NCBI GenBank assembly: GCA_965214835.1 | Contig: CBDCCK010000002.1 | Coordinates: 928,001 to 992,000 of the forward strand | Source of the DNA: Nitrosopumilaceae archaeon | Lineage (GTDB): Archaea; Thermoproteota; Nitrososphaeria; Nitrososphaerales; Nitrosopumilaceae | Direction: 5' to 3' | DNA length: 64,000 bases | Shown here: positions 1 through 64,000 of the stretch, one piece after another | How positions within the stretch are numbered: the first letter of the stretch is position 1 | Layout: every line of letters begins with the position of its first letter | Notes under the pieces: generated by a model | Told to the model about the DNA's origin: nothing | Databases searched by the model: none | What the model saw: the letters and a program-made list of their open reading frames with translations, nothing else | Translations under genes and position numbers: made by a program

Positions 1-1
1 A

Positions 2-232
2 CGGCTGACCCGGGAAAACCAGGATCTCAGAGCTGCAAACTCCAAACTAGCTGCAGACATTGAGGTGCTAAAATCAGAGAAGCTGCAGCTGCAAAACAAA
101 GTCGAGGAGCTGACTCTCTACATTGTGGAGCTGCATGGTGTGATCCAAGAGCAGCTAGACGAGATTCTTCTACTGACACAGCAGATCACACAGACGATCT
201 TTGCGAACATGATTGCAGAGAACCGTGCGTGA
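2..232 (+). CDS. 3' end of a coiled-coil protein (runs in from the window edge)
   Basis: Open frame RLTRENQDLRAANSKLAADIEVLKSEKLQLQNKVEEL...ENRA*, heptad pattern. Confidence 0.7.
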   Translation, partial: RLTRENQDLRAANSKLAADIEVLKSEKLQLQNKVEELTLYIVELHGVIQEQLDEILLLTQQITQTIFANMIAENRA

Positions 233-235
233 AGG

Positions 236-430
236 TCATGCCTTTTTTATGGATTCCAGGGAGTGTCCCCTGTTGACGACCATCTGGATGACTGCACTGG
301 CAGGATAGTCTATGCCGTGCTCCTCCTCAAAGTGGCTTCTCAGCTTTTCAACCAGCGAAACGCTTGGTTCCCCATCTAACTTGTAATCACACTCGAATCC
401 ATAATCCTGGCATGAAAGTATTGTGCTCAC
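236..430 (-). CDS. DUF1059-family small metal-binding protein
   Basis: LSCQDYGFECDY...HFEEEHG pattern. Confidence 0.8.
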   Translation of the reverse strand: MSTILSCQDYGFECDYKLDGEPSVSLVEKLRSHFEEEHGIDYPASAVIQMVVNRGHSLESIKKA

Positions 431-694
431 TAGACGACCGTACTGGTCTGGATATAAAAATCATGACTGCGGCCCTGATCAGTTTGTTTTCTGCGTACCG
501 TGTTTTTGCCATAACGCCCGACTCGGCTGGTCTGATGAAGGTCACGGGATCCGTGCCTCTGGCACCCGGGCATCCATACAAGTCCGCCACCCCTTAGTGC
601 CTGTGAATGCCCCGGCTGCAGATGCTGGGGGCCCGTGCCGGGAATTTTTACCGTGCTAGCTGATCACCGGATCTGGAAATCCCCGCGGGGAGGA

Positions 695-1006
695 TCACCG
701 GTGTAGTCTGTGCCAGCTGAGCCTCTTTTCTATGGCGTCAATATACTGGGAGCTAAAGTCACTGAACAGCCTTATCTTGCGCTGTGGAAGCGCCATTGCC
801 CCCGGCCTTGAGTTGACCTCCCTGTGGACGCATATCTGCCGGATCTTTAACCCATCCAACTCCCCAACATCCCTTCCTTCCAGGCCTGCAGTCAGCTCCT
901 TCATCTCTGACTCTAGCATCTGCCTTATCGCATCCAAATCTGGTTCTGCACCCAGTATCTCACGGACTTTGATTCTGCCAAACGCAAGATCATTGAGGCC
1001 CGTCAT
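695..1006 (-). CDS. hypothetical protein
   Basis: ORF from MTGLNDLAFG, divergent from the DnaJ-domain gene; upstream extension in the ORF track overlaps that gene and is unlikely. Confidence 0.6.
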   Translation of the reverse strand: MTGLNDLAFGRIKVREILGAEPDLDAIRQMLESEMKELTAGLEGRDVGELDGLKIRQICVHREVNSRPGAMALPQRKIRLFSDFSSQYIDAIEKRLSWHRLHR

Positions 1007-1099
1007 TGCCCTAGGACTTATCCCGGTTCCTATAAACCCAGTTCCCACAAACCAAACATAATAAACTAGAAGTATGGTTTTCTTCAAGGGTAATCCTGT

Positions 1100-2245
1100 A
1101 TGGAGAGTAACTTTGAGATTTTGGGCATTTCTAATGATTCCACACAGCATGAAATCCGGGAGGCATTTCGAAAACTGGCACTGAGGCACCACTCGGATCG
1201 CGGAGGCGAGGACGAGCAGTTTAAAAAAATCAAGCAGGCATACGAGGATCTAAAGCTCGGAAAAAAATACCCCGATACGGACGAGGAGCAAAAGAGAAAG
1301 TCCAGGGTCTACTCCGGAGATTCGGATGATGATATCATAAAAAAGAACAGGCTTCTTGCAGAGGAGATCTCAAGGGACATGAAAAACGCAGAGGAGTGGA
1401 TCGCCGCGCTCAGCCGCTCCAACTCAAGCGACACGCGTCTTTTTGGATCAAAGACGCTGGGGGAAATCGAGTTTGAAAGAAAGACATCGGGGGCAGTTTC
1501 CATCAGGGGCAACTACATGGCAGGAAGGCTGACCTATGACGGGCCTATACTCATGCAGGGCAACGTCACAAGCCCCTCGTGGAGTCCCGAGCACTCCACC
1601 GTGATCAGACTCACCAGGGGCGACTTTAAGATGGTAAATCCGATAGACAACAAGTACAAGGTTGAAAACGGCTCCAAGATCGTAGTTGATGACGGGGACA
1701 TTGTTATTGGAAACGCGTTTGGCAGAAAGGATCGGATACAGGATCCGGGCGGAAGGGTGGGACTGTACAACACAAGGGAGCACAGGACCGAGCTCAACGC
1801 CCCAAACGGCAAGGTAATCATTGAAAATGCAGTCAATACCGTGTCAATCAATGGGGATACCGTAATCGCGCTGAACCTAGAAGATGATGTAAAATTACGG
1901 GGAAGGGAGATCCTGATTTATGGCAGCAAGGTGACATACGACGTGGAGATCGAGCTGGCAAAAAACGGGACGCTTCGCTTCTTTGAGGGCTTTTCCGTCC
2001 AGGGACTGAGTGATGACTGCTTTATCAAGCTTGACAACGGGAAGTCCATCAGGATGTATGACATCAAGACCAAGAGAATCAGGGATTTGCCTAGGGAATT
2101 TGTCCCAAATTCGGGCAGCTTCGGCAGGGACGATACCATGGTGGGCAAGGGATTCACCATAACATATGACATGCTGGATGGTCTGGCAAGACCTGCGAGC
2201 AAATCCGGCGGCTGGGCGTCCCGGCTTGGATTTGGCAGGGACTGA
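1100..2245 (+). CDS. J-domain (DnaJ-N) protein with a large beta-rich C-terminal region
   Basis: FEILGI...IREAFRKLALRHHSDRGG...FKKIKQAYEDL (HPD is HSD here). Confidence 0.85.
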   Translation: MESNFEILGISNDSTQHEIREAFRKLALRHHSDRGGEDEQFKKIKQAYEDLKLGKKYPDTDEEQKRKSRVYSGDSDDDIIKKNRLLAEEISRDMKNAEEWIAALSRSNSSDTRLFGSKTLGEIEFERKTSGAVSIRGNYMAGRLTYDGPILMQGNVTSPSWSPEHSTVIRLTRGDFKMVNPIDNKYKVENGSKIVVDDGDIVIGNAFGRKDRIQDPGGRVGLYNTREHRTELNAPNGKVIIENAVNTVSINGDTVIALNLEDDVKLRGREILIYGSKVTYDVEIELAKNGTLRFFEGFSVQGLSDDCFIKLDNGKSIRMYDIKTKRIRDLPREFVPNSGSFGRDDTMVGKGFTITYDMLDGLARPASKSGGWASRLGFGRD

Positions 2246-2288
2246 CACTGCTAGTTGAGGAAAAATAAATTAAAAATGATTGGACGTT

Positions 2289-2588
2289 CTAGTCGACTAG
2301 TTCAGTCCAACCTTTCACGAAGACAGAGTTCTTGTAGAGTGGAACCGGTTGTCCAACGGTAAAGTCCATCGGCCTCATCCAGAATATTGCCTTTGTTGGG
2401 CAAACGCCGATGCATGCCCCATCGGAGATGCATCTTTCCGGGTAAAAGACAAACGCCTTACCTCTCTTCCAGCCTTCTACTGGTTTTACTCTAAGGACAT
2501 CAGGACCTAGTGACGTACAGATTTCCACACAGAGTGCGCATCCGATACACATTTGTTCGCTGATGTCAGGAATAATTCCTACTGGCAT
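2289..2588 (-). CDS. 4Fe-4S dicluster ferredoxin
   Basis: CIGCALCVEIC and CISDGACIGVCP motifs. Confidence 0.95.
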   Translation of the reverse strand: MPVGIIPDISEQMCIGCALCVEICTSLGPDVLRVKPVEGWKRGKAFVFYPERCISDGACIGVCPTKAIFWMRPMDFTVGQPVPLYKNSVFVKGWTELVD

Positions 2589-2693
2589 AACGATATTTTT
2601 CAGGAATCGGATCTTAATATAACTTGCCCAAAAACGGGAGATTATAACGGCGTTTGTGAATTTTATAACACCGTTTGAAATCCTGATCGCGTT

Positions 2694-3266
2694 TTACAGG
2701 CAAAAGACTTTCTCGGTACTGTTTTCCCTCGAGAGCGCCTCAAGCTGAATGCCGTTTTGCCTGCGCACAAAAAATTTCGAGATCAGTCCGGAATCCAAGA
2801 CGTGCCTTCCAGTGGGATGCAGTATCCAGCCCTCGCCCTCCCTGAGCCTTGCCACGCTACAGAGGAAGATCTTCCCCCCCGCAGCTCTGATGGAGCTTGA
2901 CAGCATCATCATGCACGAGTTTGCATACATTCCCGAATCCCTTTCATCAAACACGCTAAAAAACCCGTTTAGCGAGTCAACGATCAGAACCGTCTGCTGC
3001 GAGGATGCACGCGTGGCCAGCTCCTTGAACGTACCCACCCAGTTCTGCCTGTCGGGGGAATAAATCCGCAGGTTGTCCCCCCTTGGAACCATCTCCGAGT
3101 TTACGTATCCAGTAAACAACTGATCAAAGTCCAGCAGCATGACCGGGTCCGTGCAGGCGCCAATTATTCTCCCTATTGCCGCCTCCTTGGCAAAGGCGTC
3201 ATGGCACAGGACCGAGTTGACATGGTTTGGAAAGCAAGCCAGCACACCGTCAGGATTTTTATCCAA
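2694..3266 (-). CDS. hypothetical protein, degenerate RecA/KaiC-like fold
   Basis: VLIVDSLNG Walker-B-like segment, no Walker A. Confidence 0.65.
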   Translation of the reverse strand: MDKNPDGVLACFPNHVNSVLCHDAFAKEAAIGRIIGACTDPVMLLDFDQLFTGYVNSEMVPRGDNLRIYSPDRQNWVGTFKELATRASSQQTVLIVDSLNGFFSVFDERDSGMYANSCMMMLSSSIRAAGGKIFLCSVARLREGEGWILHPTGRHVLDSGLISKFFVRRQNGIQLEALSRENSTEKVFCL

Positions 3267-3295
3267 CAGAAGCCCATTCCCCTGCAGATATAATA

Positions 3296-4450
3296 ATGAA
3301 CTTGGATTCAGACGACATCATAAGCGACTTTGTCCACGGGGATAAAATTTACCTGAACAGCGCCTCGGTCTCCCTGATGCCCGTACAAAGCGTGGACGCA
3401 ATGAGGGAGTTTCTGGTACAATACAGCTCGATTGGACCCGATTCTGCATCATCGGGATCCTTCGTGGCTGAAAAATTCAGGAGCGCCAGGAAGGTAATAT
3501 CCCAGATCATCAACTCCGAGCCCGACGAGGTGGTCATGACCCAGAGCGTGACTGACGGGGTAAACCTCGTCGCAAGCGGCCTTTCGGTCTCGCCCAGCTC
3601 GGAGATCATCATCAGGGGGCTGTCCCACGAGCATCATGCAAACTTTTACCCCTGGCTGAAGCTTGGCAAAAAATGTAGGCTGCGAAACATCGAAATCGAC
3701 AAGAACGGATTCTTCGATCTTGACTGCCTGCAAAGAGCGCTAAATCCAGACACAAAGCTGGTTGCGCTGAGCCATGCGCTGTACAACACGGGGGCCATTC
3801 TGCCCGTGGAGCGGGCAGGCCACCTTGCAAGCGAGAGACAGGTTCCGTACTTTGTTGATGCGGCCCAGACGGTCGGCTGCACGAATCTTGCAGATGTCAA
3901 AAGGATCAGGTGCGACTTTATGTCCTTTAACGGCTCAAAGTGGCTGTGCGGCCCGATGGGCACCGGGATTTTCTACTGCAGGCGGCAGTCAGGCGGGCTG
4001 CTAGAGCCGGCAGCCATCGGCGGCGAGTCTGCAATTCTGCATGAGGATGACCGGCTGGCATACAGGGGGCTGCCCTACAAATTCCAGACGGGATTTAGGA
4101 ACTATGTCGGCCTGGTAGGTCTAGAGTCGTCGGCAAGATACGTATCCGGATTCGGGCTAGACAACATACGCAAAAAAATCACCGGGCTTGCGGGCCTTCT
4201 CCGCCAAGAGCTGCAGAAAATTCCCGGCGTCACCTTGTACGGGCCGGCCGAGGAGGAGCGGCGCACCAGCATAGTCTCCTTCTCGATTGACGGCCTTGAG
4301 CCAAAATACGTGGCTGAAAGGCTTGACAAGGACGGCGTTGTACTGGCGGTACGTGAAATCATGGAGCGCAAAATAGTCCGCGCCTCGCCGCACCTGTTCA
4401 ACTCCGAGCACGAGATGCTCAGGGTCGCCGAGCTGGTAAGGAGGCTATGA
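3296..4450 (+). CDS. class V PLP aminotransferase / cysteine desulfurase-like
   Basis: IYLNSAS, EHHAN, VDAAQ, NGSKWLCGPMGTG, VRASPHLFN. Confidence 0.9.
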   Translation: MNLDSDDIISDFVHGDKIYLNSASVSLMPVQSVDAMREFLVQYSSIGPDSASSGSFVAEKFRSARKVISQIINSEPDEVVMTQSVTDGVNLVASGLSVSPSSEIIIRGLSHEHHANFYPWLKLGKKCRLRNIEIDKNGFFDLDCLQRALNPDTKLVALSHALYNTGAILPVERAGHLASERQVPYFVDAAQTVGCTNLADVKRIRCDFMSFNGSKWLCGPMGTGIFYCRRQSGGLLEPAAIGGESAILHEDDRLAYRGLPYKFQTGFRNYVGLVGLESSARYVSGFGLDNIRKKITGLAGLLRQELQKIPGVTLYGPAEEERRTSIVSFSIDGLEPKYVAERLDKDGVVLAVREIMERKIVRASPHLFNSEHEMLRVAELVRRL

Positions 4451-4705
4451 TCCTCCCTGCTCCTCGATGACCATCATCGTCAGCGTCGACTGGACCTTGG
4501 GAATCTTTCTGATCTTGTTGGTAATGACTGAGCGGAGAAGATCCGCCCTGTCTGCGGTTACCTTTATCACGATATCATACACGCCATAAACCCCCTGAAC
4601 CTCGTACCTTAGCTCGTTTTCGGCATCCAGAATCTGCCTGACCTCCGCAATGATTGACTCGTCTGAGCCCAGGTCTGAATTCAGCAGGACGTACGCAGTA
4701 GGCAC
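4445..4705 (-). CDS. Lrp/AsnC ligand-binding domain protein
   Basis: AYVLLN...GVYGVYDIVIKV...IRKIPKVQSTLTM. Confidence 0.9.
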   Translation of the reverse strand: MPTAYVLLNSDLGSDESIIAEVRQILDAENELRYEVQGVYGVYDIVIKVTADRADLLRSVITNKIRKIPKVQSTLTMMVIEEQGGS

Positions 4706-4784
4706 ACTCGGGATTGCCCATGTGAATATTTAACCTTTGATTAGATCAAAAAACGATTTATCCTGACCCTGCCTACCCAACTGC

Positions 4785-5426
4785 ATGCTGGTAGACCTCA
4801 CACTGCCCATATCCGAGGACCTGCCGGGCTTTCCCGGCTCGCCTGCCCCGGGGTTTCTAAGCTGGTCTGATCTCAAGGAGGACGGCTACAACCTGGAGCT
4901 GCTGTTCATGAGCAGCCACTCTGGCACCCATATTGACGCCCCGTACCATTTTGTGCGCAACGGGCAGACCGTAGACGAGGTTCCCGTAGAGCGCCTGATG
5001 AGGACCGCAATCCTGATAAAAGCCCCCAAGGCGGCAAACGGGGAGATCTCCAAGTCCGACATTATATCATTTGAGCAAAAAAACAGAGTCATTCCGGATC
5101 AGAGCACGGTAATCTTTCACACAGGCTGGCAGAAAAACCTGTCTCGGAAAAACTATTTCACGCAAAACCCCGGACTCTCAAAGGCTGCCGCAAGGTACCT
5201 GGCCTCCAAGCATACCAACCTCGTAGGCATCGACTCGCCCAGCATTGATCCCGGAAGGGATCACGGATTCGGCGCGCATCACCTTCTCTTGAAAAACGAC
5301 ATCCTGATAGTGGAGAACCTCTCAAACCTGGAAAAGATCAGGCAGGTCGAGTTTTCCTTTACCGCCCTGCCCCTGAGGCTGAACGGCGCCTCGGGCTCGC
5401 CGGTAAGGGCCGTTGGGGCCTATTGA
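4785..5426 (+). CDS. cyclase family protein (kynurenine formamidase-like)
   Basis: HSGTHIDAPYH, VGIDSPSID, IVENL, GSPVRA. Confidence 0.92.
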   Translation: MLVDLTLPISEDLPGFPGSPAPGFLSWSDLKEDGYNLELLFMSSHSGTHIDAPYHFVRNGQTVDEVPVERLMRTAILIKAPKAANGEISKSDIISFEQKNRVIPDQSTVIFHTGWQKNLSRKNYFTQNPGLSKAAARYLASKHTNLVGIDSPSIDPGRDHGFGAHHLLLKNDILIVENLSNLEKIRQVEFSFTALPLRLNGASGSPVRAVGAY

Positions 5427-6475
5427 ACCAGATGAAGGCGGTTTCTCTTGTAGTCTTTTGCCAGCCTGCCCGTTATTGGAATCGGATGCCCGCACCTGCA
5501 CGCGTTGTCGGGATCCAGATTCCACTCCTCTATGTCAAACCCGTGCCTCTTGACTGCTATGGCGCCGCACTCCGGGCAGTAGGTGTGCTCTAGGGGGTGG
5601 CCCGGGACGTTTCCTAGGTATGCATACTGCAGGCCCTCCTCCTTGGCAATCCGGTGGTGCCTCTCCAGCGTCTCGATCGGCGTCTGCCCGAACTCCATCA
5701 TCTTATAGTCCGGATGAAACCTCAGAAAATGAATCGGCATGTCTGGGCCGAACTCGTCGTATACGAACCTGCACAGCCTTCTCGCATACTCCAGGCTGTC
5801 CCCCACCCCGGGAACTATCAAATCCGTGATTTCCACGTGGATGTCGGTCTTGTCCCTTATCTCCACCAGCGAGTCAAAGACCGGCCCCGGATCCGGCACC
5901 CCTATGTATCTCCTGGTAAAGACCGGCTCTGCGCTTCCCTTGAAATCCACCGTTATGCAGTCAAGGAACTCGGACATCATCTTGACGGTATCGGGGGTGT
6001 CGTATCCGTTTGAGACAAAAACGTTGTACAGTCCGTTTTCCCTGGCCAGGATCCCGCAGTCCCGGGCAAACTCGATGAAGATGGACGGCTCGTTGTACGT
6101 GTATGCTATGCCGTCTGCGTTGTTCCAAAGCGCCTCCTGCACCACCTGCAGGGGGGTCATGTCGGCCCCCTCCACCTTTCGCCTCTGGCTGATGTCGTGG
6201 TTCTGGCAGTATCTGCACAGCCAGTTGCACCCGGCAGTCGCAATCGAGAAGACCCTCGAGCCCGGCCTATAGTGCACGACCGGCTTTTTCTCCACGGGGT
6301 CAACATGTCCTGCGATGACCTTTCCATATGCGAACAGCTCCAGTTTTCCGGAGACGTTGCCCCTTATCCCGCAGAGCCCTATCTGGCCCTTTCCGATTTC
6401 ACAGTACCTTGCACATGCAGTACAGCGAACCCTTTGATCCCCCAGTTTCTCGTAAAGAGATGCCTCCTTGCCCAT
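5420..6475 (-). CDS. amrS: AmmeMemoRadiSam system radical SAM enzyme
   Basis: CTAC..C, DPVEKKP, GCNWLCRYCQNHDISQ, YTYNEP, RFHPDYKM. Confidence 0.92.
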   Translation of the reverse strand: MGKEASLYEKLGDQRVRCTACARYCEIGKGQIGLCGIRGNVSGKLELFAYGKVIAGHVDPVEKKPVVHYRPGSRVFSIATAGCNWLCRYCQNHDISQRRKVEGADMTPLQVVQEALWNNADGIAYTYNEPSIFIEFARDCGILARENGLYNVFVSNGYDTPDTVKMMSEFLDCITVDFKGSAEPVFTRRYIGVPDPGPVFDSLVEIRDKTDIHVEITDLIVPGVGDSLEYARRLCRFVYDEFGPDMPIHFLRFHPDYKMMEFGQTPIETLERHHRIAKEEGLQYAYLGNVPGHPLEHTYCPECGAIAVKRHGFDIEEWNLDPDNACRCGHPIPITGRLAKDYKRNRLHLVQ

Positions 6476-6551
6476 GGTTGATGTCAGTTTGCGTGAAATT
6501 TAAGCGGATCCCGCCGCAATCCTAAAACGGCGGTGACATCCCAGCCCAGCC

Positions 6552-7046
6552 ATGAGCAGACCCGGAAACATCTGGAGGAGGGTTCACGGCAGGATTACAA
6601 AAAAGCCGACCAACTTTTCATGGGTGATAGGGGGCAAGCTGGCAGGCTCTGGAATGCCCACCTCCCCTGCTGAGTTTGACTGGATAGTGGGACAGGGCAT
6701 ATCCTCGATTGTGACCATGACCGAGGGCGCCCTGCCTGAGGGCTGGACGCAAAAGGTGGACTATCTCCATGTTCCGACCCCCGATCTTACCGCGCCCGGC
6801 ATGGATGAGATCGACGCCGCCGTGGAGTTCATCCATGATCAGATCGGACGCAAAAAACCCGTACTGGTACACTGTGCTGCCGGGATGGGCCGCGCAGGCA
6901 CGATTCTTGCCTGCTACCACGTGAAATATCTCAGTTATTCGGGCCCCGCAGCAATCGAAAAGATACGCAGGGAGCGCCCGGGCTCGATTCAGTCTGACAT
7001 GCAGGAGATTGCCATCTCGCTGTATGAAAAGCACGTAAGGGGCTAG
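6552..7046 (+). CDS. dual-specificity protein phosphatase
   Basis: VHCAAGMGRAG CX5R motif. Confidence 0.93.
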   Translation: MSRPGNIWRRVHGRITKKPTNFSWVIGGKLAGSGMPTSPAEFDWIVGQGISSIVTMTEGALPEGWTQKVDYLHVPTPDLTAPGMDEIDAAVEFIHDQIGRKKPVLVHCAAGMGRAGTILACYHVKYLSYSGPAAIEKIRRERPGSIQSDMQEIAISLYEKHVRG

Positions 7047-7189
7047 TTCTGGACCAGCTCGGAGACCAGTTTTCCATCCACGACGGTTATCCTGACGGAC
7101 TTGTTTTCCTGAAAGACCAAGACAAGCTCGCCGTCTGCCTCCTCGACCTTTACAAGCTCGACCATCTTTATCGGATCAAATTTCCCCAT
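7043..7189 (-). CDS. small beta-rich hypothetical protein (48 aa, below ORF-track cutoff)
   Basis: MGKFDPIKMVELVKVEEADGELVLVFQENKSVRITVVDGKLVSELVQN*; resembles the upstream 50-aa ORF. Confidence 0.7.
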   Translation of the reverse strand: MGKFDPIKMVELVKVEEADGELVLVFQENKSVRITVVDGKLVSELVQN

Positions 7190-7201
7190 TTCTGACCCCC
7201 T

Positions 7202-7354
7202 CTATTCCGGTATTGAGACGGTTTCAATCCTTCCGTCACTGGCCTTTATGAACATGAACCTGTTGTCCTTGAAGATGATCGTTATTCCGCCCTCCTTGTC
7301 CGGCTCCTCGACCTCAAGTACCGGCTGTCCCAAGAGTCCGTCGTATTTTGCCAT
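7202..7354 (-). CDS. small hypothetical protein (50 aa)
   Basis: MAKYDGLLGQPVLEVEEPDKEGGITIIFKDNRFMFIKASDGRIETVSIPE*. Confidence 0.75.
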   Translation of the reverse strand: MAKYDGLLGQPVLEVEEPDKEGGITIIFKDNRFMFIKASDGRIETVSIPE

Positions 7355-7383
7355 GGTTGTATACAGTCCCTGCTCCTTATATC

Positions 7384-7920
7384 CTAATTGATTACCAGCT
7401 CGAACTCCCCTGCAGAGTTCCTTATGCTGTCCGAGTCGGCATAGTCGTGCTTTTGCCATGATGCAGACACCCTGGCACCGATCCTGTGCCTGCCCCTTCC
7501 CAGCTCCGATGCCTTGAACCTGAACTCCTCGTCAAAGTCAAACAGTTCCTGCCTGACCTCCTCCTCTGTCAGTCTGATGTAGGGAACAAAGTTCTTTGCG
7601 ACCTGGACCCAGACCCTCTTTTCCTTCATCGGGTTTACCAGCTTTGGGTTGCGCGTCCAAAAGATGGACGCCTTTCTGTAGGCGTCTATCGGGGTTCCGA
7701 GCTCCTTTTTCTTGAATCCCCCGGAGGTTAGTTTTATCCCGTATTTCATCTTGAACAGGTTGTCGTTGTTGTCGTACGCATCAGTCCAGTTCCTCTCGTT
7801 AAAGGCCTCCCTGATTGCTCCCCGGACCGCGAATCTTACGTTGATGGTAACGGTCTCGCCTTCCGAGTATTCCTCCTTTGAGGTGGCCAGCTCTACATCC
7901 CCTATGTGGCTTTCATCCAT
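7384..7920 (-). CDS. hypothetical protein
   Basis: 178-aa ORF heading a three-gene minus-strand run. Confidence 0.75.
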   Translation of the reverse strand: MDESHIGDVELATSKEEYSEGETVTINVRFAVRGAIREAFNERNWTDAYDNNDNLFKMKYGIKLTSGGFKKKELGTPIDAYRKASIFWTRNPKLVNPMKEKRVWVQVAKNFVPYIRLTEEEVRQELFDFDEEFRFKASELGRGRHRIGARVSASWQKHDYADSDSIRNSAGEFELVIN

Positions 7921-8084
7921 TATTTATGATGTCCTGCCCGCCCTTAAAATACCAAGCGTCATTGGTTTTGGAATTTGTTTCCAAAGACCGGATAATATCA
8001 CGTGGCTGTGGTGACGATTAAAAGTTCTTGGACACATGCGGGTGTGAACCATGCAGGAAGACGCCCTTTGATGATCAAAGACTC

Positions 8085-8708
8085 TCAACTGCCGCCATAT
8101 GCGGCCGACTCCTTAGATTGTTTGACGAACTCATCCTCGTGGAAGACGTATTCCAACTTGCATTCCCTTTCGATATTCTGACGGTGTTCCTCGGTCCCCC
8201 TGAACAGCAGGGACATCAGGGCCCTGCACTCATATCCGTGCTCCCGTACCTGACGTATCGCAGTCATGGCAGACATCCCGCTTGTAATCACGTCATCTAT
8301 GATGACTACCGGGGACGTGATCCTTCCCTCAATCATCTTCCGCGTCCCGTGCGTTTTTGGCGCCTTGCGGACATAAAAGGAGGCAATCAGGGGATTCGAA
8401 GGATCCCTCTGATGCTCTAGATAACTTAGCTGTGAAACCGCCGTAGCAATTGGGATGGAGCCTGATTCCAATCCCCCCGCCGCTCTTACGCCTGGGATCT
8501 CCTTGATGTAGCGATAGAATACTCTTGCAACTGCATTGATTCCCTCCGGATCTCCGTTTAGCAGCCTTAGATCGAAATAGAACTTGCTTTCGGCACCGGA
8601 TGCCAGCTTGAACGGCTTGTCTGGGGAATATTGAAAGGCCTTGGTCTTTACTAGTAATTCTGCCAGTCTTTGCCTGTCTGCTTCAAATTCAGAGGACAAG
8701 CTCGTCAT
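8085..8708 (-). CDS. pyrE: orotate phosphoribosyltransferase-like protein
   Basis: FKLASGAESKFYFDLR, VRKAPKTHG, IIDDVITSGMS PRPP motif. Confidence 0.88.
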   Translation of the reverse strand: MTSLSSEFEADRQRLAELLVKTKAFQYSPDKPFKLASGAESKFYFDLRLLNGDPEGINAVARVFYRYIKEIPGVRAAGGLESGSIPIATAVSQLSYLEHQRDPSNPLIASFYVRKAPKTHGTRKMIEGRITSPVVIIDDVITSGMSAMTAIRQVREHGYECRALMSLLFRGTEEHRQNIERECKLEYVFHEDEFVKQSKESAAYGGS

Positions 8709-8895
8709 TGAACAAAACACCTACCAGACAAATTAGCTCCTGAACCTGGCAACAACACAGATCTGTCATGGAAACCATGATCTAGATTCTCCCACATCCT
8801 CGGTTCGTAATAACACGGGCCCCTATATGATCCAAAGTGATCTGGCCACGTGGTTTTGGCTCAGGCGGGCCGGAATTCTGCGTAATTTGCCGTTT

Positions 8896-9492
8896 TTAGC
8901 TGAAAATTGCCATCAGCTGATCCATCCTCTCCCCTGTCAGACCCTGATAACGACTCATCCGATCCCTCAGCGAGATCCAGTCACACGTTGAAACAAACTC
9001 AATACCCTGATCAGAAAGAGCGGTTTTTGAAGGGTTTTCATCAACAAATGAAACCACGCAGGAAATCGGAACCTGCCGCTGCAAGAACACCCCGATTGCC
9101 TTCATTACCTGCTGTTGACTGACTGAGTATGGGATTACTAGACAGCATGGAGCCGCCTCTGGCCTGACAAGCTGAAAAAACGCCTCCCCGCGATGCTCCA
9201 AACCATAGCTGTAAAATGGCAAGTTTTCTTCAGACGATGCCTGTGCTGCAAAAGCCGTCAGCGATGGATCATTTTCGGCAAATCCTATCACGGATTTGCA
9301 GCCTGACTGCCTGATGTATGTCTGCAGCAGCCTTAGTGCAGCTTTCCTCAAATGTCTTGGCTGCTCAAACAATGCGGTTGATACATGCCTGCCGTCCTCC
9401 CTTACGTTGAATGCGTCGTCACTGGAAAACACGTTAAACGCCAGGCTGTCTGAAATCATTTGCTTAAAACCGCCAATCGCCTGTACATCCAT
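8896..9492 (-). CDS. degenerate PRTase-fold protein (PyrE paralogue without the PRPP motif)
   Basis: Same layout as the neighbouring PyrE, but LVIPYSVS replaces IIDDVITS. Confidence 0.55.
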   Translation of the reverse strand: MDVQAIGGFKQMISDSLAFNVFSSDDAFNVREDGRHVSTALFEQPRHLRKAALRLLQTYIRQSGCKSVIGFAENDPSLTAFAAQASSEENLPFYSYGLEHRGEAFFQLVRPEAAPCCLVIPYSVSQQQVMKAIGVFLQRQVPISCVVSFVDENPSKTALSDQGIEFVSTCDWISLRDRMSRYQGLTGERMDQLMAIFS

Positions 9493-9751
9493 AATACCCG
9501 TACAAATCACGCGTTATTTTTAGTAAGCTTGGACTAGTACGATGCGTGCCCTACCGCGCATTTTTCAGGCACTCAACCTTCTGCTTGAGACCGATGTTTT
9601 TCATTTACACGTGCACAACTACCGGGCCGCTTGAAAATCTAACCGCGGGAACGGGGCTCTGCCTGTAAAAGCAAACACTCCTGCTTCCATCAACTGGTAA
9701 CAGACTGCAAGGCCATGGTTTATATCTGCAATAGGATCCCTCTCCGATCAC

Positions 9752-10030
9752 ATGAACGCCGAAGTGATTAACGCCTCAAAGACAGAAGTGAATTTATCAA
9801 TAACCCAGTCTGATATCGGCACACTATACATAGTACAGCACGAGCTGCTCAAAAATTCTCGTACCGAGTATGCAGGCGTCATTGTCAAGCATCCCTTGAC
9901 CAACGAGTGCTGGATGAGGGTGGCGACAAAAAACAACCCCGTGCAAGAAATCTCCAAGGCCACGGATTCGGCCATAAAACAGACAGAGGATCTGGAAAAA
10001 TTATTTAATTCAAACATTCAGGTAAGCTAG
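9752..10030 (+). CDS. rpoL: RNA polymerase subunit L (Rpo11)
   Basis: EYAGVIVKHPL motif; directly upstream of tfs and pcn. Confidence 0.88.
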   Translation: MNAEVINASKTEVNLSITQSDIGTLYIVQHELLKNSRTEYAGVIVKHPLTNECWMRVATKNNPVQEISKATDSAIKQTEDLEKLFNSNIQVS

Positions 10031-10348
10031 ATGAAATTCTGCCCCTCATGTGAAGTCAGGCTAAAGAAAGGCGATTCGGGACTAAAGTGTCCACAATGTG
10101 ATTATGTGGAAGGCAGAAACAAATCGGCTGCAAAAAAGCCGGCCGTAGAGGAGCCCGGAGTACCTGAAATCAATGTACTAGATGAAGGCGAGGGGAAGGA
10201 GACACTTCCGACCATCAAGATTGACTGTGAGAAATGCGGGCATGACGAGGCCGTGTGGTGGATGCTGCAAACGAGGAGTGCCGATGAGGCAACCACGCAG
10301 TTTTACCGCTGTGTAAAATGCAGTCATACGTGGCGGAACTACGATTAA
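10031..10348 (+). CDS. tfs: transcription factor S
   Basis: MKFCPSC..CPQC; CEKC..QTRSADEATTQFYRCVKC. Confidence 0.95.
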   Translation: MKFCPSCEVRLKKGDSGLKCPQCDYVEGRNKSAAKKPAVEEPGVPEINVLDEGEGKETLPTIKIDCEKCGHDEAVWWMLQTRSADEATTQFYRCVKCSHTWRNYD

Positions 10349-10382
10349 ACTTTTAACGCCCGATACACGGATACAGAACAAC

Positions 10383-11129
10383 TTGGCATTTTCGGCTAAA
10401 ACCAGCGGCTCTGATGATCTAAAGGCCATCATATCGGCCATCTCGACGCTGGTAGAGGAGGCGACCTTTGTCGCAACTGCGGAGGGAATCACATTCAGGG
10501 GGATGGATCCCTCCCACGTGGCCCTTATTGATATTTCCTGGCCCAATTCGGCCTTTGAAAAATACGAGTGCGACAGCGACATCAAGTTTGGCGTAAGAAT
10601 TGACGAATTCTCAAAGCTCATCAAGCGTGCAGACAAAAAGGACCCCATCGAGATCAGCATCTCCGATGAAAACATGCTCCTAGTCACAATCGGCAAGAAC
10701 AAAAAATACAAGATGAGGCTGATCGAAAGCTCCGCAACCGACACGCCGCTGCCAAAGATCCCGTATGACTCAAAGATCGTCCTGACCTCTGCACGGTTTG
10801 ACAAGATCCTAGGCGACGTGCAGGTCGTCTCTGACTATCTGACCATTGGCAGCAAGGGGGAAAAGGCCGAGTTCTCCGGCAAGGGAGACTCTGGAGAGGT
10901 TGCAATCGAGCTGGATGCCTCCGTGGATGAACTAGAGGAGATGACATGTGATGAAAACAGTACCGGTACGTACAGCCTAGAGTATCTTAATCCCGTAGTC
11001 AAGGCAGTTGGGAGCACTGCCGGAACGATCACGTGCGAGTATTCAAGCGCAAAGCCGCTGAGGATTGAGTTCAAGGTAGCCAACGTGGGAAGAATCCACT
11101 TTTACCTGGCCCCGCGTGTAGAGAGTTAA
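10383..11129 (+). CDS. pcn: DNA sliding clamp PCNA
   Basis: RGMDPSHVALID, YSLEYL, FYLAPRVE. Confidence 0.97.
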   Translation: MAFSAKTSGSDDLKAIISAISTLVEEATFVATAEGITFRGMDPSHVALIDISWPNSAFEKYECDSDIKFGVRIDEFSKLIKRADKKDPIEISISDENMLLVTIGKNKKYKMRLIESSATDTPLPKIPYDSKIVLTSARFDKILGDVQVVSDYLTIGSKGEKAEFSGKGDSGEVAIELDASVDELEEMTCDENSTGTYSLEYLNPVVKAVGSTAGTITCEYSSAKPLRIEFKVANVGRIHFYLAPRVES

Positions 11130-11163
11130 AGCATTTAAGGACAATAACCGGGGTTATACTGAG

Positions 11164-12567
11164 TTGCGTCTGGTAATCAAGTTCGGTGGAACGTCGATAG
11201 CATCGGCAGACAACATCAAGAGCGTTGCAAGGTTCCTTCGATCCGCATCCAAGTCCAACCAGATAGTCGGTGTCTGCTCTGCCATTGACGGAACAACCGA
11301 TGATCTCCTGGGGATCTCACGCTCCATACAAAAGGACAAGCAGGGCGATGCCCAGAAAACCGTCGCCAACATAATATCTGATCATAAAAAAATCGCCAAG
11401 GCGTGCATCACAAAGGCGGTCATACGCAAAAAGCTGCTTGGCTCCCTTGAGCGGGATTTCTCGGAGCTGAGATCCCTAGTTGACGGGGTGTCGCTTCTGG
11501 GCGAGATTACTCCCAGATCCCTGGACTACCTGCTGTCCTTTGGGGAGAGAATGTCGGTAAAGATCATCTCTGCTGCAGTCTCGGATCTGGGCAGGAAATC
11601 GTCGGCGTTTTCCGGCAAGGAGATCGGCATAGTGACTGACTCTAACTTCGGTGAGTCAAAGCCGCTGATGGATACGACGCGCCTCCGAGTCTCAAAAAAC
11701 GTCGAGGAGCTGTTCGGGAAGAAATCCATTCCCGTCATAGGGGGCTTTGCGGGCGCCGACCAGCACGGGCATGTGACGACCTTCGGCAGGGGCGGCTCTG
11801 ACTATACTGCCACGACAATCGGCGTCTGCATCCGGGCAGACGAGATCTGGCTGATGAGCGACGTGGACGGACTGATGACGGCCGATCCAAAGATCGTAAA
11901 AGACGCAAAGGTGCTCAAGGAGGTGTCCTATGTCGAGGCAATGGAGATGGCGCTGTTTGGCGCAAAGCAGATCCATCCGCGGACGTTTGAGCCCCTCCTG
12001 TCCAGGAAGATACCGATGCGCATCCGAAACACCTTCAATACCGGCCACGAGGGAACCCTTGTTACTGCAACCCCGGACGCCTCGACCAAAAAAACGGTAA
12101 AGTGCGTAAGTACCATCCCGCATAACGGGCTGATTGACGTGCGGGGCGGCAGCATGGTGGGCTCCCCCGGCACTGCCGCCAAAATCTTTGCCACGCTGGC
12201 AAGGGCCGGGGTCAACGTGATGATGATCTCGCAGAATCCATCCGAGTCCAGCATAACCATAGTGGTAAAGAAGACTAACCTGGATCGGGCCGTCCATGCC
12301 CTGGAGGTCGAACACCTGGGAAAAATCATCAAAAAGCTGGAGGTCACATCCGACGTCGCAATAGTCGCACTCATTGGCGCAGGAATGAGGGGGACTGCCG
12401 GCGTCGCCTCCAAGGTCTTCGGGGCTACGGCAGGCAAAAGACTCAACGTTGTAATGATAACCCAGGGGTCATCTGAGCTTAATCTTGCCTTTGTAGTCGG
12501 GGATCAGGACGCGGGGACTGCCGTACAGGCCATCCATGACGAGTTTGAGCTTGCCAAAATCAACTAA
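11164..12567 (+). CDS. lysC: aspartate kinase
   Basis: VIKFGGTS, FGRGGSDYTA, two C-terminal ACT domains. Confidence 0.96.
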   Translation: MRLVIKFGGTSIASADNIKSVARFLRSASKSNQIVGVCSAIDGTTDDLLGISRSIQKDKQGDAQKTVANIISDHKKIAKACITKAVIRKKLLGSLERDFSELRSLVDGVSLLGEITPRSLDYLLSFGERMSVKIISAAVSDLGRKSSAFSGKEIGIVTDSNFGESKPLMDTTRLRVSKNVEELFGKKSIPVIGGFAGADQHGHVTTFGRGGSDYTATTIGVCIRADEIWLMSDVDGLMTADPKIVKDAKVLKEVSYVEAMEMALFGAKQIHPRTFEPLLSRKIPMRIRNTFNTGHEGTLVTATPDASTKKTVKCVSTIPHNGLIDVRGGSMVGSPGTAAKIFATLARAGVNVMMISQNPSESSITIVVKKTNLDRAVHALEVEHLGKIIKKLEVTSDVAIVALIGAGMRGTAGVASKVFGATAGKRLNVVMITQGSSELNLAFVVGDQDAGTAVQAIHDEFELAKIN

Positions 12568-12744
12568 ATCACCCGTGTCAAAGACACCCGCGGACAACAC
12601 ATGCCTGCCCGCGATACCGGGGTGGCTGGCCTTCAGCTAAGCCAACCTTTGCCCGGTTCTCCTAGATGTAACCAGGTTCATGGAAGTGGAGACGACCAGG
12701 TGCGGATCTGCTAGCCTGAACCGCTGCTAGCCTGGAACCGCTTT

Positions 12745-14283
12745 ATGGGGAGCTTTTGGGAAGACCCTAGAAAAAAGGTTTTAAGCGGATTTTCAGCTGT
12801 GATCTCATTGAAGAAACTCGTTCTGTCAGTCCTGATAATCGGCATTATATCCGGAGCCGTACTGATTCCAAGCCTTGCGCAGGATCCCGCCGATGCAAAG
12901 TCCACAAAAAAGATTCATTTTACGAAAACATACGTCTCATCACAGGATCCGGGACGGGGGCACGAGGGCCACCAGCTGGCCATGCTGCTGTCCCCGAGGG
13001 ACGGAATAATCTATGACGGTTCCCTTACCTTTGTAGCTGACAGGCCCGTGCGGGTCGCCATCCTGCATGAGATTGATCCGTCCGAATCCAGGGGCCAGCC
13101 CGTCTGGACCGTGGACGGAAATGCCATCTACGGCATAAGCATCATTGACAATGACGGCGCATCAGGCTCCTTTGAGTTTACGGGCGCCGCGCTTGCACTG
13201 CACAGTCCTGATCCCGAGCCCTTTGCAGCCACTGCAAGTATAGACGGATGGATTCGGGGCGGCGCCGTAGATCTTGTAATACAAAAAATCGAGGTACTGC
13301 ACAGGCCGCAGGCGGTAGATCTCTACCGGGCAAACGTCCCTGCAACAATACCCATGCACAACGGACTGTATAACGGAAACCAGACACTGTACATAATCAC
13401 CGATGCCAGCGATGAGGAACTAGCGCAGACGATATCCGAACAGCAGGACTGGAATGTCGAGGTATCGGCGCCGCTGGCCCATGCCCCGGAGTCAATGCTG
13501 GGGGAGGCCTATTTCTTTACAAACGGGATTCATGGAAGCGGACTGTATGGATTCCAGGATGAGATACTTTCCAGCACGCCCGAGCAGCACGAGGAGTACA
13601 GCGCACTCCGAAAGGCAGTAAACGTATCGTGGAAGCTTGGACAGAATCCTGACACGCTAAACTCTGTAGATGATGTGATGCAGGCCGAAAAAAACGGCAG
13701 AATAGAAATCGAGGAGACCGGCGTTATTGTAAACGCGCCCCAGATCGTGTGGCCGGAGGGGCAGATGCCGGTTCGCAGCGACGGCCCCGTCTCTGACGAT
13801 ACGCCGCACGGAGGGGGCCAAATCCTGGAAATCAACGAAGAGGAGAGTACCGTGACATTTGTGGCCCACCGGGGCTGGGGGCCTGACGGCAGGACGATCT
13901 ACTATATCGTGACTGACGCCACTCCCTCGGGTCCTGCCGAGGCGATGGGTGTGGTAGACGCGCCGACCTCGGCGGAGCTGATTGCAAACGCGGCCGCAAT
14001 AGACCTGTACCAGTTCAAAAACGGCCTTGAGGGCACCGGCCCGCTTGGATTCCAGCCTGGAATCTCGGTTTCTGCCCCGGGCGACGAAACCTACAGCCCC
14101 ATGTGGAGGATATTCCTGGTGGAATGGAATGACGAGGACGAGGCACGCCTGCTGGAGACCGTTGACGATATCAATTCCGCAAAGGGCGACGGGACGGTGA
14201 CCGTCAGCATTGCACGGCCCACAAACAGCGAGCATGTCGTGAACTGTCCCTTCATCGATCCGTTTCAAAGCAAGATGCCATGA
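12745..14283 (+). CDS. secreted protein with two internal homologous domains (true start probably near 12808)
   Basis: Signal peptide LKKLVLSVLIIG..; YIITDAS/YIVTDAT and GFQ..I..S.P..YS repeated. Confidence 0.8.
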   Translation: MGSFWEDPRKKVLSGFSAVISLKKLVLSVLIIGIISGAVLIPSLAQDPADAKSTKKIHFTKTYVSSQDPGRGHEGHQLAMLLSPRDGIIYDGSLTFVADRPVRVAILHEIDPSESRGQPVWTVDGNAIYGISIIDNDGASGSFEFTGAALALHSPDPEPFAATASIDGWIRGGAVDLVIQKIEVLHRPQAVDLYRANVPATIPMHNGLYNGNQTLYIITDASDEELAQTISEQQDWNVEVSAPLAHAPESMLGEAYFFTNGIHGSGLYGFQDEILSSTPEQHEEYSALRKAVNVSWKLGQNPDTLNSVDDVMQAEKNGRIEIEETGVIVNAPQIVWPEGQMPVRSDGPVSDDTPHGGGQILEINEEESTVTFVAHRGWGPDGRTIYYIVTDATPSGPAEAMGVVDAPTSAELIANAAAIDLYQFKNGLEGTGPLGFQPGISVSAPGDETYSPMWRIFLVEWNDEDEARLLETVDDINSAKGDGTVTVSIARPTNSEHVVNCPFIDPFQSKMP

Positions 14284-14480
14284 GGTGTTCAATAGCTTGC
14301 ACAACTGCGCCTGAACGCGTAAAAACAGCTGGGTTTCTTGTACCTAAAACCAGGGTTATGCAACAAGCTAGGGCTCAAGGAAACTTGATAAATGGACACG
14401 CCCAAATGGACACGAGATGAACACGCCAAGAAATATGGCATGTTTAAAAGCCTCAAATATGACATGGATATCAGGGATGA

Positions 14481-14768
14481 ATGAACATGGGATTTTCTGA
14501 AAAAGCCATACTCAGGGCACTTGCAAAAAACAGGGGCGACAAGACCCTTACGCTGAACTGGTTCCGCAAGTGGTATATGATCAAGGACTCGCCAGATGAG
14601 CGCGACTTGATCAAGGTACTGGACGCGGCCCCGGGGGAGTGGAACATGAAAAGGGAGAAGTTCCTAGACACCTGGGGAAAGCCCCTGCCTCCTGGCGAGG
14701 CCTGGAAAAGCCCGCTTGATGTGTGGGTAGAACTGGAAAACCACCCAGAATCACAGCCGTCTCATTAG
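14481..14768 (+). CDS. small hypothetical protein, C-terminus cut by a MITE
   Basis: Paralogue of 40548..40751; its TAG stop is created by the MITE junction. Confidence 0.65.
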   Translation: MNMGFSEKAILRALAKNRGDKTLTLNWFRKWYMIKDSPDERDLIKVLDAAPGEWNMKREKFLDTWGKPLPPGEAWKSPLDVWVELENHPESQPSH

Positions 14769-14845
14769 ACTTTATGCGTAATCGGCTCAGATCTGGGATT
14801 ATTACGAACAAATTCATCTTATTCAGGTAGATTACGCATAAAGTC
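14768..14845. mobile_element. 78-bp MITE of the IS5/ISL2-like family
   Basis: GACTTTATGCGTAATC...GATTACGCATAAAGTC flanked by TA; inverted copy at 63173-63250. Confidence 0.9.
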
Positions 14846-14874
14846 TATTATAGCGAACAAGCCCAAATGATATC

Positions 14875-15048
14875 ATGAGCCAGAATGATGGGAATAAACA
14901 GCACGGCAAGAAGCTACTTGATTCCAAAGATCCATACCTGACCGACGATCTCAAAAAAATCCTCAAGGGGCCACTGGCGCAGGATATGGTAAGGCATGGA
15001 ATCAGTCCACTGTCGGCTGCCCTCTGGGTACGCAATCGCTTGTACTAG
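14875..15048 (+). CDS. small hypothetical protein (57 aa)
   Basis: MSQNDGNKQHGKKLLDSKDPYLTDDLKKILKGPLAQDMVRHGISPLSAALWVRNRLY*. Confidence 0.55.
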   Translation: MSQNDGNKQHGKKLLDSKDPYLTDDLKKILKGPLAQDMVRHGISPLSAALWVRNRLY

Positions 15049-15114
15049 ACATTCCTGACGCCCCATTTCAAAACCTCAAGGGATAAATTATCTCGGTACG
15101 ACACTAGACGTGCC

Positions 15115-15912
15115 TTGGGCGGAAAACTCTACATCGTGGGCGTCGGGCCCGGACATCATGACCACATGACCTACAGGGCCAGGCAGGCCATTGAGGAGAG
15201 CGATACAATAGTCGGCTATGAGACCTATGTCAACCTGGTATCTGATCTAATCGGGGGAAAGGAGGTTCACCGCTATGCCATGACGCAGGAGGTCGAGCGC
15301 GCACACCAGTGCATTGATCTGGCAAAGTCCGGCAGGACCGTCTCCCTAGTCTCAAGCGGCGATCCCGGGATCTACGGCATGGCCGGGCTGATCTACGAGA
15401 CCCTGGCGGCCGCCGGCTGGGATCCCAAAGACGGACTGCCCGTCGAGGTCATCCCCGGCGTCTCTGCACTGAACTCGTGCGCCTCGATCATAGGCTCCCC
15501 GCTGATGACCGATTTTGCCGTATTGAGCATGAGTGATCTGCTGGTCCCCTGGGAGATAATCACAAAGAGGGTGGAGGCCGCAGCGCGGGGGGACTTTGTC
15601 ATGGTGATCTACAACCCCTCAAGCAAAAAGCGCATACACCAGCTGCGCGATGCGAGAAAGATCATCTTGAGGTACAGGAGGCCGGCGACCCCAGTTGCAA
15701 TAATCAAGGGCGCGTTTCGCGAGTCGGAGAGCGTAATCCTTACCGACCTAGAAAACATGGAGAGCCATGCAGACAAGCTGGGCATGATCAGTACAGTGAT
15801 TGTCGGAAACTCGTCCACCTACACGTACCGGGATCTCATGATCAATCCCCGGGGATACAAGTCAAAGTACAATCTGGAGGAGCAGGCAGGCCCGGATCCC
15901 GGGGCTCAGTAG
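15115..15912 (+). CDS. cobJ: precorrin-3B C17-methyltransferase
   Basis: LYIVGVGPG, VSSGDPGIYGMAG, LSMSDLLVPW, IYNPSSKKR, INPRGY. Confidence 0.95.
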   Translation: MGGKLYIVGVGPGHHDHMTYRARQAIEESDTIVGYETYVNLVSDLIGGKEVHRYAMTQEVERAHQCIDLAKSGRTVSLVSSGDPGIYGMAGLIYETLAAAGWDPKDGLPVEVIPGVSALNSCASIIGSPLMTDFAVLSMSDLLVPWEIITKRVEAAARGDFVMVIYNPSSKKRIHQLRDARKIILRYRRPATPVAIIKGAFRESESVILTDLENMESHADKLGMISTVIVGNSSTYTYRDLMINPRGYKSKYNLEEQAGPDPGAQ

Positions 15913-16949
15913 CTCCCCCTTATTGCGTTGCACAGCTCCTCGCTCAGGCCGAGCCTTTCCCGTATCGGGGAGACTGTCCTGATCAGGTACTCCCCCAATG
16001 CCTGCTTCAGATCCGTCGGATGGAGCCTCCCGCCCCCAAAGTCCGACTCTAGCTCCTCATAGCTGGAGTAGCTCACGTTTCCACCAAACTTTTGGGGCCG
16101 CTCGACATCAAACTCGGAGAACTCGTGGAAGACTATGTGCCTTGCAATCTCAAGCAGGGGGTTGTTCTGGACATTTCCCTCCTCGCACCACGATTTTTTT
16201 ATCTTGCCTCTGATCTCGTCATCCGTATCGTGGATGAACACGCTTGAGCCGGGATCGGACTTGCTCATCTTTGCCGGCTGCCCGTCTGCGGGATCCGCTG
16301 GCCTTGTCAGGCCCGGAAGCAGCCTGTGGTGGACTGCCACCGGGACCTTCCAGTTCATCTTTGGAAAGACCTCCCGCGCCAGCATGTGGATCTTCCTTTG
16401 ATCCATCCCCGCATGCGCGATATCCACGCCCAGGGAGTGGATGTCGACTGCCTGCATCGGCGGGTAGAGCAGCTTTGCAAGATCCACCCTCTCCCCGTCC
16501 TCTGAGCGGCCCATGATCGTCAGCGTCCTCATGGTCCTTGCAAGCGACATGTGCTTTGCAAAGCGCACTATCTCCGCCCAGTACTCCTTCCTGGAGTCAT
16601 ACAGCTCCGAGCCCAGCCTTACGTTTACTCCGGGACATACGAGCCTGAATGCGTCCTCATAATACCGGGATACCCTTGATATGGCATCCCAGTCCCCTCC
16701 CAGCTTGTCGTTGATTACCGTGTGCCAGTCTGCAAGAAAGACCGTGCAGTTTACACCCGCCTTGATAAAGTCGTTTATCTTAAATCCCGTGCTGATCAGG
16801 CTTCCCAGGTGCAGGAACCCGGAGATCTCCAGGCCGATATAGTGCCTCGGGCTTGAGTTTGTCTTGAACAGCTCGGTCAGCTCCTCCTCTTTGACAACCT
16901 CCTCTGTGGGCGGCCTTGCGACCAGCTCCACCCTCTCCGTTACATCCAC
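15906..16949 (-). CDS. tyrS: tyrosine--tRNA ligase
   Basis: YIGLEISGFLHLG, YPPMQAVD, GMDQRK, KMSKS. Confidence 0.96.
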   Translation of the reverse strand: MDVTERVELVARPPTEEVVKEEELTELFKTNSSPRHYIGLEISGFLHLGSLISTGFKINDFIKAGVNCTVFLADWHTVINDKLGGDWDAISRVSRYYEDAFRLVCPGVNVRLGSELYDSRKEYWAEIVRFAKHMSLARTMRTLTIMGRSEDGERVDLAKLLYPPMQAVDIHSLGVDIAHAGMDQRKIHMLAREVFPKMNWKVPVAVHHRLLPGLTRPADPADGQPAKMSKSDPGSSVFIHDTDDEIRGKIKKSWCEEGNVQNNPLLEIARHIVFHEFSEFDVERPQKFGGNVSYSSYEELESDFGGGRLHPTDLKQALGEYLIRTVSPIRERLGLSEELCNAIRGSY

Positions 16950-17222
16950 ACCATCACAGCTCCGGCTGGTAACCCTATAAAGTTACTTGGGGGCGCAGCT
17001 AAGTGAAAAGTACCCCTAAATCGAGCAAAAACAAAAACTGGGCGTGAGGCGCAACGCCTCAGTAGCAAGGCAAAACAGCAAATCTAATTTACATTTCACT
17101 TAGCTGGGGAAGGCCGGCGGGAGACTGCCGGGGACGCGGCGCGGGGGCGTGATCACGGGAACCGCGACCGGCAGCGCCAAGCGGCAGGGCAGGACCATTA
17201 AACAGCTAAACAAGACCATTGA

Positions 17223-17314
17223 GTAAGAGCTTACCTCTCCCCCGAGATACGGCGTAGCAGGCGTGATCATGGGAGCTCTGGCCAGCAGTGTAGCCTAGTG
17301 GGGTAAACTCTTGC
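17223..17314. mobile_element. 92-bp MITE with IS66-type ends
   Basis: GTAAGAGCTTACC...GGTAAACTCTTGC; direct repeat GACCATTGA on both sides. Confidence 0.85.
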
Positions 17315-17508
17315 GACCATTGAAAAGCGCGACAAGACCATCAGGGAGCAGGGCAACAGGCTCAGATACTACGAGAACGAGAACTCGCCCCCGTCGGCGG
17401 ACTCGCTGGCGTGGAAGGAGCAAAAGGCGCAGAGGAGAAAGGAAAGGGTGATCTGGACCCCGTATTTTCGAACCACTTTTTGGGCGTTTTTGCGTAGCTC
17501 TGGCATCA

Positions 17509-18345
17509 TCATTTGCCTGCCTCCCTTTGGTGCCGTACGACGAACTCCATCGGAGTGAGATATCCAAGTGAGGAGTGTATTCTGTCATGGTTATAGTCCC
17601 TAAATGCCTCCCTTATGACGTCTGAGGCGTCCTGGAAGGAGTCAAATTCATGGGGCCACAGGTATTCCCTCTTGATGCTTCCGTGAAACGACTCTATGTG
17701 GCCGTTTTGTTCTGGCGTCCTGTATGCTATGAGCTCGTGTCTTATTCCCAGCTGTTTCAGGGACTCCCTGAACATGCGCGACGTATACTGAGAACCGTTG
17801 TCTGTCCGCAGGGTCAGCATGCTGCAGTCCGGATCTGCTGCCGATACCGCATCGAGTACGGCCTGAACCGCATTCTCCTTTTGCGCCGTGGTATCAAAGG
17901 AGTATGCAAGCCACCTGCGCGAAAAGGCATCAAGTACGTTGAAACAGTAGCACCAGCCGTCCCCGCCGCAGTCCACGTATGTGATGTCTGCCTGCCACAG
18001 CCGGTTGGGGGCATCTGGCCTTGTAAGCTTGCGCGAGGCCCGTATTATGTCGTTTTTGGTCTTTTTGGGCTCGATCCAGCCTATCTGGCGGTAGATTCGC
18101 TGTATCTTTTTGCGGTTTACGCGCACGCCAGTCTCGCGCAATATCTGGTTTGCCATCCTCCGGGTTCCGTACGTCGGCCTTTTCTTGCCTATGGTACGTA
18201 TGATTGAGACCGTCCCGGGGTCGGCTTTTCTGGCTCGTCTGTCGGCGTCCTTCCTGGCGTAATACCAGGTGCCCTTTGAGACGCCGCAGTATTCCAGGGC
18301 TGTATTGAGGCTCATCTTCTGGTGGCAGATCTGTACGGCATTCAT
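17509..18345 (-). CDS. IS3 transposase OrfB (rve integrase)
   Basis: WQADITY, RTDNGSQY, TPEQNGHIESF, RIHSSLGYLTP. Confidence 0.93.
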   Translation of the reverse strand: MNAVQICHQKMSLNTALEYCGVSKGTWYYARKDADRRARKADPGTVSIIRTIGKKRPTYGTRRMANQILRETGVRVNRKKIQRIYRQIGWIEPKKTKNDIIRASRKLTRPDAPNRLWQADITYVDCGGDGWCYCFNVLDAFSRRWLAYSFDTTAQKENAVQAVLDAVSAADPDCSMLTLRTDNGSQYTSRMFRESLKQLGIRHELIAYRTPEQNGHIESFHGSIKREYLWPHEFDSFQDASDVIREAFRDYNHDRIHSSLGYLTPMEFVVRHQREAGK

Positions 18346-18629
18346 CCTTTGCTCAGCTCCATTGTTTTTTTTAAAGCGTCACAGGCCACTGCATACTCGC
18401 CTATGATGCGTTTGAGATTCTGGTTCTCCTTTTGCAGGGCAGCCGCTGCCTTGTCATTCCGGCCCAGGATGGATGCCTTGCCGCCCTCGACGAACCTGTC
18501 CATCCACCTGCCAAACGTGGTGGGCGCGATGTTGTGCTTGCGGCACAGCTCGGCAGTGCTGATGCTGGTCTTGATGGACTCCATCACTATGTCTGTTTTT
18601 TCGGCCAATGTGAACTTTTGTTTTTTCAT
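18342..18629 (-). CDS. IS3 transposase OrfA (HTH)
   Basis: HTH plus LQKENQNLK..ALKKT; TTTAAAAAAAA slippery run. Confidence 0.9.
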   Translation of the reverse strand: MKKQKFTLAEKTDIVMESIKTSISTAELCRKHNIAPTTFGRWMDRFVEGGKASILGRNDKAAAALQKENQNLKRIIGEYAVACDALKKTMELSKG

Positions 18630-19335
18630 GCCCCGTATGCCCTCCTGTCACATACAAATTCTACGCATTTGGGTGGTTCGAATTTTATGGGGTCCTCACC
18701 AAGGGCCCAGTCCGATGCTGCAGCCGTGGAGGACGGCGCCAAGGGGGACGGGAAAGAGCCCGGCGGCCAAAAGGGCCACAAGGGCACATCACATATCCAC
18801 CGGCCCACCAGGGTACAGAAACACTGCTTTCCGGGTGGACGGGCACCAGTGTGCAAGTGCGGCACCACCACGGAGATCGCAAAAAGACCGCAGGTGCGCG
18901 ACATGATGGGGTTTGAGATCGTACAACTTCAGGTCCTTTTTATACTGACAGTCAAACATTTTTGGGCAGCATCTTATGATCAGATGCCCCTGCGAACATG
19001 GATGAACATCAGACATTTGTGATCAGATATTGCAGGTTTGGAATTTACGGGAGTGACATAATATCGGCATCTTGGTCAAAGAATTTCGATGGAAATCTTT
19101 TTTGATCTTGCCTGTCTGATGTAACATATGGACTCCAAAGCCGTGCTTGCACACTACGGATCCTGTAAAGGCACTTGTCATGATCATGGAGCAGGATGAG
19201 AAGATCTCCGGGCTGGAAAAAGAACTCTCTATTGTCAAGAAGGAGAATGCTGATGTCAAGAAGGAGAATGCTGAGCTTCAGGCAAGGCTTGCCATGTACG
19301 AGAGTCCCAACATGCCCACGCCCACGCCGTCATTA

Positions 19336-21051
19336 GACCTTATGCGTAAACGAAATTAGCGGCGATGCCCCCGGCGCACGGGCTACAAATGAGGCAAGTC
19401 AGGGCCGGCGCACGCGCGACTGTACCTTACAACGTTGAAAATATTTGATCAAAACCACAACTATTTTCAGACGATTGATTTAGATCCGGGATCCATTCTC
19501 GCATAAGAGTAATGGCAAAGTCCGAGACCGAGCAGATACGACTGCTGAAGAAGAGAATCGAGCAGTACGAGAAGGAGAAGGTACAGGACAGGAAGGAGAA
19601 GGCGCGGGACAAAAAGAAGATCAAGAAGTATGAGAAGAGGATCAAGAGGCACGAGAAGAAGAGCAGGCAGGAGAGGAAGGAGAAGGCGCGGGACAGGACG
19701 GAGAGGATGCAGTACAGGAAGGAGATCAGAGAGTACGAGAAGAAGAGCAGGCAGGACGGCAGGAGGCAGGAGCGGGATCAGGAGAGGATAGGGCAGCTGG
19801 AACAGCAGCTGGACGCCGAGCGCCGGATGTGGCCCGCAACCTGGGATGACGACAGGCGCTCCGCGGACAACGCCGCCCTCATGCACAGGCTCGAGGTGCT
19901 CGATGACATAATCGGTGGCGGGTCCCTGCAGCCCACCACGTCGATGAACCTCCGCCAGTTTGACTACATATATGACCGGTTTACGAAGCTTGCCAAAAAG
20001 CACACAGAAGGCCCCCTGTTCTCAGAAGACGAGGACAACTTGCCCGGAAACCGGTGCAAGCTGTCCTACCGCCACGCCCTGCTGATGTCGCTGATGCGCA
20101 AGTACGGAAACCCGACACAGGAGCAGCTTGCGGCATTCTTTGGCATAGACCAGAGCACCGTATGCAGGTACCTCAGGTATTGCGACATGATATTCACCAA
20201 GATACTGCCCACGCCGGACGCCGTATCGCGAAAGATACGAAACGCCCGCACGATCAAGGAAGTCAAGAAGATCGTCCCGGATCTGACCGTGATTGTAGAC
20301 GGCACGCACATCGACATACAGCGCCCCACAGACAAGGAGCCAAGAAAGGAGGCATACTCTGGCAAGAAGAAGAGCTTTACGCGCAACACCCAGGTGATTG
20401 CCGACAAGAAGGGACTGGCGATGTATGCAAGCAAGTCGGCGCCCGGAAGCACGCACGACCTCACCATGATAAAGAACAACCCACCGGATCTGGGAATCCT
20501 GACTGCCAGGATGCGCAGCAACAGAAAGCACCCCGAGGACGAGAAGGTAAAGATGTTCTCTGATCTGGGATACATGGGAATCGAGGAGGTGTATCCCGGG
20601 GCCACATCCGTGCAGCCCGACAAGAAGCCAAGGAAAGGCAAGCTTACAAAGAAACAGAAAGCGCAGAACAGGAGGATAAGCAGCAAGAGGGTGACAGTAG
20701 AGCACGCCATAGGACGGATAAAGCAGTACAAGCGGATGCGTGATCCGTACGACGGGACCGCCGAGGAGTTCGACAGGGAGTTCCAGGTGACGGCCGGGCT
20801 TGCCAACTTTAGGCTGCTGTGGGACAAGCGGAACAAGAAGCTCATGCATGGGTTCTGATACCACGATACGGAGCGCATTGCGGCGCCACACGATGCCGCA
20901 CTATACTGTAGTTTTTACCAGCTGTAATGGCTCGTAGCTGCACTATATACGGACTCTGCCGCCCTCATACACGTCATGTGATGCCGTCAGCCTTGCATGT
21001 ATGGCCGGCCACCGTCGGAATATTTCGATCCGGTCGATTACGCATAAGGTC
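19336..21051 (+). mobile_element. IS5/ISL2-like (DDE_Tnp_4) element
   Basis: TIR GACCTTATGCGTAA...TTACGCATAAGGTC flanked by TA. Confidence 0.9.
19512..20858 (+). CDS. IS5/ISL2-like transposase with a charged N-terminal coiled coil
   Basis: LAAFFGIDQSTVCR HTH, IVDGTH, YSGKKK, GSTHD, SDLGY, RVTVEHAIGRIK. Confidence 0.92.
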   Translation: MAKSETEQIRLLKKRIEQYEKEKVQDRKEKARDKKKIKKYEKRIKRHEKKSRQERKEKARDRTERMQYRKEIREYEKKSRQDGRRQERDQERIGQLEQQLDAERRMWPATWDDDRRSADNAALMHRLEVLDDIIGGGSLQPTTSMNLRQFDYIYDRFTKLAKKHTEGPLFSEDEDNLPGNRCKLSYRHALLMSLMRKYGNPTQEQLAAFFGIDQSTVCRYLRYCDMIFTKILPTPDAVSRKIRNARTIKEVKKIVPDLTVIVDGTHIDIQRPTDKEPRKEAYSGKKKSFTRNTQVIADKKGLAMYASKSAPGSTHDLTMIKNNPPDLGILTARMRSNRKHPEDEKVKMFSDLGYMGIEEVYPGATSVQPDKKPRKGKLTKKQKAQNRRISSKRVTVEHAIGRIKQYKRMRDPYDGTAEEFDREFQVTAGLANFRLLWDKRNKKLMHGF

Positions 21052-22839
21052 TATTATACAATGATGCCAGAAGAAAGTTCAGGGAGAAAAGGGGCGAGGA
21101 TCCCGGCGGCAGTCCCGGCGATGCTGCTCGGGGCAAGAAACGCGGCCCTCCGTGCGGACACCATGGTACATCGCACGGCAACCGGCCATCCATGACATTA
21201 AGGTACGATCTTGGCTCCAAAATATGCCCAAAGTGCAACATCCAGTTACGGATGCTCAAGCCGATCCACAAGCTTGTCAACGACCTGGACGGTTTTATGC
21301 GCATGATTACTGCCAATGCCATCATCCAAAACGCGGTGTGTCCACAGTGCAATACCGTGCATGTCGCAGCTACCCCGTTTCTAAGCGGCACGTCACTTGG
21401 GCCCGTCTCACTCTCTCTAATCATGATGTTCTTTGAGAAGGGAAACACAGACGAGGACATTGCAGAGTACTTTCAGTATATGTTTGGATTCAGGATGGCC
21501 CCAAATACCGTGACTGCCGCCCGGCACGCAGTGGCAGAGGCGATTCAACAAAACATGATACAACGCATACAGTCGTTCATTGCGGGCAGGCCGTGGATAC
21601 AGATGGACGAGACCGGCTTTAAGCGCGGCGACGGACACATGGGATACGTCTGGGTGCTCAACTGTGAGGGGGCGTGCTTTGTGGTCTTTGCAGATTCCCG
21701 GTCCTCTGAGGTACTGCACACGCACTTTGGATGGCTGGATCCCAAGACTCCCATAGTCGTAGACGGGCTGGCCCAGTACAAGCTGTTCTTTGTGATAATC
21801 CAGAGGTGCTGGAGGCACCTTCTGGCATATGCAGAAAAGCTTGCAGTAAAGATGCCCGAAGGCGATAATGAGAAAAGGTATGACTTGCTGCTGGAATTTT
21901 ACAGGAAGATAGATAAAATCAAGACGCTTGCGCCGCTTACATGCATGGAGCTTTCCAGGGAAGTATACAAAATAATCAACCCGTATGAGGACGTTCACGT
22001 GCGTACACACCTGCTAAACACCATGCCCAACATGTTTACGTGTCTGGCGCATCGGGGAATGCCGCTGCACAACAACGATACGGAGCGGTGCATACGCGAC
22101 GGGATCATACCGCAGCGCAATGCGCGCCACAAGATCGTAACTGACGGGGGAAGAAAGACGGCTTCTGCACTGCTGACGTTCTCGATGACATGCCGCAAGC
22201 AGAATATACATCCTGCCGGCGGACTCTTGAAATACCTGCGGAATCCGGGCTGGGATATCTTTGCAGAAGCAGGAGATGATGATGCGCGCCTGCTGTACTC
22301 GCTTGTCAATACGGACGGTACAAGATACAGCGTCTTTGAGTGTCCCGGGCCGTCGCCGGCGTGGCCGCCTGTAGTCGATGATGACGCAGGCAGTGAAGGA
22401 GGAGCGGTACGCCGGGACCAGACGGCCGTCGTACCAGTAGCAGCTCCGATAGTAACAACATGATCCGTCTGGCGCCTACGGGACGGCGTAACCCGTAGCT
22501 TCATGTCAAAGAATCCGACTGTGTAGGCAAGCCTGCCAGTCAACAACGCCTGGCAAATCTGACAATGCTGGTTTCCTGCAGGTGCCGTCTGCCAATAATC
22601 TGTTGTCTGCGCGCTGCCGGTCTTGCATATGCAAGGGACGTGTGATAATGATGTAGCGGGTCTGTCACAGCAGATGCAGAAGGATCAAAAAGTTCCGGGC
22701 AAAAAGTTTCCTAGTCAGTATAAAAAGGACCTGATGTTGTACCTTTGTTTTTGTTTTCGTCTTCTTCTGGTGAGGACCCCGCTAGAATAGGAACGCTTTT
22801 TCTCGCACACTTTTTGAATAAGGAGGTCGAATCACAAAT

Positions 22840-23130
22840 ATGACCAAGAAAACATGGAGTACACAGGACAAGATAGGGATAGTCATGGAACACCTTAACA
22901 CCAACATCGAAACAGCAGAGCTGTGCTGCCGCCACAACCTCTCCCCCAGGACGTTTTACCAGTGGAGGAAACGCTTTTTGCAGGGCGGACGCGCATCGCT
23001 GTCAGGCAGCGGCCCTGCAACGGCCAAAGGCAGGCTCCAAAAGGAGAACGAATCGCTTAAACATATCATCGGCGAATATGCCATAGCCAATGCGCTTTTA
23101 AAAAAAACCTTGGAGGCAGGCAAAAGGTGA
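22840..23130 (+). CDS. IS3 OrfA
   Basis: HTH, RLQKENESLK..LLKKT; A-run slippery site. Confidence 0.9.
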   Translation: MTKKTWSTQDKIGIVMEHLNTNIETAELCCRHNLSPRTFYQWRKRFLQGGRASLSGSGPATAKGRLQKENESLKHIIGEYAIANALLKKTLEAGKR

Positions 23131-23972
23131 ACGTTGCAATACTGCCAAGGGAGAAGGGCTGGAGCATGGACAAAACCCTGCAGTACAGCGGCGCCTCCAG
23201 AACGGCGTGGTACCACGTAAAAAAGCAGCAAAGACCGACAGAACCGGATCCGCAAACGGTCTTGCTTGTCAGGGGGATCGGCGACAAGAGGCCCACATAC
23301 GGCACGCGCCGCATGGCAGCGCAGATATCCCGCCGGACTGGCGTGCCGACAAACCGCAAGAAGATACAGCAGATATACCGCAATATAGGCTGGATTGCAC
23401 CTCCTAAAAGGGCCAAAAACGACGTAATACGAGCCGGAAAAAGGGACAGGTTCAAGCCCACAGGACCAAACCGGCTGTGGGAGACTGACATCACATACGT
23501 CTGGTGCGGTGTTGATGGGTGGTGCTACTGCTTTAACGTAATTGACACGTTCACCCGGAAGTGGATAACATATGTCTTTGACACACAGGCCACCGCACAG
23601 GTCGCAGTCGAGTCACTGACAAGGGCAGTCTCTACAATCACGGCAGACGAGGCGCACAGGCTGCTGGTCAGAAGACGCGACAACGGCATCCAGTGCACGA
23701 GCCGCCAGTTCAAGGAGAGTATAAAGATTCTGGGAGTCCGGTGCGAGTACATCTGGTACAACACGCCAGAACAGAACGGCCATGTCGAGTCCTTCCACAA
23801 GACCCTCAAAAAGGAGTACGTCTGGCCGCATGACTTTGCCAGGTTCCAGGATGCCGAGGCCGTCTTGGCAGAGGCATTTGAGGACTATAACTCCAAGAGG
23901 ATCCACTCGGCACTGGGATATCTGACACCGGACGAGTTCGTCCGGAAAATGCAGGAGGTGCCGCAAAAGTGA
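23127..23972 (+). CDS. IS3 OrfB integrase
   Basis: WETDITY, DNG, TPEQNGHVESF. Confidence 0.9.
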   Translation: MNVAILPREKGWSMDKTLQYSGASRTAWYHVKKQQRPTEPDPQTVLLVRGIGDKRPTYGTRRMAAQISRRTGVPTNRKKIQQIYRNIGWIAPPKRAKNDVIRAGKRDRFKPTGPNRLWETDITYVWCGVDGWCYCFNVIDTFTRKWITYVFDTQATAQVAVESLTRAVSTITADEAHRLLVRRRDNGIQCTSRQFKESIKILGVRCEYIWYNTPEQNGHVESFHKTLKKEYVWPHDFARFQDAEAVLAEAFEDYNSKRIHSALGYLTPDEFVRKMQEVPQK

Positions 23973-26407
23973 GCGATCAAAGTGTGCATAAAATGTCGCC
24001 AAAATCGTTCCTACTTACAGGGGTTCACTTCAACCTGTCAGGACGCGGACCGCTCCTTCTGCTTGTTGCAATACTGGCGCTTTCTGCCTATACGCACCTG
24101 TGGAATCCGGCAGGATTTCCAGTCTGGCACTTTGATGAGGGGATTTACATAGGTCATGCCTTGGACGCCATGGAACACAAGATACTGTCAGACATACACG
24201 ACCACCCGTTCCTTGGCTGGACGATGCTAGCGGGGTTCCTGCATTTCATTGGATATCCAGACTCCATTGTCACGTCCACGGATCCATTCTCGCCTGACAT
24301 GATTTACGGGGCGCCGCGCATCCTCATGGGCCTGCTTGCAGTCTTGGACACCTTTCTGATCTACAAGATAGCCGAGAAGGGCTTTGGGCGCAGGGCAGCA
24401 CCTATCGCAGCTGCCCTGTTTGCGGTAATGCCTGTATCGCTGATGCTCAGAATGGTCCTGCTGGACTCGATCCTCCTCCCGTTTATCCTGTCTTCAATCC
24501 TGCTTGCCATGCACGCACGTGGTTCTGATCAGAAGGGCGACCAGTCCCACGGGGGAGAGAAGGAACCGCTGCCACCGGTTCCGGGCAGGAAGACCCGCCT
24601 GCTGATTGTCCTGTCGGGCGTCTGCATGGGATGCGCCATACTGACCAAGATCCCCTCGTTTGCGATGATCCCACTGGTTCTTGTTTTGGTCTGGTCGGCC
24701 GGCAAAAGGCCGGAACGGATCCTGACGTGGCTTGTACCCGTGATCCTGATCGCGGCAGCATGGCCCGCGTCTGCCGCATTGGAGGGCGAGCTTGATCAGT
24801 GGATCAACGGCGTCCTGTGGCAGGCAGACAGGGACGGTCAACGCATGCTGGACGCGCTGCGGCAACACATACCGATAGCCCTAGTGCAGGGCCAGGATCC
24901 TGACATACTGACCCATCCTGCGATCCTGCTGGTGGCCGCGGCGCAGATGCTTGCAGTGGATCCTATCATGATGTCGCTGGGAACCGCAGGACTCGTCTTT
25001 GCGGCCGTCACGCGCAACAGGTTTCTGATATTGTGGGTCGTGCCCGTCCTCCTGTTCTTCGGATCAATCGGATACGTGGCGTGGTTCCACCTGGGAATGC
25101 TGTGGACTGCGATGTGTGTTGCCGCCGCCGCACTGATCCACAGTGTAATGGAAAGGACATCTGCGGGAAGGTGGGGTCCGAGGGGGCAGCGCACGCTGCT
25201 GCTGGCGACCGTACTTGTGATCACAGCGCTCGGCCTGTCCACGTCGGGCATGCTTGTACACTGGGACGCGGCATCTGCGTACTCTGAGGCGATATCCTTT
25301 ACACTGCAAAGATATGCGTACTCTGAGGTGGGAATACTTACTAAACCGTTTCCGGAATCGGCGATACCGGGCATCAACAATTTTACCAATTCCGGCATGT
25401 ACGTGACTGATTGGTACGCGCCACTGCAAAAAACCAAAAAGATCGTAATGATAGACTCTGCCGGCAGAATCAGCGGGTATCGGAACGTGGTGGAGGCGAC
25501 CAGCCGCGGCGTCGACAATGCCATACCCCCGGAATCAGATCGGCGTCAGCGGTATCTGGAGATATATGACGGCAGCGGCAGGGTGGCCGAGTTTGAGAGC
25601 CCCCCAAAACCTGACACACTGATACCGTCGATGGTTTTACCACGCGTCAAGCACGGCGTGGATGTGGCGGAGTGGAACCCGCCCGGGTGGGTCTCCCTGC
25701 CCACGTACGGTCCCGCCGGCCGGGCCCTCCACCTTGATGGCACCGCATACGTTACACTTGCCGCCACGCCCGGCCTCGATCTTGGCGGAACCGATCAGTT
25801 CAGCATAGCCTTTTGGATCAAAATACTGGGCTCAGGAGATCCCGACTCGCCGATCATATCAAAGGCGGACGCGGCCGGGCAGCGGGGTATCGTCGTGTGG
25901 AACAACCCCAACGGCAAGGTCTCCCTCCGGATGGCAGACGACGCGTCGAACCAGATCAAGGTCAATACATTCTCTGACCTATCGGACGGCCGCTGGCATC
26001 ATGTCGTGTTTACGTATGACGGCTCCGGGGACAGAGGCGGACTCGACGTGTACGTGGACGGACAGATCGACAACCTGCGCGGGCGCAGTACGTCGCTGAC
26101 CGGATCCGCCGCAAACGATCATCTGCTTGCAATAGGCGCCGGCAGCACAGGCAAGGGGCCTGCGCAGGATACCACATTGGATGGCATCATGATATACTCG
26201 ACACGGCTTCCTGCCGGCTACATATCTGGCGTTCATGAGTGCCACGTGGAGATGGCCACCGTACCGGCCGCCGGAGGAGGCGGCGATCATGCGTGCATGG
26301 GAGACTATGACGATGCACTCCTGGTGTACCTGGAGTTCGAGGGAGACCTGTCGGACTCCTCGGGCGGGGGAGGCGGCACGGCGCACGGGAGTGTCAGGTA
26401 TACATAG
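23969..26407 (+). CDS. GT-C (ArnT/PMT-like, GT39) membrane glycosyltransferase fused to a LamG/ConA-like domain; N-terminus encoded by the IS3 end
   Basis: FDEGIY, DHPFLG, multiple TM helices; FSIAFWIK, DGRWHHVVFTYDG, VYVDG. Confidence 0.85.
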   Translation: MSDQSVHKMSPKSFLLTGVHFNLSGRGPLLLLVAILALSAYTHLWNPAGFPVWHFDEGIYIGHALDAMEHKILSDIHDHPFLGWTMLAGFLHFIGYPDSIVTSTDPFSPDMIYGAPRILMGLLAVLDTFLIYKIAEKGFGRRAAPIAAALFAVMPVSLMLRMVLLDSILLPFILSSILLAMHARGSDQKGDQSHGGEKEPLPPVPGRKTRLLIVLSGVCMGCAILTKIPSFAMIPLVLVLVWSAGKRPERILTWLVPVILIAAAWPASAALEGELDQWINGVLWQADRDGQRMLDALRQHIPIALVQGQDPDILTHPAILLVAAAQMLAVDPIMMSLGTAGLVFAAVTRNRFLILWVVPVLLFFGSIGYVAWFHLGMLWTAMCVAAAALIHSVMERTSAGRWGPRGQRTLLLATVLVITALGLSTSGMLVHWDAASAYSEAISFTLQRYAYSEVGILTKPFPESAIPGINNFTNSGMYVTDWYAPLQKTKKIVMIDSAGRISGYRNVVEATSRGVDNAIPPESDRRQRYLEIYDGSGRVAEFESPPKPDTLIPSMVLPRVKHGVDVAEWNPPGWVSLPTYGPAGRALHLDGTAYVTLAATPGLDLGGTDQFSIAFWIKILGSGDPDSPIISKADAAGQRGIVVWNNPNGKVSLRMADDASNQIKVNTFSDLSDGRWHHVVFTYDGSGDRGGLDVYVDGQIDNLRGRSTSLTGSAANDHLLAIGAGSTGKGPAQDTTLDGIMIYSTRLPAGYISGVHECHVEMATVPAAGGGGDHACMGDYDDALLVYLEFEGDLSDSSGGGGGTAHGSVRYT

Positions 26408-26581
26408 ACATTTATGTTAAAAACACCCGCTCAGAGCGGCGGCGCTTCAAGTTTCTTTTGATCCGTGCCTGTTTGGCCGCCGTATGATTTGGCTAACACT
26501 GCTTGGGGTGGTACGCACACCACTACGGCGGTCACATCATCACATCCTAATGCGGATCATTATTGGGTGGGTGGGGGCGCA

Positions 26582-26720
26582 GAGAGTTGATTCGAAATTA
26601 GCAAACTCTGATTATTTGTCAACGAATTTGTATAGAACGGCTCAAAACACCAACAAAATACAAACTATCTGTGCAATTACATGAAAAATTCACACTGTTT
26701 CTAATTTCGGATCATCTCTC
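26582..26720. mobile_element. 139-bp MITE with GAG ends (IS256-like), decayed
   Basis: GAGAGTTGATTCGAAATTAGCAAAC versus GTTTCTAATTTCGGATCATCTCTC inverted repeat. Confidence 0.7.
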
Positions 26721-26742
26721 AGGTGCATCTTCCCGGCTCCGG

Positions 26743-27921
26743 TCAGTCAGGATGATCTTGGGGGGGGGGGTGATGGTGGTGGGCCGAGTCGGGGATGTGC
26801 TGCGCACGGACGCCGCTTGCCTGGCAGTCCAGACTCACATTGCTGCACAGGCTCCTCATGTACCGATCCAGCTGTCTGCCTGACCGATCAATTGACAGTC
26901 TTTTGAGGTAGTGCAGTCGTCCTTGCATGGCAACGCGCCTCCGGAGGACGTCGTCGTCTCTCAGCTGCAAGATGCACCGGGCCAGCTCCTCAGGCGAGTT
27001 GGACTGCACCAGCATGCAGTTCTCCTTGTCGACCAGGCCGGCCTCGCGCGTCGTGGGCGTGCTTAACGTAATCAAGGGCTTGGCCGATGACAGGGCCTGG
27101 TTAATCTTGTTGGGCATGGATCCCTTCATCTTGTCGTTTATCTGGAACAGTCCGAGGCACACGTCGCTACCCTGTATGCATTCTAGCAGCGGTGACGACG
27201 TCAAGAGTCCTAAGAATCTCATGTTGGACAGGCGGTTTTGCTTGGCGTACTGTCTGATTTCGTCCTCGCCTTGGCCGCTGCCACAGAAGACAAACGTTAT
27301 GTCCTTTTCATCGGACAGCTGCCTGGCGGCCTTTGCTATGGCCTCTACGCCAGACATGGGAATGAACGTCCCAAAATACAGCACGACGAACTCGTCCGTC
27401 CTCTCCTTGAACGGAAGCGGCGCAAAAAGCGGCTCGTATGCGGCAGGCCAGAGCCGGCGAAACTTTTCCCTAGGCAGGCCATATTCCCTGACAAAGAATT
27501 CGATCTGAAAGGTGCTTTCCATCACTACCAGATCCGCCCACCTGCAGGCGGTTTTTTCTGCAAAGCGGACGAATTTTGCCCTCAGCGAGTTTTTGTGGAT
27601 TTTTTTGCGGTAGGTCACTAGCGTCTCGTAGATCAACAGCGTAGGAAAATACACGATCGGCTTTTTGTGGATCAGCTTGGCAAGCGGGAGCGTGACTATT
27701 CCCTTCCACGGGATTATCATCACGTCATAGTCGATTCTCCTGTGCTTTAGGAACAGCCGAATATACGCTCCAATGACCTGGCCGTAGGAATCGCAGTGCT
27801 CATGACACTCCGCCGTTTCATGTCCCTGCGACTCGCAGATTGCCTTTAGCAGCTCTCCACTATTGTTCGACGGAATACCGTTAGCCGATCTAACATAGGA
27901 GCCAAAGAGACACACCCTCAA
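26743..27921 (-). CDS. GT4 family glycosyltransferase
   Basis: VLYFGTFIPMSGVE, SDVCLG, MPNKINQAL. Confidence 0.88.
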   Translation of the reverse strand: MRVCLFGSYVRSANGIPSNNSGELLKAICESQGHETAECHEHCDSYGQVIGAYIRLFLKHRRIDYDVMIIPWKGIVTLPLAKLIHKKPIVYFPTLLIYETLVTYRKKIHKNSLRAKFVRFAEKTACRWADLVVMESTFQIEFFVREYGLPREKFRRLWPAAYEPLFAPLPFKERTDEFVVLYFGTFIPMSGVEAIAKAARQLSDEKDITFVFCGSGQGEDEIRQYAKQNRLSNMRFLGLLTSSPLLECIQGSDVCLGLFQINDKMKGSMPNKINQALSSAKPLITLSTPTTREAGLVDKENCMLVQSNSPEELARCILQLRDDDVLRRRVAMQGRLHYLKRLSIDRSGRQLDRYMRSLCSNVSLDCQASGVRAQHIPDSAHHHHPPPQDHPD

Positions 27922-28123
27922 TGGTATTCAGAGCATATCTTGAAATAATATCTTTTCTGTTGCCATCGGGATTGGTGGCGATGGTGCGACATAATTTTCA
28001 TATAATACAATACGACACATATCTGGATTGAAAGAGTTTACCCCTCAGGCGACATTACTGGTCGGAGCATTCCTGATCACGCTTGCTGTGCCGTATCTCA
28101 TTGGAGGGGCAGACTCTCATCTG

Positions 28124-28141
28124 GATTACGCATAAAGTCTA
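28124..28141. repeat. solo IS5-like TIR truncating a signal-peptide gene start (from about 28028)
   Basis: GATTACGCATAAAGTC-TA, identical to the MITE end. Confidence 0.7.
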
Positions 28142-28166
28142 ATAAAGACAAAATTTCCAAGTATTT

Positions 28167-29582
28167 CAGTACTTCCTAGATGTACTTTTGCAGACCCGAC
28201 ACGGCACCTCCGCTACTTTCCGCGATCGTTTACAAACGAGTCGGCCGCATCGACAATGCACGCGACAAACAGCATCATGGTAAACCCCTTCCCTCCTGCA
28301 AATCCGTCCCACTTGGATTCCACGTCTATGAACACGGCAGTCCTCCACAGGTTGTACAGTATGACAGACATATAGAACAGCAGCAGCCTGACGACCGGGG
28401 AATTGCTGCACGTCTTGCCCATTATCCCCTTGATCACCCTGAACCCGGTCTCGATTCCCCACCGACTGCGGTACTCCTCCGGTATCTGCTCAATGACTGC
28501 CTCTGCACTTTTAGCAGACATGTTGGTGGCAAAGACCAGATACCTGTCGGCTATGGTCTCTTCTGCCTTGTCCTTCTTTGCTGCTGCCGTGCCGTCCTTT
28601 TCTACCTCGTCCTTTTCCACAATGACTAGCCTGAATGTGGCGCTCTTGCCGTCCTTGTTGGTCATTGTATATTTTGATACCGCACCGCGTTCTCCGCGGT
28701 CATGCTCCTCTATTGCCGCCACTATCCTCCTGTTCTTGACGGCAGGCATGATGTAGCTGCCCGTGCTTGTTTCTGCAGCCCTCATGCAGTCCACGTTAAA
28801 GAACCCGCGGTCATACAGGAACGTCTTGATCCTCATCCCTGATCTGGACGCCTTGCGGATCATTTTAGGCACGAAATCGGCCAGTTTTGCCTCTTTTGGA
28901 AGCTGCAGCGAGGAAAGCACGAGGTCAGACCCGTCATCTGATCCTATTCCGTGCATGGTAATGTGCGAGAGAAACGTCGACGTGCCGTTCTTGGGCTTTG
29001 ACTTTCTGGCGATATCCTCCAGGCCCTTGCCATAGTATTCCACGTCGGTAACGTCCACTGCCACGACGTCCGTGTTGTGCAGCATGCCTGACCTGCGGGC
29101 GCACCTTACCGTATGCTGCAGCATGGAGCTGCACCACTTTTGCGCATCATCCAGGCTGACGCCCCGGATCGCCTTTAGGATCCAGTCCGGACTAGGCGTA
29201 CGGCAACTATACGCGCCGCCCTTGGAGGCAGCCCCGTCGTCATGCTGCTGCCTGCTGCATTTTGAGGCCCGCCTGCGAAGGTGCGTCACGGCAGATTCTG
29301 CAAACATCCTCCTCTCAGACATGAAATATAGAACGCGCAGTGCGTCGATGTGGTCATACACTGCGTTGCGACTCTTTGAGACGGCCAGCCCGAGCTTGGG
29401 AAACCGCCGTCGCAATGTTTTAAACTGTCTCGATGTTATGTCAAACTGGTGTGCAAACACGTCGTTTTGTGTTGGTATCATGATGATGGTTGGCACACCG
29501 CCTGATCTATAGTATGATGGTCAAAAAATCTCGGCAAATTGCGTAATTATCGTGCCTGCAAAAGTACATCGAGGAACTACTG
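28167..29582 (-). mobile_element. ISH3-family element, copy 1
   Basis: TIR CAGTACTTCCTAGATGTACTTTTGCAG; 4-bp duplication ATTT; 1416 bp. Confidence 0.9.
28213..29496 (-). CDS. ISH3/IS4-type DDE transposase
   Basis: VAVDVT, YDRGF, YRSRWGIETGFRVIK. Confidence 0.92.
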   Translation of the reverse strand: MPTIIMIPTQNDVFAHQFDITSRQFKTLRRRFPKLGLAVSKSRNAVYDHIDALRVLYFMSERRMFAESAVTHLRRRASKCSRQQHDDGAASKGGAYSCRTPSPDWILKAIRGVSLDDAQKWCSSMLQHTVRCARRSGMLHNTDVVAVDVTDVEYYGKGLEDIARKSKPKNGTSTFLSHITMHGIGSDDGSDLVLSSLQLPKEAKLADFVPKMIRKASRSGMRIKTFLYDRGFFNVDCMRAAETSTGSYIMPAVKNRRIVAAIEEHDRGERGAVSKYTMTNKDGKSATFRLVIVEKDEVEKDGTAAAKKDKAEETIADRYLVFATNMSAKSAEAVIEQIPEEYRSRWGIETGFRVIKGIMGKTCSNSPVVRLLLFYMSVILYNLWRTAVFIDVESKWDGFAGGKGFTMMLFVACIVDAADSFVNDRGK

Positions 29583-29660
29583 ATTTGTAAGTTGTATGGT
29601 TCCGTTTAGAGGCGGAGAGAAAAGAGACGCCACCCACAAAAAAATCAGTGTAATTTCCCT

Positions 29661-30770
29661 TATAGCAACGAGCATAAGTCTTTGAGCCAAAACAAGGTCA
29701 TTCGAAAGGTATAATGATCACGTAACTGGCGCAGTATGTATGACAAAAGAAACAGACATTCTGTCAGAGGCCATGCGCAAAGAAAAGGATGTCAAAGTCT
29801 ACAAGAAGATCATGGCGCTGATGTTTGTGCTAGAAGACGACATGGGCGTACCCGAGACTGCAAGAAAGATCCGGTGCAGTGAGAATTCCGTGCGCAACTG
29901 GCTGGCGAGGTTTTCGGAGGGCGGCATAGACGGTCTCCGGGATCTTCCCCGTTCCGGATGCAGACCAAAGGTGGACAGAGAAAGTATTGCAGCCATAATG
30001 GATCTGTCCACTGCATGCAAAAGTACCGATGTCATGACGGTACGCGATGACATAAGGAATGCCACCGGGATAGAATACAGCATAGAGCATGTCCGAAGAC
30101 TGATGTGCCAGCACGGCCTGTCGCGCCGCAAGGTGCAAAACATACATGTCAACCATGCCACCCCAAGCTCGGTATACTCGTGGCAGCGATACCTTGAAAA
30201 CGTGCGGATTCCGTGCCTGAAAAACGACGGTTTTACGCTGGTGTCATCTGATGAGGCGTTCTTCGTGCAGGGCGCATACGACAGATACGTGTGGGGTCCG
30301 GTCGGCACCAGAAGCGTGGCATCGTATTCGGGGGACCACACAAAGGTGGCCGTGTTTGGAAGCATCGCAGAAGACGGCAGAAGGCTATTCAGGACGTTTA
30401 CGGGATCGTTTACGTCGGTGCAGTTCATAGAATGTCTGGAGGCGCTGCGCATCAAGTTTGGCAAGGTTGCAGTCTTTTGCGATAGGTGGAGTGTGCACAG
30501 ATCTACTGATGTCGCAGAATATCTGGCGGGCCATCCCGACGTCAGACTGATAATGATTCCGAAAGGATCGCCGTACCTCAATATCGTGGAAGAATGCTGG
30601 AACCTGGGCAAACATTTTGTTTTCAGGGGGATAGTGTACAGAAGGATCAGCGAGCTGCGGCACACCATATCCGAATATTATAGGACGGTGTCATTTGCCC
30701 ACCTTTGCATGTACAAGTACATTTACAGATCGCCGGTCAAAGACCTCAATTACTTGTGACCGTTGCTATA
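29661..30770 (+). mobile_element. IS630-family element A
   Basis: TA-TAGCAACG...CGTTGCTA-TA. Confidence 0.85.
29740..30759 (+). CDS. IS630 transposase
   Basis: GIDGLRDLPRSG, SDEAFF, CDRWSVH, SPYLNIVEECW. Confidence 0.9.
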   Translation: MTKETDILSEAMRKEKDVKVYKKIMALMFVLEDDMGVPETARKIRCSENSVRNWLARFSEGGIDGLRDLPRSGCRPKVDRESIAAIMDLSTACKSTDVMTVRDDIRNATGIEYSIEHVRRLMCQHGLSRRKVQNIHVNHATPSSVYSWQRYLENVRIPCLKNDGFTLVSSDEAFFVQGAYDRYVWGPVGTRSVASYSGDHTKVAVFGSIAEDGRRLFRTFTGSFTSVQFIECLEALRIKFGKVAVFCDRWSVHRSTDVAEYLAGHPDVRLIMIPKGSPYLNIVEECWNLGKHFVFRGIVYRRISELRHTISEYYRTVSFAHLCMYKYIYRSPVKDLNYL

Positions 30771-30780
30771 CCATAGTATC

Positions 30781-31873
30781 TATACTGATGACCATTGAAA
30801 ATTTCGCCTGATTGCACGCCTTGTGAAGGTTTATAGATCTCCATCCATGGCCATCCTGACATGAACAAGAAGAAAACCCTCACGGATGCCATGTGTGTCG
30901 AAAAGGATAACAGAGTTTATACCAGAATCATGGCGGTGCGCTCCGTGCTGCTTGGCAACACCACCGCACATACCGCGGAGATTGCCGACGTGACACAGCG
31001 TACAGTACAGATGTGGATCAATAGATTCGAGCTTGACGGCATCGACGGCCTCCGTGACTCCCCTGACAGGGGCAGAAAGCCAAAGGTTCCAGTCAGCAGG
31101 ATAAAAAAGATCGCCACAAAGTTGCGCAGGATGGAAAAGCTCACCCCGAAGAAGCTGTGCAACTGGGTGCGCCGCAGGCTGCATGTCACATACAGCGTGG
31201 GAAGCATCAGAAGAATCCTGCGCACGATGGGATTCTCGCTAAAGACGTCAACCACCAAGCTGGCAGATGCTGCCGACGCAAAGGCGGTAAGACGGTGGCA
31301 GGGGGCGGCAAGAACCGCGATTAAGCTTGCAAAAAGGCGCGGATTTAGGATAACCGTACAGGACGAATCGATATTCGTCAGTACGGGAAGGGACGGCAGA
31401 AAGTTCTGGTCGCCAGTGGGGGACAGGATCGAGGTGCAACGATCCGGCAGAAGGGAGCACGTCGTGGTATACGGAACGATTGCAGACGACGGAACCCGGC
31501 TGATGCGCACGTACGACAAGTTCAACAGTGCAAACTTTGTGCATTATCTCAAGCAGGCGCACAAAAAGTGGGGAAAGGTTCTGATTGTGATGGACAACGC
31601 AGCACAGGACCGGAAAGGTCCGCAGATACCTAAAGAAAAATCCCGACGTTGTCTTGCTGTACCTGCCAGTAGCTAGGCCGGAGCTGAGCGTCATAGAGGC
31701 AGTCTGGAAGGATGCCAAGTACAGGCTGGTTACATCGGCATTTTACGAGACGGTAGATCACCTCAAAAGGGCCGTCTCGGAATACTTTAGGACGTGTTCC
31801 ATCAAGGTTGACATCTACAAGTATCTTGAGCGCAGCGTGTAATCAGGCGAAATTTTCAATGATCATCAGTATA
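30781..31873 (+). mobile_element. IS630-family element B, copy 1
   Basis: TA-TACTGATGAYCATTGAAAATTTCGCCTGATT inverted repeats. Confidence 0.9.
30861..31842 (+). pseudogene. IS630 transposase, frameshifted
   Basis: Matches 33887..34873 except for loss of one 5-bp unit (GCAGCACAGCACAGG to GCAGCACAGG) near 31605. Confidence 0.88.
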
Positions 31874-32025
31874 GGATGCCGATAATGGATCATCCCAGCA
31901 AATTCCAATCCTGCAATGACTGGTCACAAATGTCTGATGCTCAGCCATGTCTGCAGGGGCATTTGATCATAAGATGCTGCCCAGAAAAATTGGCTTGTCA
32001 GTATAAAAAGGACCTGATGTTGTAC
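31874..32025 (-). mobile_element. truncated left end of the 18921-type IS66-like element
   Basis: Reverse complement of about 18921-19040 including the TIR. Confidence 0.8.
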
Positions 32026-32548
32026 CATATTTTTGACATATCGTGCCTATTTTGATAAAAAATGTCCAGATTTCAACTGTGCGCACTACACATACTCCGG
32101 GAAGCCAAGGACGCCGGCAGGACCTCCCGGCAGGCCCACGCGTCGTATGTTGCACTCAGGAAAAAGTTCATTCATGCCAAGGGGCCGGGGCCACCGGAGG
32201 GGGGCGCCGCCCAACACGACATACTAGTAGCCGAGACGCGCGCGCTGGCTGCGGCATTCAGGGAGGCAGGCTGCGAGAGCTTTGCCACAAAGCTTGAGAA
32301 CGCCTCAGAATTTCTCTACACGTTCATACTGTATCCTGGAATGGAGTCCACCAGCAACCTGGCCGAGCGCATACTGAGGCCGTCCGTAATTGCGCGCAAG
32401 ATATTCCAGGGGCTCTACCGAGGAGGGCATGGAGATGTTCGCCGTACTGATGACGTGTACGATGAACTGGCGCGCCCAAGGTTGCAGCGTTAGTGAAATG
32501 GTCGCCAAGACCCTGACCGGAAACGCCGCCTGAGAGGTGAACTCATAC
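32026..32548 (+). pseudogene. C-terminal remnant of an IS66-like transposase with right TIR
   Basis: QLCALHILREAK, STSNLAERILRPSVIARKI; end GTGAACTCATAC. Confidence 0.8.
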
Positions 32549-32704
32549 GTTCGTGATTCTGAAAGCTCAGGCGTGGTGGCGGTTTCGGTTCCAAAATGGA
32601 TGATGTCCCGGATACAAATCGTGCCCAGAATCGCAAACCACCTCGCAGACACGATCTGTTACCAGTTCAACAACTTTAAGTAATATGTTGTATTCATACA
32701 ACAT

Positions 32705-33316
32705 ATGTTGGATAAATACAACATAACACAAACCACCTTAAAACTAGTGGAGCTTTATGCCAATGATTACACAAAAGCATTGCACCTACGGGAGATAGCA
32801 AGAGAGACTAGAGTAGATGTAAAGGCCATACATCTGCAGCTCAGAAAACTAGAGAGGATCAGCATTCTTTCAAGCACGACTAGAGGACGAAACAAGGAAT
32901 ACTCTCTGAACCTTGACAACATAGTTACAAGATATTATTTGATCATGTCAGAGATCTTTGCGGCCGTTATTTATCTTGAAAAAAACTTTCTGATAAGGAA
33001 GATAATCCACGAGGTCGAGGATAAGATTGACGGTCCTATCATTTTGTTTGGCAGTTTTGTAGGTGATAGACATGTCAAGGAGAGCGATGTTGACATGTTC
33101 GTCATTAGTGAAAAAAAGATTGATAGGCGCATCGTATTGGAAACTGCACGCCGGATAAACCATGACATAAACATAAGATCCACAAGCGGAGCCAAGTTTT
33201 TGAGCGGCCTAAGAGGCGATGATCCCCTAGTAAAAGAAGTTCTCACCAATCACATAGTCCTAAAAGGAGCAGACAGGTTTTGCGATATAGTATGGAGGTA
33301 TTATGCAGCCAAATGA
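32705..33316 (+). CDS. wHTH plus minimal nucleotidyltransferase (MNT) antitoxin
   Basis: LHLREIARET HTH; ILFGSF...ESDVDMFVI. Confidence 0.88.
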   Translation: MLDKYNITQTTLKLVELYANDYTKALHLREIARETRVDVKAIHLQLRKLERISILSSTTRGRNKEYSLNLDNIVTRYYLIMSEIFAAVIYLEKNFLIRKIIHEVEDKIDGPIILFGSFVGDRHVKESDVDMFVISEKKIDRRIVLETARRINHDINIRSTSGAKFLSGLRGDDPLVKEVLTNHIVLKGADRFCDIVWRYYAAK

Positions 33317-33788
33317 AAAATACCTAAAATGGTGTGCAAAGCAAAGCAAGGGCATCAGGATCGTCAAGGAGTCAAAAAACCTACAGAAGGCATATCTGAA
33401 AAAATCAGAAAATGCCCTAAAATCGATGGAGGTCAATGCAAGAGAAGGTATTGATGAATGGGCAATTTCAGCTAGTTACTATGCAAAATATTTTGCCATC
33501 TATGCACTATTGTCAAGAATAGGCATAAAATGCGAGATACATGACTGTACAATAGTTTTATTTGGTTATCTGTTTTCAGAGGAAATCGCACCTTCAGTCA
33601 TGGGTGACCTTAGGCAATCAAAAGAGGACAGAGTGGAGGCGCAATATTACAGTACAGTCGAGCAGATAGATTCAAAAGAATTGATTGCCAAAACCAAGGA
33701 CTTTGTTCTCAAGATGGAGGAAATAATTGACGGACTAAGCACGCAAAAGATTACATCCCTACAAAGAAAACTTGTGTCTGCATTGTAG
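33303..33788 (+). CDS. HEPN domain toxin
   Basis: WAISASYYAKYFAIYALL..GIKCEIHDC..DRVEAQYY; overlaps the MNT gene. Confidence 0.85.
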   Translation: MQPNEKYLKWCAKQSKGIRIVKESKNLQKAYLKKSENALKSMEVNAREGIDEWAISASYYAKYFAIYALLSRIGIKCEIHDCTIVLFGYLFSEEIAPSVMGDLRQSKEDRVEAQYYSTVEQIDSKELIAKTKDFVLKMEEIIDGLSTQKITSLQRKLVSAL

Positions 33789-33855
33789 TTTTTCTATTCA
33801 GTTTTGTAATAGCAGCTAAGCGAAATGTGAACCGGAAGGACCATAGTATCTATCC

Positions 33856-34953
33856 TATACTGATGATCATTGAAAATTTCGCCTGATTACACGCTGCGCT
33901 CAAGATACTTGTAGATGTCAACCTTGATGGAACACGTCCTAAAGTATTCCGAGACGGCCCTTTTGAGGTGATCTACCGTCTCGTAAAATGCCGATGTAAC
34001 CAGCCTGTACTTGGCATCCTTCCAGACTGCCTCTATGACGCTCAGCTCCGGCCTAGCTACTGGCAGGTACAGCAAGACAACGTCGGGATTTTTCTTTAGG
34101 TATCTGCGGACCTTTCCGGTCCTGTGCTGTGCTGCGTTGTCCATCACAATCAGAACCTTTCCCCACTTTTTGTGCGCCTGCTTGAGATAATGCACAAAGT
34201 TTGCACTGTTGAACTTGTCGTACGTGCGCATCAGCCGGGTTCCGTCGTCTGCAATCGTTCCGTATACCACGACGTGCTCCCTTCTGCCGGATCGTTGCAC
34301 CTCGATCCTGTCCCCCACTGGCGACCAGAACTTTCTGCCGTCCCTTCCCGTACTGACGAATATCGATTCGTCCTGTACGGTTATCCTAAATCCGCGCCTT
34401 TTTGCAAGCTTAATCGCGGTTCTTGCCGCCCCCTGCCACCGTCTTACCGCCTTTGCGTCGGCAGCATCTGCCAGCTTGGTGGTTGACGTCTTTAGCGAGA
34501 ATCCCATCGTGCGCAGGATTCTTCTGATGCTTCCCACGCTGTATGTGACATGCAGCCTGCGGCGCACCCAGTTGCACAGCTTCTTCGGGGTGAGCTTTTC
34601 CATCCTGCGCAACTTTGTGGCGATCTTTTTTATCCTGCTGACTGGAACCTTTGGCTTTCTGCCCCTGTCAGGGGAGTCACGGAGGCCGTCGATGCCGTCA
34701 AGCTCGAATCTATTGATCCACATCTGTACTGTACGCTGTGTCACGTCGGCAATCTCCGCGGTATGTGCGGTGGTGTTGCCAAGCAGCACGGAGCGCACCG
34801 CCATGATTCTGGTATAAACTCTGTTATCCTTTTCGACACACATGGCATCCGTGAGGGTTTTCTTCTTGTTCATGTCAGGATGGCCATGGATGGAGATCTA
34901 TAAACCTTCACAAGGCGTGCAATCAGGCGAAATTTTCAATGATCATCAGTATA
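33856..34953 (-). mobile_element. IS630-family element B, copy 2 (intact, inverted)
   Basis: Same TIRs, TA target. Confidence 0.9.
33887..34873 (-). CDS. IS630 transposase
   Basis: QDES, MDNAAQH, RPELSVIEAVW. Confidence 0.92.
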   Translation of the reverse strand: MNKKKTLTDAMCVEKDNRVYTRIMAVRSVLLGNTTAHTAEIADVTQRTVQMWINRFELDGIDGLRDSPDRGRKPKVPVSRIKKIATKLRRMEKLTPKKLCNWVRRRLHVTYSVGSIRRILRTMGFSLKTSTTKLADAADAKAVRRWQGAARTAIKLAKRRGFRITVQDESIFVSTGRDGRKFWSPVGDRIEVQRSGRREHVVVYGTIADDGTRLMRTYDKFNSANFVHYLKQAHKKWGKVLIVMDNAAQHRTGKVRRYLKKNPDVVLLYLPVARPELSVIEAVWKDAKYRLVTSAFYETVDHLKRAVSEYFRTCSIKVDIYKYLERSV

Positions 34954-35027
34954 GTCAACAGGGGGACGTAACCTCCCATATCAAACGGTGCTGATTCCCT
35001 GCACGGGCCACTGCGAGTGTGCGTTTT

Positions 35028-36123
35028 TCAGTCAGACGCATTCACTAGGCATTCCATCGCTTTATACTTTCTCTGCGTGAGCTCCTTGTTCTGCGTGCGG
35101 TATTCCGTTTCATTGGTCAGCATGTGCCAGATCACCTTTGCAAGCGTTCTGGCCACGGCCACCTTGGCCTTTTGCCTTCCCCTGCGCTTGGCTATTCTAC
35201 TGTACCTTTCACCCATCCTGCTATCGTGCTGCACCGCTACGGTAGCTGCGTTGACAATGGCGTATCGCAGCCATGCAGAGCCGGTCTTGGTTATTGATCC
35301 TCCCCGTACGGTCTCGCCGCTGTTGCGGTGTGACGATATCAGGCCCGCGTATGATGCAAGCTTTTCTGCGGTGGGAAATCTTTGTATGTCTACTATTTCA
35401 GATATTATGGCAAGTGCGATCACGTGGCTTATTCCGGGAACCGTCATCAGGAGCTTGGTTCTGGGATCGTCTCTGCAGATGGTTGCAATCTTGCGCTCAA
35501 ATCCTGCTGCCTGCTGCTGCGTCACTTCAATCCTGTCCAGTCCCGTGCCTATCATCATTTTATCCATCTCCGAGATGTCAGTCCCCGTCGTCCCTGCAGA
35601 GCTCATGCATCCATTGGATTCCCTGTACGGTAAACTTGCCCTTGGTGGGCGGCCTTGCCACATACTTTGCAAGTATTGCAGTTATCTTGTTCTTTTCGGC
35701 TGTTCCCAGGCGTACTGCGTCGATCCTGGCCCTTGAGAGGCCGCGCAGGTCCCTATAGTACCTGTCAGGCACGAACGACTCGTACACCATGTCCATCCTG
35801 AGCAGATCTGCCAGTACCTCCGAGTCTACTTTATCATCCTTTAGCCTTGCCTGCGCTATGGCCCGGGTCTTGGCAGGATGCGCCAGCAGTGTGTCTATTT
35901 GCTTATCCTCAAGCATGTCATGCAGCAGGATCCAGTAGTTCCCCGTTGCCTCACAGACTGCACGGATCTCGTGTCCTGCATATTTCTCGTTGATCCGTCC
36001 GACAAATTTTCTTATTCCGTCGGCCGTGTTGGAAAACTCCGTCTGTTCCAGAATCTTTGCAGTATCGTCCTTGATGGTTGCTACGCACGTCTTTTTATGA
36101 ACGTCTATTCCGATGTTGATCAT
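35028..36123 (-). pseudogene. IS110 DEDD recombinase with a single-base frameshift in the C4 run at 35583-86
   Basis: IGIDVHK, VCEATG, KDDKVDS; VPGIS, LASYAGL, NSG, GSITKTG; AGGAGGTGA RBS. Confidence 0.9.
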
Positions 36124-36149
36124 TGTATCACCTCCTTGTTGATCAAAGT

Positions 36150-36292
36150 GTGTGTGCCCAACTGAACGGAAAACTCCCATTCGCCCTCGATGTGGCATTT
36201 TGTTGTCCGCCTACTCTGAGCCAGTCTCATACACGCCCTCATACGTGGCAAGGTTACTTCGGCTCTTGGGCCCAACATGGAATATATGGCAT
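36150..36292 (-). ncRNA. putative IS110 bridge RNA
   Basis: GCCCAA/TTGGGC basal stem enclosing two internal-loop hairpins; guides GAAGTAACCT and TGTATGAG match the target, ATGGGAG matches the donor; exact RNA ends are inferred. Confidence 0.8.
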
Positions 36293-36327
36293 CCGCTACA
36301 GATAAGATTTGATATAACGTCTCATAC

Positions 36328-36831
36328 AATACTTTAGTAGAAAAGGTCTTGAATGGCTTAATGATTCACTAGAGGATAACAAAGTTAAAACGGCAAAAAT
36401 TCTTGCAGCTAACAACAGAAAGCGGCCCAAATTAATTAACCGCCTAAGGAAGTAACAGCTCGGGCTCTGGAAGTTCAGGCATGAATTTTATCGCCAAAGG
36501 GATCTTCGCAGATGTAATTTGTGTCTAAAATCATAAATCACTTCCAGAGCCCGAGCTGGTACCTAAGGAATCATTTCAAGAAATTTAGAAGTGAAAACAA
36601 AGAAAAAGGAATTTTATGTGAATTAAGAGTGATAATTGATGGCAAACTAGCTTCTAACATTCACGATAGGTGGATAATTACAAAAACACCACCTTCAATG
36701 TACCTTCTACCGATGTTATCGCACGCGGACAATATTCAGAAATAAAAAGAGATGCCAATCGGCCTGATTTTGAATCATGGTGGAACCGATCAGTAGACAT
36801 TTTGGATAAATATAATGAAATCAGTAGATGA
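36328..36831 (+). pseudogene. C-terminal fragment of an AT-rich PLD-like (HDR motif) protein
   Basis: YFSRKGLEWL..RLRNHFKKF..IHDRWIITK/NVPSTDVIARGQYSEI..FESWW; MITE insertion plus A-run frameshift. Confidence 0.7.
36452..36562. mobile_element. 111-bp IS66-type MITE
   Basis: 22/23-bp TIR GTAACAGCTCGGGCTCTGGAAGT; 8-bp duplication CTAAGGAA. Confidence 0.92.
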
Positions 36832-36982
36832 GAGAATATGTAAAAAAGGCCATCCAAGATAACAGGCCTTTGTATCTACCAGTGTTATCAAGATAGTCTA
36901 AATTCCTTGATTTTCTACCTAACTGGGGTGCTTTTCACTTAGTCGAGATCCGACGAAAGGTTTAAAGCTTCACGGGCGATCT

Positions 36983-38398
36983 TTGATTGTGGCAGGGACA
37001 AAGTATGTCGTCAATGACATTGTCAGAAAAGACAGCAGGGACCTGTCCAAATTCATCAAGCCGGAAAGCGTTGCCCTGACAGTCACCTCCCCCCCGTACA
37101 GGAACGCAATCAACTACTCCCAGCATGTCAGGAATGCAGGGAGCAGGCAGGATGCCAGATTCCGGGGTGATGTGGGCCTGACCACTCGCGAATACCTCGA
37201 CGAGATGGAGCAAATCTTCTCGGAGGTCTACAAGGTGACGATTCCGGGTGGTTTCTGCTGCATAGTAATTGGCGACGAGGTAGATAACGGGAGGCTGGTC
37301 CCCCTCCCGAGCCACCTGATCTCACGGCTGGTAAAGGAGGCAGGCAGCGATGACGGATGGAGGCTGAGAGACGTCATAGTGTGGAACAAAGTGACTGCAG
37401 GCAGAAACGGGGCAGGAAACAGGTTTGGAATTTTCATCCAGAACCCGCTGCCCAGCTACTATAGGAGCAACATCATGCACGAGTACATCATTGTGCTCGA
37501 AAAGGGCCCGCAGAGGCGCGAGATTGACAAGCCAAGTACAAAGAAAATCCCCCTCAACAGGGCGATGAAAAGACAGGTCTCACTGTCTGTCTGGGACCTG
37601 CCCGTAGAGGAGGCAGTAAAATCCGAGTCAGGAAAATCAGTATGGGATATCACGCCCGTTCCGCCCAGGGTAATTGACCATCCGGCGGTGTTTCCCGAAC
37701 AGATTCCATGGAGGCTGATCAGCCTTTATTCAAGGGAGGGAGACGTGGTCCTGGATCCCATGAACGGCAGCGGGCAGACGACCAAGGTGGCACATCATCT
37801 CAACCGGGGTTTTATCGGCGTTGACAAAAGACTGCCTTATGTCAGACTGGCCAAAAAGCGCCTCGGGGAGCCATTCATGCTGTCAAACTTTATGATCCCA
37901 GTCTACCTGCCAATCAGCTGGTCTGACAGCGAGGAGTCTGGCAAGAAGGAGGACGCCCACCTGGACATTTCCGGGGTTCCAAGGGGATTCAAGTTCGTTT
38001 TCTCAAAGCAGTATGCAAGGGAGGTCCTGGGGGTGCGGGGAAACTATCTGTATTACAAAAACAAGGATGGCAGATGGATCTGCTACATAATGGCAAGGAG
38101 CAGCCGGCCAACAAGAATCAACATGGGGAGCCTCGCAGATCCAAAATCCCCGTTGAGTGTGGTACTGAACGCGATACCGGCCAAGCGCTTCCACAGGGCC
38201 CAGCTGAGTGAGATGCTGCCTCCAAGACTGGTGGAAAACAGACAGCCGATTGGGGCAGTCATTGACGTCTTGGAGCATGAGGGATTCCTAAAAAATACAG
38301 GCGGGAAGGGGGCAGGCCAGGTCTATGAGCTGGCCGTCCCCGGAAAACACAAGACCGCCCTCTCTCAAGCAAAGCCCGCAAAAAGGAAAAAGCGATGA
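36983..38398 (+). CDS. beta-class amino (probably N4-C) DNA methyltransferase with a C-terminal extension
   Basis: VTSPPY precedes HPAVFP and VLDPMNGSGQT. Confidence 0.9.
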   Translation: MIVAGTKYVVNDIVRKDSRDLSKFIKPESVALTVTSPPYRNAINYSQHVRNAGSRQDARFRGDVGLTTREYLDEMEQIFSEVYKVTIPGGFCCIVIGDEVDNGRLVPLPSHLISRLVKEAGSDDGWRLRDVIVWNKVTAGRNGAGNRFGIFIQNPLPSYYRSNIMHEYIIVLEKGPQRREIDKPSTKKIPLNRAMKRQVSLSVWDLPVEEAVKSESGKSVWDITPVPPRVIDHPAVFPEQIPWRLISLYSREGDVVLDPMNGSGQTTKVAHHLNRGFIGVDKRLPYVRLAKKRLGEPFMLSNFMIPVYLPISWSDSEESGKKEDAHLDISGVPRGFKFVFSKQYAREVLGVRGNYLYYKNKDGRWICYIMARSSRPTRINMGSLADPKSPLSVVLNAIPAKRFHRAQLSEMLPPRLVENRQPIGAVIDVLEHEGFLKNTGGKGAGQVYELAVPGKHKTALSQAKPAKRKKR

Positions 38399-38567
38399 AA
38401 TGACAGTATATGGGGCCACGTCCTTGGAGGCTCGGCCTGTGCAAGGACATGGGGTGGAACCTCAAGGTGCAAGACAGGGCGAGCCGCAAGGATCAGCGTG
38501 CCGGTGGAGGCGGATCGGAGTGAGCTGGGCAGCAACGCCCGCCGGCACTACAACTCCACGCCGGAAA

Positions 38568-39128
38568 TCAGTCCAGGATTTTTCTGGGCTTGGTACTCAG
38601 ATAGAACGCATGTCCGCTGATTATGCTCCCCATCAGAAATATCTTGGTGGCAAAGATCAGGTTCCACGGCCTGTCCGGATCAGGATATGCAATCGCCAGC
38701 CTGTCGATATCTGGAACCATGCCGTTTACAGTTCCCGCAGCTATCTGCGCGTTTAGGACGGTAAAATTCCACAACACCTCATAGGAGCAGATTACCGTGA
38801 ATCCCAGCAACATCAACTGTAGCAGGGACATCTTGATCCCACCGAGCTGCTTTGACGTTGTCTTCTTCCAGCCTATCCTGCTGCAGCAGTACCAGCCGAT
38901 TATTGCCGCAAAAAACAGCCACGTGGTCAGCTTTGCAAAGTTGTCAAACGGAACGTGGGCCGTGACCAGGGCCTCGCCCATCACATAGGTCCCGTTTTCC
39001 TCCCATTCTGACATCATCGCATAGACCCCATAGGCTACTATGGACACCATGATGAGTCCGCACAGGTAGAAGACATACAGAAAGACCCTGTATCCCCTGT
39101 CCGTCTTCTCCAGGTGCCGCCGCTCCAT
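38568..39128 (-). CDS. membrane protein
   Basis: Four hydrophobic segments from MERRHLE. Confidence 0.75.
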   Translation of the reverse strand: MERRHLEKTDRGYRVFLYVFYLCGLIMVSIVAYGVYAMMSEWEENGTYVMGEALVTAHVPFDNFAKLTTWLFFAAIIGWYCCSRIGWKKTTSKQLGGIKMSLLQLMLLGFTVICSYEVLWNFTVLNAQIAAGTVNGMVPDIDRLAIAYPDPDRPWNLIFATKIFLMGSIISGHAFYLSTKPRKILD

Positions 39129-39198
39129 GATTGGGTAACCGACTTTTTTGTAATATAAAAACTCAGTGTGACTTTTAACTCTCCGTGCACAAGGCCCA

Positions 39199-40287
39199 GT
39201 GAAACAAATGGCGGTTCCAATCAACACCCCGATCCTAGGCAGGGATGAGATACGCGAGGTCAGCCGCGTCCTGAAGAGCGGCGCACTGACCAGTGCTGCG
39301 ATGAACGGGGGGCCAAACGTCCGGGAATTCGAGGGACTCTCGAGGAAGTTCCTCAAGTCCAGGTATGCCGTGGCCGTCAACTCCGGCACCGCCGCAATCC
39401 AGGCGGCACTGCATGCGCTGGATATAGGGCCCGGCGACGAGATCCTGCTACCATCGTTTACCTTCGTGGCCACCGCAAACGCCGTGGCATCCACCGGGGC
39501 CAGACCCGTCTTTGTGGACATTCTTGAGAACTATACCGTCGATCCCGACGATCTGGAAAGAAAAATAACCAAGCGCTCCAGGGCGGTGATACCCGTCCAC
39601 CTCTACGGCAATGTCGCAAGGATTGAAAGGATCAAAAGGATCGCAAGGAGAAACCGCCTGAAGGTTGTCGAGGATGCGGCACAGTCGCTGGGCTCCACCT
39701 ACAGGGGAAGGCAGTCTGGCACGTTCGGGGACGCCGGGTGCTTCAGCCTGTATCCTGCAAAGGTCATGACCTCCGGGGAGGGGGGGCTGATCACGACTGA
39801 CAGCAAAAGGACCTATGAGAGGCTGTTGATGATAAGGAACCACGGGATGGTCCGAGGCTATGACTCGAGGATCTTCGGCCTTAACCTGCGGATGCCCGAG
39901 ATCCATGCCGCAATCGCCAAGGTGCAGATCAAGAGGCTGCCGTCTTTTATCAGAAAGAGGACGGTCAACGCAAGGATCCTCTCCGAGCTGCTCTCTGGCC
40001 TGGACCTAGTCCTTCCAGAGGAGCAAGAGCACGAAAAACCAAACTGGTACCTGTATACCGTCTCCACTGCCAAACAAAAACTGCTGAAAAAACGGCTGAA
40101 CTCGGAGGGCTTTGGGGCAAGCGTGTACTATCCGATCCCGGTGCACAGGATTCCCATCTATGACACGAAAAAGAGGCTGCCCGTTACCGAGTGGGCCTCC
40201 CGGCACGTGCTCTCCCTACCCGTCCATCCCGGCGTCACGCGTGCCGACCTGGGACGGATGGCGGGAATCATCTCAGACGCACTGTGA
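39199..40287 (+). CDS. DegT/DnrJ/EryC1/StrS sugar aminotransferase
   Basis: VNSGTAA, FTFVATAN, EDAAQS, FSLYPAKVMTSGEGG. Confidence 0.94.
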   Translation: MKQMAVPINTPILGRDEIREVSRVLKSGALTSAAMNGGPNVREFEGLSRKFLKSRYAVAVNSGTAAIQAALHALDIGPGDEILLPSFTFVATANAVASTGARPVFVDILENYTVDPDDLERKITKRSRAVIPVHLYGNVARIERIKRIARRNRLKVVEDAAQSLGSTYRGRQSGTFGDAGCFSLYPAKVMTSGEGGLITTDSKRTYERLLMIRNHGMVRGYDSRIFGLNLRMPEIHAAIAKVQIKRLPSFIRKRTVNARILSELLSGLDLVLPEEQEHEKPNWYLYTVSTAKQKLLKKRLNSEGFGASVYYPIPVHRIPIYDTKKRLPVTEWASRHVLSLPVHPGVTRADLGRMAGIISDAL

Positions 40288-40547
40288 GCTGGCTGTAGTT
40301 AGGCATGCCCAGGAACCCGGGGCTCAACCCCGATTAAAGACATCCGTTTGGCCCGTATTCTTGCGGACTCGTAGTCTGCCTCTGTCAGTGCAAAATAGCC
40401 AAGGCAGGCGGCACCGCATCCCGCACGACGGGGCCAAGCTCGACCCCGGCAAAATCGTGCGCCATCTCAAGTATATAGACGAGCAGTCGAGGGCTATACA
40501 TGTCCAGAAATATGCAAGCTTTAAAAAACTGGTGTACGATTTGACAC

Positions 40548-40751
40548 GTGATGGATAAAAAGCAGGTGTTGGAAGAGTTGGCACAGTTTGGCGGCGACAA
40601 GACCGAGTATTTCAGACATATCAGTGGATGGTTAGACCTTGATGATGCCGAGCTGGAGGCATTCCGTAAGATTGTTGACGAGGCTCCGGGAAAATGGAAT
40701 ATGCCCCCGGAGGAATCGCCCTTCCGACGTCATACGGTGGGGAATTTTTAG
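40548..40751 (+). CDS. small hypothetical protein, paralogue of 14481..14768
   Basis: LAQFGGDKT...IVDEAPGKWNM versus LAKNRGDKT...VLDAAPGEWNM. Confidence 0.65.
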   Translation: MMDKKQVLEELAQFGGDKTEYFRHISGWLDLDDAELEAFRKIVDEAPGKWNMPPEESPFRRHTVGNF

Positions 40752-40796
40752 AGGACACCAAAAGACACAAAAGGCAATACATACACAATAATTCTG

Positions 40797-41075
40797 ATGA
40801 GGGAGAGTACCAGGGAATGGCTCAAACGGTGGAAGGAGGATCCAGAGTTCCGAAAGAAGTCCAAGGAAAGGGTGCAAAAACTCATAAAGACATATGACAA
40901 GATGTTCGCAGACCCCGACTACAAGGAAGACTTTGTGAACGAGTATGACGAGCATGGCCAGTTGAATCCCGGGTATTTACTTGTTCCGGATCCGCCAATT
41001 GGTGACTCCCAGGAGGGCGGGGACGTGGCTGCATCAGATACCGACGAGTCCAAGGTGAACTGCGTCAGCCGTTAG
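40797..41075 (+). CDS. small hypothetical protein
   Basis: 92-aa charged ORF following the previous gene. Confidence 0.55.
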   Translation: MRESTREWLKRWKEDPEFRKKSKERVQKLIKTYDKMFADPDYKEDFVNEYDEHGQLNPGYLLVPDPPIGDSQEGGDVAASDTDESKVNCVSR

Positions 41076-41273
41076 GACTGATGGGCTCATCCATTGTAAA
41101 CATGATGAACACCTTGTCTGGCTGGTCATGCGTCACGATCTTTCTTAGCAGACCGCGAAACCCAGGAGTGAACATGCAGTCCTCGCAATCTAACGCGGAC
41201 AGAGAACAAACCTAGTTCTTATTTTGCATGAAAAAGATGCATGGGGACATAAAGTGGATTACTCATTGCCCCT

Positions 41274-41627
41274 CTAGTATCCGCTTCTCTGGCGCTCCCT
41301 GTTGATCTCGTTTTTTCTCCTGTACTCCTCTAGGATGTCATCAGGCGTGAGTCCCAGCTCCAGCGATGCCTGGACCACAAAGTGCCAGATGTCTATGAGC
41401 TCCTCCCGTGCAGCTGACTCGTCGAACTCGGCTGGGGTCTTCCACCACTTCCAGTTCGTGGTCCGCTGAAGCTCGACTGCCTCGTGCATTATTGCAGTGG
41501 ACAGTGCCGAGACCCTTCCTTCGATATCCTTTGGGTACCTGTCAAGCCTCATCATGCCTGTCAGGCCCCTTTGCAGCCGGAATATCGCATCTAGCCTGTC
41601 CGGATTCTCAGAGGTCTCCTGTGTCAA
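41274..41627 (-). CDS. dimeric dUTPase / all-alpha NTP pyrophosphatase
   Basis: EAVEL..WKWWK..EELIDIWHF..KNEINRERQ. Confidence 0.88.
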   Translation of the reverse strand: MTQETSENPDRLDAIFRLQRGLTGMMRLDRYPKDIEGRVSALSTAIMHEAVELQRTTNWKWWKTPAEFDESAAREELIDIWHFVVQASLELGLTPDDILEEYRRKNEINRERQRSGY

Positions 41628-41666
41628 ACCACAGTTAAGCCGGGACTTTGAAACTTAAGTCTTTTT

Positions 41667-42560
41667 TTAGAACCGGATCATACTCTGGTACGTCCTGACT
41701 CTTTTTGAAATGTCGGATTTTGCAATCCCGGTCAGCCCGTCCAGGCCGTATCCCTCCACGGCAAACGAGCCCATCACGTTGCCGTACACGACTGCCTTTT
41801 TGATCGACGACATGCTCGTCGAACCCCGGCTGGCAAGGTAGCCGATCATGGCGCCTGCAAAAGAGTCTCCCGCACCGGTCGGATCCACGACGTCCTCCAG
41901 CGAGAATCCCGCAGTCGGGAAGATTACATCGTCAAAGAACATCAGGGAGCCGTGCTCGCCCTTTTTGATTATGACAAACCTCGCCCCCCACCTCATCATC
42001 TTTTTTGCGCATTTTATCAGGTTGAACTCCTTTGTCAGAAGCTTTGCCTCCTCGTCGTTGATCACCACAGCGTCTACTGCCTTGATCATCTTGATTACTG
42101 CGTCCCTTTTTGTAGAGATCCAAAAGTCAATCGTATCACACATTGAGAACTTTACGCTATCAAACTCCCTGATCAGCCTCACGTTCTGCTCGGGATCGTT
42201 GTTTGCCAGATAGACAAACCTCGACTTTCTGTACTCGTCTGGGACCTGCGGCTCAAAGCCTGCCGAGACGTTGAGCTCCGTCTTTAGCGTCCTTCTGGTA
42301 CTGAGGGTCTCGTCATAGCTGCCATGATACCGAAACGTCCTTCCCCTGATGATTGAAAGGCCCCGCAGATCCACGTATTTTTTTAGCAGGCTGCGATACC
42401 TGTCCGGAAAGTCCTCGCCGGCAGCTCCAATCAGGCCGGTGTCCACAAAATAGCTTGCCGACACTGCCGCAAACGTCGCGGCGCCTCCCAACGAATTCCT
42501 TAAGACCTTCTTCGGCGTCCTGATGGTATCTAGCGCGACTGATCCAAAGACTGCAAGCAC
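41667..42560 (-). CDS. PfkB-family carbohydrate kinase
   Basis: GSVALD, LGGAA, DPTGAGDSFAG. Confidence 0.93.
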   Translation of the reverse strand: MLAVFGSVALDTIRTPKKVLRNSLGGAATFAAVSASYFVDTGLIGAAGEDFPDRYRSLLKKYVDLRGLSIIRGRTFRYHGSYDETLSTRRTLKTELNVSAGFEPQVPDEYRKSRFVYLANNDPEQNVRLIREFDSVKFSMCDTIDFWISTKRDAVIKMIKAVDAVVINDEEAKLLTKEFNLIKCAKKMMRWGARFVIIKKGEHGSLMFFDDVIFPTAGFSLEDVVDPTGAGDSFAGAMIGYLASRGSTSMSSIKKAVVYGNVMGSFAVEGYGLDGLTGIAKSDISKRVRTYQSMIRF

Positions 42561-42569
42561 GCAAAAAAG

Positions 42570-43025
42570 CTAGTCCCGATGTATAAATTCCCTTGCCTGC
42601 TCCTCTGACGGATAAAAGACAAACGGAACGTCGACTGTCGTGACTGCCAGGTCATATTGCGTCACGCCGCTTATCTTTACCGTCGGCGTATCTGCAGAGT
42701 CCTCCAGCTGTCTGAACGTCTCAAAGGTTCCCTCTGCATGGGAGCTTGACAGCGGCGGGAGCGTAAAGGGCACCAGCCTTCCATGGCCGATGTTTTCCCC
42801 GTCTGCCGTTATCGCAAACTCGGTCTGGCCTGCCGACAGATACAGAAGTGACGGGTTCTCAAGCTGCAGCTGTATGTTATAGTCTGACTGTGCGCCATCC
42901 TCGCCGACCAGCTCGCTGCGCGTTATCTCGACTCCGATCTGCGATGCTGAGGCATACTGCGAGTACCCGAATCCTGCCAGGCCCAGAACCAGGAGGAATA
43001 CCACCACTTTTCGCGACCTTTCCAT
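42570..43025 (-). CDS. membrane-anchored LEA/Ig-like protein
   Basis: N-terminal TM, LENPS motif. Confidence 0.7.
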   Translation of the reverse strand: MERSRKVVVFLLVLGLAGFGYSQYASASQIGVEITRSELVGEDGAQSDYNIQLQLENPSLLYLSAGQTEFAITADGENIGHGRLVPFTLPPLSSSHAEGTFETFRQLEDSADTPTVKISGVTQYDLAVTTVDVPFVFYPSEEQAREFIHRD

Positions 43026-43155
43026 GCCTGTTCTTGTGATTTTCCCATTTTAATCTCTGGGCAAAAAAATCCAGATAATGTGTGTAAAAATTTTGATCTA
43101 CTATCAAACCTACTTAGAGCTATCAAAATAAATCATAACCCGTGTATAATGTTGT

Positions 43156-43644
43156 ATGGCTAGGGTGAAGATCAAGGTGGGGGAAAACGAGGTCGAGGTC
43201 GACTCTAGGGATTTTTACGTTGACAACCGGTCAATCGGGCAGGTAATCGAGGAGGTATCCAGACATCTCCAGTCAAGCTCTGCCAATATAGTCTATGAGC
43301 AGGTAGATGATGAGGCCCGGGACGCCCAGAAATCCCAGGCAGCAGGCGGGCATATGAAACCGCTTGCTGATGCCGAGATCCACGAATCCGAATTTAACAA
43401 TTCGATTCTGATATCCGGCAGTGAGGTCAAATCAAAGCTGGAGGTGCTGGAAGGCGACTCGTTCTTTGACAGACCCAGAACCGTATCTGAGACAGTTGCA
43501 CGACTGCGTGAATACGGATGGATAGCAAGCCCGCTAGAGGTGTCCAGGACGCTGACTAGGATGGTATTTCAGCGGGAGCTGACAAAGGACTCTCAAAACA
43601 ACCGCAACTATTACACAATCAAAGAAAGCCTGCTTGCTAGCTAG
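43156..43644 (+). CDS. hypothetical protein with C-terminal wHTH
   Basis: FFDRPRTVSE..VSRTLTRM..EL..YY. Confidence 0.75.
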   Translation: MARVKIKVGENEVEVDSRDFYVDNRSIGQVIEEVSRHLQSSSANIVYEQVDDEARDAQKSQAAGGHMKPLADAEIHESEFNNSILISGSEVKSKLEVLEGDSFFDRPRTVSETVARLREYGWIASPLEVSRTLTRMVFQRELTKDSQNNRNYYTIKESLLAS

Positions 43645-43825
43645 GCCCAAAGCTGCATCTCCGGCAGGAGGCAAAGACCTCCCCGTCAAGGTGGTCAAAG
43701 TGCGCATTGCACCTGTTGCAGGTGTGATGCATGTCAAAATACCCGTCAGACTCGGTCTTTCCGACCCGCATTGATTTCAGATCGGCACTCCCGCATCTTA
43801 TGCAGTGGCATCCGCATTCAATCAC
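43637..43825 (-). CDS. small Cys-rich zinc-finger protein
   Basis: CGCHCIRC, HHTCNRC, CRRC. Confidence 0.65.
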   Translation of the reverse strand: MIECGCHCIRCGSADLKSMRVGKTESDGYFDMHHTCNRCNAHFDHLDGEVFASCRRCSFGPS

Positions 43826-43859
43826 GGACGTATCTGCAAACAATGTATGTATAGTTGTA

Positions 43860-44030
43860 TTGGCCAGCCATACCGTGGACAAAAAAAGAGTCATCCCCGA
43901 GGAGATCGATGATCACTATAGGCTGTACGGAAAGGAGCCATGGGAGGTCGACTATGACGAAAAATGTCCCCTGTGCGATTCAAGGATTGACGAGTACGGC
44001 CTATGTTCCTGCGGTTCTAGCGGGGAGTAA
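43860..44030 (+). CDS. small zinc-finger protein
   Basis: CPLC..IDEYGLCSCG. Confidence 0.65.
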   Translation: MASHTVDKKRVIPEEIDDHYRLYGKEPWEVDYDEKCPLCDSRIDEYGLCSCGSSGE

Positions 44031-44910
44031 GCCTGTTGCTGTACTGCAGCGCCACAATAAGCGAGATGCCCAGGATCAGGGGCAAAAACAACGAAAACTC
44101 TGGGATTGCCGTGGTCCCAACTATCGAGACGCTGGCGCCGGCATCCGGCCTGAAGCTCAGCCAGACATGCGTGTCGTTTTGAGGAAAGACCGAGTGCGGA
44201 ATCTTTTCATCCCCGTCGTAGATCTGATACGGCTTCCATAGCAGCTCCAGCGGAACCAACAGCGTTACATAGCCCCCCCCGGCGCCCGTATCAAAGCTGA
44301 TGCTCTTGCCTGGCTGGTTGAACTCCAGGGCACCTATCCGGCCGTTTCCCGCGTTTGATAGCACGAATTCATGATCCTCCCAGACTATTTTTTCATGTTG
44401 GACTTCCGGCCTGTCTACATACTCTAGGATCATCTGGCAGCCGTGACAGAACATGCCCCTGTTTTCCTTAAAGACTGCCAGGCTCTCGTCGACATAAATC
44501 ATTTCAACGAACTCCGGAAAGAAGAACTTTGTATCCTCAAGATATAGAAAGTCCCACATCCATACCCCGTCCCTTAGCTCCAGCACGTCCCTTAGCTCGT
44601 ATTTGACCGTATGGTCGCCATTGGACGGAAAGAGCAGGACGGTGCCCTCCCCGATCATTGCGTACTGGGCCTCCCCACCTGACTCGTCCCTTACGGTAAT
44701 GTTGTCCCTTGTACCCTCGATCAGCTCAATCCGTACGGGCGCATCTGATCCCCTTACGATGTGCTTTACGCTGACACCACCCTCATCAGAAATGTAAACC
44801 TCCACTGATCGCTGTGATGCGGCCTCTCCCACGCCGATGCCCTGGCCTAGTGCGCCCTGGAGCGGAAGCAAAAGCATCAGGACAAAAACGGCCGTGACTG
44901 TTCCCTTCAA
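44017..44910 (-). CDS. PEF(G)-CTERM surface protein
   Basis: Signal peptide; C-terminal IPEF, TM segment and basic tail. Confidence 0.85.
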   Translation of the reverse strand: MKGTVTAVFVLMLLLPLQGALGQGIGVGEAASQRSVEVYISDEGGVSVKHIVRGSDAPVRIELIEGTRDNITVRDESGGEAQYAMIGEGTVLLFPSNGDHTVKYELRDVLELRDGVWMWDFLYLEDTKFFFPEFVEMIYVDESLAVFKENRGMFCHGCQMILEYVDRPEVQHEKIVWEDHEFVLSNAGNGRIGALEFNQPGKSISFDTGAGGGYVTLLVPLELLWKPYQIYDGDEKIPHSVFPQNDTHVWLSFRPDAGASVSIVGTTAIPEFSLFLPLILGISLIVALQYSNRLTPR

Positions 44911-45398
44911 TGCGCGTCTTGCTCTGATAGTGAGACCCTGATCATTTTTGCCTCCTGCAGGGGACAGTCGTTTCCATCCCTGTCAAGATTCACGATCTTG
45001 TCTGCGGTATCCATTCCCTGGGTAACCTCCCCGAATACCGTGTACTGCCTGTCAAGGAAGGTGCTGTCTGCAGTCACAATAAAGAACTGCGAGCCTGCAC
45101 TGTCGGGATCCTGTGATCTTGCCATCGAGACGATTCCCCTGAGGTGTGAGCGTGAGTTAAACTCTGCCTTTATTGCATATCCGGGGCCTCCCATGCCCCA
45201 GTTTGCCTTGCTGGGCTGCTTTGTATTGGGATCCCCGCCCTGTATCATGAATCCGGGAATCACCCTGTGGAACAGGGTTCCATCGTAGAATCCGGATCCT
45301 GCGAGTTTTTCAAAGTTTCTTACCGTCTCTGGAGCAAGATCCGGCAACAATTTAAATGAGATGCTTCCCAGGTTGGTCTCAATATTCACGGCAGTCAT
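44907..45398 (-). CDS. cyclophilin-type peptidyl-prolyl isomerase
   Basis: FHRVIPGFMIQGGD, SMAR, AGSQFFI. Confidence 0.96.
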   Translation of the reverse strand: MTAVNIETNLGSISFKLLPDLAPETVRNFEKLAGSGFYDGTLFHRVIPGFMIQGGDPNTKQPSKANWGMGGPGYAIKAEFNSRSHLRGIVSMARSQDPDSAGSQFFIVTADSTFLDRQYTVFGEVTQGMDTADKIVNLDRDGNDCPLQEAKMIRVSLSEQDAH

Positions 45399-45693
45399 GC
45401 TTTGACGTACCGGCCCCTCATCATAAGAGTCTTATGTTTGCCGACCGGTACGAGCTTTGGAACCTTCTTTCGTACTAGGCCACGTCCTCCTGCGGGCCAA
45501 GCGCAAAACCACAACCCCGTGCAGGCCGGTGTCCAGCCGGGATATTGGGAGGCGGCCACATGCATTCTTTTTTTGAAGACATGAAAACCGTCTGAAGGCC
45601 TTGAAAATTTGCATGCAAACAAAAATGTAAATTTTTTTGCATTTTTGGATTGCGGGTTATAGTCTTATATAGAACAACTAAAACGTAGATCTC

Positions 45694-45921
45694 GTGAACC
45701 GTACAAATCAAAGCGCAGTCATTAGAGAAGCAATTAATTCTTGTCTCGACAGGGGGGTCACTGACAAGCAAGACATTTACACAAAGGTTGTCGATGAGCT
45801 TGGCGTTCCACGACCAACAGTTCGCAGAGTTGCAAGAGATCTGAGAAGTGAGCTTCTAGAAAAGATTCAGATTTTACAATCGGATGCTCCAAAAGAGACG
45901 ATTGCAGAAAAAGAGGAATAA
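45694..45921 (+). CDS. small HTH DNA-binding protein
   Basis: IYTKVVDELGVPRPTVRRVAR. Confidence 0.75.
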   Translation: MNRTNQSAVIREAINSCLDRGVTDKQDIYTKVVDELGVPRPTVRRVARDLRSELLEKIQILQSDAPKETIAEKEE

Positions 45922-46005
45922 ACCACACCCTCTTCTTTCTTTTTACTTATTTTCGCTGTCCATTCCCGGCATTACTGTTATAAACTCCGAATTTTTGGGA
46001 ATATC

Positions 46006-46488
46006 ATGGGTTATTTGGGAAATCACCTGGCCACGGTGTCAACCGGCGTGTTTGCGGCGGTACTGACCGGTCTTTGGCCGTGGTTTGTCTATGACCTAGG
46101 CGCAACGATACTCAACTTTGTGTTCATAATGGCAGTTCCGATTACCTGGTTTCTGACGCTCATGTGCTGGCTGTCCCAAAAAAGCGCAGACTATGCGCAC
46201 AGGTACGGCGCCACCCATGCCTCCGGCGAGGAAAAAAAAAACTTGAATAGCAGCACGCAACAAAAACTGGTCTACAGCTCCGACGGACGGCAGGTCACCC
46301 CGGGAGAGCTGAGGGAGGCCAGGACTGAGCTGGCCGACGAGCTGGACTCTTTGCGCAACACCGTAAAGATCCAAGACAGCGAAATTGAAAGGCTGAGACA
46401 GGAGATTGCAAACCTTGAGACCCTCGTGCAGATTGAGTCATTAAAGGCCGAGCTTGCAAACCTCAAGATGCTTGCATCCAAAAAATAG
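46006..46488 (+). CDS. two-TM protein with C-terminal coiled coil
   Basis: Hydrophobic N-terminus, heptad C-terminus. Confidence 0.75.
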   Translation: MGYLGNHLATVSTGVFAAVLTGLWPWFVYDLGATILNFVFIMAVPITWFLTLMCWLSQKSADYAHRYGATHASGEEKKNLNSSTQQKLVYSSDGRQVTPGELREARTELADELDSLRNTVKIQDSEIERLRQEIANLETLVQIESLKAELANLKMLASKK

Positions 46489-46599
46489 TCAGCCCTCGCA
46501 GTGCCCGCATCTTGCCGCATCGTGCTTTTCTCTGCATCCCGGGCAGCTGAGCGCCCCCCCGTAATGGCACTTGCACGGGCAGAGCTCCGTCGGATCCAT
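46489..46599 (-). CDS. 36-aa Cys/His-rich microprotein (metallothionein-like)
   Basis: MDPTELCPCKCHYGGALSCPGCREKHDAARCGHCEG*; TATTAA about 25 nt upstream. Confidence 0.6.
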   Translation of the reverse strand: MDPTELCPCKCHYGGALSCPGCREKHDAARCGHCEG

Positions 46600-46698
46600 A
46601 GTATGATTCCTGCGTCATCTTAATATCTGTCTTTTCAGGCACCTAAATCATGCAGACTGGCCGGAGCAAGTTTTTAAGCTGTACCGAGCGGAGGTATT

Positions 46699-47139
46699 GT
46701 GTTGAGTAAAACCGCCCTCTCACTTGTCGCGTTTGCATCGCTCTTTGTGATGCTGGGATTTGACGGAGCCGGCGCCGAGACGCAGGCAGACGGGATAACC
46801 CCGATTGGCCCCGGCGTCGGAATCGAAAGATCCACAATCGAGTTCAGCGTACCGGAAAACAACTCGCTTCCCTGGGCATTCGTGGAGGGAAGCATATCGA
46901 ATCCAGCCCCGGACTATCCCGTGATCATTCAGATTTATGACATGGATGGAGCAATGCCTGGAAACGACATCGGGGCGGTTCACTTTGCCCAAACCGATGT
47001 GAACCCTGACGGCAGCTTTGAGTACAGGTTTCGGGTATTGAACGTGGACGACGGCTCAAAAACCAACATCTTTGAGGGCAGCTATGTCGTAAAAATCTTC
47101 AAGTTCGTACATCTAGGTGAAGACCTCAGCGCAATCTAG
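46699..47139 (+). CDS. secreted Ig-like hypothetical protein
   Basis: Signal peptide; YPVIIQI..HFAQTDV..DGSFEYRF. Confidence 0.75.
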   Translation: MLSKTALSLVAFASLFVMLGFDGAGAETQADGITPIGPGVGIERSTIEFSVPENNSLPWAFVEGSISNPAPDYPVIIQIYDMDGAMPGNDIGAVHFAQTDVNPDGSFEYRFRVLNVDDGSKTNIFEGSYVVKIFKFVHLGEDLSAI

Positions 47140-47650
47140 CGGCCAGTCCTATCGTCTCATCGACCAGCTCCCTCAGCCTGGCCCGCGCATCCTCGTCAGA
47201 TACCTGGCCGTCCTGTATCGCGTCTGCAGTCATAAAGACCGCCTTGGGATTGGTTATGACCCTAAAGTATGACATCAGCTGTACGACCATCGTCTGGACG
47301 TCTACGAAGCTGATCTGCCCCGAGGCCAGGATTGCAATCCCGGCAGTCTTGCCCGCGGTTTTCTTATAGTCTACGTACTCAAAGAGGTTCTTTAGCGCAG
47401 AGCTGAAAAACGAGTTGTAGACCGGCGTGCCGATAAGCCATATGTCCGCATCCATGATGTCTGCCGTGGCCCTCCTTGTGGCATCGTTGTACTCCTCACC
47501 GGGGCCCCTGTAGCACTCTATGTCCCCCCCTGCCAGGTTGATTAAAACGACCTCGTGATCCTTTTGTCCCGCATAGTCATATACTAGGTTCATCATGGCC
47601 TGAGTCTTGCCTGCCCTTCTGGGACTTGCCGCAATCACCACTATCTTCAT
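47126..47650 (-). CDS. NADPH-dependent FMN reductase
   Basis: ASPRRAGKT, GTPVYN..S.ALKN; directly downstream of bluB and tRNA-Arg. Confidence 0.88.
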   Translation of the reverse strand: MKIVVIAASPRRAGKTQAMMNLVYDYAGQKDHEVVLINLAGGDIECYRGPGEEYNDATRRATADIMDADIWLIGTPVYNSFFSSALKNLFEYVDYKKTAGKTAGIAILASGQISFVDVQTMVVQLMSYFRVITNPKAVFMTADAIQDGQVSDEDARARLRELVDETIGLAARLR

Positions 47651-47688
47651 GATACCCCTTGACCGGTTTTCTATTTAAGTTAGAAATA

Positions 47689-47780
47689 CGGGCTTGGAGG
47701 GCTTCGATCCCTCGACCTGTAACTTAGGAGGCTACCACGCTATCCATACTTCGCGTCAGATGACTCTGCGCCACAAGCCC
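47689..47780 (-). tRNA. tRNA-Arg(CCT) with an intron of about 17 nt in the D-loop
   Basis: GGGCTTG/CAAGCCC acceptor, GTAGC-CTCCTAA-GTTAC anticodon arm, extra AGTCATCTGACGCGAAG in the D-loop. Confidence 0.88.
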
Positions 47781-47800
47781 AGCAAAAAACACGCACGTAA

Positions 47801-48514
47801 TTATTTAAGCGTAGTCAAGTTGGACTCGATCAGCCGCCTTACCTCCCCCCACTCCGGACTGCTTTTCTGATTCCACCTTTCATAGTTGACGACCTCCTCA
47901 AGCCTCAGCCTTGGCAGCCATCCCGCAGTCTCAAGATCTGGCCTTGCGGCAAAGTCTTCCACATGCCCCAAGCAGAGATAGGCAATGGGGACCACATGCT
48001 CTGGCAGCCCCAGGATCTCCCTTAGGACATCGTTTGACAGTATGCTGACCCATCCTAGGCCTATTCCCTCCGATCTTGCCGCCAGCCACAGGTTCTGTAC
48101 CGCGCAGCACACGCTGTAGATTCCCGCCTCGGGTATGCTGGATCGGCCGATTACAAAGGGGCCAAACCGCCTTGGATCGTATGTGATGCAGAGGTTGACC
48201 GGCGAGTCCATTATTCCCTCCAGCTTGAAGGACAGGTACTGGGATCTCCTTGGCTCCTCTACCAGCTCCGAGGATCGCCTCAGCTCCGCGTCAAAGCTCT
48301 CCTTGATCCTCTTTTTGGTCTGTCCGTCTTTTATCAGTATAAAGTTCCAGGGCTGTGAGAATCCCACGGACGGGGCGTGATGGGCGGCATTGAGGATGCG
48401 GGCGATTACCTCGCCGTCGATCTCCTCTCCAAGAAAGCGCGATCTCACGTCCCTTCTGGTAAAAATGGCCTTGTACAGCCCCGCCTTCTCCTCATGGGTA
48501 AAGCCTTCATCCAT
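47801..48514 (-). CDS. bluB: 5,6-dimethylbenzimidazole synthase
   Basis: RRDVR, AHHAPSVGFSQPWNF, KLEGI, AVQNLWLAARSEGIGLGWVS. Confidence 0.93.
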   Translation of the reverse strand: MDEGFTHEEKAGLYKAIFTRRDVRSRFLGEEIDGEVIARILNAAHHAPSVGFSQPWNFILIKDGQTKKRIKESFDAELRRSSELVEEPRRSQYLSFKLEGIMDSPVNLCITYDPRRFGPFVIGRSSIPEAGIYSVCCAVQNLWLAARSEGIGLGWVSILSNDVLREILGLPEHVVPIAYLCLGHVEDFAARPDLETAGWLPRLRLEEVVNYERWNQKSSPEWGEVRRLIESNLTTLK

Positions 48515-48597
48515 CTGTATGTCTACCCGTGCTCTGCTTATTCGTCTTTGGTTTTGTTAAACGTTAATAATGTCGTAGCGGGGCCTTGTACGTCATT

Positions 48598-48671
48598 GGG
48601 CCGGTAGTCTAGCTGGTTAGGATACCGCCTCGACACGGCGGTGATCGTGAGTTCGAATCTCTCTCGGCCCA
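48598..48671 (+). tRNA. tRNA-Val(GAC)
   Basis: GGGCCGG/TCGGCCC-A, CCGCC-TCGACAC-GGCGG, TTCGAAT loop, T-tract downstream. Confidence 0.88.
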
Positions 48672-48677
48672 CTTTTT

Positions 48678-49181
48678 TTACATGCCGGTCTTGAACTCTT
48701 TTTCCACCACGGACCAGGCAGACTCCACGGTGATCATGCCCTCCGAGCTAAAACCGGTCAGCTGCCCCCTTACAAGCGAGTCGTACATCTGCGGGCTGAT
48801 ATCGTCCCTGTCTATTGTTGTGGTGCTCTTGAGCGGGATCTGCGCACCGGGGTAAAACGCGGCCCTTCCAGGCATTGCAATGTCCTGGGTTGAATACTGT
48901 CCGGACGCAATGCGTGTCCCGCCTGAAAAGATGTCATAGGCTATCAGCGGAATCGTAAACGTCTTCTCGCTTGGGTTGGAAACTAGGAAGGTGGTCTCGA
49001 CCCTCAGCGTTCCGGAGATCCTGTCCACCGACGAGACCTCCACTCCCGCCAGATCAACCTGTACCTGCTCCAGCTGGGGATTGTCCAGGCCCGCATACAT
49101 TACAAAGCCCCCCATCATGGCCAGCAGTCCCGCTATTGCCGCATATACGATCATCTTGCTCTGTAGGGCCAAACTAGACAT
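48678..49181 (-). CDS. membrane-anchored LEA type 2-like protein
   Basis: N-terminal TM, VSNPS motif. Confidence 0.72.
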   Translation of the reverse strand: MSSLALQSKMIVYAAIAGLLAMMGGFVMYAGLDNPQLEQVQVDLAGVEVSSVDRISGTLRVETTFLVSNPSEKTFTIPLIAYDIFSGGTRIASGQYSTQDIAMPGRAAFYPGAQIPLKSTTTIDRDDISPQMYDSLVRGQLTGFSSEGMITVESAWSVVEKEFKTGM

Positions 49182-49237
49182 TCCTGACTCCTACAACTAA
49201 AAAACGTTGTCGAGGGCAAATAGATAATATCTGATCA

Positions 49238-49747
49238 TTGAAAACAACTGTAATGGGACTGGAGCAGACCCTCATAACCTGGATACACCTAGTCTCCGCG
49301 GCCATCTGGGTCGGGGGCTCGATATTTCTCGGCATAGTACTGGCCCCCCTGCTCAAGACAATGTATGCCTCCCACGAGGAGAGGATCCAGCTGATGATAA
49401 GGGTCGGAAGACGCTTTAACAAGATTGCAGTACCGTCGCTCCTGGTTTTGATTGCAACCGGAGTTTACAACTCCAGAAACATTCTCGGCGATCCGGAGCT
49501 TTTGCTTTCCAGCAGTTACGGGATGTATGTCATGATCAAGATCATCCTTGTCATTCTCCTGATTGCAGTATTTCTGGTGCATGTACTAATGATCCGCAGG
49601 GATGTCGAGGACAGGATTATGGCCGGGGAGATGCCCCCGGCGCAGCTGCAGGGACTGCGCAGGAAAATCATCGTTTTGGGCGAGGCCACGGTGGTAATCT
49701 CCGTGGCAATACTGTTCTTTGCGGCGGCCCTGGATTCCGGACTATAG
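49238..49747 (+). CDS. CopD-family membrane protein
   Basis: WIHLVSAAIWVGG..F; RF; LIATG. Confidence 0.82.
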   Translation: MKTTVMGLEQTLITWIHLVSAAIWVGGSIFLGIVLAPLLKTMYASHEERIQLMIRVGRRFNKIAVPSLLVLIATGVYNSRNILGDPELLLSSSYGMYVMIKIILVILLIAVFLVHVLMIRRDVEDRIMAGEMPPAQLQGLRRKIIVLGEATVVISVAILFFAAALDSGL

Positions 49748-50758
49748 GGCTCCCCTGATTCTTACCTCGAAGCCTCCCGGGATCCTGCCTATTCCGTATC
49801 TGCAGCCCGTAATCCTTGAGGTGACGTACAGGTTCGTTTCCAGGTGTTTTGTCATCCTGTCGGTCCGCAGGACGGATGTCTCGCCGCACCGGCTGGCAGG
49901 GATCACCAGCATGTCTGCAAGGTTGTGATCCACCCCCAGATCACTCTGCAGGAATTCTGCTGCCACATCCCTTTGAAAGCCGCCCGCCCTGTCATCCCAC
50001 AGGCTGTCGACTCCCATCACCGAGCTGGAGTCTTGGCTGTACAGCAGGACCGACGCGCCCCCGTCTCGGGCCTCCTCTTGGCGTATGCGGCAGCTGACCC
50101 TCCACCCCCCTGATTCTAGCCGATCAACAATCCTACTGCATTCTGACTCGACTTTTTTCCTACTGGTTTTTGAAAACGTGCATAGCAGGCCCGCCGTCTT
50201 GTCGCCTCTTTTTGTCAGTGAAACGGGCGCAATTTTCCTGCACGGTTCTATGACTGCCTCGACCTGGCCCCCGCCCCTTGGGAAATATCCCCTTTTTCTG
50301 ACACTGGCCGAATATCTTATCCCGAACCGCTCTAGTGCGTTTTGTAGTACGGTTCCTGTATAGTCCATCGTTGGGCTCCATGCCACATCCGTTCCGCCCC
50401 TGATCTTCAGGCTGGTTCTCCGCCCTGCCATTGAGGCGGCAAAGACTGCGCCCTGGAGGGCCAGGGAAATGCTGCCGGCAGTACCCACATCTTCACGGAT
50501 CTCCGCCTCCCTGGCATCCTTTGGTGCAAATTCAACAGATGTTGAGCCCAAGTCCAGTCCTGAGACATCAGCATCGAAGATCCTGGCCAGAATCCTTCCC
50601 GAGGCAAGATGCTGCGCCCTCAGGCCCGGAACCTTTCTCTTGCTCCTGATATTTTCAATCCTGACTGGCACCTTTGAGATGCATGACAATGCAAGCGCGC
50701 TCCGGAGAATCTGCCCGCCTCCCTCCCCCCTAGAGCCGTCAATCGCAAGGAATTCCAT
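49742..50758 (-). CDS. rtcA: RNA 3'-terminal phosphate cyclase
   Basis: IDGSRGEGGGQILRSAL, PGLRAQH, GGTDV, GYFPRGGG, DHNLAD, HLETN. Confidence 0.94.
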   Translation of the reverse strand: MEFLAIDGSRGEGGGQILRSALALSCISKVPVRIENIRSKRKVPGLRAQHLASGRILARIFDADVSGLDLGSTSVEFAPKDAREAEIREDVGTAGSISLALQGAVFAASMAGRRTSLKIRGGTDVAWSPTMDYTGTVLQNALERFGIRYSASVRKRGYFPRGGGQVEAVIEPCRKIAPVSLTKRGDKTAGLLCTFSKTSRKKVESECSRIVDRLESGGWRVSCRIRQEEARDGGASVLLYSQDSSSVMGVDSLWDDRAGGFQRDVAAEFLQSDLGVDHNLADMLVIPASRCGETSVLRTDRMTKHLETNLYVTSRITGCRYGIGRIPGGFEVRIRGAL

Positions 50759-50809
50759 GCTGTCCTTCGTTATGGTGGTTTTTAATAATTCTGAATCCAG
50801 ACGATCCAT

Positions 50810-51304
50810 ATGGACGGACTGCTCATTGGAAGGTTTCAGCCGTTTCACCTGGGCCACCTGCATGCTATAAAATACGCCCTCTCGCAAGCCGACAATGTCT
50901 GGATTGGGATAGGCAGCTCCAACAGATCCCTTGAAAGGCAGAATCCCTTTTCCTCGGCAGAGAGGAGGGAGATGATAGAGTCGTCCCTGGATGGCGAGAC
51001 CCTGCAGAGAGTCGGGATTTACGAAATACCTGATCTTGGTGATCACAAAAAATGGGCAGAGAGCATCAAGACCATAGTCCCGGAATTTGACGTGGTTTTC
51101 ACCAATGATAAAGTGACGCGCCACATCTATTCGCGCCGGGGCATCACCGTTTTGCCCATCCCGTTTGAAAGCCGGGATTCCCTTTCGGGCACCAGCATAC
51201 GCGAGAAAATCACCGACGGTGGGAACTGGGAGGACTGTGTTCCGGACGGGACAAGAGGCGTGCTAGCCAAGTCTGGTGCCGGCGATCGCCTGAAAGGTCT
51301 GTAA
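50810..51304 (+). CDS. nadM: nicotinamide-nucleotide adenylyltransferase
   Basis: GRFQPFHLGH, NPFS, SGTSIR. Confidence 0.93.
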   Translation: MDGLLIGRFQPFHLGHLHAIKYALSQADNVWIGIGSSNRSLERQNPFSSAERREMIESSLDGETLQRVGIYEIPDLGDHKKWAESIKTIVPEFDVVFTNDKVTRHIYSRRGITVLPIPFESRDSLSGTSIREKITDGGNWEDCVPDGTRGVLAKSGAGDRLKGL

Positions 51305-51343
51305 TTATAAATAAACCCGTCCTGCCCCTATCCTTAGATTACG

Positions 51344-52498
51344 ATGGAGTATCTTTCAATGCTGCCCGGCCCGACAAACGTGCCCAACAGGGTAATGAGG
51401 GCGATGCTTGCACCGATCATCAACCACAGAAGCGACGACTTTGTAGAGCTGTACACCGATGTCATTGAGAAGACCCAGCAGGTCTTTGAGACAAAAAACG
51501 ACATCGTTGCGCTATCTGCGTCCGGCACTGGCGCAGTCGAGGCAGGCGTCATAAACCTAGTCAAAAAGGGCGATAAGGTAATCATTCCCGTCAACGGGGA
51601 GTTCAGCAGCAGACTGTCCCAGCTAATCGAGGGCCAGGGCGCAGACGTCGTAAGGCTCGAGACTCCTCCCGGGCAAAATGCCACCTTTGATCAGGTGAGG
51701 GAGGCATTTGACAACAACCCCGACGTAAAGGCATTCTATGTCGTCCATAACGAGACATCCACGGGAACCATGGTAAACTATCTCGACAGGGTATCTGATC
51801 TGACCTCCAGAAACGACGCGTTTTACGTGGTCGATTCCGTCTCGCTCCTAGGCGGTGCGCCGCTGCCCGTGGACAAGTGGAACGTGGATGTGTGCATGAC
51901 AGGGGCACAAAAGGCAATAGCCGCGCCCCCGGGAATCTCCCCGATATCTGTCAGCCCCCGGGCCAAAAAATACATGATTGAAAACCCCCCGAACACGATG
52001 TACTTTAACCTGGCAAGGTACTTTAGGTATTATGACGAGGAAAGGCACACGCCGTTCACGCCGGCACTGCCGCTGCTGTATGCATACAGGGAGGCATGCT
52101 CGATTCTCCTAGAGGAGGGACTCGAAAACGTATTCCGGAGGCACAAGGTCTGCTCTGACTCGCTGTATGACGGACTGAGTGCGATGGGCCTGTCCCCGTT
52201 TGCAAGGGAGGAGGATCGCTCCATCTCGATTGTGGCGCTCAACTATCTTGACGGACTCGAAGACAAGACGTTTCGAAACACGCTTGCAGACAGGTTCAAG
52301 GTTCTGGTCGCAGGCGGGTTTGGGAACCTCAAGGGCAAGGTATTCAGAGTGGGCTGCATGGGGGAGGTGAGCCCCTACCACGTCATGAGGACCGTCTCTG
52401 CGGTATCCTCGACACTGGCAATGATGGGGTATGACATAGACGCCCAAGCGGGCCTCAGGGCAGCCGAGCAGAGACTCAAGGCACTCAATCACTGCTAA
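51344..52498 (+). CDS. alanine-glyoxylate/serine-pyruvate-type aminotransferase
   Basis: LPGPT, SGTGAVE, HNETSTG, DSVS, GAQKAIAAPPG. Confidence 0.92.
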   Translation: MEYLSMLPGPTNVPNRVMRAMLAPIINHRSDDFVELYTDVIEKTQQVFETKNDIVALSASGTGAVEAGVINLVKKGDKVIIPVNGEFSSRLSQLIEGQGADVVRLETPPGQNATFDQVREAFDNNPDVKAFYVVHNETSTGTMVNYLDRVSDLTSRNDAFYVVDSVSLLGGAPLPVDKWNVDVCMTGAQKAIAAPPGISPISVSPRAKKYMIENPPNTMYFNLARYFRYYDEERHTPFTPALPLLYAYREACSILLEEGLENVFRRHKVCSDSLYDGLSAMGLSPFAREEDRSISIVALNYLDGLEDKTFRNTLADRFKVLVAGGFGNLKGKVFRVGCMGEVSPYHVMRTVSAVSSTLAMMGYDIDAQAGLRAAEQRLKALNHC

Positions 52499-52554
52499 AT
52501 GCCACGAAGCGAATCCTTCGCGTGTACGAGGTCACTTGGTTTTGACGTGTTTTG

Positions 52555-52683
52555 GGGGTTGTCGCCTAATTCGCTAGAATCCCCGAAAACCGTTGAGATG
52601 CCATATGATCAGGCGTGCAAAAGGGCGGAAATTCGGAAAAACGTACGGATTGAGTCGGGTAGGTGGAATTAGGCGACAGCCCC
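52555..52683. mobile_element. MITE of about 130 bp (IS256-like ends), copy 1
   Basis: GGGGTTGTCGCCTAATTC...GAATTAGGCGACAGCCCC; 9-bp duplication CGTGTTTTG. Confidence 0.9.
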
Positions 52684-53225
52684 CGTGTTTTGACAACCTG
52701 CGTAACATATTGCGATCATGCTGATCAAATACGATGCCTGTATAGCATCAGCATCATGAAAGGCCGTCGACCCACATACCGCGAACTAGAGGCCACAATC
52801 GTATCATTCACAGACAGAATAAGCACGCTAGAAAATAACCAAAAGGTAATGTGCAGGATGATGAAGGAGAAGGACAGGCGGCTCCGGTACTACGAGAACG
52901 AGAACTCGCCACCGTCTGCAGAATCACTAGAGTACAAGAGGCAAAAGGCGCAGCGGAAAAGGGAGAGGGCTAGTAACCGTGGCAACGGCAGCAACGGCAG
53001 CAGTAGTGGCAACAATAATGGCACCGGCAAAAAGCCGGGAGGCCAGAGGGGCCACAAGGGGACATCCAGAAGACACGACCCACAGAAGACGGTGCTTCAC
53101 ACGTTCCAGGACAACGACGGGACGTGCTCGCCGGTGTGCATGTGCGGGGGGGCCATGGACATAACTGCCCTGATACGGGACATCATCGACTTTGAACCGG
53201 TCAGGATGACAGAGACGCGGCACAT

Positions 53226-54641
53226 CAGTACTTCCTAGATGTACTTTTGCAGACCCGACACGGCACCTCCGCTACTTTCCGCGATCGTTTACAAACGAGT
53301 CGGCCGCATCGACAATGCACGCGACAAACAGCATCATGGTAAACCCCTTCCCTCCTGCAAATCCGTCCCACTTGGATTCCACGTCTATGAACACGGCAGT
53401 CCTCCACAGGTTGTACAGTATGACAGACATATAGAACAGCAGCAGCCTGACGACCGGGGAATTGCTGCACGTCTTGCCCATTATCCCCTTGATCACCCTG
53501 AACCCGGTCTCGATTCCCCACCGACTGCGGTACTCCTCCGGTATCTGCTCAATGACTGCCTCTGCACTTTTAGCAGACATGTTGGTGGCAAAGACCAGAT
53601 ACCTGTCGGCTATGGTCTCTTCTGCCTTGTCCTTCTTTGCTGCTGCCGTGCCGTCCTTTTCTACCTCGTCCTTTTCCACAATGACTAGCCTGAATGTGGC
53701 GCTCTTGCCGTCCTTGTTGGTCATTGTATATTTTGATACCGCACCGCGTTCTCCGCGGTCATGCTCCTCTATTGCCGCCACTATCCTCCTGTTCTTGACG
53801 GCAGGCATGATGTAGCTGCCCGTGCTTGTTTCTGCAGCCCTCATGCAGTCCACGTTAAAGAACCCGCGGTCATACAGGAACGTCTTGATCCTCATCCCTG
53901 ATCTGGACGCCTTGCGGATCATTTTAGGCACGAAATCGGCCAGTTTTGCCTCTTTTGGAAGCTGCAGCGAGGAAAGCACGAGGTCAGACCCGTCATCTGA
54001 TCCTATTCCGTGCATGGTAATGTGCGAGAGAAACGTCGACGTGCCGTTCTTGGGCTTTGACTTTCTGGCGATATCCTCCAGGCCCTTGCCATAGTATTCC
54101 ACGTCGGTAACGTCCACTGCCACGACGTCCGTGTTGTGCAGCATGCCTGACCTGCGGGCGCACCTTACCGTATGCTGCAGCATGGAGCTGCACCACTTTT
54201 GCGCATCATCCAGGCTGACGCCCCGGATCGCCTTTAGGATCCAGTCCGGACTAGGCGTACGGCAACTATACGCGCCGCCCTTGGAGGCAGCCCCGTCGTC
54301 ATGCTGCTGCCTGCTGCATTTTGAGGCCCGCCTGCGAAGGTGCGTCACGGCAGATTCTGCAAACATCCTCCTCTCAGACATGAAATATAGAACGCGCAGT
54401 GCGTCGATGTGGTCATACACTGCGTTGCGACTCTTTGAGACGGCCAGCCCGAGCTTGGGAAACCGCCGTCGCAATGTTTTAAACTGTCTCGATGTTATGT
54501 CAAACTGGTGTGCAAACACGTCGTTTTGTGTTGGTATCATGATGATGGTTGGCACACCGCCTGATCTATAGTATGATGGTCAAAAAATCTCGGCAAATTG
54601 CGTAATTATCGTGCCTGCAAAAGTACATCGAGGAACTACTG
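53226..54641 (-). mobile_element. ISH3-family element, copy 2
   Basis: Same 1416-bp element as 28167..29582; duplication ACAT. Confidence 0.92.
53272..54555 (-). CDS. ISH3/IS4-type transposase
   Basis: Protein identical to 28213..29496. Confidence 0.92.
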   Translation of the reverse strand: MPTIIMIPTQNDVFAHQFDITSRQFKTLRRRFPKLGLAVSKSRNAVYDHIDALRVLYFMSERRMFAESAVTHLRRRASKCSRQQHDDGAASKGGAYSCRTPSPDWILKAIRGVSLDDAQKWCSSMLQHTVRCARRSGMLHNTDVVAVDVTDVEYYGKGLEDIARKSKPKNGTSTFLSHITMHGIGSDDGSDLVLSSLQLPKEAKLADFVPKMIRKASRSGMRIKTFLYDRGFFNVDCMRAAETSTGSYIMPAVKNRRIVAAIEEHDRGERGAVSKYTMTNKDGKSATFRLVIVEKDEVEKDGTAAAKKDKAEETIADRYLVFATNMSAKSAEAVIEQIPEEYRSRWGIETGFRVIKGIMGKTCSNSPVVRLLLFYMSVILYNLWRTAVFIDVESKWDGFAGGKGFTMMLFVACIVDAADSFVNDRGK

Positions 54642-55481
54642 ACATAACCGAGCGTGCCACATGCAGACTGTGCGGCATTATGATATCAGCAGACGACGGA
54701 CTCCCAAGGAGGGGCAGGTACGGCAAGCACATGATCTCCCTTGTGTCTGCCTTGCGCGCAAGGCACATGCCGCTGCAGTCCGTGGCAGACACGCTCAAGG
54801 ATTTTACCGGCAGGAGCATCGCCAAATCGACCGTAATCAACATGATCGGAGGGGTATGCGACTCTATGCAAAAGCCGTCAGGCGCGATCCTGGGCGGCAT
54901 CAAGAGATCATCCAACGTCAGAATAGACGAGACTGCGGCCAACATGAACGGCAGCCGCATATGGACATGGACTGCCGAGACGGACAACGGCGTGTTTGTC
55001 GAGTACAATACGAGCAGGGGCGCACTGTTCCTGGACAGGCACATGGAGGGGTATGGCGGAATAGTGACATCTGACAAGTATTCGGTGTATGACAGGTTCA
55101 ACGGGGAGGACAGGCACCAGCTGTGCTGGTCGCACGAGCTGCGCGTATCAAAATACGCGGCGCAAAAGCAGGGCGCCCCGCTGTTTGCGGGAATACTGTA
55201 CGAGCAGCTTCGGCAGCTGTACCGCAGCGCCGTCAGGGCAGCGAGGAGGAAGGACAGGGGCAAGGATCTGCGCAGAAGGTTCGAGTCCTGGCTGCGCAAC
55301 ATACTGTTCGGGTACCGGGAAAGCACGGACGACCCCGTCCTGGGCCCGGTACTGCGCAGGCTGACAAGCTCGCTGCCGCACCTGTTTACGTTCCTGGAGC
55401 ACGACGGCGTGCATCCCACAAACAACGCCGCAGAGCGTGCCCTCCGTTACGCCGTCGTCTTCCGCAAGATAAGCGGGCAGA

Positions 55482-55573
55482 GTATGTGGTCACGTCCCCC
55501 TGTTGACTAGGCGTGAAAATCATGTCATAGATATCAATTCGTGCCTGATTGGCAGGGGTAGGTGACCTCATAC
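55482..55573. mobile_element. 92-bp IS66-type MITE, copy 1
   Basis: GTATGTGGTCAC...GTGACCTCATAC; 8-bp duplication CGGGCAGA. Confidence 0.93.
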
Positions 55574-55754
55574 CGGGCAGATCAAGGGAGGGGAACTCTG
55601 GATGAGGAGGTGGTCGTGGTTTATGACGTGCATACTGACATGGAGGGCAAGGGGCAGATCCGTAGCAGACGAGGTCATGAAACTGGTTTAGGAACGTGAC
55701 CTCGTACTATCATTGCTGTAAAATGTATATAAACAGAATCCAATACTCAATAAC

Positions 55755-56003
55755 ATGTCAGAAACTAGAAGGATGCATGCGAATCCGTTCCACAACCTGC
55801 CGGAGGACAAGATGGCCATAATCAGAGGCGATTTTTATGAAAATAACAACTCCAAAAAAATAACTTTTGAGCAGCATCTTGAATCACTGCACAGGGATGA
55901 CGTGATTCCCGAGGAGGTGCTCGATGTCATAGAAGGCGAAGGGAAGAAAGGGGAAGTAGTAACGGGTGAAGAATTCTTGGAATGGCTACACAAGGATGAC
56001 TAG
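55755..56003 (+). CDS. putative antitoxin
   Basis: Small acidic ORF (..VTGEEFLEWL) overlapping the toxin start. Confidence 0.7.
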   Translation: MSETRRMHANPFHNLPEDKMAIIRGDFYENNNSKKITFEQHLESLHRDDVIPEEVLDVIEGEGKKGEVVTGEEFLEWLHKDD

Positions 56004-56265
56004 GTGGAACGTTGAAAAGAGATCTGCTTTTAAAAAGCAATACAGGAACATAGGACGTGAAAGGCAGAAAAGGGCAGATGTCGCCATATCCGAACTTTTG
56101 TCATCTTCGGATCCTGCAGCCCTTGGGACATACAAGCGGGACGGAAGGTTCTTTGCGTATAATCTTAGCAAAGGTGACCGGCTCATATACACGATAAACT
56201 ATTCTGACAGGACGGTAACGTTCCAGCGCATCTGTGATCACAAGTCCGCCTACGGTATGGACTAG
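55996..56265 (+). CDS. RelE/ParE-like toxin
   Basis: FKKQYRNI..DP..LG..K..RLIYTI..VTFQRICDHK. Confidence 0.8.
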   Translation: MTRWNVEKRSAFKKQYRNIGRERQKRADVAISELLSSSDPAALGTYKRDGRFFAYNLSKGDRLIYTINYSDRTVTFQRICDHKSAYGMD

Positions 56266-56379
56266 ACGGCCTCTTTTTCTTAAGTAATTCGTGTAATTAG
56301 AAGCCATACAAACGCTTGGGTTGCAACAGATCGGTCTCTAGAAGCCGTTTTTGATTTTATGCACGGGTTCTATTTTGAC

Positions 56380-56432
56380 CGGCATTCATTAGTGACAAAA
56401 TTCGTGCCTGAACTTCCAGTACGAGCTGTTAC
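56380..56432 (-). mobile_element. solo end of the 111-bp MITE family
   Basis: Reverse complement GTAACAGCTCGTACTGGAAGTTCAGGCACGAATTTT resembles 36452 onward. Confidence 0.7.
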
Positions 56433-56449
56433 GATAACTTGCAGTTTTG

Positions 56450-56675
56450 TGTTATATGAAAATTAGGCTCGTTAGTCATTGATGTCCCCCTCCATCCATT
56501 TTGGGTCGCTTTTCCTGATCGCATTAGTGGCCTCCTTGCTCCCAAACGCCTGAAGCGGCGTCTCACAGTTGGCAATGTCAAGCGAAAAGTGGAGCCTTCT
56601 CTCGTTGTAATAGTCCACGTACTGCCTCAGGTCGTCATAATGCCGCATCTCCTCCTCGATGGTGCGATGGAACCG
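56450..56675 (-). pseudogene. IS481-family transposase 3' remnant with TGT end
   Basis: RFHRTIEEE..YYNERRLHFSL..TP. Confidence 0.75.
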
Positions 56676-56682
56676 CCCCGCC

Positions 56683-57811
56683 TTATTGCCAGTCCGAGCA
56701 GGTAGTATCGAGGCCTGGCAGGAGATCCGTCGCTTTCAAAATCCAGAAACACGTCGGTCTTTCCCCTTCGTACATTGGCGCCCCATCCTGGCTTTTTTTA
56801 GCCTTTTTTGTAACAAGGGCATTAACATGCGTAATCATCGATCTGGAAAGTTTCATGCCAAAACCTACATCTGCAAGCCCTCGTTCTCCGGCGTCCCTGA
56901 CATCATGGATCGTGTTAAATCCTGCCTCCTGCAGCATGCCTGCCCGCTGCTTCCCTACCCCGCTGATAAGGCTCAGGCTTCCGTGCTTGATTGCCAATTT
57001 GTTACCGTAACGGAGCCACGGGTGAGATCCTTTGCCGTACGCAGGATCAGGCATCTTCCCGTCCATGATGTCCATTATCTGCCCCAACGAAAACTCAAGA
57101 CGCCCCACCCACTGGTCATACGAGAAGGGGTGCTCTTTTTTATCTCCGTCTATGACGTAAAACACATCTGGAGTGACACCCTGTATTGCCCCGAGCAACC
57201 GGTTGTAAAACGCAGCCTGGAGAACGTGGCCTCGTTTTAGCCGCACGCTCTTGATCTCTTTGATCACGTAGTAGTGATTCCCAAATTCCGATTTTCCGCG
57301 ACGGCGCTCGAGCACGTCGGGCATGCCAAACATGCCATTTGGGAGCGAGATGACAGGAGGGTTTGAGATCATTTTTGTGCCTGCAGCCATTGCGTCAAGG
57401 CCCTGTCTGAACCCGTCACTGAATGTCAGGTATGGCATCTTTTGGGGTATGTGGTCACGTCCCCCTGTTGACTAGGCGTGAAAATCATGTCATAGATATC
57501 AATTCGTGCCTGATTGGCAGGGGTAGGTGACCTCATACCTTTTGGGGAATGCCATATGATTCCTCAACTGTTTTTGCCTCGTAGACATTGCCTGCCTCTG
57601 CCATGGCATCTAGCATTGGATCCGGAGGATCTCTCTCTGCAGGATCCGCATACATGTCGGCCCACAGTGAGAACGGACTGTAATAATGCCTCAGAACGTC
57701 ACTTGCCCTAACGGCCCTGTCCCAATTGCCCGTAGTGTGCCTTGCATGCATTTCGGCTAGATCCGCCGGTCGAGGCACATTCCTGACCATATCAAAAATC
57801 TCATTTGCCAT
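56683..57811 (-). pseudogene. TM0106-like RecB-family nuclease, split by a MITE and truncated
   Basis: GMPDVL..KEIK..LQAAFY, HhH ISGVG; rejoins GIPQK|MPYL. Confidence 0.8.
57447..57538. mobile_element. 92-bp IS66-type MITE, copy 2 (identical to copy 1)
   Basis: 8-bp duplication CTTTTGGG. Confidence 0.93.
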
Positions 57812-57967
57812 CTTGATTTATGTCTTCCAAGTATATGCAGTCTTCAGAGGTTCCCAGGAAAACGGTTCCAAATTTGACACAATTCAGATCAGGCTGTCTG
57901 CAGGTCCGCATGCGGCTGTCTGCACTGCCATGAGTCGGGTTACATCTGGGAAGACTGTGGTTGTACA

Positions 57968-58097
57968 GGGGTTGTCGCCTAATTCCGTTTATTTGACTCA
58001 ATCTGCATGTTTTTTTGAATTTCCGCCCTTTTGCACACCTGATCCATATGGCACTTCAACGGTTTTCAGGAATTCTGGTGAATTAGGCGACAACCCC
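57968..58097. mobile_element. MITE of about 130 bp, copy 2
   Basis: Perfect 18-bp TIR; 9-bp duplication GGTTGTACA. Confidence 0.92.
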
Positions 58098-58147
58098 GGT
58101 TGTACAATAACTTTTATCGTATTCTAAATCTATAAAATGCAGGCAAC

Positions 58148-58883
58148 ATGTCGACTCAAACTTCAGGATGGGAATTTTCTTACAAACTAGGCAGTAAAAT
58201 TGATTATGATGAAAGCCTCCCAAAGCAAGAAAACGTTGATTTTGTTACTGAAATATACGGAAAGCAACGAGCAATAACTGGATTCAAAGTAACGTCCAGA
58301 AAAACAATCCAACATGATGCTCAAAACGACGCTGAACGAAAAGCAAAGGCTTTGATGGCATTACTCATATCATCTTCTGGCACATATTCGACACACACAC
58401 TATGTGGGTTTACTGAAATTAAAGAATCTGGACGTAGAAGAGTTGGACCATCAATCATATTCAGCCACTCTATTCGAAACAATGGATTGTCGGATATTCC
58501 TGATGACAAATTCCAAGAAATTCTTAACAAAGAAAATCCATCTTTGGATGAAAAACTGCAATTCATGTCCAAGGCTAGACAGGCAGAAAAGACCAATGAC
58601 TATGAACCCACAATTAAATATCTTTTTCTGGCTTGTAACGAAAACCCGCCTCAAGATCTTAAAAAATTTAAATTTTTACGTCATGCAATTTCACATAACA
58701 AAGGTTCATTGCATAAGGACACAATCAAGGGATTACAAGAATTTGGAGCGAATTACTTTGAATTGACTTGTGACAATAAACTCGATTGGGATTCTCAAAA
58801 ACCATGACAATTTAAAAATTCAGGCATTTAAATTCTTAAACATCATGGATGCTCAGTTAAGAAAAGAATTATCAAATGGATAA
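58148..58883 (+). CDS. AT-rich HEPN-like (RxxxxH) protein; probable A-run frameshift near 58800
   Basis: FLRHAISH; an alternative frame continues NHDNLKIQAFKFL..SNG*. Confidence 0.6.
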
Positions 58884-58999
58884 ATGTTCACGGCCCCACA
58901 GCAGTTAAAAATTCGCACTCATCCCGACTGTAAGGTCGCATTTCCACCCAATTATGATCATGTATGAAATTCTGCATGCCAGAACCCCACGAAACAATA

Positions 59000-59118
59000 G
59001 ACTTTATGCGTAATCACCGGGATCAAAACATTTGCATGAGGTCATGCCCACTTGCTGGCTAGGCATGAAAACCACAACTGCAGGCAAATGTGTGCCTGAT
59101 TGCTGCTCAGGCAGGGGC
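59000..59118. mobile_element. truncated IS5-like end followed by a decayed 92-bp-family MITE
   Basis: GACTTTATGCGTAATC..; GCATGAGGTCATGCCC..CTAGGCATGAAAA..GTGCCTGATTG. Confidence 0.65.
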
Positions 59119-59291
59119 TGCCATATTACGTTATTTTGTCCGCGATATCCCTGTACTATTTAAAGAAGACTTGGAGTATGTTTTTATGCCAGTCATTGGT
59201 AATAGAACCGTTTGGTACCTGCCTATACGTGAATCCTTGGAACTAGCAGGGTTGCTGGGGTCCAGGGTTGATGTGGGTATAGGCCCCCAAA

Positions 59292-59888
59292 CTATTTTAA
59301 AACACTATTTTTGAGCCTGGTTCCAATCCTACCTGTGACGTCCAGACGTGTTACGCTTTTTGGTTCCATTCCTTTGTTGTCTGCCCACGCGACGATGTCC
59401 GCCAGTGCATGGGCATCGCCATCACGGGCATGCGTCACGTATGTATGTCTTAGGCCAACATCCTTTGCAAAATCGATACAGTCGCCATCGCATTGGAATA
59501 CAACGTCTGACAGGGCGTGTCTGTGTGCAGCCAGGAAATGCTGAATCCTGCCCCGGAGTTCTTTTAGCAACAGGCGATTATACGCCCTCAAGACCCTCCT
59601 GGTTGTGGCATAACTATTCTTAGTTTTTTTCATTTTGACGATTTTATCGACTATGAGATCTCTGTCTATTTTAACGCATAATACGGAACATTCTTTGCTG
59701 CGAAACTCCAACCTAGATAGGATGGATCTGCGGACCTTTCTGGGCATGCCACTCATGTGTATCTGTCTGTATCCCAAAGATTCCACGAGTGATCGTATGT
59801 ACGTATCAACGCCGATAACAACCGCCAGGTACAGGTTCTGTTGTCTTGGACATCCGGACACGTCCAACCCAGCTACAAGTCCGGGCAT
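59292..59888 (-). CDS. DUF3800-like RNase H-fold protein
   Basis: AGLDVSG at the N-terminus, QCDGD, ALADIVAW at the C-terminus. Confidence 0.6.
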   Translation of the reverse strand: MPGLVAGLDVSGCPRQQNLYLAVVIGVDTYIRSLVESLGYRQIHMSGMPRKVRRSILSRLEFRSKECSVLCVKIDRDLIVDKIVKMKKTKNSYATTRRVLRAYNRLLLKELRGRIQHFLAAHRHALSDVVFQCDGDCIDFAKDVGLRHTYVTHARDGDAHALADIVAWADNKGMEPKSVTRLDVTGRIGTRLKNSVLK

Positions 59889-60249
59889 GGCTTGACCGAT
59901 CCTGCACGTAACGTAGTTGATGCATCCGTATGCTTGCCAGTTCGTCCGCCCTTCCTTGTGTTCCGCATTGTCATGTCTTTGCTCCTTACACTCTTTTTTT
60001 GGTAGGTAAAAAGCCTCCTGTGTCGGACTTGCTGACATAAGAGTAACACGATTTCCTCCCCCCGGCAATCAGATGCTGATGGATACATCAGAAAAGACGT
60101 TCGGTCCGCCGACAGTCCGCAGTCCGTACCGCATCCTGCATGCGATCACGGTGGGCTGAACCTGCAATCCAAAACAATTTTAAACAGACGCATCCATACA
60201 CAGAGCGAGCATCTTGATGAAACCCAAATTTGGGGGGATTTCATCGCCT

Positions 60250-60304
60250 GAGAGCCGTAGAAACGCTCCGGTTAGCTTGCCGTTGGTCTGCGGGTGGTGG
60301 GGCC
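60250..60304 (-). pseudogene. short IS481 integrase remnant
   Basis: PHHPQTNGKL / ERFYG. Confidence 0.55.
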
Positions 60305-60433
60305 GAGGTTGTCGCCTAATTCCCCCTGCCTGACTCAATCTGCACACTTTTCTGAATTTCCACTTCCTTTGCACGCCTAATCCAGCGACACCACATGGTT
60401 TTTAGGAATTCTGATGAATTAGGCGACAACCTC
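60305..60433. mobile_element. MITE of about 130 bp, copy 3
   Basis: GAGGTTGTCGCCTAATTC...GAATTAGGCGACAACCTC; no duplication. Confidence 0.88.
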
Positions 60434-60551
60434 CCTTCTATGTCCACATAGAAAACTCAAATGATGTGCTTATAGGTCATTCTGAAGTAGTTTACGCATC
60501 ACTCGACGGTTAACACGGGGAATTATCACGCTATAAGTTAACAGAACCTGG

Positions 60552-61718
60552 TCATGGCAGCTGCCACGAATTTGTAGTTCCATCTACGCGCCACACATAC
60601 CAAGGATTCGTTCTGTCGCTGGCCTCTATCGTAGTTTCTATGACTGTACATTCAGTATCCGCAAGATACGAATTATATACCTCAGACAGGCCTACTGTGA
60701 CCACTGCATGGACTACGTTGTATCCATTCGAGTTGGAGCATGTGGATACACGGAAGTCCATGTTATTGCTTGTTCCATGGCCTATTCCTTCATGTCCTTC
60801 CACATATGGCGGTTGGGCCGTAATATTATGTTCTCCAATACTATAAAGTCCGTACGTAGCTACTTGGCAGTTGCCATACGTGCAGATCCAAGGCTCGCCG
60901 TAGACTATGGAAAAATGAGGCGTCAGATCCAAAGCATCAGCATCTGGTAAAAACAGACTTATCCACTCTGATACGACATCTGGTATGCTGCCGGCATCTT
61001 GCTCGTGCGCCCTACTTTCCAACATCTCCTTCAGCTGGTTGGAGTCACAGTTCTTGGCATACTGGCACGCAAAGATATTGATCACGACGTTCCAGTATTT
61101 TGGATCCTGATCAAACAGTTCCTCAGGAACGTTTCCATGCTCTGCCAAAATGTTGAACTTGGCAGCCACGTCATCGGCAAATCGTACAAAGTCGGCGTTG
61201 CCGACGATCTCCAGCAACCTGGCATCTATCTGTTCTACGGTTTCGGGGGCGGGATGCTTCGATCCAACCCAGTCGTGAAACTTTGCTGCCGGATCGGCTG
61301 CACTGTATCGGCCCTCAAGTTTTTGCTTTGTGACAACAAGGGATACGATCTCGTGACTGTACCCATCCTTTTCAATTATGGTGTCAAAGTTGTATATCGC
61401 ATTGTGCGTCTTTACCATGTTCTCATTCCAGCCGTTCTGCGGGTGCTGATAACTGGAGTATCCCTTTATCGCACCAAAACTCTCTTGGAATTTTAGCGCG
61501 TCTGGATACTGCGACTCCCATTTTTCACCGTATCTGTCTGCCAGCTTGTCATCAGGCATTGTGTCCTCCTGCAGGGCCTTATGCCGTAGCACCTCTAGTT
61601 CTTGCAGGTACTTTTCCATTCTTTACTCCTCTGCAAAGGCAGCGTTGCCCGAAAGCGACAGTATGGCCACTGCGATCAGGGAGGCAAAAATGACAGTTTT
61701 TGCGTTTTTTGCAATCAT
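60552..61718 (-). pseudogene. secreted hypothetical protein with an in-frame TAA just after the signal peptide
   Basis: MIAKNAKTVIFASLIAVAILSLSGNAAFAEE*RMEKY; stop at 61623-25. Confidence 0.7.
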
Positions 61719-61971
61719 TGTTGATACAGTTCGAGGTAGTTGCATATAATAGACTTTATGCGTAATCGACCGTGATTAAAAATTCCGTAGGGTTTTCCAA
61801 GCGTAGATGTGTTGATCAGATCAAGATGCCGCATGCAGATACGTCATGACGCGCACAAAAATCAGCTCTTGCCAAAAAGATGTGCGCAGCCATGCAGCAC
61901 GGTGATGTGCCCTGTTGTCAAGTCATAAGAAAGGCGGCTCGTGCCGCCGTACGTTATATTTCAAGCAGATG

Positions 61972-63151
61972 TCAATACTTTTTCATTTTCAATATCGTCT
62001 TGAGGTTCTCAAGACCCGTAATTACCTGCATGAAATAATTGAGATCCCTGGCGGTTCCGCCAAACGGCATGGTCAGGATGTCATGTTTATTGAGCCGTCC
62101 TATGTGATGCTCCACCTTGACGCGGATCCTGCTGACCCGCTTGCGGCGCCTCTTTTGCGTTTTGGTAAGCTCCCCGTCTCTGGGCTTCTTGGGAGGCTGC
62201 TTGTGTGTGGCGCCCGGAAGCATCTTTTGCATGCCCCCAAAGCCCAGGTCGGTATAAATTACAAACGCATTTTCCGGGTCGTCTGCGTTTCCTGCACTCT
62301 TCATTGATCTGGCGTGCCTTCCAAAGTCAGGGCCGCCTCCCGCGTTCATCATACCCTTGTCATTGACGCTGCCGTCTGCAGTCTTGCTGCAGTCCATCAT
62401 GAGGCCGCCCAGGTTCGTGGTAACCAGTGTGTTGTACATGTGCCGCTTTTTTCTTCCCGTGTACCTAGTCTCTCCTGCGGTCTTGTCCCCAGGCCTGTCT
62501 ACGGGAGTCAGGGTTCCGTCAATCAGGAGCGTCCTTTTTGGGATCAGCTTCTCATCCAGCTTGTCTGCCGGGGTCTTGCAGATGACGTCTTTTATCTTTT
62601 CGGTAGTAGGCAATACTTGGCGCAGTACCACTATACAGTACTGGAGGTACCTGGATATCGTGGACTGGTCAACGTCAAATGTTGCGGCCAGGTGCTGCTG
62701 CGTTGCGTTGGTTCTCATGCTCATGAGTACTGCAAGCAGCGCGTGTCTGATGTGCAGCTTGCACCGGTTTCCCGCATCGCTGCGGTTCATGTCGTCCTCC
62801 CAGAATATGGGCCTGTCCACGTCTGCCATGACTGTTTCTGTAAAGCGCTCCAGTATGATCTCAAATGATTCTTTTGTGCATCCCGTGACGCCGCAAAGGT
62901 GCGCCGGGTCTCTTATTATACCGTCTGCAAGCTCGATTGCGTGCATCCGCAGTGCCCGGCCGCCGCGCACGGTTCTTTCTGCCTTGTTTTCTTCGTACTG
63001 CCACAGCGAGTTCTCAAAGGCAAGCCGGTTCTCCAGCTGTTCTTTTTGCTTGGAGATCTGGCCTGTTTTGCTTGCACACCTGCTTGTTTTGTTCGACTAA
63101 CTGCCTGTTTTGCTCTTGTAGTGTTTGGACAAGCCTGTCATCTGAGCCCAT
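61972..63151 (-). pseudogene. IS5-like transposase with a one-base frameshift near 63060
   Basis: LIDGT, YTGRKK, TDLGF, RVKVEHHIGRL; the N-terminal coiled coil is in another frame. Confidence 0.85.
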
Positions 63152-63172
63152 ACCATCATAGAATCACTATTA

Positions 63173-63250
63173 GACTTTATGCGTAATCGACCTGAATGTG
63201 ATGAATTTGTTCGTAATAATCCTAGTTCTGAACCGATTATGCATAAGGTC
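63173..63250. mobile_element. 78-bp MITE nested in its own IS family
   Basis: Inverted near-copy of 14768..14845. Confidence 0.9.
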
Positions 63251-63371
63251 TATTGATCTTTATGGTTGTAGGCATGCAAATCATGATCTTTTATGTTGTA
63301 TTTTTAGATCAGATGGGTCGATTACGCATAATGTCTAGTGTTTAAATGCATTCGATACCACTATTGGACAC

Positions 63372-64000
63372 ATGGATGCGGCCATCGGATTTGCAGGCAA
63401 GCTAGTCGTTGCGCTTTTGTTGCCGGGACTGGCCGTCATGCCGCTTGCCACAGATGCGCTCGGCCATTCGTATCCCGGTTATGTGGCACAGCCAGTCAGC
63501 TTTGGGGGCATAAGTGCTACGGTGGGAGTGATACTTACTCCCTACGATATCACAGCAGGCCAAACAGATGATGTCAGCATGCAGGTCAGCTTTTTTGACA
63601 CGGCAACCGGCATGTATTTCGATGAGGTTGTATACAGGATTGAGATTTACCGCAGTGGTGACCTGCTGGCACGTAGTCTTTTCTATGATGCGGACGGCAC
63701 CCTTGACATAGAGATAAGGCCCGTCCTGACGTGTGACCGGCCAGACCTCTGGCAGTGTACCGAGTATTTTGGCGAGCGCCATACGGTTAGCGGGGGATTT
63801 TTTGCCAAAGACGGGGAGAGACCCGTGATTCAGGGGCCGATATTTGACAGGGGAGGGCTGTACAACATCCGGGTCACAATTGAGAGCGTGACTGACCCGG
63901 AGGGCCTGCTTGACGAACCGCCGGAATTTAATGTCTTTGCCGCCGTGGCACAGGAATATGACTTTCTCATCCAAACCGTGCAAGCACGGGAGGTTCCCAT
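63372..64000 (+). CDS. secreted thaumarchaeal surface protein (partial, runs off the window)
   Basis: MDAAIGFAGKLVVALLLPG..YRIEIYRSGDLLARSLFYD..IQGPIFDRGGLYNIRV; no stop before the edge. Confidence 0.75.
   Translation, partial: MDAAIGFAGKLVVALLLPGLAVMPLATDALGHSYPGYVAQPVSFGGISATVGVILTPYDITAGQTDDVSMQVSFFDTATGMYFDEVVYRIEIYRSGDLLARSLFYDADGTLDIEIRPVLTCDRPDLWQCTEYFGERHTVSGGFFAKDGERPVIQGPIFDRGGLYNIRVTIESVTDPEGLLDEPPEFNVFAAVAQEYDFLIQTVQAREVP

Follow-up and report, generated by a model that had tools for sequence, protein, structure and literature searches.

The 64,000-nt window analysed here, from the genome of a Nitrosopumilaceae archaeon, carries at 34975-36322 a decayed insertion sequence that is probably of the IS1111 type, and whose upstream non-coding region (NCR) is predicted to encode a bridge/seekRNA specifying the end of IS66-type elements. 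The initial annotation had recognised a DEDD/IS110-family element with a structured guide RNA upstream of its recombinase in an archaeal host. The host assignment is confirmed by rRNA, and a covarying fold with guides that match the insertion site supports the predicted RNA.

On direct reading, the window copy is a DEDD (IS110-family) element on the minus strand, 1348 bp long counting one core. Its edges on the plus strand read CCCATATC...GATATAACGT-CT, followed by CATAC at 36323-36327, and when the element is taken out together with one CT the flanks close to GTCAACAGGGGGACGTAACCTCATAC. The reverse complement of this rebuilt 26-nt end is identical at 24/26 positions to the ends of both window MITEs, at 55482 and 57447 (GTATGTGGTCACGTCCCCCTGTTGAC), which bears out the earlier proposal that the insertion lies inside an IS66/MITE end; ACGTCCCCCTGTTGAC occurs three times in the window against 0.05 expected. 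Within the element, the subterminal repeat TTTGATAT of the right end pairs with ATATCAAA at 36308-36315. The features are listed in Table 1.

Table 1 Coordinates of the element, its predicted guide RNA, the insertion site and neighbouring repeats in the window
Feature	Position	Strand	Remarks
IS630-family element, 1098 bp	33856..34953	-	perfect 33-bp TIRs, TA on both sides
Left target: inner part of IS66-type terminal inverted repeat	34954..34972	-	GTCAACAGGGGGACGTAAC on +
Target-side core dinucleotide CT	34973..34974	.	AG in element sense
IS1111-type (IS110-family) element, subfamily A, frameshifted; probable assignment	34975..36322	-	both DEDD Pfam domains
Right end: 3-bp extension and subterminal inverted repeat	34975..34985	-	extension GGG (sense); repeat TTTGATAT (34978-34985)
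C-terminal recombinase fragment	35028..35672	-	Transposase_20; GL-P----SG serine motif
Frameshift site	35570..35586	-	one codon minus two bases relative to intact subfamily-B gene
N-terminal recombinase fragment	35578..36123	-	DEDD_Tnp_IS110, RuvC-like; start ATG 36123-36121 behind AAGGAGGTGAT
Predicted 5-helix bridge/seekRNA fold	36154..36273	-	26 pairs, comparative
Predicted 3' donor guide AATGGGAG	36174..36181	-	7/8 to right end TATGGGAG including core
Weak 5' donor-loop segment CAACAAAA	36198..36205	-	only AAC(G) matches left end TAACGT
Predicted 3' target guide TGTATGAG	36226..36233	-	identical to element-sense left flank plus core
Predicted 5' target guide GAAGTAACCT	36251..36260	-	same sense as + strand GACGTAAC-CT
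Left end: 7-bp extension and subterminal inverted repeat	36308..36322	-	extension AGACGTT (core AG included); repeat ATATCAAA
Right target: outer five bases of IS66-type end, severed by insertion	36323..36327	-	CATAC (+), GTATG (-)
Comparator MITE, 91 bp, IS66-type ends	55482..55572	+	TSD CGGGCAGA
Comparator: second copy of 91-bp MITE	57447..57537	+	TSD CTTTTGGG

The landing site had been read as the terminus of multicopy IS66-family elements and MITEs, and the genome agrees. Elements of 1.6 kb with these ends (GTATGWGGTCAC and GTAAGAGTTTAC) are flanked by 8-bp TSDs and contain one long ORF each, and all four proteins tested are PF03050 transposases (E 5e-30 to 6e-36). Terminal inverted repeats of IS66 elements typically start GTAA. 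There are 82 MITE-sized end pairs in the genome, and its unoccupied exact sites comprise 45 copies of GTGACCTCATAC and 45 of GTAAACTCTTAC, against fewer than about 3 expected. The first comparator MITE itself sits in an IS66 transposase gene, with its right end, GTGAC-CT-CATAC, unoccupied. The IS66-type end that carries the window copy is interrupted by the IS630 element, which is nested at a TA 26 bp inside it. Beyond this insertion the likeness to the MITE extends for only ~30 nt, and a search near 33.0-33.9 kb found no inverted partner for the end, which suggests that the end hit in the window is solo or rearranged. The gene next to the IS1111-type element on its left (33887-34873, minus strand) encodes a 328-aa DDE_3 plus HTH transposase of the IS630 family and is not an IS66 gene.

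The recombinase gene is split by a frameshift into two ORF pieces, which match PF01548 (E 1.1e-28, profile positions 1-153 of 155) and PF02371 (E 1.2e-24). At the lesion, the intact sister subfamily B encodes GDHDMSEMD, and subfamily A, that of the window copy, has GD, a stop/shift and then DISEMD; the window copy is therefore not autonomous. The same frameshift is found in its twin at G000:C2:1650574-1652022, which is broken further by a MITE insertion. The intact subfamily-B recombinase gene lies at G000:C2:311759-312853; its product is 365 aa long, where IS1111 transposases have 330-350 aa, and carries the motif GLVPSHRNSG. The closest solved structures are those of IS621 (PDB 8wt6, E 4e-14) and ISCro4, with an alignment that spans the SG motif. 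When plasmids were searched with the recombinase by tblastn, the matches were all labelled only 'IS110 family'.

Upstream of the recombinase lie ~200 nt of non-coding sequence, and downstream 53 nt. On the minus strand, 36266-36218 reads GAGCC-GAAGTAACCT-TGCC-ACGTATGAG-GGCG-TGTATGAG-ACT-GGCTC. The predicted 5' target guide GAAGTAACCT matches GACGTAACCT (left target plus core) at 9/10 positions and can pair with the right flank on the element-sense strand, and the predicted 3' target guide TGTATGAG is the exact reverse complement (8/8) of CTCATACA, the core plus right target. Both matches had been reported in the initial annotation and were reread exactly. Among 20000 mononucleotide shuffles of the 194-nt NCR, a 9/10 match arose in 97 and an 8/8 match in 68, and the two together in none. 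The inner hairpin loop ACGTATGAG was tried as a second right-target guide and rejected, being unchanged in subfamily B.

A comparative fold built from 14 sequences of 5 genomes contains 26 pairs, with 94.5% of cells paired and compensatory changes in 8 pairs; its covariation score was reached by 0/500 shuffles, and slid registers were 24-50% paired. Folding of the NCR had been put forward as a check on the RNA, and it is the comparative structure that supports it: folded as a single sequence, 36150-36280 is ordinary (z -0.62) and its MFE structure is not the comparative one. Within the fold, the guide segments form variable islands in a conserved scaffold, and U-G pairs are confined to the recombinase strand. 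A plus-strand RNA was rejected: it would turn the U-G pairs into A-C mismatches and place the core at the 5' ends of the guides. Against Rfam, 34000-37500 gave no match with E up to 10. Searches of 121 related genomes with a covariance model of the RNA gave matches in 13, always beside such an element or as a remnant of one; this genome has 16 RNA matches versus one intact recombinase gene, and includes many left-end-only remnants with an intact RNA gene. Across 33700-36700, where DNA contigs are short and broken at repeats, one contig of one of 4 DNA runs skips 87 nt inside the NCR. These contigs gave no joint of an empty site or of a circle, and the 12 sequencing runs listed include no RNA run.

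In the donor loop, the 8-mer of the predicted 3' guide, AATGGGAG, is unchanged in 28/36 aligned homologues, and the right end ...ATATGGGAG is present in all seven right ends found. Of the left end, only 3-5 nt are matched by the 5' donor-loop segment, and the core positions are not among them: AAC, AGC and GGGGT correspond to the left ends TAACGT, TAGCGT and AGGGT in A/B, subfamily C and the relative G003, respectively.

Three full-length copies and about 20 fragments are present in this genome. The full-length copies have CT at both junctions, save one RE junction without the T, and the orientation is identical at all junctions. Other copies had been expected in a motif of the GTRAC-CT-CATAC type. 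This holds for 12/16 left-end junctions, which continue with C[AT]T[AG]C, and for 5/5 right-end junctions, which abut the inner part of an IS66-type end; the remaining four left-end junctions all belong to the diverged subfamily C and lie elsewhere. Subfamily B sits at the second IS66 end, GTAAA-CT-CTTAC, with GTAAACT as its 5' guide and GGGGTAAA-CT as its right-end flank. The subterminal repeat is 8 bp in subfamily A, 9-10 bp in B and 11 bp in G003.

The guides also change with the flanks in homologues from other genomes, as the initial annotation had predicted. For 34 junctions from 12 genomes, with 19 distinct guides, the 3' guide matches its flank at 82/114 positions; shuffled guide-flank pairings gave a mean of 32.7 and a maximum of 59, and none of 100000 was as good. 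Across the 34 junctions the cognate mean is 4.41/6 versus 1.42/6 for non-cognate pairs, and the most distal guide position matches in only 6. The 5' guide agrees with the right-end flank at 7/8 positions in A, B and one G003 copy, at 6/8 in the other G003 copy and at 5/8 in G078; two G004 copies reach 3/8 (7/8 after a 1-nt register shift) and 4/8. Agreement is poor at L065 and C_1917218 (2/6 each), and G010 (L033/L067), for which the right end was not found, shows no convincing guide-flank match (3/6). In this genome the distinction between A and B is leaky: four fragments, at 1681720, 1876248, 1909303 and 2365837, combine a 3' guide of one type with a flank of the other, a difference of 1 nt. 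The A guide (GTAAC) fits the common GTGAC ends with one mismatch. A search of genome contigs for related loci returned a single relative, L029, at 83%.

These data bear on whether a guide RNA acts at all. Long, conserved ends such as those of IS66 elements could also be recognised by protein alone, in which case the target-like words in the NCR would be by-products, such as captured target sequence. We consider this highly improbable. The words occupy fixed places in a covarying fold; over 19 guide variants they change along with the flank, on a protein scaffold that remains related, and lineages 57-60% identical in protein insert at unrelated sequences that match their own guides. The same logic has been proven experimentally for members of the family, as described in PMC11208160 and PMC11187229.

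Which branch of the family the element belongs to can be judged from its layout. The traits of the IS110 family in the ISfinder sense are present, namely PF01548 and a PF02371 domain that has the conserved serine, insertion specific for site and orientation, with no terminal inverted repeats and only a short core common to both junctions, and a long non-coding end with a predicted structured guide RNA that matches target and donor. Guide geometry and mechanism are described for IS621 in PMC11208160 and PMC11208158, and for IS1111/IS110 seekRNAs in PMC11187229. According to the latter, IS1111 ends have subterminal inverted repeats, usually of 11-13 bp, with extensions of 7 bp (left) and 3 bp (right), and in IS1111-type seekRNAs the top-strand guide segment lies 5' of the bottom-strand one. 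The window copy has the 7-bp and 3-bp extensions, its 8-bp repeat falling at the short end of the range, and its guide segment complementary to the top strand lies 5' of the bottom-strand one; its NCR, in contrast to the IS1111 arrangement, is upstream and not downstream of tnp. With that exception the layout is IS1111-type and not IS621-type.

The initial annotation had instead assigned the layout of IS110/IS621 bridge RNAs, in which a left-end RNA reads the left flank with its 5' guide and the right flank with its 3' guide. Such an assignment would fit the upstream NCR, as in the IS110 group, the IS621-like build of each loop, in which stem, guide, stem-loop and guide follow one another and both guides run up to the core, and the nearest solved structures, yet we regard it as improbable. 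In element sense, it is the 3' guide that is identical to the left flank and the 5' guide that can pair with the right flank; relative to the element this order is opposite to that of IS621/ISEc21 and agrees with the one reported for IS1111-type seekRNAs. The left donor guide has no core pairing, the 8-11-bp subterminal repeat with its two extensions compares with 2-3 bp in the IS110 group, and the recombinase carries GL-P----SG.

Taking the element as IS1111-type, we propose that the upstream NCR would give a roughly 120-150-nt bridge/seekRNA on the recombinase strand, with two internal loops within a common closing stem. In loop one, a 5' segment (GAAGTAAC-CT) and a 3' segment (TGTATG-AG), each ending on the core, would jointly define GTRAC-CT-CATAC(A), a site of 12-14 bp that forms the final 12 bp of the TIR of the IS66-family IS and the 91-bp MITE; in loop two, the 3' segment (AATGGG-AG) would define the right end of the element itself. 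If the mechanism follows that of IS621/ISEc11, the RNA-bound DEDD/serine recombinase would then join the excised circle junction (..ATAACGT-CT-CCCATATC..) to the target at the CT core. Recombination there would account for the single orientation, the position 5 bp inside the IS66 end and the absence of any duplication apart from the core. Within this genome, sister lineages would have reached other landing sites by changes in the guide segments only, B at its GTAAA-CT-CTTAC end and C in other repeat elements. Because the 2-nt deletion is common to the window copy and its twin, these would move only with enzyme supplied in trans, most plausibly by subfamily B, whose ends and donor loop are nearly those of A. 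About 90 perfect or near-perfect sites are empty, which implies that activity is low or past.

The pay-off of this choice of target is most likely a safe, multicopy and non-essential landing pad. Insertion cuts the outermost 5 bp off the IS66 end, which should inactivate that end while the element stays. This, and the termini or subterminal parts of other repeats at which the relatives G003, G004 and subfamily C are aimed, would also suit a dedicated anti-transposon device, selected for disabling IS66 elements and MITEs rather than a selfish element in a safe harbour. We think that unlikely: only about 17 junctions were seen, whereas exact sites left empty number roughly 90 and loosely matching ends about 290, the MITE family has itself inserted into one copy of the element, and excision, if precise, should give the end back. 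Multicopy repeats (REP, attC, Tn21 ends, IS3 genes) are moreover frequent targets within the family, which is generally interpreted as the choice of a safe site. One may speculate more broadly, though we hold this to be rather less likely than not, that in this archaeal family a whole clade of IS1111-type elements lives on other transposons as parasites and that its RNA-bearing remnants form a trans guide library for a single enzyme, with the host ends silenced. Its lineages may differ mainly in their guides and may aim a few bases inside a terminus or at a subterminal motif; targets here may include both IS66 ends, a subterminal site in IS630 and a repeat with TCGTCACTATAGG ends, with other repeats in two sister genomes.

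The element would be a natural example of a known mechanism and leaves that mechanism unchanged. What it offers is clean, naturally replicated guide reprogramming in an archaeon, with sister lineages in one genome that have different guide words and different transposon ends; such differences in guide and landing site among sisters are the comparative signature that led to the bacterial bridge/seekRNAs. The combination of IS1111-type guide order with an upstream RNA gene is rare. The intact 365-aa subfamily-B enzyme and its RNA form a testable candidate for an archaeal bridge recombinase.

Among known systems, IS621 shares the two-loop RNA in which both guides include the core, the core CT on the strand mimicked by the 5' guide, and a recombinase with RuvC-like DEDD and Tnp domains. 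It differs in that the element here is inverted relative to guide-defined polarity, with the RNA gene beside the 'left donor' and antisense to the CT strand, and has long subterminal repeats and a weak left-donor guide. IS621 has a sigma-70 promoter that forms again when the circle junction closes. In an archaeon this cannot hold, which raises the question of how the RNA would be transcribed without such a promoter; TTATATC, in the left subterminal repeat, may be a TATA box. A published exception in PMC11187229, ISMtsp17, likewise combines an IS1111-type transposase with an upstream NCR.

Our literature search, with subscription papers and supplements mostly outside its reach, found nothing specific on IS110/IS1111 elements at IS66 ends or on archaeal bridge RNAs. 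The nearest parallels in target choice are bacterial. IS4321/IS5075 of the IS1111 group target Tn21 TIRs (target logo in PMC11187229) and resemble our element in their DEDD recombinase, subterminal repeats and insertion with fixed position and orientation within TIRs that belong to a different transposon family; they are, however, bacterial plasmid elements with a long NCR downstream of tnp, whereas here the host is an archaeon, the targets are IS66-family IS/MITE ends and the NCR is upstream. ISEc21 of the IS110 group, whose seekRNA was shown experimentally, targets conserved codons of IS3-family transposase genes and has a natural retargeted relative in ISMch6, according to PMC11187229. As described there, it also encodes its guide in an upstream NCR and has another IS family as its natural target, but it differs in its bottom-then-top guide order, lacks a long subterminal repeat and targets a coding region rather than a terminus. 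The mobile-element targets of the family (Tn21 ends, IS3 genes, attC, REP) would gain IS66 ends and MITEs, and given ISEc21 in IS3 transposase genes and IS4321/IS5075 in Tn21 TIRs, the targeting of other mobile elements is less unprecedented than it would otherwise be.

Between the two CT dinucleotides at the window site lie two overlapping minus-strand ORFs that are halves of one DEDD recombinase, matching PF01548 (E 1e-28) and PF02371 (E 1e-24). When the element is removed together with one CT, an IS66/MITE end is restored, as the initial annotation had proposed; its reverse complement, GTATGAGGTTACGTCCCCCTGTTGAC, agrees at 24/26 positions with the ends of the 91-bp MITEs at 55482 and 57447. 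The non-coding region (NCR) upstream of the recombinase likewise holds the two guides claimed for it: GAAGTAACCT, a 9/10 match to GACGTAACCT, stands in the bracketed layout described, and the second guide, TGTATGAG, is the exact complement of CTCATACA. Both matches together occurred in 0/20000 shuffles of the NCR, and shuffles of the window likewise failed to yield them. The gene directly left of the site had been read differently; it is an IS630-family transposase. The 1098-bp element to which this gene belongs has inserted at a TA that lies 26 bp within the IS66-type end also struck by the DEDD element. Three transposon layers are therefore present within 2.5 kb. Just to the right of the site is a MITE-like unit (36440-36575) with inverted ends AGCTCGGGCTCTGGAAGT...; a similar end occurs at 56400-56430. 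Two sequencing runs contain a form lacking ~135-139 nt at this unit, and the bin 36427-36527 has by far the highest summed depth in the run contigs mapped to the region.

Features of the DEDD element, its target ends and its copies in the host genome (window positions, except for the second A copy and subfamily B)
Feature	Position	Details
Inner target flank	34954-34972	GTCAACAGGGGGACGTAAC, + strand reading, CT next; direct read
First bases of element after left CT		CCCATATCAAACGG, + strand; direct read
Last bases of element	CT at 36321-36322	GATATAACGT, + strand, then CT; direct read
Flank beyond second CT		CATACAAT, + strand; direct read
IS630-family element	33856-34953	328-aa DDE_3/HTH transposase; perfect 33-bp TIRs; TA both sides
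MITE copy, 91 bp	55482-55572	8-bp duplication CGGGCAGA; splits C-terminus of IS66 transposase ORF 54611-55510
Second MITE copy, 91 bp	57447-57537	8-bp duplication CTTTTGGG
Subfamily A	window copy and 1650574-1652022	guides GTAACCT / TGTATGAG; site GT(A/G)AC-CT-CATAC
Subfamily B	311703-313052	90% identical; intact 365-aa ORF; guides GTAAACT / CGTAAGAG; site GGGGTAAA-CT-CTTACGG

The archaeal host and the IS66 affiliation of the target were both borne out: the rRNAs of the genome score best with archaeal Rfam models (SSU 1452.6 bits), and PF03050 transposases are encoded between such ends. This applies to 1.6-kb elements bounded by GTATGWGGTCAC...GTGACCTCATAC with 8-bp duplications and also to elements bounded by GTAAGAGTTTAC...(G/T)AAACTCTTAC. 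Loose patterns for the first type of end, GTATGWGGTCAC/GTGACCTCATAC, occur 149 + 141 times in the genome, with 82 paired at MITE distance, and the exact 12-mers GTGACCTCATAC and GTAAACTCTTAC have 45 uninterrupted occurrences each. In the window, the second MITE copy falls where minus-strand ORFs 56683-57438 and 57533-57811 adjoin. The IS66-family element at 52524-55707, which has GTACGAGGTCAC ends, is broken by an opposite-strand 427-aa transposase gene (53272-54555) and by the first MITE copy.

BLAST against its own genome recovered about twenty pieces of the element besides three full-length copies. The expectation that every copy occupies the CATAC motif held in part: among 16 left-end junctions, 7 have CATAC, 1 CATGC and 4 CTTAC, and the 4 others all belong to subfamily C, a diverged sister lineage. 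On the right, every junction (5/5) adjoins the inner portion of an IS66-type end. The separation of A and B is leaky, as four fragments carry the guide of one type and the flank of the other, which differ by one base. The ORF is split in both A copies by the same two-base deletion, and hence the A lineage is non-autonomous; the window copy is a dead passenger. The other A copy has additionally been broken by a MITE from its own target family (94 bp, at 1651218-1651310 of host contig C2, outside the window; TSD GATAACTG), such that the target MITE family and the targeting element insert into each other. Genome-wide, 16 RNA-model matches stand against 5 right-end junctions and a single intact recombinase ORF; pieces of the left end that retain the complete RNA gene are far more numerous than right-end pieces or intact genes.

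Five helices emerge from an alignment of 14 left ends (5 genomes): the closing stem, plus a stem and an inner hairpin for each of the target and donor loops. Of the cells in these helices, 94.5% are paired, with compensatory changes at 8 pairs, against 24-50% pairing in slid-register controls. U-G pairs place the RNA on the recombinase strand. The variable islands coincide exactly with the 5' donor segment and the two target-guide segments, and AATGGGAG, equal to the element's right end, hardly varies. The left-donor guide is weak, with 3-5 covarying bases and no match at the core. The single-sequence folding energy of the region is unremarkable and no Rfam model matches the predicted RNA; a covariance model built from the alignment found it in 13/121 related genomes.

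The guides covary with their targets, as had been predicted. Across 34 junctions with 19 different 3' guides, with the poor fits L065, C_1917218 and G010 counted in, on average 4.41 of the six non-core 3'-guide positions agree with the six bases that flank the element on its left, versus 1.42 for non-cognate pairs. With one pair per guide there are 82/114 matches (100000 shuffles: mean 32.7, maximum 59). The outermost position matches in just 6/34 junctions, indicating a working guide length of five bases plus the core. For the 5' guide, agreement with the right flank is 7/8 in A, 7/8 in B, 7/8 and 6/8 in genome G003 and 5/8 in G078; of the two copies in G004, one scores 3/8 (rising to 7/8 if the register is shifted by one base) and the other 4/8. 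In two distant homologues from G110 (L075, L085), TG, not AG, ends the 3' guide and starts the element, which suggests from sequence a different, covarying core dinucleotide.

The guides of relatives are likewise aimed at repeats. The G003 site CCGGC-AG-AATAGG is the final 13 bp of a repeated element, the G004 site falls within a MITE, 11-16 bp in, and one host subfamily-C copy has landed in an IS630 element, at its GATCT-ATAAAC motif. The C copy at position 1909552 of host contig C2, which occupies a site of this kind, carries guides TGTGATCT / TTTTATAG; an unoccupied site of the kind, GGAGAT-CT-ATAAACC, is found at window 34892-34906, in the stretch separating the IS630 transposase start from the TIR. 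GATCTATAAAC has 27 occurrences in the genome, in at least 3 repeat families, and the site predicted from another C guide, TCGTCA-CT-ATAGGA, is the end of a further repeat family. That relatives' guides point at repeats supports a habit of landing on mobile elements; it bears on the landing and not on the disabling. At one G003 locus (L031, C3:935796-939842), the initial 95 nt of another left end stand ahead of a complete element and break off exactly after their own 3' guide (ACCGGCAG), and the flank at locus L029 resembles a remnant of another copy's inner loop and 3' guide. The DNA encoding the 3' guide is itself a half-site and seems to serve as a point of landing or recombination.

The layout had been assigned to the IS621 type. 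In IS621, the left flank is reproduced by the 5' guide and the right flank is complemented by the 3' guide, and the RNA is sense to the strand that its 5' guide mimics (PMC11208160, PMC11208158). The assignment probably does not hold, since the archaeal guide order is reversed in element sense, and ends and protein motif are IS1111-like. The ends carry ATATCAAA/TTTGATAT with extensions of 7 bp left and 3 bp right, and the recombinase has the motif GL-P----SG; both features are marks of IS1111. In contrast, the long upstream NCR is recorded for IS1111 only as a rare exception (PMC11187229). We therefore file the element as putatively IS1111-type with an upstream RNA gene, on its ends, motif and guide order.

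In the literature, partially covered, we found no published account of the element, of IS66 ends as its target or of an archaeal bridge RNA, and the available part of a 2026 archaeal IS survey does not describe them. IS4321/IS5075 reportedly insert into Tn21 TIRs. RNA-guided targeting is established for the IS110 family (PMC11208160, PMC11208158, PMC11187229), and the last states that ISEc21 inserts into IS3 transposase genes and that IS1111 elements occur in abundance in both bacteria and archaea. The locus is a well-supported, real and natural example of this known targeting. With IS66 ends an apparently undescribed target in the literature covered, the archaeal element is a further case of a known mechanism.
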